DNA of 64,000 bases. Origin: Thermodesulfovibrionales bacterium. GTDB lineage: Bacteria > Nitrospirota > Thermodesulfovibrionia > Thermodesulfovibrionales > SM23-35. The stretch lies in the NCBI GenBank assembly GCA_963715195.1, contig CAVQRT010000030.1, positions 260,557 through 324,556 of the forward strand, given 5' to 3'. Each line of letters opens with the position of its first letter. Positions within the stretch are counted from its first letter, which is position 1. Below are positions 1 through 64,000 of this stretch, piece after piece. The translations under genes were made by a program, and so were the position numbers. The notes beneath the pieces were generated by a model, which made no database searches, had not been told where the DNA came from, and was given only the letters and a program-made list of their open reading frames with translations.

Positions 1-545
1 TCGTGCTTTGAATAGGCATAGCATTTTTTTCTGCAGGGACTGATTCACCGGTCAGCATTGCCTCTTCGACCTTCAATTCCAGCGCATGGAAAAGTCTTAG
101 ATCAGCCGGCACTTTGGCTCCAGAGGTAAGAAGCACAACATCTCCGGGCACCAATTCTTCACTTTGTATCTCTCTTTCTTTTGCATCCCTGAGAACCCTT
201 GCTTTGGGTACAACCATTTGCTTTAACGCTCTTACACTCTGCTCAGCTTTATATTCTTGCAGATACCCAATTACCGCATTCAGTAATACGACTGACATGA
301 TGACTGCCATATCTATATATTCTGCAAGAAGAAAAGTAACTAATGATGCGATAAGGAGAATAAATATGAGCGTGCTGCTAAACTGATGGATGAGTATTTT
401 CAGTTTGCTGATCTGCTCCTGTTCTGCAAGTTTGTTCTGGCCATATTTCGAGAGGCGAATCTTCGCCTCAGATTCTGCTAAGGCCCTCATGTGACGAGCC
501 AAGCTTTTTGAATACCTCTTCTATTTCTAACTGATACCAGCTCAT
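1..545 (-). CDS. Cation-transporting P-type ATPase (PII type), N-terminal part; runs off the window; +1 frameshift near 482
   Basis: Manual translation: MSWYQLEIEEVFKKLGSSHEGL, then in the +1 frame AESEAKIRLSKYGQNKL...LVPGDVVLLTSGAKVPADLRL...EEAMLTGESVP (TGES actuator motif). Confidence 0.9.
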
Positions 546-850
546 TGATTTCATTAAGTATCTGCTTGTTTCAAAGTGTTCTCGAATGCACTTGTCATAC
601 TTGTCTGATATTTTGCCACAATATTATCTCAGATGCTACAGTCGATCTGTTTTCAAATGTGGTATCGACATGTAGCATAGAGATCACTTAAGCAGAAAGC
701 ATAAATTTGAAGTAACAAGCATTCTGCAAGCAATCTAGGCAATTCAGAGAAGCATTGGGAGTGCATGCCTGTCAGTTCTCACTGGGGACAAAGATGCATT
801 ACAATAAAACATAATAGAATTCCTGGAACAATTTAAACATAATACATCAC

Positions 851-1744
851 ATGATACGCATCGGCACGTGTTCATGGACGGAAAAGTCATTAATTCAGAG
901 CGGTGAGTTTTATCCTGAGGAAGTAAAAACCGCTGAGGGAAGGCTCAGGTACTATGCGGGCCAATTTGATACGGTTGAAGTCGATTCAACCTATTATGCC
1001 ATCCCCGACAGGCGAAACACCTCCCTGTGGGTTGACAGAACACCGGAAAACTTCGTTTTTCATATAAAGGGTTACGGCGCGCTTACCGGTCACGGAATTG
1101 ACCCCAATACTTTGCCGAAAGATATTTTCAGTATCCTCCCTGAGAAAGACAAGACAGGGAATCGTGCTTACGTTAAAGAACCGTTTCTCCTGAATACCAT
1201 CGCTGACCGTTTCAGGGAAGCTCTCTACCCGCTTCAAAAAGCCAACAAGCTCGGCGTTCTGGTCTTCCAGTACCCCCCATGGTTTTGCTATAGCACACGG
1301 AATATGGATTTCATACTGACCGGAAAAGAACTGATGGGTAGATTATCAACGGCAGTGGAATTCAGACACGGCAGCTGGCTCACACCTGATGTTCAGGATT
1401 CTGTGTTCCATTTCCTCACCAAGCATCACATTACCTACATTCCGGCAGACGAACCTCAGTATGGAAACCTCGCAACCGTTCCCTTCATCCCCCACCTGAC
1501 TACCGATATTGCCTATTTCAGGTTTCACGGGAGGAACCGGGAGAACTGGCTGAAGAAAGGCGTGGAGACATCCTTGCGGTATGCATATCTTTACAGTGAT
1601 AAGGAACTGAAGGAATTCATATCCCCAATGAACAACATAAGCAAGAGGGCAAAGGTCACCTGCGCCATGTTCAACAACTGCCACGGTGGGTTTGCGATGA
1701 GAAATGCTTTGAGGTTAAAGGAAATGATTAGTCATCCTGACTAA
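851..1744 (+). CDS. DUF72 (YecE-like) TIM-barrel protein
   Basis: IRIGTCSW, FDTVEVDSTYY, FQYPPWF, AVEFRH, YFRFHGRN and FNN motifs. Confidence 0.9.
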   Translation: MIRIGTCSWTEKSLIQSGEFYPEEVKTAEGRLRYYAGQFDTVEVDSTYYAIPDRRNTSLWVDRTPENFVFHIKGYGALTGHGIDPNTLPKDIFSILPEKDKTGNRAYVKEPFLLNTIADRFREALYPLQKANKLGVLVFQYPPWFCYSTRNMDFILTGKELMGRLSTAVEFRHGSWLTPDVQDSVFHFLTKHHITYIPADEPQYGNLATVPFIPHLTTDIAYFRFHGRNRENWLKKGVETSLRYAYLYSDKELKEFISPMNNISKRAKVTCAMFNNCHGGFAMRNALRLKEMISHPD

Positions 1745-1844
1745 TATAAGGACGCGGGCATAAAAATCACGAAATGGCTTCGTAATGGCTTTTTAAAAGA
1801 ACTTTCTGTTACTATAGATTAGCTTTTAGTATTTGGATGACACG

Positions 1845-1880
1845 AACCCTCAGATGCTGAGAAAGCTCTGGGGGTTTTTT
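1845..1880 (+). terminator. Hairpin plus U-tract just upstream of the DEAD-box gene
   Basis: AACCCTCAGA...TCTGGGGGTT followed by a T run. Confidence 0.55.
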
Positions 1881-1908
1881 ATGCCGTGAGAAAATGAAAG
1901 GATGAACA

Positions 1909-3366
1909 ATGAACTTTGAAGATTTTCGGTTAAGTCAAGAAACAATGAAATCAATATCAGAAATCGGGTTTGAGGAGCCGACACCTATTCAGGTCACCGC
2001 CATCCCCATCATACTGAATGGGAAGGATCTTGTTGGACAGGCACAAACAGGAACGGGAAAGACTGCTGCCTTTGCCATCCCGATCACGGAAAGATGCCGC
2101 AAGGGGAGAAAACCCTTTGCGATCATCCTTGAACCGACAAGGGAACTGGCAGTGCAGGTTGCTCAGGAGATGTATAAAATCGGCAGGCATAAAAAAATCA
2201 GCGTTCTGCCTATTTACGGTGGTTCCTCGATTGAAAGACAGATAAAGACTCTACAGCGCGGCGTCAATATTATCGTCGGTACACCCGGCCGTGTGATTGA
2301 CCTGATCAACAGGAAGGTGTTGTCCCTCTCGGAGATAAGAATGGTTGTTCTTGATGAAGCAGACGAAATGCTTGATATGGGGTTTCTCGATGACATTGTA
2401 ACAATACTGAAGGAAACTCCCGCAGAAAGGCAGACTCTTCTCTTTTCAGCCACAATCCCCCAGCAGATCATAAATATCGCGAAACGGCATATGACAACTC
2501 CCGAGAAGATACAGGTAAATACGAAGGATCTTGTCATTCCGGAGATACGGCAGCTTTTCTACGAGGTCGGGCAAGAAACCCGAATTAACGCCCTTTCCAG
2601 GATCCTCGATGTCGAAGACCCGGAACTTGCCATTGTTTTCTGCCATACCAAGCGGGAGGTTGATGATGTCAGCATAAAACTCAGCCAATTGGGGTTCAAC
2701 GCAGGTGCCATACACGGCGATTATACCCAGGCAAGAAGGGATGAAGTCATGAGGAAATTCAGGGGCGGGATGCTTGACATCCTTGTTGCGACTGATGTGG
2801 CTGCGAGGGGACTTGATATAAAAAATGTCTCGCACGTGATCAACTACGGGATCCCCCAGAATCCCGACAGTTATGTCCATAGAATTGGAAGGACAGGCAG
2901 GGCAGGAAAGTCGGGGATCGCTATAACCCTCATCACTCCGAGGGAATACAAACATCTGCGGTTGATAGAGAGAACAGCAAGGACGGTTATTGACAGGAAA
3001 AGATTGCCTTCACGGGCAGATGTTCTCAAGGCAAAAGAGGAAAACATTGCCCGGGACATTGCCGGAATAATCAGGGAGAACCGGCATGCTTCATACCTTC
3101 AGACTGTGAAAGAGTTGTCGGAATCCTATGCATTCGGGGATATTGCCGCAGCAGCCCTCTTTGCAGCATTCGGCGGGAAAAAGGAAAACTCTCCAAAGGA
3201 ACCGTTCATCCCTGAGGCTCCTGTGCGTTTACCGGTGACAGGTGACAGGTACAATAAAGGCAAGACAGCAATGAAACCCTCCGGCTCAAAGCCGCATTCC
3301 CGCTTTCATAAAAACCCCAAAAAACGATACCGGTTTATCAGCGCCTCTTTCATGTATCGAGGATAA
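1909..3366 (+). CDS. DEAD-box ATP-dependent RNA helicase (DeaD/CshA-like)
   Basis: Q motif, AQTGTGKT, PTRELA, DEAD, SAT, ARGLD, HRIGRTGRAG. Confidence 0.95.
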   Translation: MNFEDFRLSQETMKSISEIGFEEPTPIQVTAIPIILNGKDLVGQAQTGTGKTAAFAIPITERCRKGRKPFAIILEPTRELAVQVAQEMYKIGRHKKISVLPIYGGSSIERQIKTLQRGVNIIVGTPGRVIDLINRKVLSLSEIRMVVLDEADEMLDMGFLDDIVTILKETPAERQTLLFSATIPQQIINIAKRHMTTPEKIQVNTKDLVIPEIRQLFYEVGQETRINALSRILDVEDPELAIVFCHTKREVDDVSIKLSQLGFNAGAIHGDYTQARRDEVMRKFRGGMLDILVATDVAARGLDIKNVSHVINYGIPQNPDSYVHRIGRTGRAGKSGIAITLITPREYKHLRLIERTARTVIDRKRLPSRADVLKAKEENIARDIAGIIRENRHASYLQTVKELSESYAFGDIAAAALFAAFGGKKENSPKEPFIPEAPVRLPVTGDRYNKGKTAMKPSGSKPHSRFHKNPKKRYRFISASFMYRG

Positions 3367-3457
3367 CTCACTCTATTTGTCGATAGATGGCAGATATTCT
3401 ATTTGAGCGATGTTTCACTCTGTTGCTGAAAAACACCATTTTGACTATGATAAATCT

Positions 3458-5392
3458 ATGAAATACCTGGTGAGCATTATCCTGCTCCTCATCTTTTGCT
3501 TCCCCGTTTACGGGGAAGAACTTGACGGCAAAGCATACCTGCAAAAAGGCAGGGACGACCTCAAAAACAGCAGATATGATGATGCCATTGTCAGTTTGAA
3601 GAAAGCAGAAAAAGAGTTCCCCGTCCTTGGCGATTATGCCCTTTTATGGCTTTCCGCTGCATACCATGAAACCGGTGACCACAAGCGGTCGCTCGAGACC
3701 ATTCGAACACTCCTGAAACAGTATCCGGACTCGTCGCTTGGAAAGGAATCCCGGTCGAGGGAGATAGAGGAAGCTCTTAAAGTTTCAGAAGAAAATATCC
3801 AAACCTTGTATGAATCCTATATAAAGGATTATCCATCTGATACAGAAATAAAATATAGCTTTGCCCGATGGCTGAAGCAGGACGGACAAACTGAAAAGGC
3901 TAAGCTCCTTTTTAAGGAAATCTACAGAGACGCACGGGTATTTTCGACGATGGCTCTGCAGGAACTTGATGCATCTGATATCGGGGTTGGGGACATGCTG
4001 CAGCATGCTTCGAACCATATCAGGCAGATGAATTACGCAACTGCTGAACCAATACTGAGAAAGGCACTGGCGAAGGATGACGGTTCCCTCAAAACAGAGA
4101 TTCTGAAGAAACTTGCTCTTTGCCTTTTCAGACAGAAGAAATACCAAAAAGCCTCGGACATTTATAAGCAGGTTGGAGAACAGTACTGGGAAATCCGTTC
4201 CCTGTATCGTGCAGGAGAAAAAACCGCACTGGATGATGCTCTCGATGAACTCTTCGCCGTCAATGATGCAAGGATGAGTTCAATCCTTCTGGCCCTGGCT
4301 GCTGACAGGAGAAGGGACGGAAAAAGCCAGGACGCCATTGCGCTCTACCGGGATATCATGGAAAAATTTCCTTCAGAGGCCGAGGAATCCCTCTGGGGCA
4401 CCGGGTGGACATACTTTCTTGGAGGAGAATACCGGAAGGCATCGGAAATCTTCTCCCGTCTTCACAATACATATGGCGGCACGAAATATCTCTACTGGAA
4501 AACGCGAAGTCTTGAATTATGCGGGGAAGATGCACCCACGGATCATGTTCCATCATTAGGAAGCAGGATAGATTTCTACAGTATCATGCTGAATATGCGG
4601 ACAGCAAAGAGTCAGCAGCAATCCAATAGCAAGGTTCAGGAAGGTTTCGTCAGCACTGTCAACGTTGTGCAGGCAGCAGCGCCCTCATTCGGAATGATCG
4701 AACGCATCGAATACCTTTTTGCTCTCGGTCTTCAGAATGAAGCTTTATCCGAGATGACCCATTTGTCGAAAAATACCCGCTCATTCGATGACATATTGTA
4801 TCTATGCTCCAAATTTGAGGAATCGGGGGAGTACAGATCCTCGGTCAGGCTGGCAGGGAGAATCCCGAATTCCGATATGGTGCGCCATTTCCTTTATCCC
4901 CGGGCTTACAAGGACTCGATCGAAGCATTGTCTTCTCAATACTCTCTCGATCCTTTCCTGGTACTCTCGATTGTACGGGAAGAAAGCAGGTTCGATTATG
5001 AAGCCCGATCTCCTGCAGGCGCGATAGGCCTTATGCAGCTTATGCCGGGCACTGCGTTCAGGCTTGACCGTAAGCTCAACCTTGGCATACGTTATTCCCG
5101 GGATCTGAACGATATCAGGAAAAATCTCCGGATCGGCACGTACTATCTCAGTGCTCTTGTCAGGGAGTTCGGCGCCTACCCTCAGGCAATTGCTGCGTAT
5201 AATGCCGGCGAGGAGACAGTGAGAAAATGGCTCCAAAAGGAAAAGTATAAATCCACTGATGAATTCATCGAGGATATCCCCTACCGTGAGACAAGAAATT
5301 ATGTGAAAAGGGTTCTGACAACATTTTTCGAGTACAAAAGGAGCTACGCAAAGGACCCTCACACGGTCAGCCTGACCCTTGAAAGCATGTAG
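3458..5392 (+). CDS. Soluble lytic transglycosylase (Slt70-like) with TPR repeats and signal peptide
   Basis: C-terminal REESRF, GLMQLMP, AAYNAG, ETRNYV; start moved to MKYLVSII, which follows TTGCTG-17-TATGAT. Confidence 0.9.
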   Translation: MKYLVSIILLLIFCFPVYGEELDGKAYLQKGRDDLKNSRYDDAIVSLKKAEKEFPVLGDYALLWLSAAYHETGDHKRSLETIRTLLKQYPDSSLGKESRSREIEEALKVSEENIQTLYESYIKDYPSDTEIKYSFARWLKQDGQTEKAKLLFKEIYRDARVFSTMALQELDASDIGVGDMLQHASNHIRQMNYATAEPILRKALAKDDGSLKTEILKKLALCLFRQKKYQKASDIYKQVGEQYWEIRSLYRAGEKTALDDALDELFAVNDARMSSILLALAADRRRDGKSQDAIALYRDIMEKFPSEAEESLWGTGWTYFLGGEYRKASEIFSRLHNTYGGTKYLYWKTRSLELCGEDAPTDHVPSLGSRIDFYSIMLNMRTAKSQQQSNSKVQEGFVSTVNVVQAAAPSFGMIERIEYLFALGLQNEALSEMTHLSKNTRSFDDILYLCSKFEESGEYRSSVRLAGRIPNSDMVRHFLYPRAYKDSIEALSSQYSLDPFLVLSIVREESRFDYEARSPAGAIGLMQLMPGTAFRLDRKLNLGIRYSRDLNDIRKNLRIGTYYLSALVREFGAYPQAIAAYNAGEETVRKWLQKEKYKSTDEFIEDIPYRETRNYVKRVLTTFFEYKRSYAKDPHTVSLTLESM

Positions 5393-5426
5393 ACTTTATC
5401 CTGACTGTTCTGGTATTTTAGGTACG

Positions 5427-5726
5427 ATGGTTTTCAGAAAATCCCTCTTTGACGACGACCAAATCGAGGATCTACCCAAGGACGGGAAAAAGGAGGTAAA
5501 GCCATTGGAGAAACTGAAAAGCCTTGAAGATAAAATTTCAACCGCCATAGAGCGGGTTAAGACCCTCAAAGAGGAAAAAATACTTTTTGAAAGAAAGATA
5601 CGGGAATTCGAAAGACTCTTAGATGAAAAAAGCCAGGAAGTCGAGCAACTCAGATCAGAAAAGAACGTCATAAAGAATCAGCTTGAATCGCTCCTCAGCG
5701 AACTCGATACGCTCGAGGCTGACTGA
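5427..5726 (+). CDS. zapB: Cell division protein ZapB-like coiled coil (alternative start TTG 5505 after AGGAGG)
   Basis: LEDKISTAIERVKTLKEEK coiled coil, directly upstream of zapA. Confidence 0.7.
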   Translation: MVFRKSLFDDDQIEDLPKDGKKEVKPLEKLKSLEDKISTAIERVKTLKEEKILFERKIREFERLLDEKSQEVEQLRSEKNVIKNQLESLLSELDTLEAD

Positions 5727-5731
5727 GAACA

Positions 5732-5998
5732 ATGGGCAGCACCGAAGTCTACATTTTGGGGCAGAAATATTCGATCAGGGGCGATGCCCCTGAGGAATAC
5801 ATCAGGGAACTCGCCGCTTTTGTCGACAAGAAACTGAAAGATGTATACAATGCCGTACCAAACATAACACCGGTGAAAGCAAGCATCCTTGCCGCACTCG
5901 ATATCGCAGACGAACTCTATAAACTGAAAAACCAGCAGGACGAAATGACCCGGCATATCGAGGAAAAGGCATCGACCCTTGCATCATTATTCGACTGA
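5732..5998 (+). CDS. zapA: Cell division protein ZapA
   Basis: EVYILGQKYSI...YIRELAAFVDKKL...ILAALDIADEL. Confidence 0.92.
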   Translation: MGSTEVYILGQKYSIRGDAPEEYIRELAAFVDKKLKDVYNAVPNITPVKASILAALDIADELYKLKNQQDEMTRHIEEKASTLASLFD

Positions 5999-6118
5999 AT
6001 CACATTTTTTTCACTGGCATCTCAGCATCTCAATTACTTGTCAATCAGAGTCCGTACCACTCAATCACTCCCGTATGAAACAATCATCTCAAACAAGGAC
6101 CCAAAGGACTGATGTAAT

Positions 6119-6151
6119 ATCCCCCTCACACCCCCTTTTTGCAAAGGGGGA
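6119..6151. repeat. REP-like palindromic repeat (CCCCCT..CCCCCTTTT GC AAAGGGGG family)
   Basis: Hairpin CCCCCTTT/AAAGGGGG; related to the element inside mnmA at 7961-8036. Confidence 0.6.
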
Positions 6152-6163
6152 AGAGAAATATTT

Positions 6164-6994
6164 GTGATGAAACACCTGTGGAGTATAAGGATGAGAGCAT
6201 CTAAAACTGCAAACACTACCCGGGAGGGAAGCAGTAAAAATGAAATACACATTTCAGGGGCTGAAGGGCTCTATCCTGTTTCAGAACTTCCGGCAGTCGT
6301 CAGCCGGTATACCGAAAGAGCATTACACCATTCGAAGGGCAAGGCCGATAAGATTGTCGTTACCGCTGAGAAAATCAGTCAGAGATCTCAGACCATACCA
6401 GCCTTGCCGATAAGCACGGTCATGTGCCGGATGCCGGAGGAAGGAAAGACCATTATTCAGGAGATCCTGTTTGCATTGGGCATTACAAAAAAAGCGCTTC
6501 AAGCAGGATTCGCGACAATCAGGAAAGGTGGCATGAGGGGTGCTGCAATTATCGGTGCAAAGGAAGGTTACCGTTTTGAGCCGGACAGGCAAAGGGGCGT
6601 TAGGGTATCACGCCTTGGAATCACCTCGCCGGCTTCCAAGCTCCTTTCCGCAAGGCTCTCTGATTGTGGAATCAACACAGACATTGTGAAAGAGGCCTTG
6701 ATCCTTGCTTCAAAGGTTGTATCTCATAAAGATGTGATTGCCGAACTCTGTGTATCGGATGACCCGGATTATACAACCGGCTATGTTGCGTCTGAAAAAT
6801 TCGGGTATATAAGGGTACCTCATATCAAACGGAAAAGGAGCACAATGGGAGGAAGGGCATTTTTTGTGCGTGAGGGGTCGGATATCAACGGATTGATCTA
6901 CTATCTCGAAACAATGCCTGTCATGATCGGAAAGACAGCCCTCTGCAAGGGCATCCATTCGGTATATGAAATCCTTAATAATCCTTATCGCTAA
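6164..6994 (+). CDS. bioW: 6-carboxyhexanoate--CoA ligase (pimeloyl-CoA synthetase)
   Basis: SIRMRAS, HISGAE, MRGA, RGVRVS, KEALILASKV, ELCVSDDPDYTTGYVAS, GGRAFF. Confidence 0.9.
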   Translation: MMKHLWSIRMRASKTANTTREGSSKNEIHISGAEGLYPVSELPAVVSRYTERALHHSKGKADKIVVTAEKISQRSQTIPALPISTVMCRMPEEGKTIIQEILFALGITKKALQAGFATIRKGGMRGAAIIGAKEGYRFEPDRQRGVRVSRLGITSPASKLLSARLSDCGINTDIVKEALILASKVVSHKDVIAELCVSDDPDYTTGYVASEKFGYIRVPHIKRKRSTMGGRAFFVREGSDINGLIYYLETMPVMIGKTALCKGIHSVYEILNNPYR

Positions 6995-7850
6995 CCCAGC
7001 AGCTCACAGGGCATCAAACAAAAAAGTCGCAACGGCTTCCTATTACCTGCAGTCAAAGGGATACGAAGTAGAAGTCATCTTTACCCACAGCAGGGGTGAT
7101 GCAGAGCACCTTGCGAGGGAATCACTTCTACGGCAGCCCTCCCTCATCATTGCCGCCGGAGGTGACGGAACATTTAACGAGGTCGTCAATGGAATCGCGG
7201 GTACCGGTATTCCGATGGGTATTTTGCCGCTCGGCACAACCAATGTCCTTGCAAGGGAACTTCATATCCCTGAAAATGTTCAGGCTGCCATGGAAAAGGC
7301 TCTCAGAAAAAATCCGCACAGTATTTCGCTCGGAAAGATAACACTCACCGATTCCTCACCCAACATTTCCCGTTATTTTATTCTTATGGCCGGAATCGGG
7401 TACGACGCCATGGCGGTATACGGGACCAACGAAGTATTGAAGCAATTTTCCGGACAGGGTGCCTATCTCTACAGTGGGATGAAAACCCTTGTGAAATTTC
7501 ATCCTTCTCTCCTGACCTTTACTGCTGACGGAAAACACTACGAGGGATATTCAGGAATCATCGGCAATGCGGCGAAATACGGAGGGGCATTCAGTGTAAC
7601 CCCTGACGCGGACTTGAGCGATCCTGTTCTGCATCTGTGTATTTTTAAAGGGAGAAAGCGAGTTGACATAGCACGGTATGTTTTCGGTGTGCTCACCGGC
7701 ACCCATTTGAAATACCGGGATATCGAATATCTCAGGGCTAAACATATTGTGATCAACGGCCGAGCTCATATCCAGTTGGACGGCGATTATTTTGGAATGA
7801 CACCGGCGAAGGTCGAGGTCGCTCCCAATGCCCTTAACCTGATCTTTTAA
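6966..7850 (+). CDS. Diacylglycerol kinase family lipid kinase (YegS/DagK-like)
   Basis: ANPAA, AAGGDGTFNEVVNG, LPLGTTN, YGG, QLDGD. Confidence 0.92.
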   Translation: MKSLIILIANPAAHRASNKKVATASYYLQSKGYEVEVIFTHSRGDAEHLARESLLRQPSLIIAAGGDGTFNEVVNGIAGTGIPMGILPLGTTNVLARELHIPENVQAAMEKALRKNPHSISLGKITLTDSSPNISRYFILMAGIGYDAMAVYGTNEVLKQFSGQGAYLYSGMKTLVKFHPSLLTFTADGKHYEGYSGIIGNAAKYGGAFSVTPDADLSDPVLHLCIFKGRKRVDIARYVFGVLTGTHLKYRDIEYLRAKHIVINGRAHIQLDGDYFGMTPAKVEVAPNALNLIF

Positions 7851-9072
7851 TGACGCCTCCGCCGATTACTATATCATTGTCATAGAATACCGCACTCTGC
7901 CCGGGAGCCGGCGCCCACTGCGGTTCATCAAAAACAATATGGACAATAATCGCACCTGATAATCCACCCTTGCCCCCTTTTCCGCATTTAGGCGGATTCG
8001 CCGGGGCGAAAGCAAAGGTGGGTAAGGGGGGATTTGTTTTAAAAAAAATCGTTGCCGGCTCATCGTTCATGGTGGAACGGACCTTAACCGTCGCCCTGAA
8101 AAAACCTGCGGGTTCCCCTGACCCCGATTCCTCCCATTGTATTGATTGAGAAAGCGGAGGAGTAATCCAGTTTAAATCATGCACGGAAAATTCCTTTTTC
8201 TTTGCTGAATCCCGGGGGCCTGCGTATACAGTATTCTTTGCGATATCGATATCCGTTACATAGAGGGGTTCCGGCGACGCTATACCCAGACCTTTGCGCT
8301 GACCAATGGTATATCCGTAAATCCCCTTATGTGTTCCAATGATTTTCCCGTGCAGGTCGAGAATGGGGCCCGGTTCCATTTCAGCCTGAAAAAACTTCTG
8401 AATGAATTGCAGGTAATTTCTCCCCTGAATGAAGCATATCTCTTGGCTTTCTTTACACTCTGCTGCAGCCAGACCAAGGTCTCCGGCTATTTTCCTGACA
8501 GCGTTCTTCGTGAAACCGCCGAGGGGCAGAATCAGTCTTCTGAGAATATCCTGAGTTAATAAATACAGCACGTAGGATTGATCTTTTTTCAGATCGATAC
8601 CTTTTTTTAAAAGAGCTGAAGGCTGAAGGTGTATGGCTGAAGGTATCCTTGAATCCTTGAATCCTTGAACCCTTGGCCCCTCTCTTTTAACTCTTGCATA
8701 ATGTCCCGTTGCAATATATTCCGCACCTCTTTTCTCCGCCTCTTGAATAAGATGCGGAAACTTGATATACCGGTTGCACAGGATGCATGGATTCGGTGTC
8801 AATCCTGAAGTATATGCCTGCACGAACGGTGTGACGACCTTTCCGGCAAAATCATCTTTCACGTCGATGACGTCATGACGTATTCCTATCATCCGGGCGG
8901 TACGGGAGGTGCTTTCAATTGATCGAAACGAACAGCAGGCCGGCACAGTTCCCCCCGTCTTTTCCCACATAAGAAAGGATATCCCCTCGACCTCATATCC
9001 CTGCTCTTTGAGCAGATATGCGGTGACTGAAGAGTCAATGCCCCCGCTCATCCCAACGAGAACCTTTGGCAT
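7834..9072 (-). CDS. mnmA: tRNA 2-thiouridine(34) synthase with loop insertions
   Basis: MSGGIDS, TPNPCILCN, ATGHY, KDQSY, ESQEICF, YTIGQRKG, PGQSAVFY. Confidence 0.96.
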   Translation of the reverse strand: MPKVLVGMSGGIDSSVTAYLLKEQGYEVEGISFLMWEKTGGTVPACCSFRSIESTSRTARMIGIRHDVIDVKDDFAGKVVTPFVQAYTSGLTPNPCILCNRYIKFPHLIQEAEKRGAEYIATGHYARVKREGPRVQGFKDSRIPSAIHLQPSALLKKGIDLKKDQSYVLYLLTQDILRRLILPLGGFTKNAVRKIAGDLGLAAAECKESQEICFIQGRNYLQFIQKFFQAEMEPGPILDLHGKIIGTHKGIYGYTIGQRKGLGIASPEPLYVTDIDIAKNTVYAGPRDSAKKKEFSVHDLNWITPPLSQSIQWEESGSGEPAGFFRATVKVRSTMNDEPATIFFKTNPPLPTFAFAPANPPKCGKGGKGGLSGAIIVHIVFDEPQWAPAPGQSAVFYDNDIVIGGGVIKRSG

Positions 9073-9128
9073 ATGTACAACTATACCAGATTGACCTTAC
9101 CACCTGTAACTACTACAATAGGTTGATA

Positions 9129-9641
9129 ATGAAGAATATCGTTCTGACCGGCTTCATGGGGACAGGGAAAACCGAAGTTGGCAAGGAACTTGCGCAAATC
9201 AGGGGTCTGAAGCTGATAGATCTGGATACGGAAATCGAAAAATCAGAAAAGATGACCATCAATGAGATATTCAAACAGTTCGGTGAGCAGAAATTCAGGG
9301 ATATTGAGTCGGAGATGATAGAAAAACTTTCCCGGGAGAGGAACGTTATTATCTCCACCGGCGGCGGGGCGGTCCTGAAGCAACAGAATATGGATATCCT
9401 AAAAAAAACGGGAATCGTTATCTGTTTCATGGCAACACCGGAGACAATCCTGCAAAGAACAGGCAATAGCGACAACAGGCCACTGCTGATGGTAGACAAT
9501 CCTCTTGAAAAGATTCGCGAACTTCTGGAATTCAGGAGGCCTTTTTATGAAAAGGCCGATCTTATGATCGATACCGAGGATAAAACACCCCGGCAGATTG
9601 CGGAAGAGATTATCGATCAAATACGAAATTCTAAACTCTAA
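9129..9641 (+). CDS. aroK: Shikimate kinase
   Basis: NIVLTGFMGTGKT, ISTGGG, RPLL; adjacent to aroB. Confidence 0.95.
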   Translation: MKNIVLTGFMGTGKTEVGKELAQIRGLKLIDLDTEIEKSEKMTINEIFKQFGEQKFRDIESEMIEKLSRERNVIISTGGGAVLKQQNMDILKKTGIVICFMATPETILQRTGNSDNRPLLMVDNPLEKIRELLEFRRPFYEKADLMIDTEDKTPRQIAEEIIDQIRNSKL

Positions 9642-9702
9642 ACGAGTTGTTGTTAATAGCCCTGCACCAAAAGCGCAGGGCGTAAAAGTCAAACTCAGAA
9701 TC

Positions 9703-9774
9703 GTCATTCTCCGGCTTGACCGGAGAATCCAGTTCTTGTTCTCTGGATTGCCCGATCAAGTCGGGCAATGGCAC
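9703..9774. repeat. REP-like GTCATT...AATG composite palindrome
   Basis: GTCATTCTCCGGCTTGACCGGAGAATCCAG...CTGGATTGCCCGATCAAGTCGGGCAATG; related copies at 19498-19586 and 25555-25631. Confidence 0.7.
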
Positions 9775-9788
9775 AACTAATGAATATT

Positions 9789-10868
9789 ATGGAAAAAATC
9801 AGGGTTGAGCTGGCTGAACGAAGTTACAACATTTATATAGGAAGCGGAATACTCGGAGACATCGGTGAAAGGCTGAGACTGTTCGATCTCAGCCCCAAAA
9901 TTGCGGTCGTCAGTAATCCAACGGTTTTTTCTCTGTATGGAAACAGTCTGTCTGATTCCATTCAAGAAGCTGGTTTTGATCTGCTGACGGTAACGATCCC
10001 GGACGGTGAGGAGTTCAAAGACCTGGTTTGGTTGCAGCATTTATATGACGCACTCCTTGGACACAGGCTCGACAGGTCATCAGCCCTTCTCGCACTCGGG
10101 GGTGGGGTAATCGGTGATATAGCCGGATTCGCTGCATCCACCTACATGAGAGGGATTGCCTGCATTCAGGTCCCCACAACCCTCCTCGCGCAGGTTGACA
10201 GTTCCGTCGGGGGCAAGACCGGCGTCAATCACAAACTCGGAAAAAACATGATCGGAACGTTCTGGCAGCCCAGAATTGTCTGGATTGATACAGATACCCT
10301 GAAGACCCTTCCGGAGAGAGAATTACTTGCCGGCCTCGCGGAAGTAATAAAATACGGGGTTATTCGTGACGAAGAACTGTTTGCGTTCCTTGAACAGAAC
10401 AGGGAGAAAATCCTGGAATTCGACAGTGAAGCCCTCGCATATATTATCCAGCGTTCCTGTGAGATCAAGGCAGAGGTTGTCTCAAAAGATGAGCGTGAAT
10501 CAGGACTGAGGGCTATCCTGAATTACGGGCATACGACAGGACACGCAATCGAGACTGCTACCGGATATACACGATTTCTTCACGGCGAAGCTGTCGCAAT
10601 CGGAATGTACCTTGAGGCACAACTCGCGCAGATGCTCGACGTTCTCGAAAGCGATGATGTCCGGAGGATCAAGGCGCTTCTTACAGCATATGGACTGCCT
10701 TCCGAAATACCTCCTGACATCCCGACTGAAGACCTCATTTCATCGATGAAACTCGATAAGAAGTCGGTTGCCGGAGCGTTGAAGTTTATCCTGCCTGAAA
10801 GAATCGGGAAAGTGAAAATACAGAAAGGCGTGGGAGAAAAAGCAATCAGGGATTTGCTTACGCGCTAA
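9789..10868 (+). CDS. aroB: 3-dehydroquinate synthase
   Basis: GGGVIGD, PTTLLAQVDSSVGGKTGVN, LNYGHT, LHGEAV. Confidence 0.96.
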   Translation: MEKIRVELAERSYNIYIGSGILGDIGERLRLFDLSPKIAVVSNPTVFSLYGNSLSDSIQEAGFDLLTVTIPDGEEFKDLVWLQHLYDALLGHRLDRSSALLALGGGVIGDIAGFAASTYMRGIACIQVPTTLLAQVDSSVGGKTGVNHKLGKNMIGTFWQPRIVWIDTDTLKTLPERELLAGLAEVIKYGVIRDEELFAFLEQNREKILEFDSEALAYIIQRSCEIKAEVVSKDERESGLRAILNYGHTTGHAIETATGYTRFLHGEAVAIGMYLEAQLAQMLDVLESDDVRRIKALLTAYGLPSEIPPDIPTEDLISSMKLDKKSVAGALKFILPERIGKVKIQKGVGEKAIRDLLTR

Positions 10869-10901
10869 TATCCCTCAATGCAGAGCGCTTCCTATAACGC
10901 A

Positions 10902-11888
10902 CTATCCGAACAGTGCATTCATCAATTGAAAGGTAATCCACGCGAAAAGAAAACATGCCGGAAGAGTAAATATCCAGGCATTGACGATTTTCTTTCCAAT
11001 CCCCCACCTCACTGCAGTCAGCCTCTTTGTCGAACCGACTCCCATAATAGCCGTAGCAATGACATGTGTCGTGCTGACAGGAAGCCCCAGTTGACTGGCC
11101 CCAAGAATAATAGCTGTGGCAGAAGTCTCTGCAGCAAAGCCATGGACCGGCTCTAATTTGAGCATACTGACTCCCATTGTCTTGATGACCTTCCAACCAC
11201 CAAGAGCGGTACCCAATCCCATCGCTACTGCGCAGATCAGTATGACCCAAAAGGGGACCTCAACAGAGTGCAAATATCCTCCGCTCACAAGAGAAAGCGT
11301 GATTATTCCCATGACTTTCTGAGCATCATTCGAGCCGTGACTGAGCGCCATAAAACTCGCTGAAATGATTTGAAGTTTCCCAAAATATTTATTAATAGTC
11401 GCCCCGGGCAGTCTCCCGCAAAACTTCAGGAGGACACTCATAAAGATGAAGCCGAAAATTATTCCGAACACGGGGGAAATAACGAGAGAGAGAAATATTT
11501 TTTTCAAGCCAGCAATATTGAGAATACTAGCCCCACCATATGCAACTGAAGCGCCGACAAGCCCTCCTATTAATGCGTGCGAGGCACTGACCGGCAGGCC
11601 GATAATGGTCATGAGTGTGTTCCAGAGAAATCCAGAAACCAATGCTGACATGACAACGATTTCAGTTATTGCCTTTGGATCAACAATCCCCTTGCCGATT
11701 GTTTTTGCTACCGCGGTAGTCAAAAATGCTCCGAGGACATTCATGAAACCTGCGAGGAGCACTGCCTGGACTGGTGAGAGAACCCTCGTGGAGACAACTG
11801 TTGCTATTGCATTTGCGGCATCATTATATCCGTTGCTGATATCGAAGAGAATGGCAAGAACAATAGTGGCGATAATAATTTCAGGCAT
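10902..11888 (-). CDS. PiT family inorganic phosphate transporter
   Basis: GYNDAANAIAT, GLPVSASH, HGSNDAQK, LPVSTTH. Confidence 0.95.
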   Translation of the reverse strand: MPEIIIATIVLAILFDISNGYNDAANAIATVVSTRVLSPVQAVLLAGFMNVLGAFLTTAVAKTIGKGIVDPKAITEIVVMSALVSGFLWNTLMTIIGLPVSASHALIGGLVGASVAYGGASILNIAGLKKIFLSLVISPVFGIIFGFIFMSVLLKFCGRLPGATINKYFGKLQIISASFMALSHGSNDAQKVMGIITLSLVSGGYLHSVEVPFWVILICAVAMGLGTALGGWKVIKTMGVSMLKLEPVHGFAAETSATAIILGASQLGLPVSTTHVIATAIMGVGSTKRLTAVRWGIGKKIVNAWIFTLPACFLFAWITFQLMNALFG

Positions 11889-12498
11889 GCTTGAGGACTA
11901 TGGCTTCCAAAATATTGGCAACATCCTCACACTTGTCTGATGCATTCTCGAGATGTTCATAAATCTCTTTCCATTTAATAATAAGAATTGGATCCTTAAT
12001 TTCATCAAACAGATGCCCGAGAGCATCCCTGAAAGCCCTGTCTAATCTGTTTTCAAGCTTATTGATCTCGATGCAGTATTCCTGGATATGGGCGTAATTT
12101 TTTTCTCTCAGCTTCTTTATCGCCTTTTCTACAAATTCCACTGTTGTCATGAGATCTTTCGCCATGGTAATCGCCCACTTTGTAGACTCTTGTAATTTAA
12201 AAACTGTGAGTCTGTCAGCAGCGCCCCAGATAAGATCCAATATATCATCAAGTGAAGACGCCAGAGCATGGATATCTTCCCTGTCTATAGGGGTAACAAA
12301 CGTTTTATTCAGTTTTCTCATGATATCATGGGTATAGACGTCACCCTCCTGTTCAAGTTCATGCACTTCTCTCGCCCAGGCATCCAGGTTAGTAAAGTGC
12401 TCCATGATACCAACAAGGAGTGTCGCAGCATGGGTAACATTTGCTGCAGCTTTTTCAAAAATGGCAAAAAAGTCTGTCTCTTTCGGGAAAATTTTCAT
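11881..12498 (-). CDS. DUF47 / PhoU-like phosphate transport regulator
   Basis: TFVTPIDREDIHALA, KWKEIYEHLENASDKCED; overlaps the pit gene. Confidence 0.93.
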   Translation of the reverse strand: MKIFPKETDFFAIFEKAAANVTHAATLLVGIMEHFTNLDAWAREVHELEQEGDVYTHDIMRKLNKTFVTPIDREDIHALASSLDDILDLIWGAADRLTVFKLQESTKWAITMAKDLMTTVEFVEKAIKKLREKNYAHIQEYCIEINKLENRLDRAFRDALGHLFDEIKDPILIIKWKEIYEHLENASDKCEDVANILEAIVLKHA

Positions 12499-12600
12499 TA
12501 CTTGCCTCTTGAGGTAACTGTAGGATATAAAAAAATAAATCTTATGTCAACAAGCATACTCGTATTGCATTGCTTTGGACATTAATGCTATAAGTATTAA

Positions 12601-13299
12601 GTGGATACGCCGAAAAAAATCCTCGTTGTTGATGATGAAGCTGACCTTGTCGAGCTTGTTTCATATAATTTGAAAAAGGAAGGCTTTCACGTTGACCCGG
12701 CTTCAGATGGTGAGACGGCACTCGCAAAAGTACGAAAGGGTAAATACGACTTGCTGGTTCTTGACCTCATGCTCCCGGGGATTCAGGGGATTGAACTCTG
12801 CCGCATCCTCAGGAACGACCCGAAAACCTCTGTTCTGCCGATCATCATGCTCACCGCAAAAGGCGAAGAGGTTGACAGAATCCTCGGCCTCGAGATGGGA
12901 GCTGATGATTATATGGCCAAGCCGTTCAGTCCGAGGGAACTTGTTGCACGGGTCAAAGCCGTACTGAGGCGATCACGGGAGAAACCCGCAAGCGAAAGGG
13001 TCCTGAAGATAGGGGATCTTGAAATAGACAGGGAACGGTATATTGTTTTAGTAAAAACAAAGCCAATCAAACTGAGCGCCACTGAATTCAAGCTCCTCTT
13101 GTTCCTTGCCGAAAGAAGGGGGAAAGTATTCAGCAGAAACCAGCTCCTCGATGCGATATGGCGCGATGAGGCGTTTGTAGAACCAAGGACCGTAGACGTG
13201 CACATCAGGCGATTGCGATCAAACATCGAGGAAGACCCTGCGCAACCCAGGTATATAAAGACTATGCGGGGCATAGGGTATTTCTTTGATGCAAAGTAA
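12601..13299 (+). CDS. phoB: Phosphate regulon response regulator (PhoB/PhoP, OmpR family)
   Basis: REC domain plus winged helix (RTVDVHIRRLR); paired with a PhoR-like kinase, divergent from DUF47-pit. Confidence 0.85.
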   Translation: MDTPKKILVVDDEADLVELVSYNLKKEGFHVDPASDGETALAKVRKGKYDLLVLDLMLPGIQGIELCRILRNDPKTSVLPIIMLTAKGEEVDRILGLEMGADDYMAKPFSPRELVARVKAVLRRSREKPASERVLKIGDLEIDRERYIVLVKTKPIKLSATEFKLLLFLAERRGKVFSRNQLLDAIWRDEAFVEPRTVDVHIRRLRSNIEEDPAQPRYIKTMRGIGYFFDAK

Positions 13300-15131
13300 T
13301 GAAGCATGTCCTGTTCAGAAGAATTGTCCTCGCCTATCTCGTTATCGCTCCGCTTCTCCTCATAATTCTTGAATTCTACCTCTCGGGAACCGTAAAAGAA
13401 AATTATATCTCCAACCTCGGGGACAGTCTTATCATCCAGGCTCATCTCATTGCAGATCAGGCATCGGCTCTTGATGCAAAAAATCTCGACCAGTTCTGCA
13501 GGGAGTATAAGGAAAAGACCGGAGCACGGGTAACCATCGTCGATAGTACCGGCAAGGTTTTAGGGGATTCCGATGAGCCTTCTGCGAAGATGGAAAATCA
13601 CCTCGACAGGCCGGAGATAAAGGAGGCCGACTTGGGTGACATCGGCTCTTCAATCAGGTTCAGCAAAACCCTTCAAGAAAACCTTTTCTATCTGGCGATT
13701 ACCTTCGAGTCTGATGCAGGCAGACAATTTCTCAGGCTCTCACTCCCTCTCAAGGACATCGAGCAAGCGGTGAATGGTATCAGGATGAGAATTGTGACAG
13801 CAACCCTGGCGGTATCGTTGCTGGCAATACTTTTGGGACTGATACAGGCAAGGAGAATTACACGGTCAGTGGAGGAAATTACGGCTTTTTCGAAAGAGGT
13901 GGCCTCCGGGCATTTCAAAAAACGGCTTTTGCTCAAGGAAAAAGGCGAACTTGGAGAACTGGGGAAAAATATCAGCGAGATGGCACATGAACTCTACGAT
14001 AAGCTCAGGCAGAGTGAGGAAAGGAAGCAGAAGATTGAAGCAATCCTCAGGAATATGTCTGACGGATTAATCCTGTCGGACCGAAACGGAACCATTCTCT
14101 TAAGCAATGAGGCCGTTTCAAGATTCTTCAATGTTGCCTCAAGTATCGAAGGGAAAACCATCATGGAGACCCTGCGGAAAACAGATCTGATGGATATGAT
14201 AGACCACGTTGCAATGAGCAGGGAAAGGATCTCCCGTGAGATCGAAATAACCCATCCGAAGGATCTCTGCCTGATGGTTACCGCTGCTCCTTTTTACTCG
14301 CACCGCAAGGAAGATGAGTTATCCGGCATTGTCATGACTTTTCATGACATTACGAGGCTGAAGAGACTTGAGGAGATACGCAAGGATTTCGTGGCAAATG
14401 TTTCCCATGAAATCAAAACGCCGATTACCGCCATTAAAGGATTCACGGAAACCCTGCTGGAAGGAGCCCTTGATGACCGCGACAATGCTTACAAATTTCT
14501 TGAGACCATAAAAAACAACAGTGAACGGCTCAATTCACTGGTGACAGACCTCCTCACCCTTTCACGGATCGAACTCGGGGATATCGTGATACAGCAGGAC
14601 GTGGTCAATCTTGACGACGTCATCGATACGGTCTTCACCATACTGGCGGAGAAGGCACAGGAAAAACGATTATATCTCAGGAAGGATATTTCTCCCGCAA
14701 TAATGGATTTCAGGGCTGACAGGGACCGCCTGATTCAGATACTGCTCAATCTTGTTGACAACGGTATTAAATTCACTGAGCAGGGAGGGGTAACAATAAG
14801 GGCAAAGAGTGAAACAGTAAACGTTACAAGTGCAGATAAAACCGAGACTCCTACTTCATCCTCCGGCATCCAGGCAGTCTCTGACATCGAACCTTTCACC
14901 TCTGTCGTCATTTCTGTTGAAGATACGGGAATCGGGATTCCGAAAAAACATCTCCCCCGGCTCGGCGAGCGTTTTTACAGGGTCGACAGGGCACGTTCGC
15001 GTGAGCTCGGAGGCACCGGCCTCGGACTCGCAATCGTGAAACATCTTGTGAAGGCGCATGGCTGGGATATGCAGATAGAAAGCGCTGAAGGCCAGGGGAC
15101 CACTGTACGCATTTTCTGCCCCCCTGTTTGA
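13299..15131 (+). CDS. phoR: Phosphate regulon sensor kinase (HAMP-PAS-HisKA-HATPase)
   Basis: ENHLDRPEI, DFVANVSHEIKTP, ERFYRVDRARSRELGGTGLGLAIVKH. Confidence 0.88.
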   Translation: MKHVLFRRIVLAYLVIAPLLLIILEFYLSGTVKENYISNLGDSLIIQAHLIADQASALDAKNLDQFCREYKEKTGARVTIVDSTGKVLGDSDEPSAKMENHLDRPEIKEADLGDIGSSIRFSKTLQENLFYLAITFESDAGRQFLRLSLPLKDIEQAVNGIRMRIVTATLAVSLLAILLGLIQARRITRSVEEITAFSKEVASGHFKKRLLLKEKGELGELGKNISEMAHELYDKLRQSEERKQKIEAILRNMSDGLILSDRNGTILLSNEAVSRFFNVASSIEGKTIMETLRKTDLMDMIDHVAMSRERISREIEITHPKDLCLMVTAAPFYSHRKEDELSGIVMTFHDITRLKRLEEIRKDFVANVSHEIKTPITAIKGFTETLLEGALDDRDNAYKFLETIKNNSERLNSLVTDLLTLSRIELGDIVIQQDVVNLDDVIDTVFTILAEKAQEKRLYLRKDISPAIMDFRADRDRLIQILLNLVDNGIKFTEQGGVTIRAKSETVNVTSADKTETPTSSSGIQAVSDIEPFTSVVISVEDTGIGIPKKHLPRLGERFYRVDRARSRELGGTGLGLAIVKHLVKAHGWDMQIESAEGQGTTVRIFCPPV

Positions 15132-15277
15132 GCAAAAAGAGCAGATATTGATCAAAAAATTATTTAACTCGATGAGAAAAACGGAGGGAAGAAGTTAGAG
15201 AGAAGAAAATACCAAAGAGAGGAAATCGCGGAGATAGTTAAATATGCTCCCTCACCGCATATATCTGATGCTGTCTG

Positions 15278-15694
15278 TCACTCCCCCATTACTTGAACAA
15301 TAATATTTCTCTCCCTCCCTCGGTTATCAAAATCAATAAAGACAATCTGCTGCCAAGTCCCTAAAGTCATCTTGGCCTTTACTATGGGAACAGAAAGGGA
15401 AGGCTTCATCAGCGCAGCCCGTACATGGGAGAACCCATTACCGTCACCCCATCGTCTATCATGTTCGTATGGAATATTGGATGGTGCTATTTTCTCTATA
15501 GCTTTTTTCAGGTCATTGATTACTCCTGATTCATATTCAATGGTAGTGATAGCCCCTGTGGATCCTGAACAGAAAACGGTAACCAGTCCGTTCTTGCTAT
15601 TTGATTTGTTTACAATACTGGCTACCCTGTCCGTAATATCAATAACATCACTGAACCCCTTGGTGCTTAGTGAAATGGTATCCGCTGCAATCAT
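15278..15694 (-). CDS. YjbQ / UPF0047 secondary thiamine-phosphate synthase family
   Basis: DITDRV, YEHD, NGFSHVRA, LGTWQQI. Confidence 0.92.
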   Translation of the reverse strand: MIAADTISLSTKGFSDVIDITDRVASIVNKSNSKNGLVTVFCSGSTGAITTIEYESGVINDLKKAIEKIAPSNIPYEHDRRWGDGNGFSHVRAALMKPSLSVPIVKAKMTLGTWQQIVFIDFDNRGRERNIIVQVMGE

Positions 15695-15823
15695 GTACCC
15701 CTCCGATCTTTTGTTATGCCTTTATACACTCATAGCGCATACAGTAATTTATCTTTTTCTGAGCATATTGACAAACATCTTATTTTTTGATAGAAGTAAA
15801 TCAACCAGCCGGAGGGGGACAAA

Positions 15824-16096
15824 ATGGCGTTGGGACAAAGAAAATATGAGAGGGATATTGCTTCCCTAATCATTCGTTATTCCCTCCCTGCCTATATTTC
15901 CGGGAAAGTTTTGTCAGCTATGATGGAAGATTATAGTTTCTCAGGATTGCGCATGGTTACCGGATATCCCCTTGAAGAGGGACAGGAGATAGTAATAAAT
16001 GGCGGGTTATTTGAAGATGCTCTACCCGCAATAGTTCGTTGGCATAAAAATATAGGTGATACTACCTTTAAGGTAGGGTTAGAGTTCAAACGATAA
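15824..16096 (+). CDS. PilZ-domain protein
   Basis: QRKYER (RxxxR) and DYSFSG (DxSxxG), VRW, VGLEF; GGAGGGG RBS. Confidence 0.8.
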   Translation: MALGQRKYERDIASLIIRYSLPAYISGKVLSAMMEDYSFSGLRMVTGYPLEEGQEIVINGGLFEDALPAIVRWHKNIGDTTFKVGLEFKR

Positions 16097-16125
16097 TAGG
16101 AGTGTAATTCTTACCTTTCTTTACA

Positions 16126-16320
16126 TTACCCCGGGCTCTTTGAAGGAATTTTTAAGTCTTTTCTCGCCTGTTCCTTCATAACCTCGTACTCCCTTTTCAC
16201 TTCCTGTGGCAAGTCATCCCTTAAGTTCTGCAAGATGGTTGAGGGAAAATCAAGACCTACATCGGCCCATGCGTCCGAAACTCTCTTGTAGTTTTCCAAG
16301 ATTTTCTTCTTGTTTTTCAT
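16126..16320 (-). CDS. Hypothetical protein
   Basis: 64-aa ORF with AAGGGGG RBS. Confidence 0.45.
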   Translation of the reverse strand: MKNKKKILENYKRVSDAWADVGLDFPSTILQNLRDDLPQEVKREYEVMKEQARKDLKIPSKSPG

Positions 16321-16425
16321 AAAACCCCCTTGCTTGTTTCTTCATAACACCTTGTAATCCTTTTGTCAAGAATATCGAGAATTTGGCAGTGGATATGTCG
16401 TACAATGGTTCATGAGAGAACTTGC

Positions 16426-16566
16426 ATGACAGAGAAAGTCGCAGTCAAAGAAGATGCTTCAGACATAGATACCGCTAAAATATGGTGCCCCGAAAGAGGG
16501 AACTTCCAGTATGTCAAAGCCTGTGATGCTGACTGCAAAAAGAAAGACAGGTGCAGGTGCCACTGA
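16426..16566 (+). CDS. Small Cys-rich hypothetical protein (3' end may be frameshifted)
   Basis: IWCPE...ACDADCKKKDRC. Confidence 0.4.
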   Translation: MTEKVAVKEDASDIDTAKIWCPERGNFQYVKACDADCKKKDRCRCH

Positions 16567-16629
16567 TAGAAGAGCTTGAGCGTATGGTATCGGAAAAACG
16601 TTTATATGGATGAAAAAGGATCTTAATCC

Positions 16630-17319
16630 ATGTTTCTGAAGGTCGGCCATCGTGGAGCCAAGGCTTACGAGATTGAGAATACTCTCGAAAGCTTCATCAA
16701 GGCAATCGAACTGGGTGCGAATGCCATCGAATTTGATGTTCGAATATCCCAAGACGCTCAATTAATTATCAGCCACGATGATAATCTGAAAAAGGTCTTC
16801 AAGAAAGACGTTCGCATAAACGAGGCAACGCTAAAAGAACTGAAGCATATGACCGAAAACAGGATTGTTACCCTTGCGGAAGCATTACGCTTTATCGGCA
16901 AAAAAGCTGAAAAAATACTGATTGAATTAAAAGAGGCTGGTTACGAAAACAAGGTTTTGGATGTGATCAGGAAAGAGAAACTGGAAGACAGGGTCATCAT
17001 CGTCTCTTTCCACGAAGAAACGCTTGCTCATGTCAGGACCATCGACAAGAAAATCGAAACCGGCCTCATTTATACGAAATTCAAGAATCCCATCGGCACA
17101 GCCTTAAAGCTGAATGCCCAGTATCTCGTTCCTCTTTACAGATTTTTTCACAGGAGAGATATAGCAAAGGCACACAAGAGCAATCTGAAGGTAATCGTCT
17201 GGACGATTAATACAACAATAGAAGCCCAAAACTACATTGCAAAAGATGTTGATGGTATAGCCACCGACAAACCGGACATTTTTCGCGGGATAATGCACGT
17301 CACACATGACAGGATTTAA
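16630..17319 (+). CDS. Glycerophosphodiester phosphodiesterase (GDPD; UgpQ/GlpQ-like)
   Basis: GHRGA, ENTL, IEFDV, SHD, IELK, WTIN, DGIATD. Confidence 0.93.
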   Translation: MFLKVGHRGAKAYEIENTLESFIKAIELGANAIEFDVRISQDAQLIISHDDNLKKVFKKDVRINEATLKELKHMTENRIVTLAEALRFIGKKAEKILIELKEAGYENKVLDVIRKEKLEDRVIIVSFHEETLAHVRTIDKKIETGLIYTKFKNPIGTALKLNAQYLVPLYRFFHRRDIAKAHKSNLKVIVWTINTTIEAQNYIAKDVDGIATDKPDIFRGIMHVTHDRI

Positions 17320-17583
17320 TCTGACGAACAATATCATCGTCTGTTAATTACTATTTGTACTGTTGCTCTCAGATAATTATCTTAATGGAGTTGGGGAAGT
17401 ACATTGCCCCAGATTAGCGGTTGCGCGTGTTCGCCATAGCGGTTGCAGATACGGCATCCAGATATGCCTGTCGCTCGAAATGATTATAACGGTGCGGGTC
17501 CCGGCCGCACAAAAACTGCGCAAGACTTGAACCAATATACAGCGGGATGAAAAGCATACCCCAGCGCTCATACTGACACACGT

Positions 17584-17898
17584 GTGCGTGCTCGTGTAAA
17601 CGATTGGGTTCGAGAACAATATGATTCCGGGCAAGTTTTTGGAAAAAAACTCCTTAATCCGCAAGAAATAATAATAGATTCAACGAGCTCATCGGAACGA
17701 GAGAAACATATCTTATCAGTGCTGAGAGAAATTCGTGATGATGCAGCGTTCAAAAAAAGATGGGAATTACTCTGGTCCTGGAGTCACCTCAAAAATCAAC
17801 ATGATCGGAGCATGTTTTTTAAAGTTCAATCATTCCTAAGGAATAAAGTTGCTCAGGGGAAACGGAAGCAATTTGATAATATCAACTCTTTGATGTGA
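17584..17898 (+). CDS. Hypothetical protein (start uncertain)
   Basis: 104-aa ORF, no recognised motif. Confidence 0.3.
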   Translation: MRARVNDWVREQYDSGQVFGKKLLNPQEIIIDSTSSSEREKHILSVLREIRDDAAFKKRWELLWSWSHLKNQHDRSMFFKVQSFLRNKVAQGKRKQFDNINSLM

Positions 17899-18016
17899 TT
17901 TAAATATCTCGCATCGCCCGCTTGATAAAAACATCCAACCACCCATCATGAAAAAGGTATATTGCGGTATCAAAAAATAATTTTTTTGCCACAACATCTG
18001 CTCTTTTTTATAATCC

Positions 18017-18071
18017 CGTAACCAAAATTTAATCTGCCTTTAATATTCCTGTAACATTTCTCCATTAAAGT
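18017..18071 (+). promoter_or_regulatory. Pho-box promoter of the porin gene
   Basis: CGTAACCAAAA/TTTAATCTGCC/TTTAATATTCC/TGTAACATTTC (11-bp period), 5 nt, TAAAGT. Confidence 0.75.
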
Positions 18072-18160
18072 AAGAGCGGTTTTTGAGCAGCAGGAGGGTG
18101 AAAACAAGCTTGCAATCGTCTGCTTGTTACCAATCAAAACAACGTTAAAGGAGGAAAGGT

Positions 18161-19373
18161 ATGAAGAAGAAGGTAGTGGCAATCGTTGTCAGCCTTTGTT
18201 GCCTCGATGTTCCTCGCCGGAACGTCCATCGCAGCAGAGGATATCACCGACCCGATTCTGAAAAAGCTGGTCGAGAAAGGTGTCCTCACAAAGGAAGAAG
18301 CAATCTCGGTAACCGATGAGATTAAGGTGGAAGCAAAAGCAAAAGAGAAAAAGGCTGAAGAGAAAAAAGCGAAGTGGGAAGGCAGTTTCAGGATGCGCCA
18401 TGATTCACAGTGGTATGATGAACCTGAAAAGGCCGACAGGCACAGGGAAAGGATACAGGGACGTTTCGGATTTACCTATGATATCAACGAACTGACCCAG
18501 GTTGGATTCACACTCGGCACCGGAGAAAAACAGGACCAGGTTACCCTGAATCAGTCTTTAGGCGATATCTTTGAACTCAAGAATGTCTGGCTCGATGCAG
18601 CCTACGTCAGACATAATTTCTTCGATAAAAAGCTCCAGGTTTATATGGGAAAGTTTAAAAATCCGTTCACCCCTCATACCTGGATTGTTTTTGATTCTGA
18701 TCTTCGCCCGGAAGGGGTAGCTATTCAGGCACAGCATGAAGTCGGCAAGCCTACCCTTTTCCTGAATGCAGGGGCATTCCCACTCGATGAGATCAGCGGT
18801 GATTCTTCTGACCCCTGGCTTCTCGGAATTCAGGGTGGTATAAAATATGAGCAGAAGGATAAATTCAACATCGCGGTCGGACTTGCCCACTATAACTACT
18901 CCAATGTCGATCTCGTCTCTGCAGACGACAATAAATACTACGGGAATACAATCAGTGATTTCCGGCTCTACAACGCAACAGCCAGCGTTGCACTGTATCT
19001 GCCGCTCTATGTCGGCTTGACCGCTGATTACATCTACAACACTGCAGCGGATGACGACAGTGACGGATATCTGTTTGGCATTACCGCGGGAAACAAAAAA
19101 GTGGAGAATTTTAAGGACTGGCAGGTATTTACTACCTACAGCAGAGTGGAAAGCGATGCAACATATGACGAATTTTCCGATTCGGATTTCCGCAGCGGCG
19201 GGACAAACAATAAGGGCTGGACATTCGGATACCGGTTCGGACTCGGAAAGGGATGGGCGCACGCACTCAAGTATTACATTACCGAAAATGTGAGCTCACA
19301 AATCCCCAGTGACAAGAGATCAACAGAGGAGAACAGAATCCAGATAGATCTCACCTATGCATTCAAATTCTAA
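18161..19373 (+). CDS. Outer-membrane putative porin; +1 frameshift in the signal peptide near 18185
   Basis: RBS AGGAGG then MKKKVVAI, shifted into LSAFVASMFLAG; LVEKGVLT motif, amphipathic beta strands, C-terminal Phe. Confidence 0.85.
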
Positions 19374-19497
19374 GTCAGTCGCTCTTTAACGCCAGATAAG
19401 GAGCACTGTTAACCCCTCTGCCCTCCCACCCCCGGGAGGGCATATTTTTTTGTGGTACGTGACTGATATTATGTATACAGATTTTTCCCTATTGAAT

Positions 19498-19586
19498 GCC
19501 ATCCCCGCTTGTCGGGAATTTTTTTGATACTCTGTTCGAAATGGGAGTTGCTCTGAAGAAAGATTCCGGCCAAGCCGAAATGACAA
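19498..19586. repeat. REP-like composite palindrome
   Basis: GCCATCCCCGCTTGTCGGGAAT...GATTCCGGCCAAGCCGAAATGAC. Confidence 0.55.
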
Positions 19587-19627
19587 GTTTGAAGCTATTT
19601 GCAGAATAATAATAAGACTATGTACCA

Positions 19628-20860
19628 ATGAAACAACCGTTCCTCTGGGGTGTCGCGACTTCGGCCTTTCAGCTCGAGGGTTCGCCCCATGCTGATTGGG
19701 CTTCGTGGGATTCCATCCTGAGCTCAGCGCCAGAGGTGACTAACCACTACGCCCTTTACAAAAAAGACCTCCGGCTCCTCAAGGACCTTGGAGTCAACGC
19801 CTACCGCTTCTCGGTCGAATGGAGCCGGATTCAGCCGAAAGAGAACCTATGGGATGAAGAGGCCATCTCCCACTATCAGGAGATTATTGACATACTGAGA
19901 GAGAGCAATATTGAACCGATGGTAACCATCCACCATTTCACCCACCCGCTGTGGTTCATCAAAAAATATCCCTGGCATGAATCGCGGTCGGTTGAGAAAT
20001 TTATGGCCTTCGCCAGAAAAGTCTTCTCGTCAATCAGCGGGGTGAAGTACTGGATAACGTTTAACGAACCATATGTGCTGATACTGGGCGGGTACCTTGA
20101 AGGGTGCATGCCGCCGGGGATAACCGACATCTCCCTTGCAGTCAGAGCGATGGAGAATATCCTGATTTGTCATGGCAAAACCTATGACATGATCCACGAA
20201 ACAATGCCCTCAGCACTGGTGAGCGTTGCGCATAATATGGCTGCCCTTGCACCATGGAAGAGATGGAACCCGCTGGACAGGCTTCTTGCAAAAATTGCGA
20301 AGTACTTCTATAACCATTCACTGCTCGACGCCTTCCTGACCGGCACGCTTCGCGTGAAATTCCCCTTTGGAAGAGCGGTTCACCTTTCTGTGCCGGTACG
20401 AAACAAACTCGATTTCTTCGGTGTCAATTATTACACGAGAGTGCACATGCGGTTTAACCCCTTCAGGAAAATGGCTGTTGAACTGAGGCACAGGGATATC
20501 GACGGCCATGGTCTCACAGACATGGGATGGGAAATCCATCCGCACGGGCTTGAGAAAGTGCTGAATTATGCCTCGACGCTGAATGTCCCGATCATCATCA
20601 CAGAAAACGGCATTGCAACACATAATGACCGTGCGAGGATCAAATTTATGAAGGGACACATTGATGTCCTCGAGCGGTGCTTAAAGAAGGGCGCCGATGT
20701 CCGGGGCTATTTTTACTGGTCCCTCATCGATAACTACGAATGGCTTCAGGGGCTCGACGCCCGTTTCGGCCTCTACAACGTTGATTTCAACACCATGGAG
20801 CGCACACCCACCAAGGCAGCATTGTACTATTCATACCTGATTAAAAGCAGAGGATTTTAA
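19628..20860 (+). CDS. Glycoside hydrolase family 1 (beta-glucosidase-like)
   Basis: WGVATSAFQLEG, YRFSVEWSRI, TFNEP and ITENG catalytic motifs, WSLIDNYEW. Confidence 0.95.
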   Translation: MKQPFLWGVATSAFQLEGSPHADWASWDSILSSAPEVTNHYALYKKDLRLLKDLGVNAYRFSVEWSRIQPKENLWDEEAISHYQEIIDILRESNIEPMVTIHHFTHPLWFIKKYPWHESRSVEKFMAFARKVFSSISGVKYWITFNEPYVLILGGYLEGCMPPGITDISLAVRAMENILICHGKTYDMIHETMPSALVSVAHNMAALAPWKRWNPLDRLLAKIAKYFYNHSLLDAFLTGTLRVKFPFGRAVHLSVPVRNKLDFFGVNYYTRVHMRFNPFRKMAVELRHRDIDGHGLTDMGWEIHPHGLEKVLNYASTLNVPIIITENGIATHNDRARIKFMKGHIDVLERCLKKGADVRGYFYWSLIDNYEWLQGLDARFGLYNVDFNTMERTPTKAALYYSYLIKSRGF

Positions 20861-20910
20861 CCAAAAATTCATCGTCGTTTCACACTCCTGTAATTAAAAA
20901 TACTTATTAT
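20856..20910 (+). promoter_or_regulatory. Pho-box promoter of the PHP and glycosyltransferase pair
   Basis: TTTAACCAAAA/ATTCATCGTCG/TTTCACACTCC/TGTAATTAAAA, 5 nt, TATTAT; ATG follows 7 nt later. Confidence 0.7.
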
Positions 20911-20917
20911 TCTATTA

Positions 20918-21610
20918 ATGTTATTGTGTGATTTTCATATTCACACAAAGTACTCTGATGGATCGGTAGAGTTACAGAGAACCGTTGATCTCTTCGGCCA
21001 GGCCGGCTTTGATGTCATTGCCATAACTGACCATGTAGTCAACGGCGACAGTTCATTCGGGAAATTGGCCCACCGTTTCAGGTTTACCATCAATGAGAAA
21101 AACTTCCATGCCTACATGGCACATATCAGAGAGGAGGCTGATCGGGCCTGGGACAAATACCGAATGCTCATTATACCGGGAGTCGAGATCAGCAAGAATT
21201 ACATCTCATCTGAAAAATCGGCACATATCCTGCTCATCGATATCAAGGAATTCATCCCCGCATGCTGGAGCTACGAGAAGATATTCCTTGAGGCAAAGGC
21301 ACAGGATGCCATCATTGTGGCCTGCCACCCGCATCACAGTTCCGAAATCACAACACGGGATACCCTGTTTCTCTGGAAGAACCGCGACAAATACGCCAAA
21401 TACATTGATGCGTGGGAAATCGCAAACAGGGATGACGTATTCAACGTTATCAGCCTGAAGAAATATCCCTATATCGCAAACAGTGATTTCCACAGGGCAA
21501 GGCATATCTATTCGTGGAAGACAATGCTGAACTGCGAAAAGAATGTTGACTCGGTCAAGAACTGCATTCGGCACAACAAAGGGGTTGCTATAACGTTGTT
21601 TAGGAACTAA
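20918..21610 (+). CDS. PHP-domain phosphoesterase
   Basis: DFHIHT.YSDG, AITDH, PGVE, CHP, NSDFH. Confidence 0.9.
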   Translation: MLLCDFHIHTKYSDGSVELQRTVDLFGQAGFDVIAITDHVVNGDSSFGKLAHRFRFTINEKNFHAYMAHIREEADRAWDKYRMLIIPGVEISKNYISSEKSAHILLIDIKEFIPACWSYEKIFLEAKAQDAIIVACHPHHSSEITTRDTLFLWKNRDKYAKYIDAWEIANRDDVFNVISLKKYPYIANSDFHRARHIYSWKTMLNCEKNVDSVKNCIRHNKGVAITLFRN

Positions 21611-21623
21611 AAAAGGAGAGACG

Positions 21624-22889
21624 ATGGAACTGGTATACATATTTTTTGGCATCACCGTAGTAGGACTCACCGCCTACGGGTTGCAGATTTGGGCAATACG
21701 GAAAACCCTGTGCGAGAACGAGGTGCCGGCGGGGAAAGGCGCTGCGCGCGGATTCTGCCCGCCCATTTCAGTCTTGAAACCGCTGAAGGGGCTCGATGAC
21801 AACCTGTTCGACAACCTTGAAAGCATATGCCTGCAGGATTATCCGGAATATGAAGTTATCTTTTCCCTGCAGGATTACAACGACCCAGCGTACAAAGTAG
21901 TCAGGAAGATTAGGGATAAATACCCGGACAAAAATATCACTATACTGGTTGAGCGCTGCGAAGTTGGTCTCAACCCAAAGGTCAACAATCTCATCCCGGC
22001 ATACCGGATAGCCAAATACGAACACGTCCTCATCAGTGACAGTAATGTATTCGTTAACCGAGACTATCTGCAATCTATCGTCAAGCTCATGTCTGACCCG
22101 GTTGTCGGTCTCGTCAGCAACATCATACGGGGAAGTGGCGGGCGTTCCCTCGGATCGATCTTCGAGAACCTCCATCTTAATTCCTTCGTACTGGGAAGCG
22201 TCTGCTTCCTGGACAGATTTCTTAAGATGCCCTGCGTTGTCGGAAAATCGATGCTTATGAAGAAAACCGACCTCGACGCGATAGGCGGGCTGAAAGCGTT
22301 CAAGGATGTGCTTGCAGAAGATTATATGATCGGGAAAAAGATGCAGCAACAGCGGAAGACCGTCATTCTGTCGAGTCACGTCATTCAGAACATCAATGAA
22401 TACTGGGGGGTCAGAAGATTTCTCAACAGGCATACGCGGTGGGGAAAACTCAGGTGGAGAATCGGCGGGGTATCTTACTTCTCCGAACTGATAGGGAATC
22501 CGGTGTTCATGTCTTTTTTCCCCCTCGTTCTCTGTGGGCCCTCAGGAATGACCATGTCGTTCGTTCTGATCGTGAGTACCCTTAAAATCCTTGGTGATAT
22601 GGTGATAGGGAGTGCATTAGCGAGTACAGATGCAGGGAGCAGTTCCTCAGGCAAAGAGAGCACGCCGTCTTCTTTTCTATCTGTGCATTCATTGTGGTAT
22701 GTCCTTGCTCCGGTCAAGGATCTACTCATTGGCCTCGTGTGGTTCGTTCCCCTTATCAGCAATACCGTAGTTTGGCGGGGAAACCGCTACATCATCGGCA
22801 AGGATTCCCTGTTGTCACCATGTCCTGAAGTTGGCCTCTGGTCTTGGAGATACAGACTTGCCGACGCTATCAAAACCCGACTTGCCTGA
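21624..22889 (+). CDS. Ceramide glucosyltransferase / HpnI-like glycosyltransferase (GT21-like)
   Basis: N-terminal TM, SVLKPLKG, GLNPKVNNL, ISDS, LAEDY, RHTRW. Confidence 0.88.
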   Translation: MELVYIFFGITVVGLTAYGLQIWAIRKTLCENEVPAGKGAARGFCPPISVLKPLKGLDDNLFDNLESICLQDYPEYEVIFSLQDYNDPAYKVVRKIRDKYPDKNITILVERCEVGLNPKVNNLIPAYRIAKYEHVLISDSNVFVNRDYLQSIVKLMSDPVVGLVSNIIRGSGGRSLGSIFENLHLNSFVLGSVCFLDRFLKMPCVVGKSMLMKKTDLDAIGGLKAFKDVLAEDYMIGKKMQQQRKTVILSSHVIQNINEYWGVRRFLNRHTRWGKLRWRIGGVSYFSELIGNPVFMSFFPLVLCGPSGMTMSFVLIVSTLKILGDMVIGSALASTDAGSSSSGKESTPSSFLSVHSLWYVLAPVKDLLIGLVWFVPLISNTVVWRGNRYIIGKDSLLSPCPEVGLWSWRYRLADAIKTRLA

Positions 22890-22944
22890 ATTAATCAAAT
22901 CGTAAAATTCATTTCATATTCTCGTAACGCACCCCTGATATTGT
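22890..22944 (+). promoter_or_regulatory. Pho-box promoter of the phoA remnant
   Basis: ATTAATCAAAT/CGTAAAATTCA/TTTCATATTCT/CGTAACGCACC, 5 nt, TATTGT. Confidence 0.7.
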
Positions 22945-23130
22945 AAAAACGATTACGTTTCAACTCACTTAAATCATTAGTGCAAATGATCAAGCTGTTT
23001 CAATAAAGAAAGGAAAGGGGGTGGGAAATAACACGACTGGATCGTATAAACACCCAGAAGCAAAAGAGCGTGAAAGTTCATCTGACCTTTGGTCAGCAGA
23101 GAAAAGACAGAAGAAGAAGGAGAGAAAAAA

Positions 23131-23427
23131 ATGAGAAAAAGTTTTCAACCGTTGATAACCGCAGTGAGTATTGTGCTGATAGTATCTTTCCTCATACCGG
23201 TCATTGCACTTGCTGATGAATCCTGCAATGCGATTGGCAGAGCCAAAAATATCATATTTATGGTGCCCGATGGAATGGGGCTTTCAAATGTGACAGCAGC
23301 CAGGATATTCAATGACGGGCCGAACGGAGCCCCTCTCTATCTTGAAACATTACCACAGATCGGATACCAGAGAACCCATTCTGCTGACAGCACCGTGACA
23401 GACTCAGCCGCAGCAGCGTTAAAATAA
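23131..23427 (+). pseudogene. phoA: Truncated alkaline phosphatase (PhoA family), N-terminal ~98 aa only
   Basis: Signal peptide, AKNIIFMVPDGMG, VTDSAAAA (catalytic Ser), then stop and terminator; no continuation seen downstream. Confidence 0.88.
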
Positions 23428-23448
23428 GCGCGCATGAGTCGACTCGAC

Positions 23449-23479
23449 AAGCATGAGGGGGTGACCCCTCATGCTTTTT
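23449..23479 (+). terminator. Intrinsic terminator
   Basis: AAGCATGAGGGG GTGA CCCCTCATGCTT followed by Ts. Confidence 0.85.
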
Positions 23480-23511
23480 CTCATCCGATTCCCGATATTC
23501 ATGGCGCAAAA

Positions 23512-23555
23512 TGTAACAGCTCTTTCATAATTACGTAACATTCATTTGTTAGCCT
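23512..23555 (+). promoter_or_regulatory. Pho-box promoter
   Basis: TGTAACAGCTC/TTTCATAATTA/CGTAACATTCA, 5 nt, TAGCCT (TG-extended). Confidence 0.7.
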
Positions 23556-23574
23556 TATCGAAAGGAGGTGCTCA

Positions 23575-23769
23575 ATGAATATGACAACGATCAAGCCGCA
23601 GGGCTTCGTCAGGCACTCTGAAACATTCTGTCCGTTTGACGGCAATACCACCTGTCTTGCTTCCCTGTCTTCCATGGCATTGGATAACAAGATAAGAGAA
23701 ATCTGCTGCAGTACTGAACAATTTGATGATTGTCCCATATTCCTCGCAAAGGTTTTGCGGCGAAGCTAA
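23575..23769 (+). CDS. Small 4-Cys protein (paralog 1)
   Basis: AAGGAGGTG RBS; CPF..C.A..C....F..C..F..K pattern. Confidence 0.75.
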   Translation: MNMTTIKPQGFVRHSETFCPFDGNTTCLASLSSMALDNKIREICCSTEQFDDCPIFLAKVLRRS

Positions 23770-23789
23770 CGCCGCAGAACATACCATCC

Positions 23790-23845
23790 GGTAACCGAAA
23801 TTTCACCGTCATGTAACATTTGTGTAACATATCGCGTGGTATGGT
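23790..23845 (+). promoter_or_regulatory. Pho-box promoter
   Basis: GGTAACCGAAA/TTTCACCGTCA/TGTAACATTTG/TGTAACATATC, 6 nt, TATGGT. Confidence 0.78.
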
Positions 23846-23865
23846 ATACACAGGGAGGTAATGGA

Positions 23866-24111
23866 ATGCTTTCTGATAAAGTCTTCACCACATGTCCGTA
23901 TTTGACCGGCAGCACAGAAGGTGCAGTGTGCAGTGCAAAGGCTGTTCTCCTGAGAAATCTCGAAAATATCAATCCCGATATGTGCATCAGCAGACACTTT
24001 GAGATATGCAGGGTTTACATCGAAAAATTGCATGAAATCGATTTCCTGAATACCGGAATACATGGGAATCTCGCGGCACGCTGTAACAAAAATTTAACCG
24101 TAACTTCATGA
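23866..24111 (+). CDS. Small 4-Cys protein (paralog 2)
   Basis: GGAGGT RBS; CPY..C.A..C....F..C..Y..K pattern. Confidence 0.75.
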   Translation: MLSDKVFTTCPYLTGSTEGAVCSAKAVLLRNLENINPDMCISRHFEICRVYIEKLHEIDFLNTGIHGNLAARCNKNLTVTS

Positions 24112-24136
24112 AGGTGTAACACGGCTTCTCTATGAT
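24082..24136 (+). promoter_or_regulatory. Pho-box promoter (probably leaderless transcript)
   Basis: TGTAACAAAAA/TTTAACCGTAA/CTTCATGAAGG/TGTAACACGGC, 5 nt, TATGAT; ATG 6 nt later. Confidence 0.78.
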
Positions 24137-24142
24137 GTCACT

Positions 24143-24466
24143 ATGGGGTCGCATAATGGTCCGCAGACCAAGGAGGTTAAATGCCCTTTTTGCAGTTCAG
24201 GTGCAGTCTACAAATATGGAAAGATCAAAAGCGGGAAACAGCGGTTTTACTGCATCATATGCGGGCGACAGTTTACCCATAATACGCGAAGAATTCTGTG
24301 TGACTTCAGACCGACATGCAGGAAGTGCGGAACCATGATGCACGTATATAAAAGAGAAAAGGATTTTACTCGATTCCGGTGTGCTCATTATCCGCAGTGT
24401 AAGGCCTATGTCAAAATCAAAATTCTAACGAAAAAGGAGAAAATGAATGAGCTATTATCTCCATGA
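24143..24466 (+). CDS. Double zinc-ribbon protein (IS1 InsA-like ribbon plus topoisomerase C4-like ribbon)
   Basis: CPFC..VYKYGK..SGKQRFYCIICGRQF; CRKCG.MM...FRCAHYPQC. Confidence 0.75.
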   Translation: MGSHNGPQTKEVKCPFCSSGAVYKYGKIKSGKQRFYCIICGRQFTHNTRRILCDFRPTCRKCGTMMHVYKREKDFTRFRCAHYPQCKAYVKIKILTKKEKMNELLSP

Positions 24467-24818
24467 TGTTCCTGGCCGTTTACGCATTAAGACGCCGTTC
24501 ATTAAGGGCAATACTGCTCTCGCAAAACATGTGGAACGGTTCCTCGAACAGATTCACGGCATTAAGTCAATAACGACAAATCCGCTTACCGGTAGCATCA
24601 TCATGACGTATGACGAGCGAAAAGTGACTTCAAAGATGCTGCTCGAAACTCTCAGGACCAGGGGTATTTTTAACCCCGCGAAGGCAGTTACCAATGACCA
24701 GTACATACATTCCAACGCATCCAGGGCAAGCCATATAATCTATAAGGCAGTCGTTGGGGCCTTTGTGGAAAAGGCTTTCGAAGGATCAGCGTTGTCCCTG
24801 CTCGCCGTGCTGCTTTAG
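24447..24818 (+). CDS. HMA2-like domain protein
   Basis: YLHDVPGRLRIK...GIKSITTNPLTGSIIMTYD; AAGGAG RBS; overlaps the previous ORF. Confidence 0.8.
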   Translation: MSYYLHDVPGRLRIKTPFIKGNTALAKHVERFLEQIHGIKSITTNPLTGSIIMTYDERKVTSKMLLETLRTRGIFNPAKAVTNDQYIHSNASRASHIIYKAVVGAFVEKAFEGSALSLLAVLL

Positions 24819-24899
24819 CCGTTCCAGCCTTTTTCTCCTCTGAATGTATCAAGTATACTATTCGCAGTAAGTCATTTGATGTGATACAAGGTTACAGAT

Positions 24900-25460
24900 T
24901 TGACAGATACATCGCTGTTGCCCTCTTCCTTTACTATGGTTTTTCGGAAAGTGGATGCCAATACGCAGCAACTCAGCACTTCTCAAATTATTCAGTTGCC
25001 GCGGGAAGACGTTTTTGAGTTTTTCAAAGATCCCCGGAATCTCTCTGAAATAACGCCGGCCTGGCTTCAATTCAGAATGCTCGATCATGCCGCGGGAGAG
25101 AGGGTATTCGAAGGAGCTGAATACGATTACAGCATCAAATGGCTACCGTGGTTGGGGAGAACCAAGTGGAGAAGCCGGATCGTCCGCTACCTGCCTCCGG
25201 AAAGATTCACCGATATTCAGGTCATAGGGCCGTACACCTCATGGGAACATCTCCACACATTCGAGGAAGTTTCAGAAGGCACCAGCATGAAGGATATCGT
25301 TACATACCGGCTTCCCTTCGGGCTCATCGGAAAATTTGCGCACCATATCCTGATTAGGGATCAGCTTGAGGACATATTTTCCTACAGGGCCATGAGAATC
25401 AATGAGTGGGCGTCGGGGACATTTGACCTGGAAAGAAAAGCAAAGGTCAAAACCGGATAG
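24900..25460 (+). CDS. SRPBCC-family protein (start uncertain)
   Basis: VFEFFKDPRNLSEITP, FTDIQVIGPY..WEHLHTF, IFSYR. Confidence 0.85.
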   Translation: MTDTSLLPSSFTMVFRKVDANTQQLSTSQIIQLPREDVFEFFKDPRNLSEITPAWLQFRMLDHAAGERVFEGAEYDYSIKWLPWLGRTKWRSRIVRYLPPERFTDIQVIGPYTSWEHLHTFEEVSEGTSMKDIVTYRLPFGLIGKFAHHILIRDQLEDIFSYRAMRINEWASGTFDLERKAKVKTG

Positions 25461-25554
25461 GCTTAATATATAAATATATTACTTTACATATTATGGTTAA
25501 TCATTTAGACTATTAATTAGCTGTCGATACATATAATCCTGTCACCGTCAGTCT

Positions 25555-25631
25555 GTCATTCCTGCTTGGCCGGAATCTATCTGACAGCTTCTGTGAAGGA
25601 TTCCCGACGCGTTTCACTTGTTGGGATGACA
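25555..25631. repeat. REP-like composite palindrome
   Basis: GTCATTCCTGCTTGGCCGGAATC...GATTCCCGACGC...TTGGGATGAC. Confidence 0.6.
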
Positions 25632-25778
25632 GTATCTTGAGCTTTCTTGGTTACTTTATTTGGATGCTTTTTGAATTATTGCGTGCTTGTTTCATGCCTT
25701 AAGGGTATTTTTTTCAGCAAGAGAATATTCAGCAATCCGGACATGAAGTTAGGTGCTCCGATGAAAGGAGGTTTAGCA

Positions 25779-25841
25779 ATGACAATCAGAAAGGTCCCGA
25801 AGAGAGCATCACTGACATGCAAATGCAAGAGTTCCTGTTAA
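25779..25841 (+). CDS. Candidate 20-aa Cys-rich peptide [20 protein letters not shown]
   Basis: AAAGGAGGT RBS at normal spacing; followed by a long hairpin. Confidence 0.55.
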
Positions 25842-25932
25842 TATCAATGAGGGCTTAATTGCGGAGACGGTTTTTAGTGCATTTCACTGTCGTTTTGCCC
25901 TCACAACAATACCGATAAGGAGGATCTGTACG

Positions 25933-26124
25933 ATGACAAAATATGTCTGCACAGCTTGCGGTTATGTTTATGATCCGGCTCAGGGAGACCCTGATTCAGG
26001 GATTAAACCCGGCACACCTTTTGAGCAATTGCCGGATGACTGGGTTTGTCCTGTCTGTGGTGCTGCGAAATCCATGTTTGTCGAGGAGGGCGCCGGGTAC
26101 AAAGAGCACGGACTTAAGAAATAA
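25933..26124 (+). CDS. Rubredoxin
   Basis: [13 protein letters not shown]...[11 protein letters not shown]. Confidence 0.97.
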
Positions 26125-26171
26125 GAAAACAGAGAGAATTCATATCTCGGGAAAGCGCATTCACTTTTGCG

Positions 26172-26924
26172 ATGGAAAATCTATTTGATGAGTATCGAAA
26201 TTTTCTTAAGGATACGATACGTCAGCGTATCGATTTCCGTCTCACTGATCAGAACAAGGGGATAGCTCCGCCACCCATTCAAATACCTTACTCTGCGGAT
26301 AGCTTTCGTATAGATCTTGTTGCAAAAGAGAACTGGCATAATGTTGCCAGCCCTGATCTCATATCCGTCATACAAAACAGGAGAAGCCACAGGCATTTCA
26401 AGGCTGCCCCCATCAGCTTGGAAGACCTGTCCTTCCTTCTGTGGGCTACCCAGGGCATAACGACGACCAGAGACAAAACTGCTGCATTTCGAACGGTACC
26501 TTCTGCCGGTTGCCGCCATGCCCTCGAGACATATCTGTGCATTTTGAACATTGCAGGATTGGAAACAGGTATCTATCGTTACCTGCCGGTCGAACATGAG
26601 CTACTTTTGGTATCAAAAAACAAAAATCTTGCAGACGACATCGTGACTGCAACTTTTTACCAGTCGTTCATCGGGAAAGCCCCGGTGACCTTTATCTGGA
26701 CAGCTGTCCCGTATCGCATGGAATGGCGGTACCATCTCGCAGCACACAAGGTCATCGCGATCGATGCCGGGCATGTCTGCCAGAACCTCTACTTGGCGAG
26801 TGCAGCAATCGGGGCAGGTACATGTGCAGTTGCTGCATATCACCAGGAGATACTGGACCAGCTTCTGGGGGTTGATGGAAAGGATGAGTTCGCGATTTAC
26901 CTTGCTGCAGTGGGCAAAATATGA
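26172..26924 (+). CDS. SagB/ThcOx-family nitroreductase-fold dehydrogenase
   Basis: RRSHR, LLWATQG, RTVPSAGCRH, DAGHVCQNLYL. Confidence 0.9.
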   Translation: MENLFDEYRNFLKDTIRQRIDFRLTDQNKGIAPPPIQIPYSADSFRIDLVAKENWHNVASPDLISVIQNRRSHRHFKAAPISLEDLSFLLWATQGITTTRDKTAAFRTVPSAGCRHALETYLCILNIAGLETGIYRYLPVEHELLLVSKNKNLADDIVTATFYQSFIGKAPVTFIWTAVPYRMEWRYHLAAHKVIAIDAGHVCQNLYLASAAIGAGTCAVAAYHQEILDQLLGVDGKDEFAIYLAAVGKI

Positions 26925-27011
26925 TTTTGCTTTATTGGTGATCGTTTAGCCTTACGCCATCATGTCCAAAATATAAACTATGCCACTATAAAAACAAAAT
27001 ATTTCTTCAGC

Positions 27012-27908
27012 TTATTCGAATCGTATGCGTATCTCGTCATGCAAATCGACTTTTATTCCGGGAATATCCTGCATCAGCAGCTTGGATTCCTCCATAGATT
27101 TCGGCAAAGCCGGGCTCAACTTTGTAAACAGTTCCGGCATCTCCATCACTTTTCCAAAGTCTAATTCTGCTAACGTGATCTTTGAGCCTTCTCTGTGAGA
27201 GGCATTCGTTTCAACAATGTTGCCATCAACTGCTACCGTTAACGTTATTTTCATTCCTTGAAACAGTTGCTTTACCTGAGCTGTCATTTCTTCCGATGGC
27301 TTGTCATTATTTTGAGACGGTTGTGTATTTTCAGAACTCTCTGATTTTGAATTCATGCTGCTTCTTGGAGATTTGATAATAAGTTCTGCCGGGTTCCCTT
27401 TGTGAAAGGTGAAGATGACATATTCTTTTTCGTTTCTGTCAGTATCAGAGCCGCCTTGCTGAGGAACAGACGGCACTTTTTCTCCTGGGTTTTGATTGAT
27501 TTTGACTTTATTGATATCCTCAAACGCATACATGGCCTTATATCCTTCGTAGTCATCAGTGATTATCTTTGATCCTCCGATGAAGGTAACCCCTTCTCCT
27601 TTATGTCTGGCGCTCTCCCTGAGCTTTGCCTCATCAAAGATATCAAATGCCTCTGCTTTCATTTCGGAATCAGCGTTCTTTTGTATTTTGCCGCTATTTT
27701 CCCCTTCTGTCATCATCTCAGCCATGCTCTTAGCCATCTCCTCCATCATTTTCTTCATCTGCTGGAGCAGGTCTTTTCTCATCAGGAATGTTTCTTCAAT
27801 TGTTCCGCTTCCATCCGTCTTCACGTTCACAACAGTGTCAACCTGAATACATGCGGTGAGAGTGAGGGAAACAACACACATCAGAAAGACTCGCGCAAAT
27901 TTTTTCAT
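27012..27908 (-). CDS. Hypothetical lipoprotein
   Basis: Lipobox LTAC followed by VKTDGSG. Confidence 0.75.
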   Translation of the reverse strand: MKKFARVFLMCVVSLTLTACIQVDTVVNVKTDGSGTIEETFLMRKDLLQQMKKMMEEMAKSMAEMMTEGENSGKIQKNADSEMKAEAFDIFDEAKLRESARHKGEGVTFIGGSKIITDDYEGYKAMYAFEDINKVKINQNPGEKVPSVPQQGGSDTDRNEKEYVIFTFHKGNPAELIIKSPRSSMNSKSESSENTQPSQNNDKPSEEMTAQVKQLFQGMKITLTVAVDGNIVETNASHREGSKITLAELDFGKVMEMPELFTKLSPALPKSMEESKLLMQDIPGIKVDLHDEIRIRFE

Positions 27909-28070
27909 ACTCTGCTCTCCTTCTTAATGGCCAATGGGCTTAACCACAATTATAGCCTACTTTCTTTTTCTCAAAGGCATCCTACTGATTATCAGTATAA
28001 TGAGAAAAGATGACAATATTCGTCATGGAACAATGAATCCAGGCGGCCGTTTTATTTTTTCGGCTATAAA

Positions 28071-28112
28071 AATCAATATGTTACAGCTTGCATCCACGGC
28101 ATAAGTTTTGCT
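28071..28112 (+). promoter_or_regulatory. Sigma-54 promoter with upstream IHF-like site
   Basis: CGGCATAAGTTTTGCT (GG-N10-GC at 28098/28110); AATCAATATGTTA at 28071-28083; TGAC-N7-GTCA palindrome at 28011-28025. Confidence 0.6.
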
Positions 28113-28157
28113 TACCTATATGCCATATGGGTAATATAGCAATACCGTTTCATTCCT

Positions 28158-30224
28158 TTGAGCGCTCAAAACAGAGGTTATAGAGGGAAAATGGGCTTCC
28201 GAACAATGGCAATTTGTCCAGGGAAATCGCTATTCAGGACACGTATGCACTCTATGATAATCGTGACATATTGTAACCTTTTCTTTTCTTCTGGCGCATT
28301 CGCAAATCAATCACCGCAGATACCTGAACCTGTACTATTTTTCCCCCATTTCACCGTCTATCTCTTATTTGCCAGTCTGACACTGTTGCTTTTTGCTACC
28401 TGGTACCTCTTTCGCTATCGCAGACAAATTGAAAAGAAAGCGCTTGAACTATCGATAACCAACGATCAACTGCATATGGAGATAGAGCAGCGTGCACAAA
28501 TTCAGACCGCCCTCCAGGAGAGTCAGGAACGGTATGAACTCGCTGCAAGCGGCGCGAATGATGGTCTTTGGGATTGGAATCTGCAGACAAACGATATCTA
28601 TTACTCCCCCCGATGGAAGTCAATGCTGGGATTTGAAGACGATGAAATAGGGGCTCGTCTTCAGGAATGGTTTCATCGGGTTCATCCGGATGATATCCGT
28701 AAATTGAAAAAAGATATTTCCGATCATCTCAACGGAGTTACGCCGCATTTTCAGAATGAACATCGCTTGATGAATAAGAAGCAGGATTATCTCTGGGTAT
28801 TGAGCAGGGGGCTCGCAGTAAGAAACACCGATGGCACCAGTGTCCGGATGGCAGGCTCACTAACTGATATTTCAGGCCGAAAAAAAACCGAAGAACAGTT
28901 AATCCAAAATGCGTTATATGATAACCTGACAGGCCTCCCCAATCGCGCCCTGTTTATGGACCGCTTGCAAATGACATTTGTCCACAACAAGAGAAATACC
29001 GACCACCTCTTCGCGATTCTCTTCCTGGACCTTGACAGATTTAAAAATATCAATGACAGCTTCGGTCACTTGACGGGTGATAAATTGCTTGTTTTGGTCG
29101 CACAGAGATTGCGGGCCCATATACGTCCCGACGATACCATCGCCCGGTTTGGCGGAGATGAGTTTGTCGTGCTTTTAGGAAACATAAAAGACGAGAGTGA
29201 TGCAACAAAGATTGCCGATCGTATAAATAACTTCTTAACAGAACCTTTTCATCTCATGCATCATGACCTATACGTTGCGATAACTATCGGCATAGCGATA
29301 AGCAATCATGAATATCAGCAGCCCGAAGAAATACTCCGCGATGCAGACACAGCCATGTACCATGCGAAATTACGCGGGAAGGGATGCTATTTAGTATTTG
29401 ATAAGTCGATGCACATTAATGCACTGGACCGCTTAGAATTGGAGATAGACCTCCGTCATGCCATTGAACACAAAGAATTTGTTCTCTATTATCAACCTAT
29501 CATCTCCCTCGAAAACCGGAGTAGTGTGGGCTTTGAGGCCCTGGTCAGGTGGCACCATCCCCGGCGCGGCTTTCTCTTGCCGATGCAGTTTATCCCTCTT
29601 GCTGAAGAAACGGGGCTTATTGTTCCCCTGAGCTTGTGGATTATTCGCGAAGCATGCACACAGATGCTTTCATGGCAGCGGCAGTCCCCACACGATCCGC
29701 CATTGGTAGTCAGCATCAACATATCTCCCGTACATTTCAAAAATACCGACTTTGTTGATCAGATAAGAAAGATTCTCGATGAAACAAAACTGAATCCCGG
29801 GGATTTGGCTCTGGAAATAACAGAGACGGTTATGATGGATAATACCGATCATATCCTTGCTGTTCTTTCAGAGTTGCAAGACCTGGGGATTAAGATTCAT
29901 ATCGATGATTTCGGTACAGGCTATTCAGCACTGAGCTACCTGCACCGATTTCCCATCAGTACATTAAAAATTGACCAATCATTCATTGGGCGACTGACTG
30001 GCAAAGGGGAAAATACCGAAATCGTTCAATCAATCATCAACATGGCTCATAATATGAAACTGCGCGTGATTGCCGAAGGAGTCGAAAAGGAAGAAAACCT
30101 GAAAACACTCGAATTTCTGAAATGCGAGTATGCGCAAGGTTACTTTTTCTCTCATCCCCTCAACAGAAATGAGGCGGAAATATTCCTGATGCAGCAGAAT
30201 GCACACCAAAGCATCAGCGATTGA
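28158..30224 (+). CDS. Membrane-anchored PAS-GGDEF-EAL c-di-GMP enzyme (start probably further downstream)
   Basis: GANDGLWDW PAS, GGDEF, EAL, DDFGTGYS. Confidence 0.93.
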   Translation: MSAQNRGYRGKMGFRTMAICPGKSLFRTRMHSMIIVTYCNLFFSSGAFANQSPQIPEPVLFFPHFTVYLLFASLTLLLFATWYLFRYRRQIEKKALELSITNDQLHMEIEQRAQIQTALQESQERYELAASGANDGLWDWNLQTNDIYYSPRWKSMLGFEDDEIGARLQEWFHRVHPDDIRKLKKDISDHLNGVTPHFQNEHRLMNKKQDYLWVLSRGLAVRNTDGTSVRMAGSLTDISGRKKTEEQLIQNALYDNLTGLPNRALFMDRLQMTFVHNKRNTDHLFAILFLDLDRFKNINDSFGHLTGDKLLVLVAQRLRAHIRPDDTIARFGGDEFVVLLGNIKDESDATKIADRINNFLTEPFHLMHHDLYVAITIGIAISNHEYQQPEEILRDADTAMYHAKLRGKGCYLVFDKSMHINALDRLELEIDLRHAIEHKEFVLYYQPIISLENRSSVGFEALVRWHHPRRGFLLPMQFIPLAEETGLIVPLSLWIIREACTQMLSWQRQSPHDPPLVVSINISPVHFKNTDFVDQIRKILDETKLNPGDLALEITETVMMDNTDHILAVLSELQDLGIKIHIDDFGTGYSALSYLHRFPISTLKIDQSFIGRLTGKGENTEIVQSIINMAHNMKLRVIAEGVEKEENLKTLEFLKCEYAQGYFFSHPLNRNEAEIFLMQQNAHQSISD

Positions 30225-30538
30225 CCAGTCGATAAATTCAGAAAAACAGTCATAACCATTCTCAACCTCACCTTAGGCAAATACTCCTGAAATTTCCATA
30301 TATGGCAGGTCTCGGCGATTATGAAGGCTTGGATAATTTCTGGTTCACCCAATGCCAAAAATATTTTCAAAAAAGCAATTTTACCGTGAAAAATAGCAAG
30401 AATCTCATTGTAATCTTCTTTGATATTCGTAATATATGAATGAGGAGCGTGATGGGAGGGGGATGGGCAGGGAAACCTTCCACCGAAGAACAATTCCCTG
30501 CCCGTTTTATTATTCTCGCTGGGTACCGCAGAGAACAA

Positions 30539-30823
30539 ATGACCAAAAAGATCAGACTAACAAAAAAAGTTCGCGTCATCAGAAAAAATCAGAATCAGTT
30601 CGCAAAGGACAAAGGCCATGAAAAGATAGGGTTCGACTATTATTACCCTATTCCGATTTTCCTGGAACAAATCATGGACGAGATAGTTGAGCAGTCAACA
30701 AAGGCGGGCCTTGACAGTTATTCCCTTTTGAAGCACTTCCAGTTTAGCGATAAAGAGATTGAAGAATATTTTGACAGGTTAGGCAACGGATGTTCCTTAC
30801 CGGCACCAAGTCCCTCGCCATAG
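30539..30823 (+). CDS. Hypothetical protein
   Basis: ORF only. Confidence 0.35.
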   Translation: MTKKIRLTKKVRVIRKNQNQFAKDKGHEKIGFDYYYPIPIFLEQIMDEIVEQSTKAGLDSYSLLKHFQFSDKEIEEYFDRLGNGCSLPAPSPSP

Positions 30824-30880
30824 GATCCGCTCTGTTGACAGCAAAAAACGCTTATATTAATTTAGTAGTAGTTACTGTCC

Positions 30881-31345
30881 ATGGTTACCTCGATCAGAAA
30901 ATTCTTCAAGAAACATATTCAGCCCAAATCTGACAAAGCAGATGAGCGGTCCGAACACGCTCTGCAGGTTGCTACCGCAGCACTGCTTATTGAGATGATG
31001 AAAGCTGATGGTAAGGTCAGTGAAGATGAACGAAGAGTCGTTCTGCATACCCTCCAGTCGAAATTCAACCTCACCAGGGAAGAGACACGATCACTCAAGG
31101 AGCTCGCAAAAGAAAAAATCGGAAAGGCCACGGATTATTATGAGTTTACCTCGCTCATCCACAAGGGGTTGTCGTATGCGCAGAAAGTGGAAATCATAGA
31201 GCATCTGTGGCAAATCGCTCTCACGGACAAGCATCTCGACAAGCATGAAGAGTATATGGTGCGGAAGATTGCAGACCTGATTTATGTTGAGCATGAGGAT
31301 TTCATTGAAGCGAAAATCAGGGTGAAAAAGAACCTGTCGCTGTAG
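30881..31345 (+). CDS. TerB-family protein
   Basis: AALLIEMMKADG.VS..E, LWQIALTD...D.HEE...RKIADL. Confidence 0.88.
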   Translation: MVTSIRKFFKKHIQPKSDKADERSEHALQVATAALLIEMMKADGKVSEDERRVVLHTLQSKFNLTREETRSLKELAKEKIGKATDYYEFTSLIHKGLSYAQKVEIIEHLWQIALTDKHLDKHEEYMVRKIADLIYVEHEDFIEAKIRVKKNLSL

Positions 31346-31388
31346 TCCTTTTTATGAGATGCATCGGCTTTCATAAACGCATGAGAAA

Positions 31389-31430
31389 TTTTTCAAGGAT
31401 CAACTGAACCAGGCGAAATGAGACTCACAA
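31389..31430. repeat. Imperfect ~42-bp direct repeat (second copy 37240-37281)
   Basis: TTTTTCAAGGATCAACTGAACCAGGCGAAATGAGACTCACAA vs TTTTTCGAGGATCAACTGAACCAAGCGGAAAAAGATTCACAA. Confidence 0.75.
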
Positions 31431-31567
31431 AAAGGATATTCAACAGTATGGTAAAAGCAAGTGCCAAGATACTTACCCGCGTATATCAGACTGCCCGGCA
31501 GGAAGAAGGAAGCCCTTATATCAGGCTTCGCAGACTGATATTCCTTTGTGCTATCTGAACAGGATAA

Positions 31568-32269
31568 TCAGCAAGCTCCCGTTCTTCTGCATTGGTAGCG
31601 AGATGCTCCTTTTACAAAGTTAAAAAGGTGCTCCCTCGCTTTCGCAGAAAGACCGTAACTATCCAGTTCAGGCTGTAACATCTTCAGCGTTCCGTAACCG
31701 CCCAAGTATCCGTTTACACGTGCAGCAGCCGTGGAAGAGATAATATCGCGAAACAAAGGATACAGAGCTTTAAATTCCTGCATATACTCGTAACTGTGTT
31801 GGAGGGCGTGTTTCTGATGATAATCTTCAGCGAGATAGAACTCAGTAAAGGGAGCAATATCTGTCTTAATCTCGCCTGTTATCGTCGCCTGCAAATGAGC
31901 CCTTGCTTCAAGCGCCAGGCGTTCTTGATGATCATTATGATAAAAAATTGCAGCTCTGTATTGTCGGGACCAGGATTTTACTGCGGGCTCATGACCCGAC
32001 CAGAACATATCCATCAAATCCTTATAGGAGATTTTTTCCGGGTCATAGTCGATCTGTAAGGCCTCGGAGTGGTCTCCAAGGTTGGTGTATGTAGGGTTCT
32101 TTTTTGTTCCCCCCGTATATCCTACACGAGTACTGACAACTCCCGGTATGACCCCGAACTGGGAGTCAGGACCCCAGAATCACCCAAGTGCAAAGGTTGC
32201 TGTTTCTGTTCGAGACGCGGAATTGGCATCTATAGGCGGAATCTGTCTTTCAATCTCAGTTTTTATCAT
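31568..32269 (-). CDS. msrA: Selenocysteine-containing peptide methionine sulfoxide reductase A (Sec at codon 30, TGA 32182-32180)
   Basis: ETATFALG-UGA-FWGPDSQFG...RVGYTGG...DHSEAL.IDYDP in frame with ORF 31568..32017 (QYRAAIFY, FYLAEDYHQK). Confidence 0.92.
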
Positions 32270-32492
32270 GCCCTGAATGAACGTTTACTCACTTCACCCT
32301 TAACCTCGCCACACTATATTATACTGCAAGATAACACGTGTTTGAGCTTTATACACCTGAAACAACTTTCGTAACCTAAGCGCTTTGCGGGTTGCTAAGC
32401 ATTTCGAGAAAGTATTCTGCTAAAATTACCCTGACGTTTGAAAGCTCTACAAAAAAATATCCGATCACCAATTTCTTAAAGGGAGGCTTTTT

Positions 32493-32744
32493 ATGTACAC
32501 GGTTAATTTCGCAAAGGTGGAGGTAAAAATATCAGACGGGTCAATAATAAAAGGGAAAGTCAATATTCGAGGAGATTATACCCGGCTGTCTGATTTTTTA
32601 AGGTACTCGCCGGAGCAATTTTTAGTTATTGTTTCTGAAGAAGCAGGGGCAGGTTCTCAGAACATTTTCTTTATCAATAAGAACTATATTGTCTGGGCCG
32701 GCCCCGGAAACCCATCGCCGGAAGTAAACCATATCGATAATTGA
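32493..32744 (+). CDS. Small hypothetical protein (DUF6812-like)
   Basis: GGGAGG RBS; DGSIIKGKVNI...RLSDFL...FINKNYIVW. Confidence 0.7.
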   Translation: MYTVNFAKVEVKISDGSIIKGKVNIRGDYTRLSDFLRYSPEQFLVIVSEEAGAGSQNIFFINKNYIVWAGPGNPSPEVNHIDN

Positions 32745-32795
32745 TATCATTGAGCACAGTACATCTATAAATCATTCGATAACAAGAAGACATTT

Positions 32796-32843
32796 ATGAA
32801 ACTGCTAAAAATCATGCCGTGTCTTGACATGAAAGACGGAAGG
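32796..32843 (+). pseudogene. hisF: 16-codon 5' fragment of a hisF copy
   Basis: MKLLKIMPCLDMKDGR vs MKTIKIMPCLDMKDGR at 37796. Confidence 0.8.
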
Positions 32844-32983
32844 TTCGTAATCGGATACCCCTTAATGTTTTGAGGGGAATGAAAAGAAAGAACTGACTGC
32901 GTGTCATACCGTTTCTGCACAATACAGCCATTCTGGTAGATCTGTATCCCTGGCCCTCTCTGCTTTTGCCAACTGTAGTGATT

Positions 32984-33091
32984 AAAAAAAGAGAGGGTAA
33001 TTGGGGGGATAGGTAAACTCAAGGGGTGCTGGGGTAACACCCGATTGGGGATTATTGCGTTTACCTTGGGGTAAAACATTACCCTCTCTTT
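32984..33091 (-). ncRNA. Candidate ~105-nt structured sRNA with C-rich loops
   Basis: 14-bp perfect terminal inverted repeat, internal hairpins, 3' U7 tract on the minus strand, upstream TGGTATAAA. Confidence 0.45.
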
Positions 33092-33254
33092 ATATATTTA
33101 TACCATAAACTACACATGGTCATATCCCAATTAAATAACAGTTAATTGCCAGTTAAAAACTGTTCAAGAATATAAGGTAAGGTCAAAGGTTAGTCTTTTG
33201 TTGTTTTGTCCGACTATTTTCTGACGATGTTTCTCAGGAATGATAGACTATATG

Positions 33255-34692
33255 CTAAGCAGTATTTAGTATCTTTAATGCTCTGAGTCGGCGTGGATGT
33301 TTCAGTTTTCTTAAAGCCTTTGCTTCTATCTGTCGCACCCTTTCACGGGTGATAGAAAAATGATTTCCAACTTCTTCAAGGGTTAAATCTCTCTCTAACC
33401 CAATACCAAAACGCATTTTTATTACCTCTTCTTCCCTTGGAGTAAGGGTATCGAGAATTTTTAATATCTGTTCGGTGATCCCATTTTGTTCTGCATTTGT
33501 ATAAGGAGAGGGACTCACTGCATCACCGATAAAATCTTCAATCGTCGCGCCCTCATCACAAACGGGAGTCTGAAGAGCGATGGGGTCTTGTGTCGCCCTG
33601 AATACTTCGTTGACTTTCTTTATTGGGACGCCTAATCGTTCCGCAATTTCTTCCTTGCTGGGTTCCCTTCCAATCTCGGCTACCAGTTCTCTGGAAGCCT
33701 TGGTAACCTTGTTATAAAACTCCATCATATGCACAGGGACGCGGATGGTTCTCGTTTGATCTACCAAGGCTCTCGTAATGGCCTGTCGTATCCACCAGGT
33801 TGCATAAGTGCTAAATTTGAAACCCTTCTGATAGTCGAACTTGTCTATTGCCTTCATCAGACCGATATTGCCTTCTTGAACGAGGTCAAGTAAGGCAAGA
33901 CCTCTCCCAATATAATTTTTTGCGATATTTACTACCAATCGGAGGTTACGAGTGATCAACTCATTTTTTGCCTTGGCAATGAGCCTATTTGCTTTGTTAA
34001 TCCTATCATACGTCGTTTTGAATTCGTCTACTGTTACTCCAACTTCTGATTCAACATACTTGATACTCTGCGTTTATCTCTTTCGCAAGATCATAAAGCT
34101 TTTGGGGGTTCAGCCCTTTTTCCTTCTTTCTTCTTAATAAGCTTTTCAAATCCTTTAAAGTTCCATACTTGAAAACCTTTCTATCGGCAATGTTTATTTT
34201 TGTCATAAGGTAGTCGAGTGTATCCAAACTCTTCGTAAGGATTGCTTCTGAATTATTTGAATCATCTTTTTCTGTTCTGTTGAAACTGCTTTCGACTTTT
34301 TTGTAGAGAGGGAATGTAGCAATCAAATCCGTAAGTATCTTGTTTCCCTCTTCAATGGCCTTTGCAAGCTCCACTTCTTCATCTTTCGTAAGTATTGAAA
34401 TATCTCCCATCGAATGGAAATATGCCTGAATAAGATCTTCTGTCTTTTCGTACTCTTCTATTTTCTGTTCATCAAAACGTTCTTCTCCGGATGCGCCAGG
34501 TTCAGGACTGTCTACGACTTTGATCCCCATATCCTGAAGAAGATCTATAAAGTCTTCTATTTCTTCAGGGGAATGAAACTCCGAAGGGAAAGCATCATAT
34601 ATTTCATCATGCGAAAGCATTCCACGCCTTCTTCCTAAATCGATGATCTCGTCAACAATATCCACTTCTCTATATATCTCACATGTGAGCAA
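33255..34692 (-). CDS. RpoD-like sigma-70 factor (regions 1.1-4) split by a +1 frameshift near 34062
   Basis: [22 protein letters not shown] (region 1.2); [51 protein letters not shown]; frames join as ..[10 protein letters not shown].. Confidence 0.9.
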
Positions 34693-34749
34693 AGCTATTT
34701 GTGTGCTTATTGTGAAGAACCCTTAATTATTTAAAAAGAGCCAAAAAAA

Positions 34750-34977
34750 TCAACATTGTATTTGGCACCGCACCGTTCCGTTATTATCTTCATTTCTGCA
34801 AAATAACAGTGTCTTGCCCATCCGCTCACACCAAATCCTCACATCCTTTTCAAAAGTAGGGCAATCGCCGATTACCTCAAGGATTTCCCCTTGTTTCATA
34901 TCCACATATTTTATAGCTATTTTTTGTAATGGTTGCGGGCATTTCAGCCCTTTGGTATCCAATACTTCCGTTGCCAT
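34750..34977 (-). CDS. TusA-family sulfurtransferase-like protein
   Basis: LDTKGLKCPQP...[14 protein letters not shown]. Confidence 0.9.
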   Translation of the reverse strand: MATEVLDTKGLKCPQPLQKIAIKYVDMKQGEILEVIGDCPTFEKDVRIWCERMGKTLLFCRNEDNNGTVRCQIQC

Positions 34978-35098
34978 CTCTATTCATTCTTTCTCATTGC
35001 AGTTTTCAAGGTATTAAGGTATTAATGAAATATAACATCAAACATATACTAATAGAATGCCAAATAATGACCATAATAGCACCAGTATTAAGCTGGTA

Positions 35099-36349
35099 TT
35101 AGTTCATGGATGACAGGTAGGATTCGAGGTTGGTTTTTTTGTTTTTTATTCCGAGTTTCTTTCGGATACGCTCCCGGTGAAAGGCAGCTGTTCTTGTAGA
35201 AATATTAAGCAGTTCCGCGATCTCCTTGTTCGTTTTGCCTTGTTTGACAAGATTTGCTACTTTAATCTCTGAAGGAGTAAGGTTTAAATACGTTGACGAT
35301 AACCTATATGAAAATGATGAGATAATATCATTAAGATTGGATTCCAAGATACCAGCATATGCACTTTGTCTTTCATCCAACCCACTCTTCCTTATTTTTT
35401 CCAAGTAGGGAAAAACGAGTTCCCTTATATTCAGTAATACTTTCTCTTCAAGCTCTATCCTATCTTCATCTCTTTTCTTCAACAATACTCTTAAGGCGGT
35501 ATTTACTTCCTCAAGATTATGACTCTTGATCTCTAATTCCTTTTCTGTTTTTTTCCGCTCGGTGATATCCTCTCCCGAACTAAGTGTCCCGATTATATTC
35601 CCGATCTCATCCCTTAAAATTGTATTGTGCCAAGCGATTATTCTTTCCTCACCACTTTTTGTTAAAACAGGGTTCTCGTAGTATTCAACCGGATCAATCT
35701 CTCCATTGACAAGTTTGATGAAAACTTGTTTTACATCATTACCTATTCTCTCAGGGAGGAATTTTTCAAACCAATCTTTACCGATGATTTCTTCTTTTTC
35801 GTATCCTAAAACATAACATCCCTTTTTATTGATATGAACAACTTTCTTGTCCACATCGATAACAAGCATGATAACTTCCGCAATATCCAAGTATTTTTGT
35901 GCTCTATCTCGTTCATTTTTCAGTAGTTCGTTTAACCGCTTCCGTTCGGTTATATCTCTTACTACTTCTATGCCTGCTATAACATTCCCTTCTTTATCGT
36001 TTAAGGGGGATGCGGTAATTTCAACATATCTCATTTTTTCATCAGAGTTATCTTTTCTTTCGACGGTATGAACTTTACCGTCCTTGAAAGTGAGATCTAT
36101 CGGACATCCATCGCATACGCCTTCTCTCTTTTGGTACACTTGGTAACAAAATTCACCTACATGGTCTCCAAATATCTTTCGATGAACTTGATTTTGATAT
36201 ATAAGTTTGAAAGTCCTATCCAGAATACTAATACCATCGCCAATTGCTTCGAGGATTTCGTCTGAAGCGGCTATTTCTTTTATTATTTGTGCATTGCTAA
36301 TTCTTGGTGTTGCTTTGACTTTTTCTCGTTTTCTGTTATTTTTTTTCAT
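35099..36349 (-). CDS. PAS-PAS-LuxR transcriptional regulator
   Basis: PAS with CY..Y...C.GCP, second [27 protein letters not shown]. Confidence 0.9.
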
Positions 36350-36401
36350 GGAAATAAAGAATTTGCTATTTGGAAATATCAAGTTCATTCCAGTGTATTT
36401 A

Positions 36402-36623
36402 TCAAAACTGTATTTGGCAACGCTTTTTCCCGTCCTCTTCTCTTATCCACAGGAGCGTTTTTTTCGTTCTTTCGCACCATAAACGGACATCTTTTTCAAA
36501 GGTAGGACAATCAGCAAGTACTTCAAGGATATCACCATTGAACATGTGTGACGCCTTTGCAGCAATTTTTAAAACAGGGTGAGGGCACTTAAAGCCCAAG
36601 GCATCTAACGTTTTAGTTGCCAC
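36402..36623 (-). CDS. TusA-family sulfurtransferase-like protein
   Basis: [11 protein letters not shown]...[14 protein letters not shown]. Confidence 0.9.
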
Positions 36624-36869
36624 TAAACCCGTATCTCCTTTCTTACCTCACTTGTAGCAAATCACAAACAGGTCATGTCGAATCAAAATTGCCCGGTGAA
36701 GTGCATATATTAAATCACTCGACCTTCCAACTTGACATTGATTTCAAGGAGAGAACACGTAACTATTTTGGAGAAATCGCACCTTAAGTACTTTCTTTTT
36801 CCGGATTCCATGATTTTGCCCTTCTTGGATGGTCGATTTCCTTATATCACTAAATAATTTGTTTGTCAA

Positions 36870-37038
36870 CCTCGTTGTGTATGACGAGAAGACTGTTGTC
36901 GAAGACGGGAATGTGATGACCAGCCGGGGGCCCGGAACTGCATTATGTTTTGGTCTATCTATTGTTGCGAAACTCGCCGGAAAAGAGAAGGCTCAGCAGA
37001 TAAAACAGGCTATGCTGCCTGCAAAGGTCTGCGACTGA
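36870..37038 (+). pseudogene. C-terminal fragment of a DJ-1/PfpI (YajL-like) protein
   Basis: VVEDGNVMTSRGPGTALCFGLSIVAKLAG; the N-terminal part of the protein is absent. Confidence 0.8.
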
Positions 37039-37275
37039 GTCAATGAACAGTCTTTAAGAAATCCTGAATCCTCCCACGAATCTCATCCCGCACTTTTCTA
37101 AATTCATGCACAATTTCCTCTTCTGTTCCTTCAGCTTTCGCGGGATCAGGCAATGACCAATGTAGCCGCTTGATTTCCGGCGGTGTCCACGGGCAGGATT
37201 CGGAATTTTGAGATTAGTTAGTTATGAAGAGGTAAGCATTTTTTCGAGGATCAACTGAACCAAGCGGAAAAAGAT

Positions 37276-37542
37276 TCACAAGAATGAGAAAAACACACCG
37301 GTCATCACCCCGCCGAGGAGTATCATCCCCAATCCCTGAAGTGAGAATACAGACGTCAGAAAGAATAGCACCATCGGCACAAAAGACGTCTTGATAAGCA
37401 CGCCACCGGACATGAAGGTGAGGGCCGGAACGAGCACCCATTTCAGCCTTCCGTGATAATAACGCTCAATCAGCAGGGAAGTCCCGAAAGTGGCGACCGC
37501 AAATATCATGATATGAAAGAGTATTACCAGAGCAAGAGACAC
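37276..37542 (-). CDS. Small hydrophobic membrane protein
   Basis: About three TM segments; GAGGA RBS. Confidence 0.55.
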   Translation of the reverse strand: MSLALVILFHIMIFAVATFGTSLLIERYYHGRLKWVLVPALTFMSGGVLIKTSFVPMVLFFLTSVFSLQGLGMILLGGVMTGVFFSFL

Positions 37543-37795
37543 TATTCAGTCCTCACGTAAAAAACTGATCTACCCGCATAAGATCAGCAGGCGCCGGCAT
37601 CTATTGGCGGAATCCGTCCTTCAATCTGAGGCTTTCTCATCCCTGATTGACATCCTCTCAGATAGCATTTATAAATATTATAGTAAATTAGATGCTGCGT
37701 TATGCAGGATTACCAAGTCGCAGGCAAAACTTTTTCACGAATTGATATAATGGTTCAGAGCGTATTTTTCGGTTATCCCAATAAAGGAGAATTGC

Positions 37796-38560
37796 ATGAA
37801 GACGATCAAAATCATGCCGTGTTTGGATATGAAGGATGGAAGAGTCGTGAAAGGCATACATTTCGTCAATATCCGGGATGCTGGCGACCCGGTCGAAAAC
37901 GCGGCTTTTTATGAAAAAGAGGCAGCCGATGAATTGGCAATGCTGGATATAGCCGCGACAGTAGAAAACCGGAAGACACGACTGGAATGGGTAAAAAATG
38001 TCTCATCAGTTATCAGTATTCCGCTGACCGTAGGTGGCGGTATCGGAACTCTTGAAGACATAGAACTGGTATTCAATGCCGGAGCCGACAAAGTCTCGAT
38101 GAACAGTGCTGCTGTGAAAAACCCCGACATCGTAAAGCAGTCGGCAGAACAGTATGGTCCTGAGAGAATAACGGTCGCTATTGATGCCCGGCGAAACAAG
38201 CAGATGCCTTCGGGCTTTGAATTGGTCGTCTCGGGGGGGACGAAACCCGTCGGCAAAGATGCGATTGCCTGGGCAAAACAATGTCAGGATTTAGGGGCGG
38301 GGGTGATTCTGCCGACAAGCATGGATGGCGACGGGACGCAAGCGGGGTATGACCTGGAGTTCACGAAGGCTGTTTCAGATGCAGTTGATCTGCCGGTCGT
38401 GGCTTCAGGTGGTGCCGGCAAGTTAGAGCATTTTTTTGAGGCAGCGACAGAAGGAGGCGCGGAGATACTGCTGGCTGCTTCGGTATTCCATTACCGCATA
38501 TTCCGCATCAGAGAAGTGAAAGAATATTTAAGGGAAAAAGGACTTCAAGTCAATCTGTAG
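37796..38560 (+). CDS. hisF: Imidazole glycerol phosphate synthase cyclase subunit
   Basis: IMPCLDMKDGRVVKG, PLTVGGGI, GADKVSMNS, SMDGDGT, VASGGAG. Confidence 0.95.
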   Translation: MKTIKIMPCLDMKDGRVVKGIHFVNIRDAGDPVENAAFYEKEAADELAMLDIAATVENRKTRLEWVKNVSSVISIPLTVGGGIGTLEDIELVFNAGADKVSMNSAAVKNPDIVKQSAEQYGPERITVAIDARRNKQMPSGFELVVSGGTKPVGKDAIAWAKQCQDLGAGVILPTSMDGDGTQAGYDLEFTKAVSDAVDLPVVASGGAGKLEHFFEAATEGGAEILLAASVFHYRIFRIREVKEYLREKGLQVNL

Positions 38561-38685
38561 CATACCGTCAAACTGGAAATCGAATTCAACATTACCCAGG
38601 GCGGACTGGGAGACTTAAAGATAAAGAGGGAGACCAGGATCTCTCAATAAATTTCGGCATCTTTTTACCTTCGGTACGAAGGAAC

Positions 38686-38729
38686 AAAAAGCCCGATTGC
38701 ATCTTACAAAGATGATATCGGGCTTTTTT
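38686..38729. terminator. Bidirectional terminator-like hairpin
   Basis: AAAAAGCCCGAT...ATCGGGCTTTTT. Confidence 0.7.
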
Positions 38730-38885
38730 ATTCATTGGGCAACAAAGCCAGGCACTTGAAGCATAAAATGTCAGCCGATACCGTCTATCTCTCCAGTTTA
38801 CAAATTTAACCCTATCGTAATATTCCTTTAACACAAGAGGTCTAAGATGAAACCATACCTGTTTTTTCCCAAGGGGGGTGAGACA

Positions 38886-38940
38886 TGTAACAAAAAATTA
38901 ACATGACTGTCACATAGCTGTAACAAAATCGTTGTATCGT
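38886..38940 (+). promoter_or_regulatory. Pho-box promoter of pstS
   Basis: TGTAACAAAAA/ATTAACATGAC/TGTCACATAGC/TGTAACAAAAT, 5 nt, TATCGT. Confidence 0.88.
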
Positions 38941-38963
38941 ACAGAATGAAAAGGAGGAAAGTA

Positions 38964-39776
38964 ATGAAAAAACTGCTAATTATGCTGTTTTCGGTTGTTT
39001 TTGTTTGTTCCATGTTTGGCTTGTCTTATGGCGAGGATCTGAGGATTGACGGATCAACAACGGTTCTTCCTATAGCCCAAAAAGCGGCAGAAGTCTTCAT
39101 GAAGAAGCATGCGGATACAAGAGTTTTTGTATCGGGGAGCGGTTCGGGTACCGGCATCAAGGCTCTTGTAGATGGCACGACTGATATTGCAACAAGTTCC
39201 CGCGAGGCAAAAGAAAAGGAATTTGCTTCTGCAAAAGGAAAAGGTGTTTCCCTGACCGGCCATAAAGTTGCCCTTGACGGAATAGTCCCGGTTGTTCACC
39301 CTTCCATGAAGCTTGATAATGTTAGCATGGAGCAGCTCAGAGATATTTACAACGGCAAAACTAAGAGCTGGAAAGAGCTTGGCGGACCGGACAGGCCGAT
39401 CTCCGTCGTATCGAGGGATACTAGCTCCGGAACATATGAAGTGTGGGAGGAGAAGGTACTCAAAGGCGACAAGGTGAGAGCAGATGCATTGCTTGTCGCA
39501 TCAAACGGTCAGGCCGTCCAGACGGTTGCGCAGAACAGGTTTGCAATCGGCTATATCGGAATCGGGTATGTTGACAAATCTATTAAGGTCTTATCGGTGA
39601 ATGGAAAGACGGCGAGCCCGATCGAGGTTCGCGATAGTTCATGGCCTATTGCACGGCCTCTCTTCATGTACACCAATGGAAAACCCGCCGGTACCATTGC
39701 AAAATTTATCGACTTTGTGCTCTCGGCAGATGGGCAAAAGATCGTGAATGAAGTAAAATACGTAAGCATAAAATAG
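38964..39776 (+). CDS. pstS: Phosphate ABC transporter substrate-binding protein
   Basis: DGSTTV, GSGTGIKAL, SRDTSSGT, IARPLFMY. Confidence 0.95.
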   Translation: MKKLLIMLFSVVFVCSMFGLSYGEDLRIDGSTTVLPIAQKAAEVFMKKHADTRVFVSGSGSGTGIKALVDGTTDIATSSREAKEKEFASAKGKGVSLTGHKVALDGIVPVVHPSMKLDNVSMEQLRDIYNGKTKSWKELGGPDRPISVVSRDTSSGTYEVWEEKVLKGDKVRADALLVASNGQAVQTVAQNRFAIGYIGIGYVDKSIKVLSVNGKTASPIEVRDSSWPIARPLFMYTNGKPAGTIAKFIDFVLSADGQKIVNEVKYVSIK

Positions 39777-39899
39777 TCGTAAAAGGATCAAACAATCCAG
39801 GCGGTCAAGGATTCAGGGCACGAGCAAGTGACTGACAATTTGGATCCTTGACCGTTTTAACTGTTTTTTTAAGGAACCATAAGGAAGTCAATACCTACC

Positions 39900-40886
39900 G
39901 TGAAGTGGCAGACAAAGGAAAAAACCGTTGAATTAGCGGTCAGCTCTATCGGGCTCGTCTCCGTCGTCGTTCTCCTCCTTATTGCTTTTTTCCTCTTTAA
40001 GGAAGCCTTCGCGATCTTTTATAAAGCGGGGGTACTGAAAGTGCTCTTTGGCACGGAGTGGTACCCAACATATGACCCGCCGAGTTTCGGAATGCTCCCC
40101 CTCATCATGGGCACCGTTGCTGTCACGTTTATCACCGCGCTCCTGGCTATTCCCCTTGGAGTTGCGACAGCTGTTTACGTCGCAGAGGTTGCACACCACA
40201 GGGTGAAAGAGTTCCTGAAGCCTTTGATAGAGATCCTTGCCAGCTTTCCTTCGGTGGTTCTCGGCTTTTTCGGTATGGTGATTATCGCCCCTCTTCTCTC
40301 CAACTGGCTTTCCCCCATTCTCGCAGAAAAGCTCCCTGAACTGCTGCGGAGTACCAACATCCCCTTTATCTCAACGACGCTCGCTGATTTCTGCTACAAC
40401 AAACTGTTTATCGCTTCAGGGCTCAACATATCAACAGCAGCTTTGATGCTGACCGTGAGGGCAATACCGGTGATTTCAAGCATCGCCGAGGATGCATTAA
40501 CCGCTGTCCCTCGTACATACCGGGAAGCTTCCTATTCCCTTGGGGCGAACAGGTGGGAAACAATATGGAGGGTCGTAATTCCGGCTTCTGTTTCCGGTTT
40601 AAGCGTTGCTGTTATTCTTGGTATCGGGACGATCATCGGAGAGACCATGATTGTGCTGATGGTAGCCGGAGGAGCTGCTGTCATCCCCTACGGGATCTTT
40701 GATCCTGCAAGGCCGATGCCTTCCGCCATTGCAGCCGAAATGGCAGAGGCCCCCTATCAGAGTCTTCACTATCATGCTCTGTTCGGTGTCGGCGCGATAC
40801 TTTTTCTTATTACCTTTATTCTCAGTCTCCTTTCAGATTTCATCTCAAAGAAATATCGCACCGTCAGGATTGGTGAAAAAATTTGA
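39900..40886 (+). CDS. pstC: Phosphate ABC transporter permease
   Basis: EILASFPSVVLGFFG, EASYSLGA, IGETM. Confidence 0.95.
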   Translation: MKWQTKEKTVELAVSSIGLVSVVVLLLIAFFLFKEAFAIFYKAGVLKVLFGTEWYPTYDPPSFGMLPLIMGTVAVTFITALLAIPLGVATAVYVAEVAHHRVKEFLKPLIEILASFPSVVLGFFGMVIIAPLLSNWLSPILAEKLPELLRSTNIPFISTTLADFCYNKLFIASGLNISTAALMLTVRAIPVISSIAEDALTAVPRTYREASYSLGANRWETIWRVVIPASVSGLSVAVILGIGTIIGETMIVLMVAGGAAVIPYGIFDPARPMPSAIAAEMAEAPYQSLHYHALFGVGAILFLITFILSLLSDFISKKYRTVRIGEKI

Positions 40887-41785
40887 ACGGGAATATTTAT
40901 CAAACCATCAGCTCTCAAGAACTTCTTCAGAAGAGAAAACGCCACCTGCGGGAAAATTTTTTCCTTTCGCTCATTCGCACGCTCGGGTTCACTGGCGCGA
41001 TTTTTCTATTTATCATTTTAGCTTTTGTCATTTATAACGGCGCACATATCCTGAGCTGGGATTTCATTACGAAGCCACCGGTTGAAGCGATGACAAAAGG
41101 CGGTATTTTCCCCGTCATTGTCGGGACAATCCTTTTGACCCTCCTCTGCATGATCGTGGTCATCCCGATTGGAGTTATCACCGCTATTTTTCTCGCAGAA
41201 TATTCCGAGCCTGGGTTGCTCCTCAACATGGTCATGATGTCTATCTATACCCTTGCAGGAGTGCCTTCCGTTGTCTTCGGGCTTTTCGGTCTCGCTGTCT
41301 TTGTCGTGGCCTTCAACTTTGGAATGAGTCTGCTCGCAGGTTCGCTGACGCTTGCCATCATGGTTCTGCCGTACATCATATCAACTTCCGAAGAGGCATT
41401 AAAAGCTGTGCCGTACAGCTTTAAGGAGGCTTCACTGGCATGTGGAGCGACAAAATGGCAGACGATTCGAAAGGTTATTGTACCGACTGCAATGCCCGGA
41501 ATCCTGACAGGCGCAATCCTTGGAACCGCCAAGGTCTCAGGAGAGACGGCGCCCATCATGTTCACCGCTGCTGCGTTTTTTACCCCGGGAGTCCCCAGAT
41601 CTCTCTTCGAGCCTATCATGGCATTGCCCTATCACATCTATGTTCTTGCAACTGCAGGGACGCATATTGAAGAGACGAGACCGATACAATACGGCACAGC
41701 TCTCACGTTAATTATTCTCGTGTTGGGCATGAATCTCTTGGGGATCATTCTCAGGTCAAGGCAGAGAAAAAAAAGGGTATGGTAG
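40883..41785 (+). CDS. pstA: Phosphate ABC transporter permease
   Basis: [26 protein letters not shown]. Confidence 0.95.
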
Positions 41786-42543
41786 AAGAAAAGAACATAT
41801 TCGAGATTAAAGATTTCAGCATTTTTTACGGAGACTTCATGGCCGTTAAAACAGTGAACCTCAATATTGAAGTACATAAGATTACGGCTATCATCGGGCC
41901 CTCCGGATGCGGAAAATCAACCCTTTTAAGGTCCCTCAACAGGATGAACGATCTGATTGTCATTTCACGGGTTGAAGGGCAGGTGCTGTTCAGCGGGGTA
42001 GATATTTACCTGAAGGGAACCGATGTGATTGAGCTGCGGAAAAAGGTCGGCATGGTCTTTCAGAAGCCGAATCCTTTCCCGAGTTCTGTCTATGAAAACG
42101 TTTCATATGGCCCAAAAATCAGGGGGATAAAAAAGAAAGGCCAGCTTGATGAGATTGTGGAAAATGCGCTGACAAGGGCTGATCTCTGGAAAGAGGTGAA
42201 AGACAAGTTGAATGAATCGGGCATGAGCCTTTCTGGCGGGCAGATGCAGAGGCTCTGCATTGCGCGGTCCCTTGCCCAGGAACCGGAGGTGCTGCTGTTC
42301 GATGAACCGACGTCGGCGCTCGACCCTATTTCGACTGCAAATATAGAGAGCCTGCTTAAGGAGTTACAGAAAACTGTCACTATTGTTATTGTGACCCATA
42401 ATATGCAGCAGGCTGCGCGGATTTCTGATTGCACGGCCTTCATGTATCTGGGAGAACTCATTGAATTTGGAGACACGGACACGATTTTTGTGAATCCGTA
42501 TAATAAACTTACAGAAGAATACATTACAGGGAGATTTGGCTGA
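41779..42543 (+). CDS. pstB: Phosphate ABC transporter ATP-binding protein
   Basis: [34 protein letters not shown]. Confidence 0.97.
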
Positions 42544-43208
42544 TGGGAATTTTCGACAATGAATTAAAGGCACTGCGGGAAATGGTATTGAAACTCGGTT
42601 GCATGGTTGAAGACGCCATCCGCGATTCTGTAAAAGCCCTTGTTGAGAGAGACAGTGAGCTGGCGCGCGAAGTCGTGAAGAGAGATCATCTGGTGAATGC
42701 GCTCGATGTGGGAATCGATGAAGAATGCGTGCGGCTGATTGCGCTGCGCCAGCCGATGGCGAGGGACCTCAGGCTGATCACGACAGCGATGAAGATCACG
42801 ACAGACCTTGAAAGGATGGGAGATCTTGCAGTCAATATTGCGGAGAGGGCGATTGAACTGAACAGCGAACCGCAGCTGAAGCCTTTCAAAAACATTCCGA
42901 AAATGGCAGACATAACCCAGCAAATGGTGAGGGATTCCCTCGATGCATTTGTCACCGGATGTTCTCGCCTACCCTATGAAGTTATCAAGCGGGATGACGA
43001 GGTCGATGAGCTCACGGTAAGGAACTTTGAAGAACTCCTTGGCCTCATGCTTCAGGACCCGAAAATAATTCCTTTAGCGGTGAAGAGAACCTATATAGCA
43101 AAGTATCTTGAAAGAATCGCCGACCACACCACGAACATTGCGGAGATGATCATCTATATGTGCAAAGGCAAGATGATCAGGCACACCGACATATCGGAAG
43201 AGAAGTAG
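42543..43208 (+). CDS. phoU: Phosphate signalling complex protein PhoU
   Basis: QPMARDLR, DLERMGD, LERIADH. Confidence 0.96.
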   Translation: MGIFDNELKALREMVLKLGCMVEDAIRDSVKALVERDSELAREVVKRDHLVNALDVGIDEECVRLIALRQPMARDLRLITTAMKITTDLERMGDLAVNIAERAIELNSEPQLKPFKNIPKMADITQQMVRDSLDAFVTGCSRLPYEVIKRDDEVDELTVRNFEELLGLMLQDPKIIPLAVKRTYIAKYLERIADHTTNIAEMIIYMCKGKMIRHTDISEEK

Positions 43209-43241
43209 TGCTGTTTCCGTAGAGCGTTTTGTCAGGAACTC

Positions 43242-43808
43242 CTATTCTTTTTTCTTTAATTTCTTCCCGGTACTCCATGCCTTGCCGGCATTATTTCCTA
43301 CTTCCCAATAATTGTTGTCCGGCATCGTCAACGTAAACGGATTTATTTTCTTAATATCAGGGTTCCCGTCGGTAAGATAGCGCTCTTCCGAATACACCTC
43401 CACGATTTCACCGACAAATAAGGTGTTAAATGGCAATCTGATTTCATCATATAGCCTGCATGCCATGCAGACAGGACATTCCTTTATCAAAGGCGCTCCC
43501 CTGACATCACCATAAAAAACTTCGAACACTTCTGATTTATCCGTATTTCTGCCGGAGACCAATCCGCAATAGTCGGTTTTGTCAATCAATGATATTCCGG
43601 GAATATTAACGCTGAAAGCCTTGTTCTCCGCGATTCCCTTATTTGTATAATGCGGCCCCAGTGCAATGCCAATCATCGGTGGCTTGAAATTGACTCTGGA
43701 AATCCATCCCAATGCCATAAAATTCGCCTTCCCATTCACAACAGAACCGACAAGTGCCATCGGCATAGGGTAAACAAAGGCGTTGCTATCAATCTTTATC
43801 TTTTCCAT
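43242..43808 (-). CDS. Flavin reductase / flavoredoxin family protein
   Basis: YPMP, AFSVNIP, DYCGLVSG, APLIKECP. Confidence 0.9.
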   Translation of the reverse strand: MEKIKIDSNAFVYPMPMALVGSVVNGKANFMALGWISRVNFKPPMIGIALGPHYTNKGIAENKAFSVNIPGISLIDKTDYCGLVSGRNTDKSEVFEVFYGDVRGAPLIKECPVCMACRLYDEIRLPFNTLFVGEIVEVYSEERYLTDGNPDIKKINPFTLTMPDNNYWEVGNNAGKAWSTGKKLKKKE

Positions 43809-44088
43809 GGGAACCCCTCTCCTTCATAAGTTTCTACAGACGATAAAGACGTCTCCCCTTTCATGCTTAATACAGCAGTCTATGCAATCGTTTTGATTCT
43901 CTGGCAAATTCTATCAAAATCGCGTCCCGTCTGCAACACGCATAAAAAAGCAAAAAATGTGAAAGAAAAAGCAAGAAATGGAAAGTAAATTCGCCCCGCT
44001 TGATGCAATAGTACAGCCGCCTGGATAAAGCTTCGGGATATTTTGACAATAAACCAAAAACCCAGTTTATTTTCTCTAAGGAGGAACC

Positions 44089-47000
44089 GTGATGAAAAAA
44101 ACCATGCGATGTACGATGATCGTCAGTATTGCCGCTCTCATAATGCTCCTGTTCTGTTTTTCGGCAGAAGCTTATAACCTGCCCGATACCGGTCAAACAC
44201 ACTGTTTCAGCAGCAAGGTGAAAAACAAAGTTGTTGCCTGTCCTACGCCCGGTGACCCGCTTGCGCAGGACGGAAGCTATGCCATCAATCCCCTGTCATT
44301 TACACTCAATGGTGATGGAACCGTCATCGATGACAATACGAAGCTCATCTGGCAGCGGGAAGACGACAGCATCACGAGAACTTGGCTTGAAGCCGATAAT
44401 TACTGCGCAGGCCTGAACCTGGGCGGATACCCGGACTGGCGGCTTCCAACAAAACGGGAATTAGCCGGCATTGTCAATTACGGGCAGAAGTATCCGGCGA
44501 TTGACCCCTCTGCATTTCCAAACACAAAAAGCACATATTATTGGACATCCACGAGGATGACCTGCTCCGACGGTGAACCTTTGTCAGTCGATTTTGCATC
44601 AGGCTACTACAATCTTCTCCTTCAATCAACCCGCGCATATACGAGGTGCGTCCGGAGCAGTTCGCTTCCTTTTGCTCACTTTATAGAAAACGGCAATGGA
44701 ACTGTATCCGACCTGTCTACCGGTTTGATGTGGCAGCAGAATGAAAAAACCCAGATAGGCTGGGCTGATGCGCTCACATACTGTGAAGGCCTCTCGTCCG
44801 GCGGATACTCAGACTGGAGAGTGCCAAATATAAAGGAATATGAATCGCTCACCCACGGGGCAGAAGGTCCGTCGATTATGTCTGATTATCTTAATCTGAA
44901 TATCAACTTTCCCTCATGGTCTTCTACGACCTATCTGCCCATACCCGATTACCTGTACAAGTGGACGATGAACCATAATGGAATGCTTGGTATTTGTTCA
45001 ATCAAAGACAAAAATTGCAGGAAATATGGCGTACGCTGTGTTCGGGGACAGCAGAAAGCTCCTCTCGATGAGCAGGAAATCGGGGTATCTTCCCAGGAGA
45101 TTGCTTTCTGGCATGCAAACGGGCAGGGGGTAACAATGCAGGAAGTTCTCATTTCAAACACTGGTAAAGAAAGTCTCCTAATAGGTTCACTTTCTCCCCC
45201 TTCCCCGCCGTTTCTCTTGACGTCTGATACCTGCTCGGGCACGACCCTGCCGGCTTTTATGTCCTGTTCGGTCACTGTCACCTTTCTTTTTGACGAGACC
45301 GGGGATTTTACCGGTCATATGTCGATTCCATCAAATGATGCGGACCGGCCGGTTGTGGTTATTAACATCAAAGGGGCTGCGATGAGCAACTTTTATCTTC
45401 CCGACACCGGTCAGGCAAGCTGCTACAGCGGGAATGGAACGCCCATCGTATGCCCTCTGCCGGGATCATCCATGGCTCAGGACGGGAGTTACGCAATGAA
45501 TCAGCCCTCCTATATTCAATATACCGATGGGACGGTGAAGGACAGCAACACATCGCTCATGTGGCAGCAGCAGGATGACGGAATAACGCGGACATGGGAC
45601 GAGGCCGCATTGTATTGTGAGACTCTTGAGCTTGGCGGCCATACCGACTGGCGCTTCCCGACTATAAGAGAGTTGAGCAGCATAGCGGATTACGGGCGTC
45701 ATGACCCCGCGATAGATGGGACCGTCTTTCCGTCAACCAAGAATTTCCCCTACTGGTCATCCTCATCGAGTGACACATATAAAGACAATGCCTGGCATAT
45801 GAATTTCTCCGACGGCACGGTCGGAGGAAGCGCAAAGTCATCGCGGTATTATGTGCGGTGCGCGCGGGGCGCTGAATTGCCCCTTGATACCCTGCTCGAT
45901 AATGCCGACGGCACAACAACGGATTTGCTCTCGGGCCTCACGTGGGAGCAGGGAGATGCGACAGCAGCAAACTGGGAAACGGCCCTCGCCCGCTGCGAAG
46001 GCCTTTCGCTCGCGGGATATACGGACTGGAGACTGCCGAATATCAGAGAGCTTACATCGCTTCTGGATATCCGGTACAAACCCGCTATCAACCATGTATT
46101 CTTCCCCCAGGTTGACTGCAGCTACTGGAGTGAATACTGGTCGTCTACCTCATCGTATATCCCGGATGATGCTTATGTGGTAGATTTTTTTAATGGATAT
46201 TCCTCAAGCGTTTTTGAACACAAATTCTACAATAATTATAATGTGCGGTGTGTTCGGGGAGGGCTCGTCAAACTGTTTGCAACCCTAACAGGAACAGCGA
46301 TAGACTCCTCCACCGGCCTGCCGGTGCCCGGTGTTCATGTAACCGTCACAGACTCAACCAATATTTATACAACTACCACTGATCCTCTTGGATCGTATAC
46401 AGTAACGGGCTTAAGCTCCGGGAATTTTTCAGTCACTTTTGAAAAAGAGGCCTACAGTCAACAGATTATAAACGGAACACTGCCTGATGGACAGACGGTG
46501 ACCCTTGACGTTAGCCTGACGCCGGTCCCCCCGCCAATCATCACCATTGCGTCGCCGGCAGACGGTGCAGTGGTGAGCTTATCACCCATAGAGGTTGCCG
46601 GCACTGTCAGCAATAATGCAACAGTGACCGTAAATGGCCTTGAGCCAACGGTACATGAAGGCCTTTTTTCCGTTTCAATACCAGATTGAGATTGGTGAGA
46701 ATACCATCACTGCTCTTGCAATCGATCCCTATGGCCGGACAGCTTCCCACAGCATCACAATAACCCTCGCAACGCAGGGAAGCATCAGCGGTTTGGTCAC
46801 AGACTCGCTCAATCTCTTGCCGATCGAATCTGCAATGGTTTTGGTGACTGATTCTCTCAACGTTGCGCGGTCCACCCTCACCAGCGCAGACGGCCGATTC
46901 ATTCTTGAGGGTGTCGAAGCCGGTCGCTTCGATCTTTCTGTCACAAAAGAAGGCTATAACACCTTCACGTTAACAGAAACACTGGGTGCAGGCGAAAACA

Positions 47001-48794
47001 GAGAGGTCACTGCAATTCTGTCAAAGATATTTTCTGCAACCACTCTGGGAGATTACGGAAATGTAACCGTCATGGAAATTACCGGAAACTACGATGCCAA
47101 AAACCCCGACGGTTCTTTGAACATTGTCCCGCGGCAGGAGATTGCCAGGGAGTTTTTCAGGCTCCACCCCGACGAATATGATTTTATTATCGTCTTTTCG
47201 AATTTCTCCTATGCCATGCCGGATCCTGCGGCCAGAGGCTTCTATCTTGAAGTAAAAAATGATACGCAGGGAATCGGCAAATCTCTTGTCGACAATACTG
47301 CTTCTCTTTGGAAGCAATGGCAGACTGCAGGGCATCATCGATATGGGAAACGTAGTGACCCTGATCACCGATCCCTGCGATCCGAACTTCGAAGATACGA
47401 TTAATACCCTTGTCCATGAACAGATGCACCGATGGGGAGCATACGTGAAGTACAAAGATGCATATGGCAGTATCAAAACAGACCTTCTCGGAAAAAACGC
47501 AAGCCACTGGAGCTTCCTGCTCGATTCCGGTGCTTCACTGCATTACGGAAATGCGTGGCAAAACAACGGCAACGGAACTTTTTCCTCAACAGGTGCCGGA
47601 AAATACTGTAGTCCCCTTGACCTGTATCTCATGGGTTTTTCCGACAAATCAAAGGTACCGCCTATGCTCCTGATCGAAAATCCATCCATTGATCCTTGGG
47701 CTCTGCCCGAACCAGGCATTACCATTTCCGGGACGCCCCGTCACATAACGATAGACGATATTATTTCTGCGGAAGGGGAAAGGGTGCCGAATGCCTTAAC
47801 GTCTCAGAAAGTCTTCAACGCGGCCTTTATTTTTATAACCACGCCCGGTTCATTTACCGGTAATGAATTGCAGGGCATAGAAAACATCCGGAACGCCTGG
47901 GCAGGGAGATTCTCGGCGCTCACCGGCGGACAAGGAACTATAGCAGAGGTTGCACCCAGCATTACTATTACCATCAGTTCCCCGTCGCAGGGGGATATAG
48001 TGTCAGGTGATGTTGCGGTAAAAGGGGCTATTATCAATTCCACAGGTAATGATACGGGGGTGACCGTGAACGGTATCCCTGCAACAATTTATGGAAATCA
48101 GTTTGTCGTAAACCATGTACCGCTCGCTGAAGGGGTAAATACCATAACAGCCTCTGCTTCCGATTCGGGAGGCAAGACGGCATTGGCTTCGGTAACGGTC
48201 ACTTCTATCCCGGAAGTCAATTATATGAGGCTGCAAACTGACATCGAAGCAGGCATAGCACCACTTGAATCCGCGCTCAGCATAGATGCATCATTTAGTT
48301 TTGATGAAGCGGAAATTTCCGTATCAGGACCTTCCCAGCCGGATTTGCTAGACAGCGGTGAGAACGAATACCGGTTTTCGATAGTTGTTGAAGGCATTTA
48401 CACCTTCACCGCACGCGTCACCGCTCCGGATGGCAATGTGTATCAGGACAGCATTGCAATAACAGTTATGAATGCAACACAAATGGATAATCTGCTCAGG
48501 AGGAAATGGCAAGGGATGAAGAATGCACTTGAAATCCAGGACTTTAATACCGCGGCAAACCATTTTACCGAAGAAATCAGGCTGCATTACCATGACATAT
48601 TTACCTCTCTCGATACTCATATGCCGCAGATTGTTGAGGACATGCAGAACATCGAGCGCATGTATATAAGAGGAAATGCCGCAAAATACCGCATCAGAAA
48701 GAATGAATTCTATGGCGGGCAGACAGTCGTCATGGCGCACTATATCTATTTTTTGGTCGACCACGATGGATTGTGGAAAATAGATTGGTATTAA
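44089..48794 (+). CDS. Large secreted multidomain protein (4 DUF1566/Lcl-like units, Ig-like, carboxypeptidase-regulatory-like, HExxH domain), split by +1 frameshifts near 46684 and 47303
   Basis: Signal peptide; two LPDTGQ and four GY.DWR.P units; HEQMH; the three ORFs join by single-base shifts. Confidence 0.8.
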
Positions 48795-48813
48795 TTTAAA
48801 GGAGGAGAGATTT

Positions 48814-49375
48814 ATGAAAAGGGAATTTAGTTTAGCCGTCATAAGCATCCTGATCGTTTTAGGAACCATCACCTGCGCATATGCAATCCGCTACGACGGA
48901 CCATACAGCGGGAGGGTTATAGATGCAGATACCGGGGCACCCCTTGAGGGGGTCGTTGTGCTCGGGGTATGGAACAGCGAGATAACGACACCCGGCGGCG
49001 CGGTCCACGATTTTTATGATGCAAGGGAAACGGTGACTGATAAAAAGGGGGAGTTTGAAATCCCCGGCATGGGATTCAGGATATTGAGCAATGTGACCCC
49101 TATGGATGTGCTGATATTCAAGGCTGGCTATGAGCACATTGGGCTTTACCCCTGGGAATCCCTGAGATCAGATCTTATCCTCAGAAAAAAAATCAAATGG
49201 GAAGGAAAAAAAGCAATCATTCCATTAAAGAACTTGACTATGGAAGAAAGGAAGAAAAAAGGACACCCTGATCTAGCAACCTTCTGATGCATAGAAAGCA
49301 GCAATTACTTAATTCGAAGAAATTAACAAAGAATATAAAGATATTGGATTATCATTATATTCTGAGGTAGAGATA
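48814..49375 (+). CDS. Exported protein with carboxypeptidase-regulatory-like domain (3' end frameshifted after ~49270)
   Basis: GPYSGRVIDADTGAPLEG, TDKKGEFEIP, IFKAGY. Confidence 0.7.
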
Positions 49376-51594
49376 ATGATGATAAAAAAGACTGCAATCA
49401 TTTTCTTTATGTTGATTCAATTATTGAGTTCTGATAGTAAATCATGGAACTTTATGCTTGGAACGATAAAGTCACCCATAAGGATCTTTCTCAGTATCGC
49501 AGCTGAAAATTCTATTATTGACATAAGATAATGGAAATTTCCTTAAAAAATTTGGATTGCAATAATAGTCTTGCGATCAAGAATTTAAATGGAAAAGATA
49601 AATCTCAGCCGTTAAAGATATGGATTCAAGAAGGGGCTTCTCTTGAGGACAAAAGTAGCCCCTTTTTCCCCTTAACCGGCTCAACCCGTTCATTGAATCA
49701 TTTTCATAATCCCCTAAAACCCTGGCATGAGGCCGGTTTGGATGACTGGTTCATCGCTCATTACACCGGTGAATCATCCGTCCTTTGGGCGCAGGACGGA
49801 GAAAAGCAGCAAACCATTGTTGAAGGGGATTGGTCATGGCAAAAGACCAGAGAGTATTTCTATGCGGCTCTTACCTCAATGAATGAAACAGACCGGCAGG
49901 CGCATTTCGCAAAGACCTTCAGGGGTCTGGGCCACCAGATGCACCTTCTCCAGGACAGCGCCGTGCCTGATCATGTCCGGAATGACGCCCACCCTGAGGA
50001 CTCCATCATGAAGAAAAATCTGTCCGGCAGCAGATATTTTGAAGCATGGGCAAAAGATCAAGCTAACTATATCAGTACCCTTGCCTCGGAACCTGTCTTT
50101 ACGGACGTCTCTCTCAGCACCTCGATCAATGGCCTCGCACCGGTAGCCCGGCTTTTTGATGCCGACTTTTATAACGGGTCAAATCCTTCTGCCGCGCTCG
50201 TGCAGGGTCTGGCGGAATATACGAATGCAAACTTTTTCAGCGGCGATACAATTTTTGCCGCTGAGCGATTTGAAACAGAAAACCGTCATTATTTTCCATT
50301 TCCGAACAAATCGAGCACTGATATGCAGAGTTTCATAGCAGGCACTAAGCTCCCCGAGACGATTACAGGTGAGGACGGGAAAGAGGATACGGGCATATGG
50401 ATCAGCAAGATTGCTGACGGTGAGCAGATCGTGCACTTTGTGAGACCAAGTTATTTTACCAATGCCATTTATACAGTGTTTGGCGAAGGAAGCAAATATT
50501 ACAGCACCTTTTACCGTGATGAACGATGTCACGAAGATTATGCCCGGGTTCTCGTCCCCAGAGCCACGGGCTATTCAGCGGGATTGCTGGATTATTTCTT
50601 CCGGGGAACAATAGAGCTGATCCTGCCGGACAGCGGTGCATATTCCTTTTCAGATGATTCGGTGAGAGGTTTTTCAACGATAACCGTTCTTGCGAGAAAC
50701 AGCACACCAAACGCTGATGAAATGAGCGACGGGAGCATCGAGCTTGTTGTGAGATACAGGACTGCTCAGGATGATCCCTTTCAATCCTATCCCGTCCCCA
50801 CAACGAACGATTATTTTTACCGGGTAATACCCGAATCAAACAATATCCGCTTCATACCAAAGGGGCCGTTTACAAAACTCACCTTCGACTCAGCGCCGGA
50901 TACGATCATTCCCCTGAATGCCACCGATGTTTACCTGCAGGTAGTCTATAAAGGAACCCTCGGGAATGAGGATGGAGCCATTGCCATCGGGTTTAAAGAT
51001 ATCAGCGAGCCGACTCCCGTTGATCTTTTCAACAACATGGACAAAATCTGCCTGAACGGCAGCTGGTATGCAGCAGGAAGCCCTGAATCCATAGCAATGA
51101 TTGATACAGACGGTGACGGCAATGCGGATGAATGGGATGTGTTTCCCCATGCAGCACAGGATGTATATCTGAAAATATCTTCTGCCGGCAATCCTCTGTA
51201 TGCTTCACCATCTGACTATACGTTCTTTATTCCCTTTATCAGCCCGGGAGACCTTTACAGGGCATTTATACTGAGCGATTACGGCGATGATGCATTTCAT
51301 TGCAGCAATTATGCTCCTGTGGTCAAAACAGATGAACGGGATGTCTTTTTTCATCCTCCGGTTCCTGAAAGCTATATAAAGTCATGCTCTGCAATAAAGA
51401 ACCAGGTAGACTATCACATTGAGAGCCAGGAGGAGTGCAGCAAGGTTGGGACGAGCGCGCCTTGCGATATCCGGTACTATCCGCTCATGTATTCGTTCCG
51501 TGGCAGAAATCTCTGGGGGCCTGCGGGATTCATTATGGATAATCCAAAGTATCCGGAAGACGCCAATTGTTCATGGGAAGATCTGAGGGAGTGA
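49376..51594 (+). CDS. Secreted protein with putative Zn-dependent phospholipase C / S1-P1-like N-terminal domain; 5' region frameshifted
   Basis: Signal MMIKKTAII.., YAWNDKVTH in a shifted frame, NHFHNP, GHQMHLLQDSAVPDH. Confidence 0.65.
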
Positions 51595-51684
51595 TTTGGA
51601 AAGTTATTTATTTCTCAAATCGGGCGGGTAAAAGGAGGGAGCAAACTTTAAAGTCCATGGGGTAAAATAGATACCGGCAAAGCC

Positions 51685-53244
51685 ATGATAAGCCCGGTAT
51701 TAATTCAGCATCTCATAACGTATGGGCCTGCGGTAATTTCAGGGATCATCCTTGTCCTCTGCTTCCCAAAACCGGATTTATTTCTCATGGCATGGGTTGC
51801 TCTCGTGCCTTTTCTTCTTTCCCTCTATAACAAAGGCCCCAAAAAGGCATTCAAGACAGGGCTCTTTTTCGGAATCCCGTATTTTTTTGGGACACTGTAC
51901 TGGATATACCATTCCATAAACCATTACGGCGGCATTTCCTTGCCGGCAAGCATTTCGATTGTTATCCTGCTTTGCCTCTACCTCAGTCTCTATCCCGGTC
52001 TCTTTGCGGTCTTATTTTCAATTACCATCCGGAAAACCCGCCTGCCTGCCCTGCTGATCGCACCGGTTTTCTGGGTCGTGCTGGAGTTTCTCCGTACGTA
52101 TGTCTTTACCGGTTTTCCGTGGTCGAGTATCGGTTACTCGCAATATCAGTTTCTTGCCGTAATCCAGATAGCTGACATCACAGGAATTTACGGCGTTTCC
52201 TTTCTTGTTGTAGCGGTCAATGGTGCTCTTGCGGACCTGTTTCTTTTGAAACAGCGCACGCGGGACATACCGCTTTTTCCATTGTCGTATACTCTGATCG
52301 GTTTTGTGGTTCTCGTTGCGCTTGCGGGCACAACCATCATATACGGTCAGATGAAACTCCGGGAGCAAAGAGACGGCAAGCAGATCAGAGCAAGCATCAT
52401 TCAGGGAAATATCGAGCAGGACAGAAAGTGGGAACCCGAATACCAGAATGCTGTTATCGCAACGTATAAAGACCTTTCCCTAAAGGCCGCCGGTTTTTCG
52501 CCATCCATCGTTGTGTGGCCGGAAACAGCGGTGCCTTTCTTTTTTATGGCCGACAAAACGTACTCAAGGGATCTCATTGAATTTCAGCGCCAGTTGAACA
52601 GCCACCTCCTTTTCGGGACGATTTTGGTAAAGGGCACACAGGGCAACAGGCACCTGCTCGCAAACAGCGCAGTGGTGCTGAATGAGTCTGGAAAGGTAAC
52701 ATACACCTATGATAAAATACATCTTGTCCCGTTTGGAGAATATGTCCCCCTGCAGAAACTCCTCTTCTTTATCAATAAGCTTGTTGTGGGAATAGGAGAT
52801 TATGTGCATGGTAACAACTATCTCAGGGCTGACACTCCATCCGGATCTTTTGCGCCACTCATTTGCTATGAAATCATTTTTCCCGGACTGGTGAGGAAAT
52901 TTTATTCGAACGGCGGGGATTATATGGTGAATATTACCAACGACGCATGGTTTGGAAAAACAAGCGGGCCTTACCAGCACTTCAGTATGGCTGTTTTCCG
53001 GGCGGTCGAAAACCGCAAACCGGTCATACGGGCTGCGAATACTGGAATATCCGGATTTATTGACAGCAGCGGAAAGATTATTTCCCTGACAGACCTTTTT
53101 CAGAAGGCCATACTGACTGAGGACATAAAAACAGATTCTACAGTAAGCTTTTACGCAAAGTACGGAGACCTGTTCTCCTATTTGTGTATTGTGTTTTCTG
53201 TCATCTTACTGGCAAATGTAATGAGCAAATTAAGAACTATTTAA
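51685..53244 (+). CDS. lnt: Apolipoprotein N-acyltransferase
   Basis: GFPW, QGNI, WPETA, KIHLVPFGEYVP, ICYE, NDAWFG, RAANTGIS. Confidence 0.97.
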   Translation: MISPVLIQHLITYGPAVISGIILVLCFPKPDLFLMAWVALVPFLLSLYNKGPKKAFKTGLFFGIPYFFGTLYWIYHSINHYGGISLPASISIVILLCLYLSLYPGLFAVLFSITIRKTRLPALLIAPVFWVVLEFLRTYVFTGFPWSSIGYSQYQFLAVIQIADITGIYGVSFLVVAVNGALADLFLLKQRTRDIPLFPLSYTLIGFVVLVALAGTTIIYGQMKLREQRDGKQIRASIIQGNIEQDRKWEPEYQNAVIATYKDLSLKAAGFSPSIVVWPETAVPFFFMADKTYSRDLIEFQRQLNSHLLFGTILVKGTQGNRHLLANSAVVLNESGKVTYTYDKIHLVPFGEYVPLQKLLFFINKLVVGIGDYVHGNNYLRADTPSGSFAPLICYEIIFPGLVRKFYSNGGDYMVNITNDAWFGKTSGPYQHFSMAVFRAVENRKPVIRAANTGISGFIDSSGKIISLTDLFQKAILTEDIKTDSTVSFYAKYGDLFSYLCIVFSVILLANVMSKLRTI

Positions 53245-53253
53245 GGAGGAAAT

Positions 53254-54352
53254 ATGCTTTTACAGAACGAACTGAAAGAAGAGTTATCGAATCTCAGGGA
53301 CAAGACTGAATCTCTCAGAGGTTATCTTTGAAATACCCAGCCTGAAGGAAGAAATCGAAAAAATCCAGAAAGACCTCATATCCGATGGGGTTTGGGCATC
53401 TCCCGAGATAACCAGGGGCCTCCTGAAAAGAAAATCCAACCTCGAGGACATTGTTTCACACTTTGATGCACTCACGAGCAAACTTGTCTATCTCGAGGAA
53501 TCAATAGGAATTCTTGAAGAAGAAAGCGGAGAGCTTTTTCTTCAGGAACTGAAAAGAGAAATACAGGAACTGAAGGAGGAGTTGGAATCCCTTGAGATTG
53601 AGCATCTCCTGTCTGGCCAGATGGATAAAAATAATGCCATTATCACCATTCATCCCGGGGCAGGCGGAACAGAAAGCCAGGACTGGGCACAAATGCTAAT
53701 GAGGATGTATCTCCGCTGGGCCGAACGGCACAAATTCACCACGCAGATTATCGAGTTGCAGATGGGGGAGGAAGCGGGTATCAAGAGTGCAACCATTACC
53801 ATAGCCGGACCCTATGCCTACGGGTATTTAAAATCCGAGGCAGGAGTTCACAGACTCGTCAGAATATCCCCATTCGACGCGGGGAAAAGAAGGCATACAT
53901 CATTTGCCGCTGTCCTCGTTTATCCCGAAGTGGAGGAAGACATCGATATAGAAATCAAAGACGACGATATAAAAATGGATACGTTCAGGGCCTCAGGCGC
54001 AGGAGGACAGCACGTCAACAAGACCTCCTCTGCCGTCAGGTTAACGCATATTCCAACAGGTATCATTGTTACGTGCCAGAACGAACGCTCCCAACACAAA
54101 AACAGGGCACTTGCCATGAAGGTTCTGAAAGCCCGTTTATATGACGTTAGATTGAAGGAACAGGAAAAAAGAATTGAAGGATTTGTGGCTGATAAAAAAG
54201 GGATTGCATGGGGAAGTCAGATACGCTCCTATATCCTTCAACCGTACCGGATTATTAAAGATCACAGAACTGATTTTGAAACAGGAAATGTCGACACGGT
54301 ACTTGATGGCGATATAGATGTTTTTATTAAATCGTCTTTGAAAATGAAGTAA
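53254..54352 (+). CDS. prfB: Peptide chain release factor 2 with programmed +1 frameshift at CTT TGA (53326-53331)
   Basis: 25-codon ORF ending AGA GGT TAT CTT TGA; +1 frame continues into SPF and GGQ motifs. Confidence 0.97.
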
Positions 54353-54663
54353 CTCTGTTATGGGAAAAAATTTCTTGTCTACTATTACTATTTATATAAA
54401 TAAAGTAGTAGTTATAGTAGGGTGTGTTCATATGTTGAAAATTGGGGTTTGGCGAGGAAATAGAACCGTTTTTTGGTGTTCATAACCGGTCTCATAAATG
54501 AAGGAGTTTTTTTATAAATGTTTGTTTCTGAGTAACTAACAATCTATTAGACAATTTTATAACAGATTTTCTTGTCTTCCCTGTCAGTATTTAGATATAA
54601 TGGTACACCTTCCAAAGAAGTTATTAACAAGTGTTAGTAAAATGTTGATAGAATAATCAAGTT
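54353..54663. other. oriC: Replication origin (oriC) / dnaA promoter region
   Basis: AT-rich; DnaA-trio run 54405-54420 next to overlapping boxes TGTTCATAT and TGTTGAAAA; further TTATNAACA-like boxes at 54477, 54621, 54632, 54643. Confidence 0.75.
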
Positions 54664-55995
54664 ATGACTCCAGAAGAAATATGGAATAAAAGTCTTGCGA
54701 AGATCGAAGAGCGGGTTGGCAGCAATATCATTGACCTCTGGTTTAGGCCGATCAAACTCTCCCAGTTCAAGGAACAGCAAGCGACGATAGAAATTCCGAA
54801 CAGGTTCTTCAAAGACTGGATAGAGGATAATTATCCTGATATCATCACTGAATCCATCGGCGCGATTATGGGAGTTCCTGTAATGGTGCGGTACAAGATA
54901 GCAGAAAAGATGGACCCGACCGTCAGGAAGATGGATATGCGGTTAGAGACCAGGAGGCAGAAGCTTGCCAGCAGGGGTATTTATCTCAATCCGAAATATA
55001 CCTTTGAGAAATTCGTCATCGGTCAAAGCAACCAATTCGCACATGCTGCTGCGAAGGCGATTGCAGAGGCGCCCGGAAGGATATACAACCCTTTGTTTAT
55101 TTACGGTGGAGTGGGACTCGGAAAAACCCATCTCATCACCGCTATCGGAAATGCGGTTATTGATAAAAAGCCTGATATATCAGTGATTTTTGTATCTGCT
55201 GAACAATTTACCAATGAAGTGGTCTCTGCAATACGGCATGAGAAGATGGGAGAGCTCAAGGAGAAGTACCGGAATCTCGATCTCCTGCTGCTCGACGATA
55301 TACATTTTATTGCAAATAAGACACAAACCCAGGAGGAGTTTTTTCATACTTTTAACACGATTTATGAAAGACAGAAGCAGATTGTGATCTCGAGTGACAG
55401 GCCGCCGAAAGAAATCGGTGCGGTCACCGACAGGCTCAGGTCGCGGTTTAGCATGGGGCTTATCGCCGATATCCAGCCTCCCGAACTTGAGACGAAAGTC
55501 GCTATCCTGCAGAGAAAGGCGGAAACAGAAAAAATATTTGTGCCCGAGGATGTTGCATATTACCTTGCATCAAAAGTCAAATCTAACGTCCGTGAACTTG
55601 AGGGCTGCCTCATCCGGCTCGGCGCCCAGTCGTCTCTCACCGGGAGACCTATTAATAAAGATATGGCGAAACATATCCTGCAGGATCTTATTGAAGATGA
55701 TGAAAAACCGGTGACAACAGACCACATCCAGAAGATCGTGGCTGAACATCTCGGCATTAAACTGTCGGATATGAAGGCGAAGAAGCGTACGAAAGAGGTT
55801 GCGCTGCCGCGGCAGATTGCGATGTACCTGAGCAAGCAGCTCACGAACCTCTCCCTGAGTGATATCGGAAAAAACTTTGGCGGAAAAGACCACGCCACGG
55901 TTATTTATGCCTGCAAACAGATTGAGGAGAAAAGGGCAAAGGATGAAGCCTCCAACAGGATGATAGAAAGTCTCATACGGAAGATAAAGGGATGA
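54664..55995 (+). CDS. dnaA: Chromosomal replication initiator
   Basis: LNPKYTF, YNPLFIYGGVGLGKTHL, QEEFFHTFN, KDHATV. Confidence 0.98.
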   Translation: MTPEEIWNKSLAKIEERVGSNIIDLWFRPIKLSQFKEQQATIEIPNRFFKDWIEDNYPDIITESIGAIMGVPVMVRYKIAEKMDPTVRKMDMRLETRRQKLASRGIYLNPKYTFEKFVIGQSNQFAHAAAKAIAEAPGRIYNPLFIYGGVGLGKTHLITAIGNAVIDKKPDISVIFVSAEQFTNEVVSAIRHEKMGELKEKYRNLDLLLLDDIHFIANKTQTQEEFFHTFNTIYERQKQIVISSDRPPKEIGAVTDRLRSRFSMGLIADIQPPELETKVAILQRKAETEKIFVPEDVAYYLASKVKSNVRELEGCLIRLGAQSSLTGRPINKDMAKHILQDLIEDDEKPVTTDHIQKIVAEHLGIKLSDMKAKKRTKEVALPRQIAMYLSKQLTNLSLSDIGKNFGGKDHATVIYACKQIEEKRAKDEASNRMIESLIRKIKG

Positions 55996-56028
55996 AGAAG
56001 AGTTTACGAATACAGAGGAGGGGCTAAG

Positions 56029-57156
56029 ATGAAAGTGAATGTATCAAAGGGAGAGATGCTTGAGAAGCTCGCGAATATCCAGAACATTGTCGAAAAGAAG
56101 AATACCATGCCGATCCTGAGCCATTTCCTGCTGCATGCAGGAAAGAAAGGTTCATCAATTATAGCAACCGATATTGAAACGGCACTCAGGGAGCCGATAG
56201 AAATTGTCGTCGAAAAGGAAGGAAAAATCTGCATTCCTGCACGGAAACTCTTTGAGATTGTGAGAGAAGTGGATACAGATCTCTCTTTTGAGACGGAAGA
56301 TGAACAATGGCTCAGAGTCAGGTCGGGGGCAAGCGAGTTCAAGCTGGCGTGTCTTCCGCACGGTGATTTTCCTGCATGGCCGTCCTCCCTCGGCGGCGGG
56401 GAAATCGAAGAGATAACCATTGATGCGCCGATGCTCCTTGAGATGATAGAAAAAACCTTATATTCCGCCGGAGAGAGTGATACGCGGTATACCCTCAACG
56501 GACTGCTTTTCCATCCCAGGTCGGAGAAGAATTCGTTCACCGTTGTCGGGACAGATGGTCACAGGCTTGCAATTATCCACGGTCAGATCGACAGTAAGCT
56601 AAAAGATGAAAAGAAGATCATTGTGCCGAGAAAAGCGGTTTCTGAACTGAGGCGTTTTCTGCCGTCTGAACCCGGGGAAGGCGAGGTGCAGCGGGTTACG
56701 ATATCAATCGGGGAAAAACATCTGCTCTTCACAATCGGCAAAATTCAGTTTCTTACAAGACTGATCGAAGGTTCCTACCCGAATTATGAGAATGTTATTC
56801 CTCAGTCGAATGAAAGAAAGATGTCTATCGGACGGGAAGCCTTTGCCAGAGTCCTCCGAAGGATATCGGTAATGTCCAGGGAACGGGCGAGTGCGGTACG
56901 GTTAGACCTCGAAAATGACAAGATGACGCTCTTTTCTTCGAGCCCCGACCTTGGAGAGGCAAAGGAAGAGGTTCCCGTAGAGTATAAGGGGGATACCATT
57001 TCGCTCGGGTTCAATGCACGGTATGTCCTTGATGTCCTGAATGCGATGACCTCGGATAAGGTTGTCATCGAGATGCAGGACCCGTTGAGTCCGGTGCTCA
57101 TGAAAGAAGACGGAAACGATGACTACCAGTGCGTGATCATGCCGATGAGGATATAA
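56029..57156 (+). CDS. dnaN: DNA polymerase III beta clamp
   Basis: ATDIE, GTDGHRL, RLIEGSYPNY, GFNARY, VIMPMR. Confidence 0.98.
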   Translation: MKVNVSKGEMLEKLANIQNIVEKKNTMPILSHFLLHAGKKGSSIIATDIETALREPIEIVVEKEGKICIPARKLFEIVREVDTDLSFETEDEQWLRVRSGASEFKLACLPHGDFPAWPSSLGGGEIEEITIDAPMLLEMIEKTLYSAGESDTRYTLNGLLFHPRSEKNSFTVVGTDGHRLAIIHGQIDSKLKDEKKIIVPRKAVSELRRFLPSEPGEGEVQRVTISIGEKHLLFTIGKIQFLTRLIEGSYPNYENVIPQSNERKMSIGREAFARVLRRISVMSRERASAVRLDLENDKMTLFSSSPDLGEAKEEVPVEYKGDTISLGFNARYVLDVLNAMTSDKVVIEMQDPLSPVLMKEDGNDDYQCVIMPMRI

Positions 57157-57174
57157 AAAACAGAGAAGAAGATC

Positions 57175-59650
<2,476 letters not shown>

Positions 59651-59670
59651 AAAATGTTTGTTGTCGGTTT

Positions 59671-59729
59671 GCTCATAAAGTGAAAATTGATGCGCATAAA
59701 GTGAAAAAAATTCGCTCATAAATTGAAAA
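59671..59729. repeat. Three phased 16-bp direct repeats (21-22 bp period)
   Basis: GCTCATAAAGTGAAAA, GCGCATAAAGTGAAAA, GCTCATAAATTGAAAA. Confidence 0.8.
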
Positions 59730-59761
59730 GGCAACCGTTCATCTTCATAAAATCATCTTCA

Positions 59762-59798
59762 GTTAAGAACCCTGCGCCAAGAGCGCAGGGTTCTTAAC
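59762..59798. repeat. Perfect 16-bp inverted repeat; its core recurs at 9659-9681
   Basis: GTTAAGAACCCTGCGC CAAGA GCGCAGGGTTCTTAAC. Confidence 0.75.
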
Positions 59799-60263
59799 GA
59801 GAAGAACTCCTTCATCAACTGAACACCATCGACACTTCTCAATAGGTGAGACCTTCAAATGAAAATCTACAAAAAAGCTACCTCAGAAGGCTAACAACGA
59901 GGATTAATCATTTCTGGTTGTCGGGGTGCAAAAAAATATTTACAAGGTCGAAAACAAGAAAGAGACTAAAATTGAATATTTACTACTGAACTGCACATAA
60001 GGGAGAGGATAAAATCTCGCCCTTATGTGTGCATCATCTTATAAAAAAGTAAATTTATGTTTATGCTCTTCTCTGTCTCCTCAGGCAGTTAACTGAGCCA
60101 ATTCCTGCAAGTATGATGAAGATTATCATACCCCATTCGGTAATTTTGGGAACATTTTCTGCACACTGTTGTTGGCCCAGGAGTGAAATATTTATACAGC
60201 TGTTATAAGGAAAAGTTACAAGAGTGGTTCGGGATTACACTATTTCAGTTCACTATGAAAAAG

Positions 60264-60302
60264 AAAAGGGCGGCGGCGGCACCGCACAAGCCGCCCTTTT
60301 TT
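60264..60302. terminator. Bidirectional intrinsic terminator after the cytochrome gene
   Basis: AAAAGGGCGGC...GCCGCCCTTTT. Confidence 0.8.
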
Positions 60303-60314
60303 GCTTTTAGAAAC

Positions 60315-62987
60315 TTATTGGATCCTAAATGTCGTATTCGTCATCACGCCATTCCATGTATAACCTGCAGCAGTTACACTGGTAGTAGTGGCCGTGTAAA
60401 GTCCGAGAGTGGTACCGCCCGCACCTTTTCTATTTGGGGCCTGGGTCTGCCATGTAGCCTCTGCAATCCCATTCGCATCACTCACTGCAGATAGGGGACT
60501 AGGCGTCTCAGGGCCTGTTACTGTGATATCTACGTTTGCATTTTCCAAAGGCAGTCCCGTGGCAGTATCTATAACATGGGCTCGAATCACGATACCCTCT
60601 CCAGCAGCAAAGGTCGTTGCAGGTTCAAAAACGATTGTAGCAGTTTTACCTTTCCCCTGCTTTACATACTTGCCTGTCTCCATTGTGTCCACACCGGTAC
60701 GGAGCTGTCCCTGAGCATTCGGTATGGCGCAGATGATGTTGCTGAAACCAGATTCTACGTCACCTGACGTCAGCTCATATATGCCATTACCATCACAATC
60801 GTAAAGAGAGGTAACCTTGTAGCAATATTCCTGTCCGTTAGTGAGACCTGAGTCAATATAATTATTTGCCGCGGGATTCATTTGAGTTACGACCAATTGT
60901 GACTTACCGGCCTGATCGTAGTAGAGTCCATAACCCAGAACCGCCGGGTCACCCGGAATCTCCTGCCACGCAGTCGTCACCTGTTTGTCGCCGGGAGTGG
61001 CAGCTAGAAGGGTTGGGGTGGGCGCATTGCAGACGCTCGGCGGCGTGCCCCATGTGGCGGAGGCCATTACATAGGGTTCTGCCATACCAGTATTCAGCCA
61101 AGCCTCAAGCATGTATACACCTTCATTTTCAAGGAAAGTTATACTTTTATTGTTGCTCAGGTGGAGGAACTGAATGTATTCCCAGCTGGTCGGTTGATAG
61201 ACAAGATCTATAGTCGCATTGGTTGCTCCCTGCGGAGAATTAAGAGAAAAAGTATCAAAGTAGTTGTATGTCTTACCGGGTCCACCACTGTATTGATTTG
61301 CAGGCACTGGCAGGGCATTACGCAATCTGGCCTTTTCATAGTCCATACCATAAGGGGGAATACGGTTGTCCTTGGCCACCTTGTTGTTCAGTGCAAAGTG
61401 GAAGGTCTCTGCATAGTCAGGATGAACAGTAGAGCATACACCTTCTGCTAACTGTTGCAGCGTGCAGTCCACAGCACCGGTTATACGGTCATAACTCAAT
61501 GCCAGATTAGGGTCCCAGCCAAGACTGGTAAGCTGTTGCGCCCATGTCTGCGTCATGGCATAGTGGGCCTCGTAGATCTTGGTGTTTGGATCGTGAGGAT
61601 CCAGAATGGTCTTAACAACAATCGGAGTACCATCAATATCTGCAGTTAGTTCACCGTATGCTCCATCTTCACGTATGAGTACTCCATTAGCATCGTACCA
61701 TTTGATATTCAACCACATCCTGCGACCTTCGGGATACCCCGAAATGAGCTTATGTCCCGTATGATTCACGATCTTTAATGTGTTGCCCTGAATCGAAAGT
61801 GAGGCAGCGAGGTTGAGCTGTTCCTTTGCCCGGAGAACAGCGGCATCCAATGCAGCAATCTGGACCGAGGTGAGGTTGCCGCCAAGTCGCAGTTTTCCCT
61901 GACCATCTAGATACTTGATTACTTCGGGCATCCAGTAATTACCACCAGTCATGTCATGCAGAGGGAGATCACTGCGAAAAGGTGGATTCTTGTTACAGCC
62001 CTGTCCAAATACGGGACGCATATGACAGGACTGGCAGCTGTAGAAACGGAGATCGCCATCCTCATAATTGCCGCTAACTGTTCCACCCTGGGTTGCATCA
62101 TTGTAAATTGCCTGCAATGCACCACCCTTGAGATCAGCAGGAAGGTTCACATAGTCATTAACGAGCGTCTGGGAGATCATGCCAGCCTTGTATTCACTGA
62201 ATGTTCTCTCAACGATACCGTATTTGTACGGCGGATTGTTGAAGGCAGCCTTTGTATCAACCGGACTCACTATACCAGGATTGCCGTCGGCAATGACCGG
62301 ATCTGCTGTAGCCTGAGCACCATTGTTATGTGCTAGATTCCCTACTGCTGCGTTGGAGACGTCATGACAAGTGCCGCAGAAGTCAACGGATCGGTGGAAC
62401 TTGGATGACATCCACTGGTGCCTAGCCTGAGCATCCGAATAAGGCCCTAGCTTGTCACTTCCGCCCCAAAGAGAGGATATACCGCTACCGTAATATCCTT
62501 CCTTGGTAAGATCCGGCAGGATATCGTACGGTTCGAAGGGCGGAAAGAAAACTCCCACATGTTCTGAATTGTCAGGTTTGGTCATCATGTGGCAGAAATC
62601 GCATTCAACGCCGTCACTGTCACCCGCTGCCAAACCGGAGCCGTCTGTGGGTGTAGACCGTCCTCCAAGCCATCCCGCCGTGCTGTGACATCGTATACAC
62701 AGGTCTCCAGCCCCATCAAAATCCTGCTCAACGACGGCCATAGTGGCCCAGAAGATCGGGTCTCGGCCGGCATTTGCCATCATACTTCCTCGCCAGTTAA
62801 ATGCGGGCTCTGTGGCAGTGTTGTAGCCTCCGTGACAGTTGTCGCACTTGTTTGGTGACTCTAAATTCGATACTTCTTGCGGTTGGGTACCGGGCTGCTG
62901 GATATTTGTTGGAACTTCAAGAGCGGCAAAACTGATCCCGGCAAATACCAGAATGATAATTGCCTTTATGACAAGCAACTTCTTCAC
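60315..62987 (-). CDS. Secreted multiheme c-type cytochrome (5 CXXCH) with C-terminal Fn3/Ig-like domains
   Basis: CDNCH, CIRCH, CDFCH, CGTCH, CQSCH; signal peptide; Fn3-like ATPGDKQV..W...YIDSGLTNG.EY.Y.V. Confidence 0.88.
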   Translation of the reverse strand: MKKLLVIKAIIILVFAGISFAALEVPTNIQQPGTQPQEVSNLESPNKCDNCHGGYNTATEPAFNWRGSMMANAGRDPIFWATMAVVEQDFDGAGDLCIRCHSTAGWLGGRSTPTDGSGLAAGDSDGVECDFCHMMTKPDNSEHVGVFFPPFEPYDILPDLTKEGYYGSGISSLWGGSDKLGPYSDAQARHQWMSSKFHRSVDFCGTCHDVSNAAVGNLAHNNGAQATADPVIADGNPGIVSPVDTKAAFNNPPYKYGIVERTFSEYKAGMISQTLVNDYVNLPADLKGGALQAIYNDATQGGTVSGNYEDGDLRFYSCQSCHMRPVFGQGCNKNPPFRSDLPLHDMTGGNYWMPEVIKYLDGQGKLRLGGNLTSVQIAALDAAVLRAKEQLNLAASLSIQGNTLKIVNHTGHKLISGYPEGRRMWLNIKWYDANGVLIREDGAYGELTADIDGTPIVVKTILDPHDPNTKIYEAHYAMTQTWAQQLTSLGWDPNLALSYDRITGAVDCTLQQLAEGVCSTVHPDYAETFHFALNNKVAKDNRIPPYGMDYEKARLRNALPVPANQYSGGPGKTYNYFDTFSLNSPQGATNATIDLVYQPTSWEYIQFLHLSNNKSITFLENEGVYMLEAWLNTGMAEPYVMASATWGTPPSVCNAPTPTLLAATPGDKQVTTAWQEIPGDPAVLGYGLYYDQAGKSQLVVTQMNPAANNYIDSGLTNGQEYCYKVTSLYDCDGNGIYELTSGDVESGFSNIICAIPNAQGQLRTGVDTMETGKYVKQGKGKTATIVFEPATTFAAGEGIVIRAHVIDTATGLPLENANVDITVTGPETPSPLSAVSDANGIAEATWQTQAPNRKGAGGTTLGLYTATTTSVTAAGYTWNGVMTNTTFRIQ

Positions 62988-63108
62988 TATTCCCTCCTTT
63001 CCTTAGTCTTGCGCTTTTTGACTGTGGTTCGCCTCTGTAGAGATAGATAAAGCATAGGCATCACCTTCCTCCCCATGTTGGACGAATCGTATCGAATTTA
63101 TTCCGGAA

Positions 63109-63522
63109 TTATGACTTTTTGGTCCTGCATTTCGGACAAAGACCGAAAAACTCAATACGATTGTCTACTATTTCAAAGCCTTCCCGTTCGCTGTCAGGAA
63201 TGGCAAGATTAAACGTTCTCTGAAGATCTACAATCTTCTTACACTGTGTGCAGATAAGATGATGATGGGGTTCAGTATTCGGATCAAAGCGTCTCTTGTC
63301 TGCTTCGATGTTAAGTTCAACAAGATATCCCTTCTCGACTAAGGTTTCCAGTGTTTTATAGACAGTTGCAAAAGACATTGTAGGAAACTTCTTTGAGACT
63401 TTCTTATAAATATCCTTTGCTGTCGGATGTTCTTCATTTCCTTCAAGATAGTCAAGTATTGCCAATCTCTGCGCTGTAAGTTGTAGTCCCCTATATTTTT
63501 GTCTTTGCGTAGCTAGGTCCAT
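63109..63522 (-). CDS. Fur-family regulator (PerR-like)
   Basis: TAQRLAIL, HPTA, ATVYKTL, HHHLICTQC, GLCPKC. Confidence 0.93.
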   Translation of the reverse strand: MDLATQRQKYRGLQLTAQRLAILDYLEGNEEHPTAKDIYKKVSKKFPTMSFATVYKTLETLVEKGYLVELNIEADKRRFDPNTEPHHHLICTQCKKIVDLQRTFNLAIPDSEREGFEIVDNRIEFFGLCPKCRTKKS

Positions 63523-63546
63523 AATATGTTTGATAAGATTTCTAAA

Positions 63547-63566
63547 ATGATAATAATTATTATCAT
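63547..63566. promoter_or_regulatory. Fur/Per-type operator
   Basis: Perfect palindrome ATGATAATAATTATTATCAT just upstream of the Fur-family gene. Confidence 0.75.
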
Positions 63567-63709
63567 ATATTAATTATTTTGTCAAGTGGAACGTCGCTCT
63601 CTCAGCAAACTATACGTATTTCCCATATGCTCTCTGCATATGATAAATCCGCTACCTGTTTAGAAGAGGAAGGCATCAGTATAGGCAAAAGATATTTCCT
63701 GCCTCCAAT

Positions 63710-64000
63710 CTACACCGTGTTCAGAGAGTAAGAAATAGGTTGCGGAATGGGCTTGATGAACGGAAAGCGTTTTTCACGGCATGATTTCCAGACAGATAGA
63801 AGTCCCTCTATCGTATCCTGCAATGCAGCTATATTGACGGGCTTTCTGAAGAAATCTCTCGCACCTGCTCTGAAGGCTCTCAGAACAATACCCTCAGCGT
63901 TGAGATCAGTAATGAAGATGTTTGGAATGAGAGGGCAGTTGGTCTTATTTTCCTCCAAAATCTTTAATCCTACATCAATATCGACAGTGCAATCGAGCAG
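63710..64000 (-). CDS. Receiver-domain-like protein, partial (start outside the window)
   Basis: LLDC...GLKILEE..PLIPNIFIT...RAFRAGARDFFRKP. Confidence 0.65.
   Translation of the reverse strand: MLDCTVDIDVGLKILEENKTNCPLIPNIFITDLNAEGIVLRAFRAGARDFFRKPVNIAALQDTIEGLLSVWKSCREKRFPFIKPIPQPISYSLNTV

Follow-up and report, generated by a model that had tools for sequence, protein, structure and literature searches.

Three promoters built of tandem 11-bp repeats head a cassette of four small genes, ORF-A to ORF-D, and the sequence and phasing of these repeats make it very probable that the promoters are under PhoB control and that the small proteins of the four ORFs belong to a PhoB regulon. The cassette is part of a stretch of 64,000 nt, here called the window (G000:C30:260557-324556), of the 2.8-Mb genome of the host, an uncultured Nitrospirota bacterium. 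The regulatory switch is familiar, and its targets here are nameless in the libraries scanned. The unnamed ORF-A family thereby gains a precise condition, low phosphate, and a candidate regulator, and ORF-D gives the first regulatory context found for a stand-alone CoBaHMA protein. Also new here are the probable paralogy of ORF-A and ORF-B, a second phylum with a drifted box, a likely leaderless zinc-ribbon message, the CoBaHMA assignment and a rival explanation based on arsenic.

Table 1. Features of the window (window positions)
Feature	Position	Strand	Details
phoB-phoR	12601..15131	+	best NCBIfam match TIGR02154 PhoB; divergent from PiT and DUF47
Pho island: boxed porin, GH1, boxed leaderless PHP, GT21 glycosyltransferase	18017..22889	+	Pfam and box models
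Truncated alkaline phosphatase, 98 aa	23131..23427	+	PF00245; ends right after catalytic-serine motif
Terminator-like hairpin, 12-pair stem and T run	23449..23482	+	just 5' of promoter A
Promoter A	23512..23555	+	three 11-bp units at 23512, 23523, 23534; -10 TAGCCT 23550-23555
ORF-A, 64 aa	23575..23769	+	unnamed family; conserved Cys 19, 27, 45, 53; conserved C-terminal helix motif
Promoter B	23790..23845	+	four units 23790-23823; -10 TATGGT 23840-23845
ORF-B, 81 aa	23866..24111	+	conserved Cys 10, 22, 40, 48; tail overlaps box C
Promoter C	24082..24136	+	four units 24082-24115; -10 TATGAT 24131-24136
ORF-C, 107 aa, double zinc ribbon	24143..24466	+	IS1 InsA-type then Top1-type; PF03811, NF050000, weakly PF01396
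ORF-D, 123 aa, CoBaHMA (HMA_2) domain and hydrophobic C-terminal helices	24447..24818	+	PF19991; 20 nt overlap with ORF-C
Reference four-unit box and pstSCAB-phoU	38886..43208	+	repeats and Pfam/NCBIfam

Phased boxes and the phosphate island

The original prediction described three modules within about 1.3 kb, each of repeats, a TAnnnT element and a short ORF, and its coordinates and anatomy are correct (Table 1). It also held that the repeats match those before pstS. We examined this with a model built from the pstS promoter only (a seven-base unit PWM from the four pstS units, with four units summed at period 11). Across the whole genome, the top four loci outside the training set were promoter B (29.4), promoter C (24.2), the porin promoter (20.6) and promoter A (19.8), which places the cassette boxes first, second and fourth and bears out the likeness to pstS. 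Ten positions score at least 19 at period 11, whereas the six other periods tried (8-10 and 12-14) give 0-2, and each of five shuffled genomes holds 0-1 such positions; the genome-wide scan thus puts the cassette sites far above background and leaves the prediction standing. A box scoring at least 14 is present upstream of 4 of the 2348 long ORFs. A second model, combining box and -10 element, was trained on five non-cassette promoters and scanned over 5.6 million positions, and it ranks C, A and B first, third and fifth among the non-training positions.

The cassette promoters therefore have tandem 11-bp repeats resembling the organism's own pstS promoter as well as a fixed phasing of the boxes to the -10 element, the TAnnnT hexamer being offset from the start of the last unit by 16 nt in A, C, pstS, porin and PHP and by 17 nt in B. 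The spacing from box to -10 is as in the Pho promoters of E. coli. The three promoters were not among the calls of a generic sigma-70 scan, as expected from their lack of a -35 element. An SD sequence precedes both ORF-A (23561-23569) and ORF-B (23853-23859). In the one RNA run (share 0.06), reads cover only the downstream SRPBCC gene, with zero on the cassette, and are uninformative either way. Overall, the promoter sequences argue strongly that PhoB would bind and induce the cassette.

The same box heads pstS, the porin gene, PHP-GT21 and phoA, and the phoB-phoR genes of the window are likely the regulator pair of the boxes. The genome encodes five OmpR-type regulators, i.e., four besides PhoB, and PhoB scores 280.7 bits against its best NCBIfam match, TIGR02154, which is below the curated cut-off of 296.2, its gene neighbourhood being in favour of a PhoB. 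The number of regulators and the score would fit boxes of another OmpR-type regulator and an incidental link to phosphate, but the set of genes headed by the same box speaks against this, and we consider it very improbable, together with the related suggestion that ORF-C is a mere IS1 remnant (see below).

Upstream of the cassette, a Pfam scan found PiT, DUF47, phoB-phoR, glycerophosphodiesterase, porin, GH1, PHP, GT21 glycosyltransferase and truncated phoA, and pstSCAB-phoU lies 14 kb downstream. The truncated phoA is preceded by a weak box (last unit at 22923, score 17.6 in the box plus -10 model) and aligns at 63% identity with residues 1-93 of the phoA (408 aa) that lies before ORF-A in locus L019; the remainder beyond its 98 codons was not found anywhere in the assembly. 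Loci L019 and L020 both have phoA at the matching place, full-length in L019.

Some further observations were made on boxed promoters of this genome. A strong SD-like word followed by a start-stop pair (ATG-TAA) overlaps the first unit of the pstS box (window 38875-38891). Among 32 boxed pstS promoters from relatives, 14 have both the SD-like word and the ATG (22 have the SD-like word), whereas SD plus ATG is found in 0 of 83 boxed promoters of A, B, PHP and C. Upstream of the pstS promoter there is a further, distal box with a -10 element (window 38794-38848). The boxed PHP gene has a leaderless start (window 20856-20918), as do 19 of 30 boxed PHP homologues. Outside the window, at G000:C30:244877 on the minus strand, a boxed and likely leaderless arsC is followed by an acr3-like gene that is seemingly frameshifted or fused. 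At G000:C16:35547 on the minus strand, the model that combines box and -10 has its second-best non-training match, with a score of 24.2; the 400 nt that follow hold no ORF of 60 aa, and a small gene, an RNA or chance are possible there.

The four-cysteine family and its relatives

ORF-A and ORF-B had been described as four-cysteine proteins of 64 and 81 aa; each does have four conserved cysteines, the actual count being five. The fifth cysteine of ORF-B (C73) is encoded by the TGT in box C's first unit and was rejected as a protein-level feature. The four cysteines are retained in 144-146 of 146 A-family sequences, in which A29, D51, L57, K59, L61 and R62 are also conserved and most remaining positions are free. 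Profiles of ORF-A and ORF-B match on all four cysteines (77-90% probability, E 2e-5 to 2e-6), compared with about 1% probability for controls of A or B versus C, and we regard the two as probable paralogues. They alone are clear members of the four-cysteine family in the host genome. The islands of relatives hold further paralogues with loop motifs of their own, of which B' and E are clear and F is linked weakly (28% to E, at most 2% to A, B and B'). Homologues of all four cassette ORFs are under purifying selection, with median dN/dS values of 0.24 for A (29 unsaturated of 325 pairs) and, based on few unsaturated pairs, 0.37 for B (4 of 55), 0.22 for C (2 of 105) and 0.20 for D (5 of 91), none being above 1.

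The view that these proteins are not a described Pho-regulon component is upheld, as no match for either protein turned up in Pfam, NCBIfam, PHROG, the PDB or fold comparisons. At most 3 of the 146 A-family members match any family in Pfam, NCBIfam or PHROG (best E 0.001), ORF-B has no match in Pfam or NCBIfam, and a PDB sequence search with ORF-A gave nothing or chance tail-spike matches. In profile scans, the DUF1127 domain is absent from both A and B, and neither matches a helix-turn-helix or WhiB family in Pfam or NCBIfam. In the ESM Atlas, ORF-A falls in unnamed clusters alone and ORF-B finds nothing; viral contigs contained no relative. The structure model of ORF-A, of only moderate confidence (pLDDT 66, pTM 0.40; a first fold with pLDDT 53 was set aside), has a short hairpin and helices at 38-44 and 54-63. 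Foldseek with this model returned 0 matches in PDB, one viral match at E 8.3 and 0 in VIA wide at Z 2, which is weak evidence from a small model. No longer, fused form of ORF-A was present among 5442 candidates in a weak search, a 163-aa IS-like read-through match (P0083) having been set aside. Distant, unboxed Cys4 cousins occur at the N-terminus of open frames of about 300 aa in L143, L144 and L147 (as a tandem pair in L147); these may resemble glycine-cleavage-H-like proteins. Solely on the basis of the invariant cysteines, A and B would bind metal, a claim that we hold with moderate confidence.

ORF-A relatives form 240 clusters at 50% identity. Matches were found in 29 of 57 genomes of the family and 111 of 401 genomes of the phylum Nitrospirota; the phylum to which G057 belongs has them in 21 of 401 genomes, and the order of G703 in 46 of 121. 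Beyond Nitrospirota, ORF-A occurs in two lineages of one second phylum, and 65 of 67 carrier records are titled Nitrospirota or Thermodesulfovibrionales. ORF-B has matches in 53 of 201 genomes of the order and ORF-C in 45 of 301 of the phylum. These relatives are kin, and none of the conservation counts given here are independent. Since some carriers are single-contig genomes, cultured hosts of the A family may exist.

Boxes and Pho linkage are conserved among the homologues, in keeping with the original prediction, and ORF-A relatives are mostly found behind a phased box or within Pho operons. With the pstS-only model and a score of at least 14, an own box precedes 26 of 68 A genes and 21 of 30 B genes in 67 loci selected by A, the neighbours in these loci including pstC (30), PHP (27), GT21 (26) and phoB (19). 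In 20 further loci, chosen from 111 genomes for long contigs and including three that repeat earlier loci, the best A match has a box of at least 12 in 15. Among top-scoring loci, B is boxed in 23 of 29 selected by B, and of 28 selected by C, 19 have an own box and 27 a box within 900 nt. Forty of 80 A genes are without an own box (score under 11), and 15 of these 40 lie directly 3' of GT21 in a boxed PHP-GT21 unit. Of the 15 strongest A matches in the second phylum, 10 are boxed, and among the matches listed A often stands at the head of a porin-pstSCAB-phoU unit or beside phoB. For the GC-rich lineage, which is the order of G703, the pstS-trained model reaches at least 11 in 1 of 32 loci. 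With a leave-one-out lineage model, 26 of 31 loci (L131, which lies outside the order, being excluded) show four units and a -10 with unchanged offset, versus 6 of 31 when all upstreams are shuffled; 5 of 31 are unboxed even with this model. A phosphate porin, pstS, ppx or phoB-like gene is located within 1.5 kb in 21 of the 31, in a survey that scanned 46 of 124 neighbouring frames. The box consensus drifts by lineage, with its geometry kept. That the A family is under the Pho switch across lineages with diverged boxes suggests that these anaerobes have long kept it as part of the response.

Relatives carry A, B and C-D in independently shuffled arrangements, and the cassette as a fixed operon was rejected on this ground. 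Neighbours seen in particular lineages include DUF3562-like small genes, often 3' of A in one Nitrospirota family (L108-L127), and, in two second-phylum genomes (L151, L153), a stand-alone PhoB-like receiver 5' of A. In L233, a 2-hydroxyacid dehydrogenase, which we take to be possibly a phosphite dehydrogenase, is 3' of A (L233:1976-3145). Among the matches listed, the four-cysteine family accompanies porin, pst and phoB genes also in places where neither GH1-PHP-GT21 nor C-D is seen nearby. This bears on the suggestion that the small proteins are accessory subunits of a phosphorus-free lipid pathway (GH1-PHP-GT21, ornithine-lipid acyltransferases). GT21 is directly 5' of A in 19 of 80 cases, GT21 and PHP recur in the A-selected loci as listed above, and the CoBaHMA domain is hypothesised, in the accessible text of 10.64898/2025.12.07.689555, to bind anionic lipids. 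However, A in the second phylum precedes porin, pst or phoB, with no GT21, PHP or GH1 among the matches listed, and an accessory role in lipid synthesis appears quite unlikely.

ORF-C and ORF-D

The predicted double zinc-ribbon ORF overlapping an HMA2-like gene was recovered by the domain profiles (Table 1). ORF-C has a net charge of +18, and its eight cysteines are invariant in 15 of 15 homologues. Its mRNA is likely leaderless because the ATG lies only 6 nt past the -10 element, and this spacing is kept in 9 of 12 boxed C homologues. The match of ORF-C to the IS1 N-terminal zinc domain is what would make it an IS1 remnant. The IS1 transposase profile NF033558 reaches only 30 bits against a cut-off of 100, though, and there is no transposase body and a single copy in the genome. 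An IS remnant was rejected in view of purifying selection and of the box, leaderless start and partner D being kept across families. ORF-C is predicted to be, likely, a nucleic-acid- or RNA-polymerase-binding zinc ribbon. An SD-like word within ORF-C, followed by an out-of-frame 33-codon ORF (window 24171-24282), is probably incidental.

A zinc ribbon of this kind fits the alternative that A, B and C form a second tier of transcription factors, which would bind DNA, a sigma factor or RNA polymerase and relay the phosphate signal to other genes, functioning like WhiB proteins and perhaps carrying an iron-sulfur cluster. The genes have their own promoters, K59 and R62 are conserved on the C-terminal helix of the A family, and C combines an IS1-type DNA-binding zinc finger with its strong positive charge. 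But A and B have a net charge of 0 and, as described above, no helix-turn-helix or WhiB match, so we consider this alternative unlikely; a transcription-factor role suits C better than A or B.

ORF-D combines its PF19991 match with the conserved histidine and basic residues of the CoBaHMA signature (H6, R11, R13 and K15 invariant in 15 of 15 homologues), and cysteine is absent in 15 of 15, hence there is no CxxC. A classic HMA Cys metallochaperone was rejected for this reason. ORF-D homologues are boxed in 1 of 23, D being usually 3' of C. By analogy, ORF-D is likely a membrane-associated binder of anionic lipids tied to phospholipid replacement. The original idea of a phosphate-starvation module of small metal-binding proteins holds for the Pho-box promoters and Pho linkage, but the "module" is weakened by an ORF-D with no cysteine and a CoBaHMA signature, and by the independent shuffling of A, B and C-D, the cassette not being fixed.

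Possible roles and likeness to known systems

Our best explanation of the whole, put forward tentatively, is that PhoB drives A, B and C/D and that A and B are metal-folded, partner-binding tuners of the Pho response. Under phosphate starvation, phosphorylated PhoB would bind the phased 11-bp repeats of the three promoters, which would drive ORF-A, ORF-B and, on a message that is likely leaderless, ORF-C and ORF-D. The four fixed cysteines of A and B would clamp one metal ion (zinc by default), folding a small domain that may bind partner proteins and thereby tune the Pho response. A and B may feed back on the PhoR-PhoB-PhoU-Pst signalling complex, as DUF1127 proteins do on PhoR, and the distinct Cys2-Cys3 loop of each paralogue could select a different partner; our confidence in this partner and role is weak. 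That A and B are protein-binding modulators of Pho signalling is possible, if somewhat doubtful, and is favoured by their fixed frame, subfamily loops, neutral charge, the company of phoB, pst and porin genes and the precedents of DUF1127, YoaI and YtfK. Adjacency to PhoR/PhoB singles out neither as the partner, and island clustering explains it equally well. Because A is present in only the 111 Nitrospirota genomes out of 401, it is not a general part of PhoR signalling.

Alternatively, A and B may be PhoB-induced thiol sinks or chaperones, which would hold As(III) from Pst-imported, ArsC-reduced arsenate until export, or buffer zinc and soft metals as phosphate pools fall. Links between PhoBR and arsenic reportedly exist in print. 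Consistent with a sink are the boxed arsC-acr3-like unit at C30:244877 (minus strand) with its three-Cys arsenate-reductase-type motifs, the presence of ArsC in 13 island loci and, at no more than 1.5 kb from B, in 8 of 29, the arsenic permeases flanking A in L229 and L235, and the cation ATPase and CDF genes recurrent in the islands. However, four cysteines per 50 residues at fixed spacing, with a conserved non-Cys helix face, are unlike metallothionein, several paralogues carrying different conserved loops are hard to square with a bulk sink, and ORF-D has no cysteine. We consider a sink rather unlikely. Extending the reading of A and B as tuners, the Cys4 mini-domains could be an old, expanded family that forms a hidden phosphate-starvation layer in two anaerobic phyla, a panel of paralogues switched on by PhoB, with separate targets (the Pho complex, RNA polymerase, Pst-imported arsenite), joined by a CoBaHMA protein that senses lipids and a transposase-derived zinc ribbon whose mRNA is leaderless; this wider picture is doubtful.

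The cassette is similar to the PhoB/PhoP regulon of E. coli and Desulfovibrio (DVU1083) in having tandem 11-nt units before pstS, porin and phoA. The Pho box is defined, in the accessible text of PMC4415409, as two 11-nt units with 7 conserved and 4 free bases; here there are three or four units per promoter, with the unit consensus TGTAACA (CCTAACA-like in the GC-rich lineage). Small-protein members of the Pho regulon are known, e.g., yoaI, and ytfK is regulated indirectly, according to the accessible part of PMC10294691, whereas the members here come from an unnamed Cys4 family or are a double zinc ribbon (ORF-C) and a CoBaHMA protein (ORF-D). A literature search, with subscription journals and supplements outside its scope, returned no description of the four-cysteine family or of a Nitrospirota Pho regulon.

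A and B resemble the DUF1127 small proteins (SDP1-3, YjiS), described in the accessible part of PMC12501420 as several paralogues tied to phosphate control that bind PhoR, in being several small paralogues linked to phosphate control, but there is no sequence match, and DUF1127 proteins are positively charged whereas A and B are neutral and cysteine-framed. The phosphate-starvation small proteins YoaI and YtfK of E. coli act on EnvZ and SpoT, respectively (accessible parts of PMC11429745 and PMC6917717); their sequences are unrelated to A and B, and YoaI is a membrane peptide. The two ribbons of ORF-C match the IS1 InsA zinc finger and the topoisomerase I C4 ribbon, but ORF-C has no helix-turn-helix or transposase and is a stable chromosomal gene. 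PF19991 (HMA_2) corresponds to CoBaHMA (accessible part of 10.1101/2024.07.07.602159), which is described in the accessible text of PMC8890360 as having a conserved histidine and a basic patch and no CxxC. ORF-D shares all of these features, and it differs from the known CoBaHMA proteins in being stand-alone, with a short hydrophobic tail, paired with a Pho-boxed zinc-ribbon gene and not a calcyanin.
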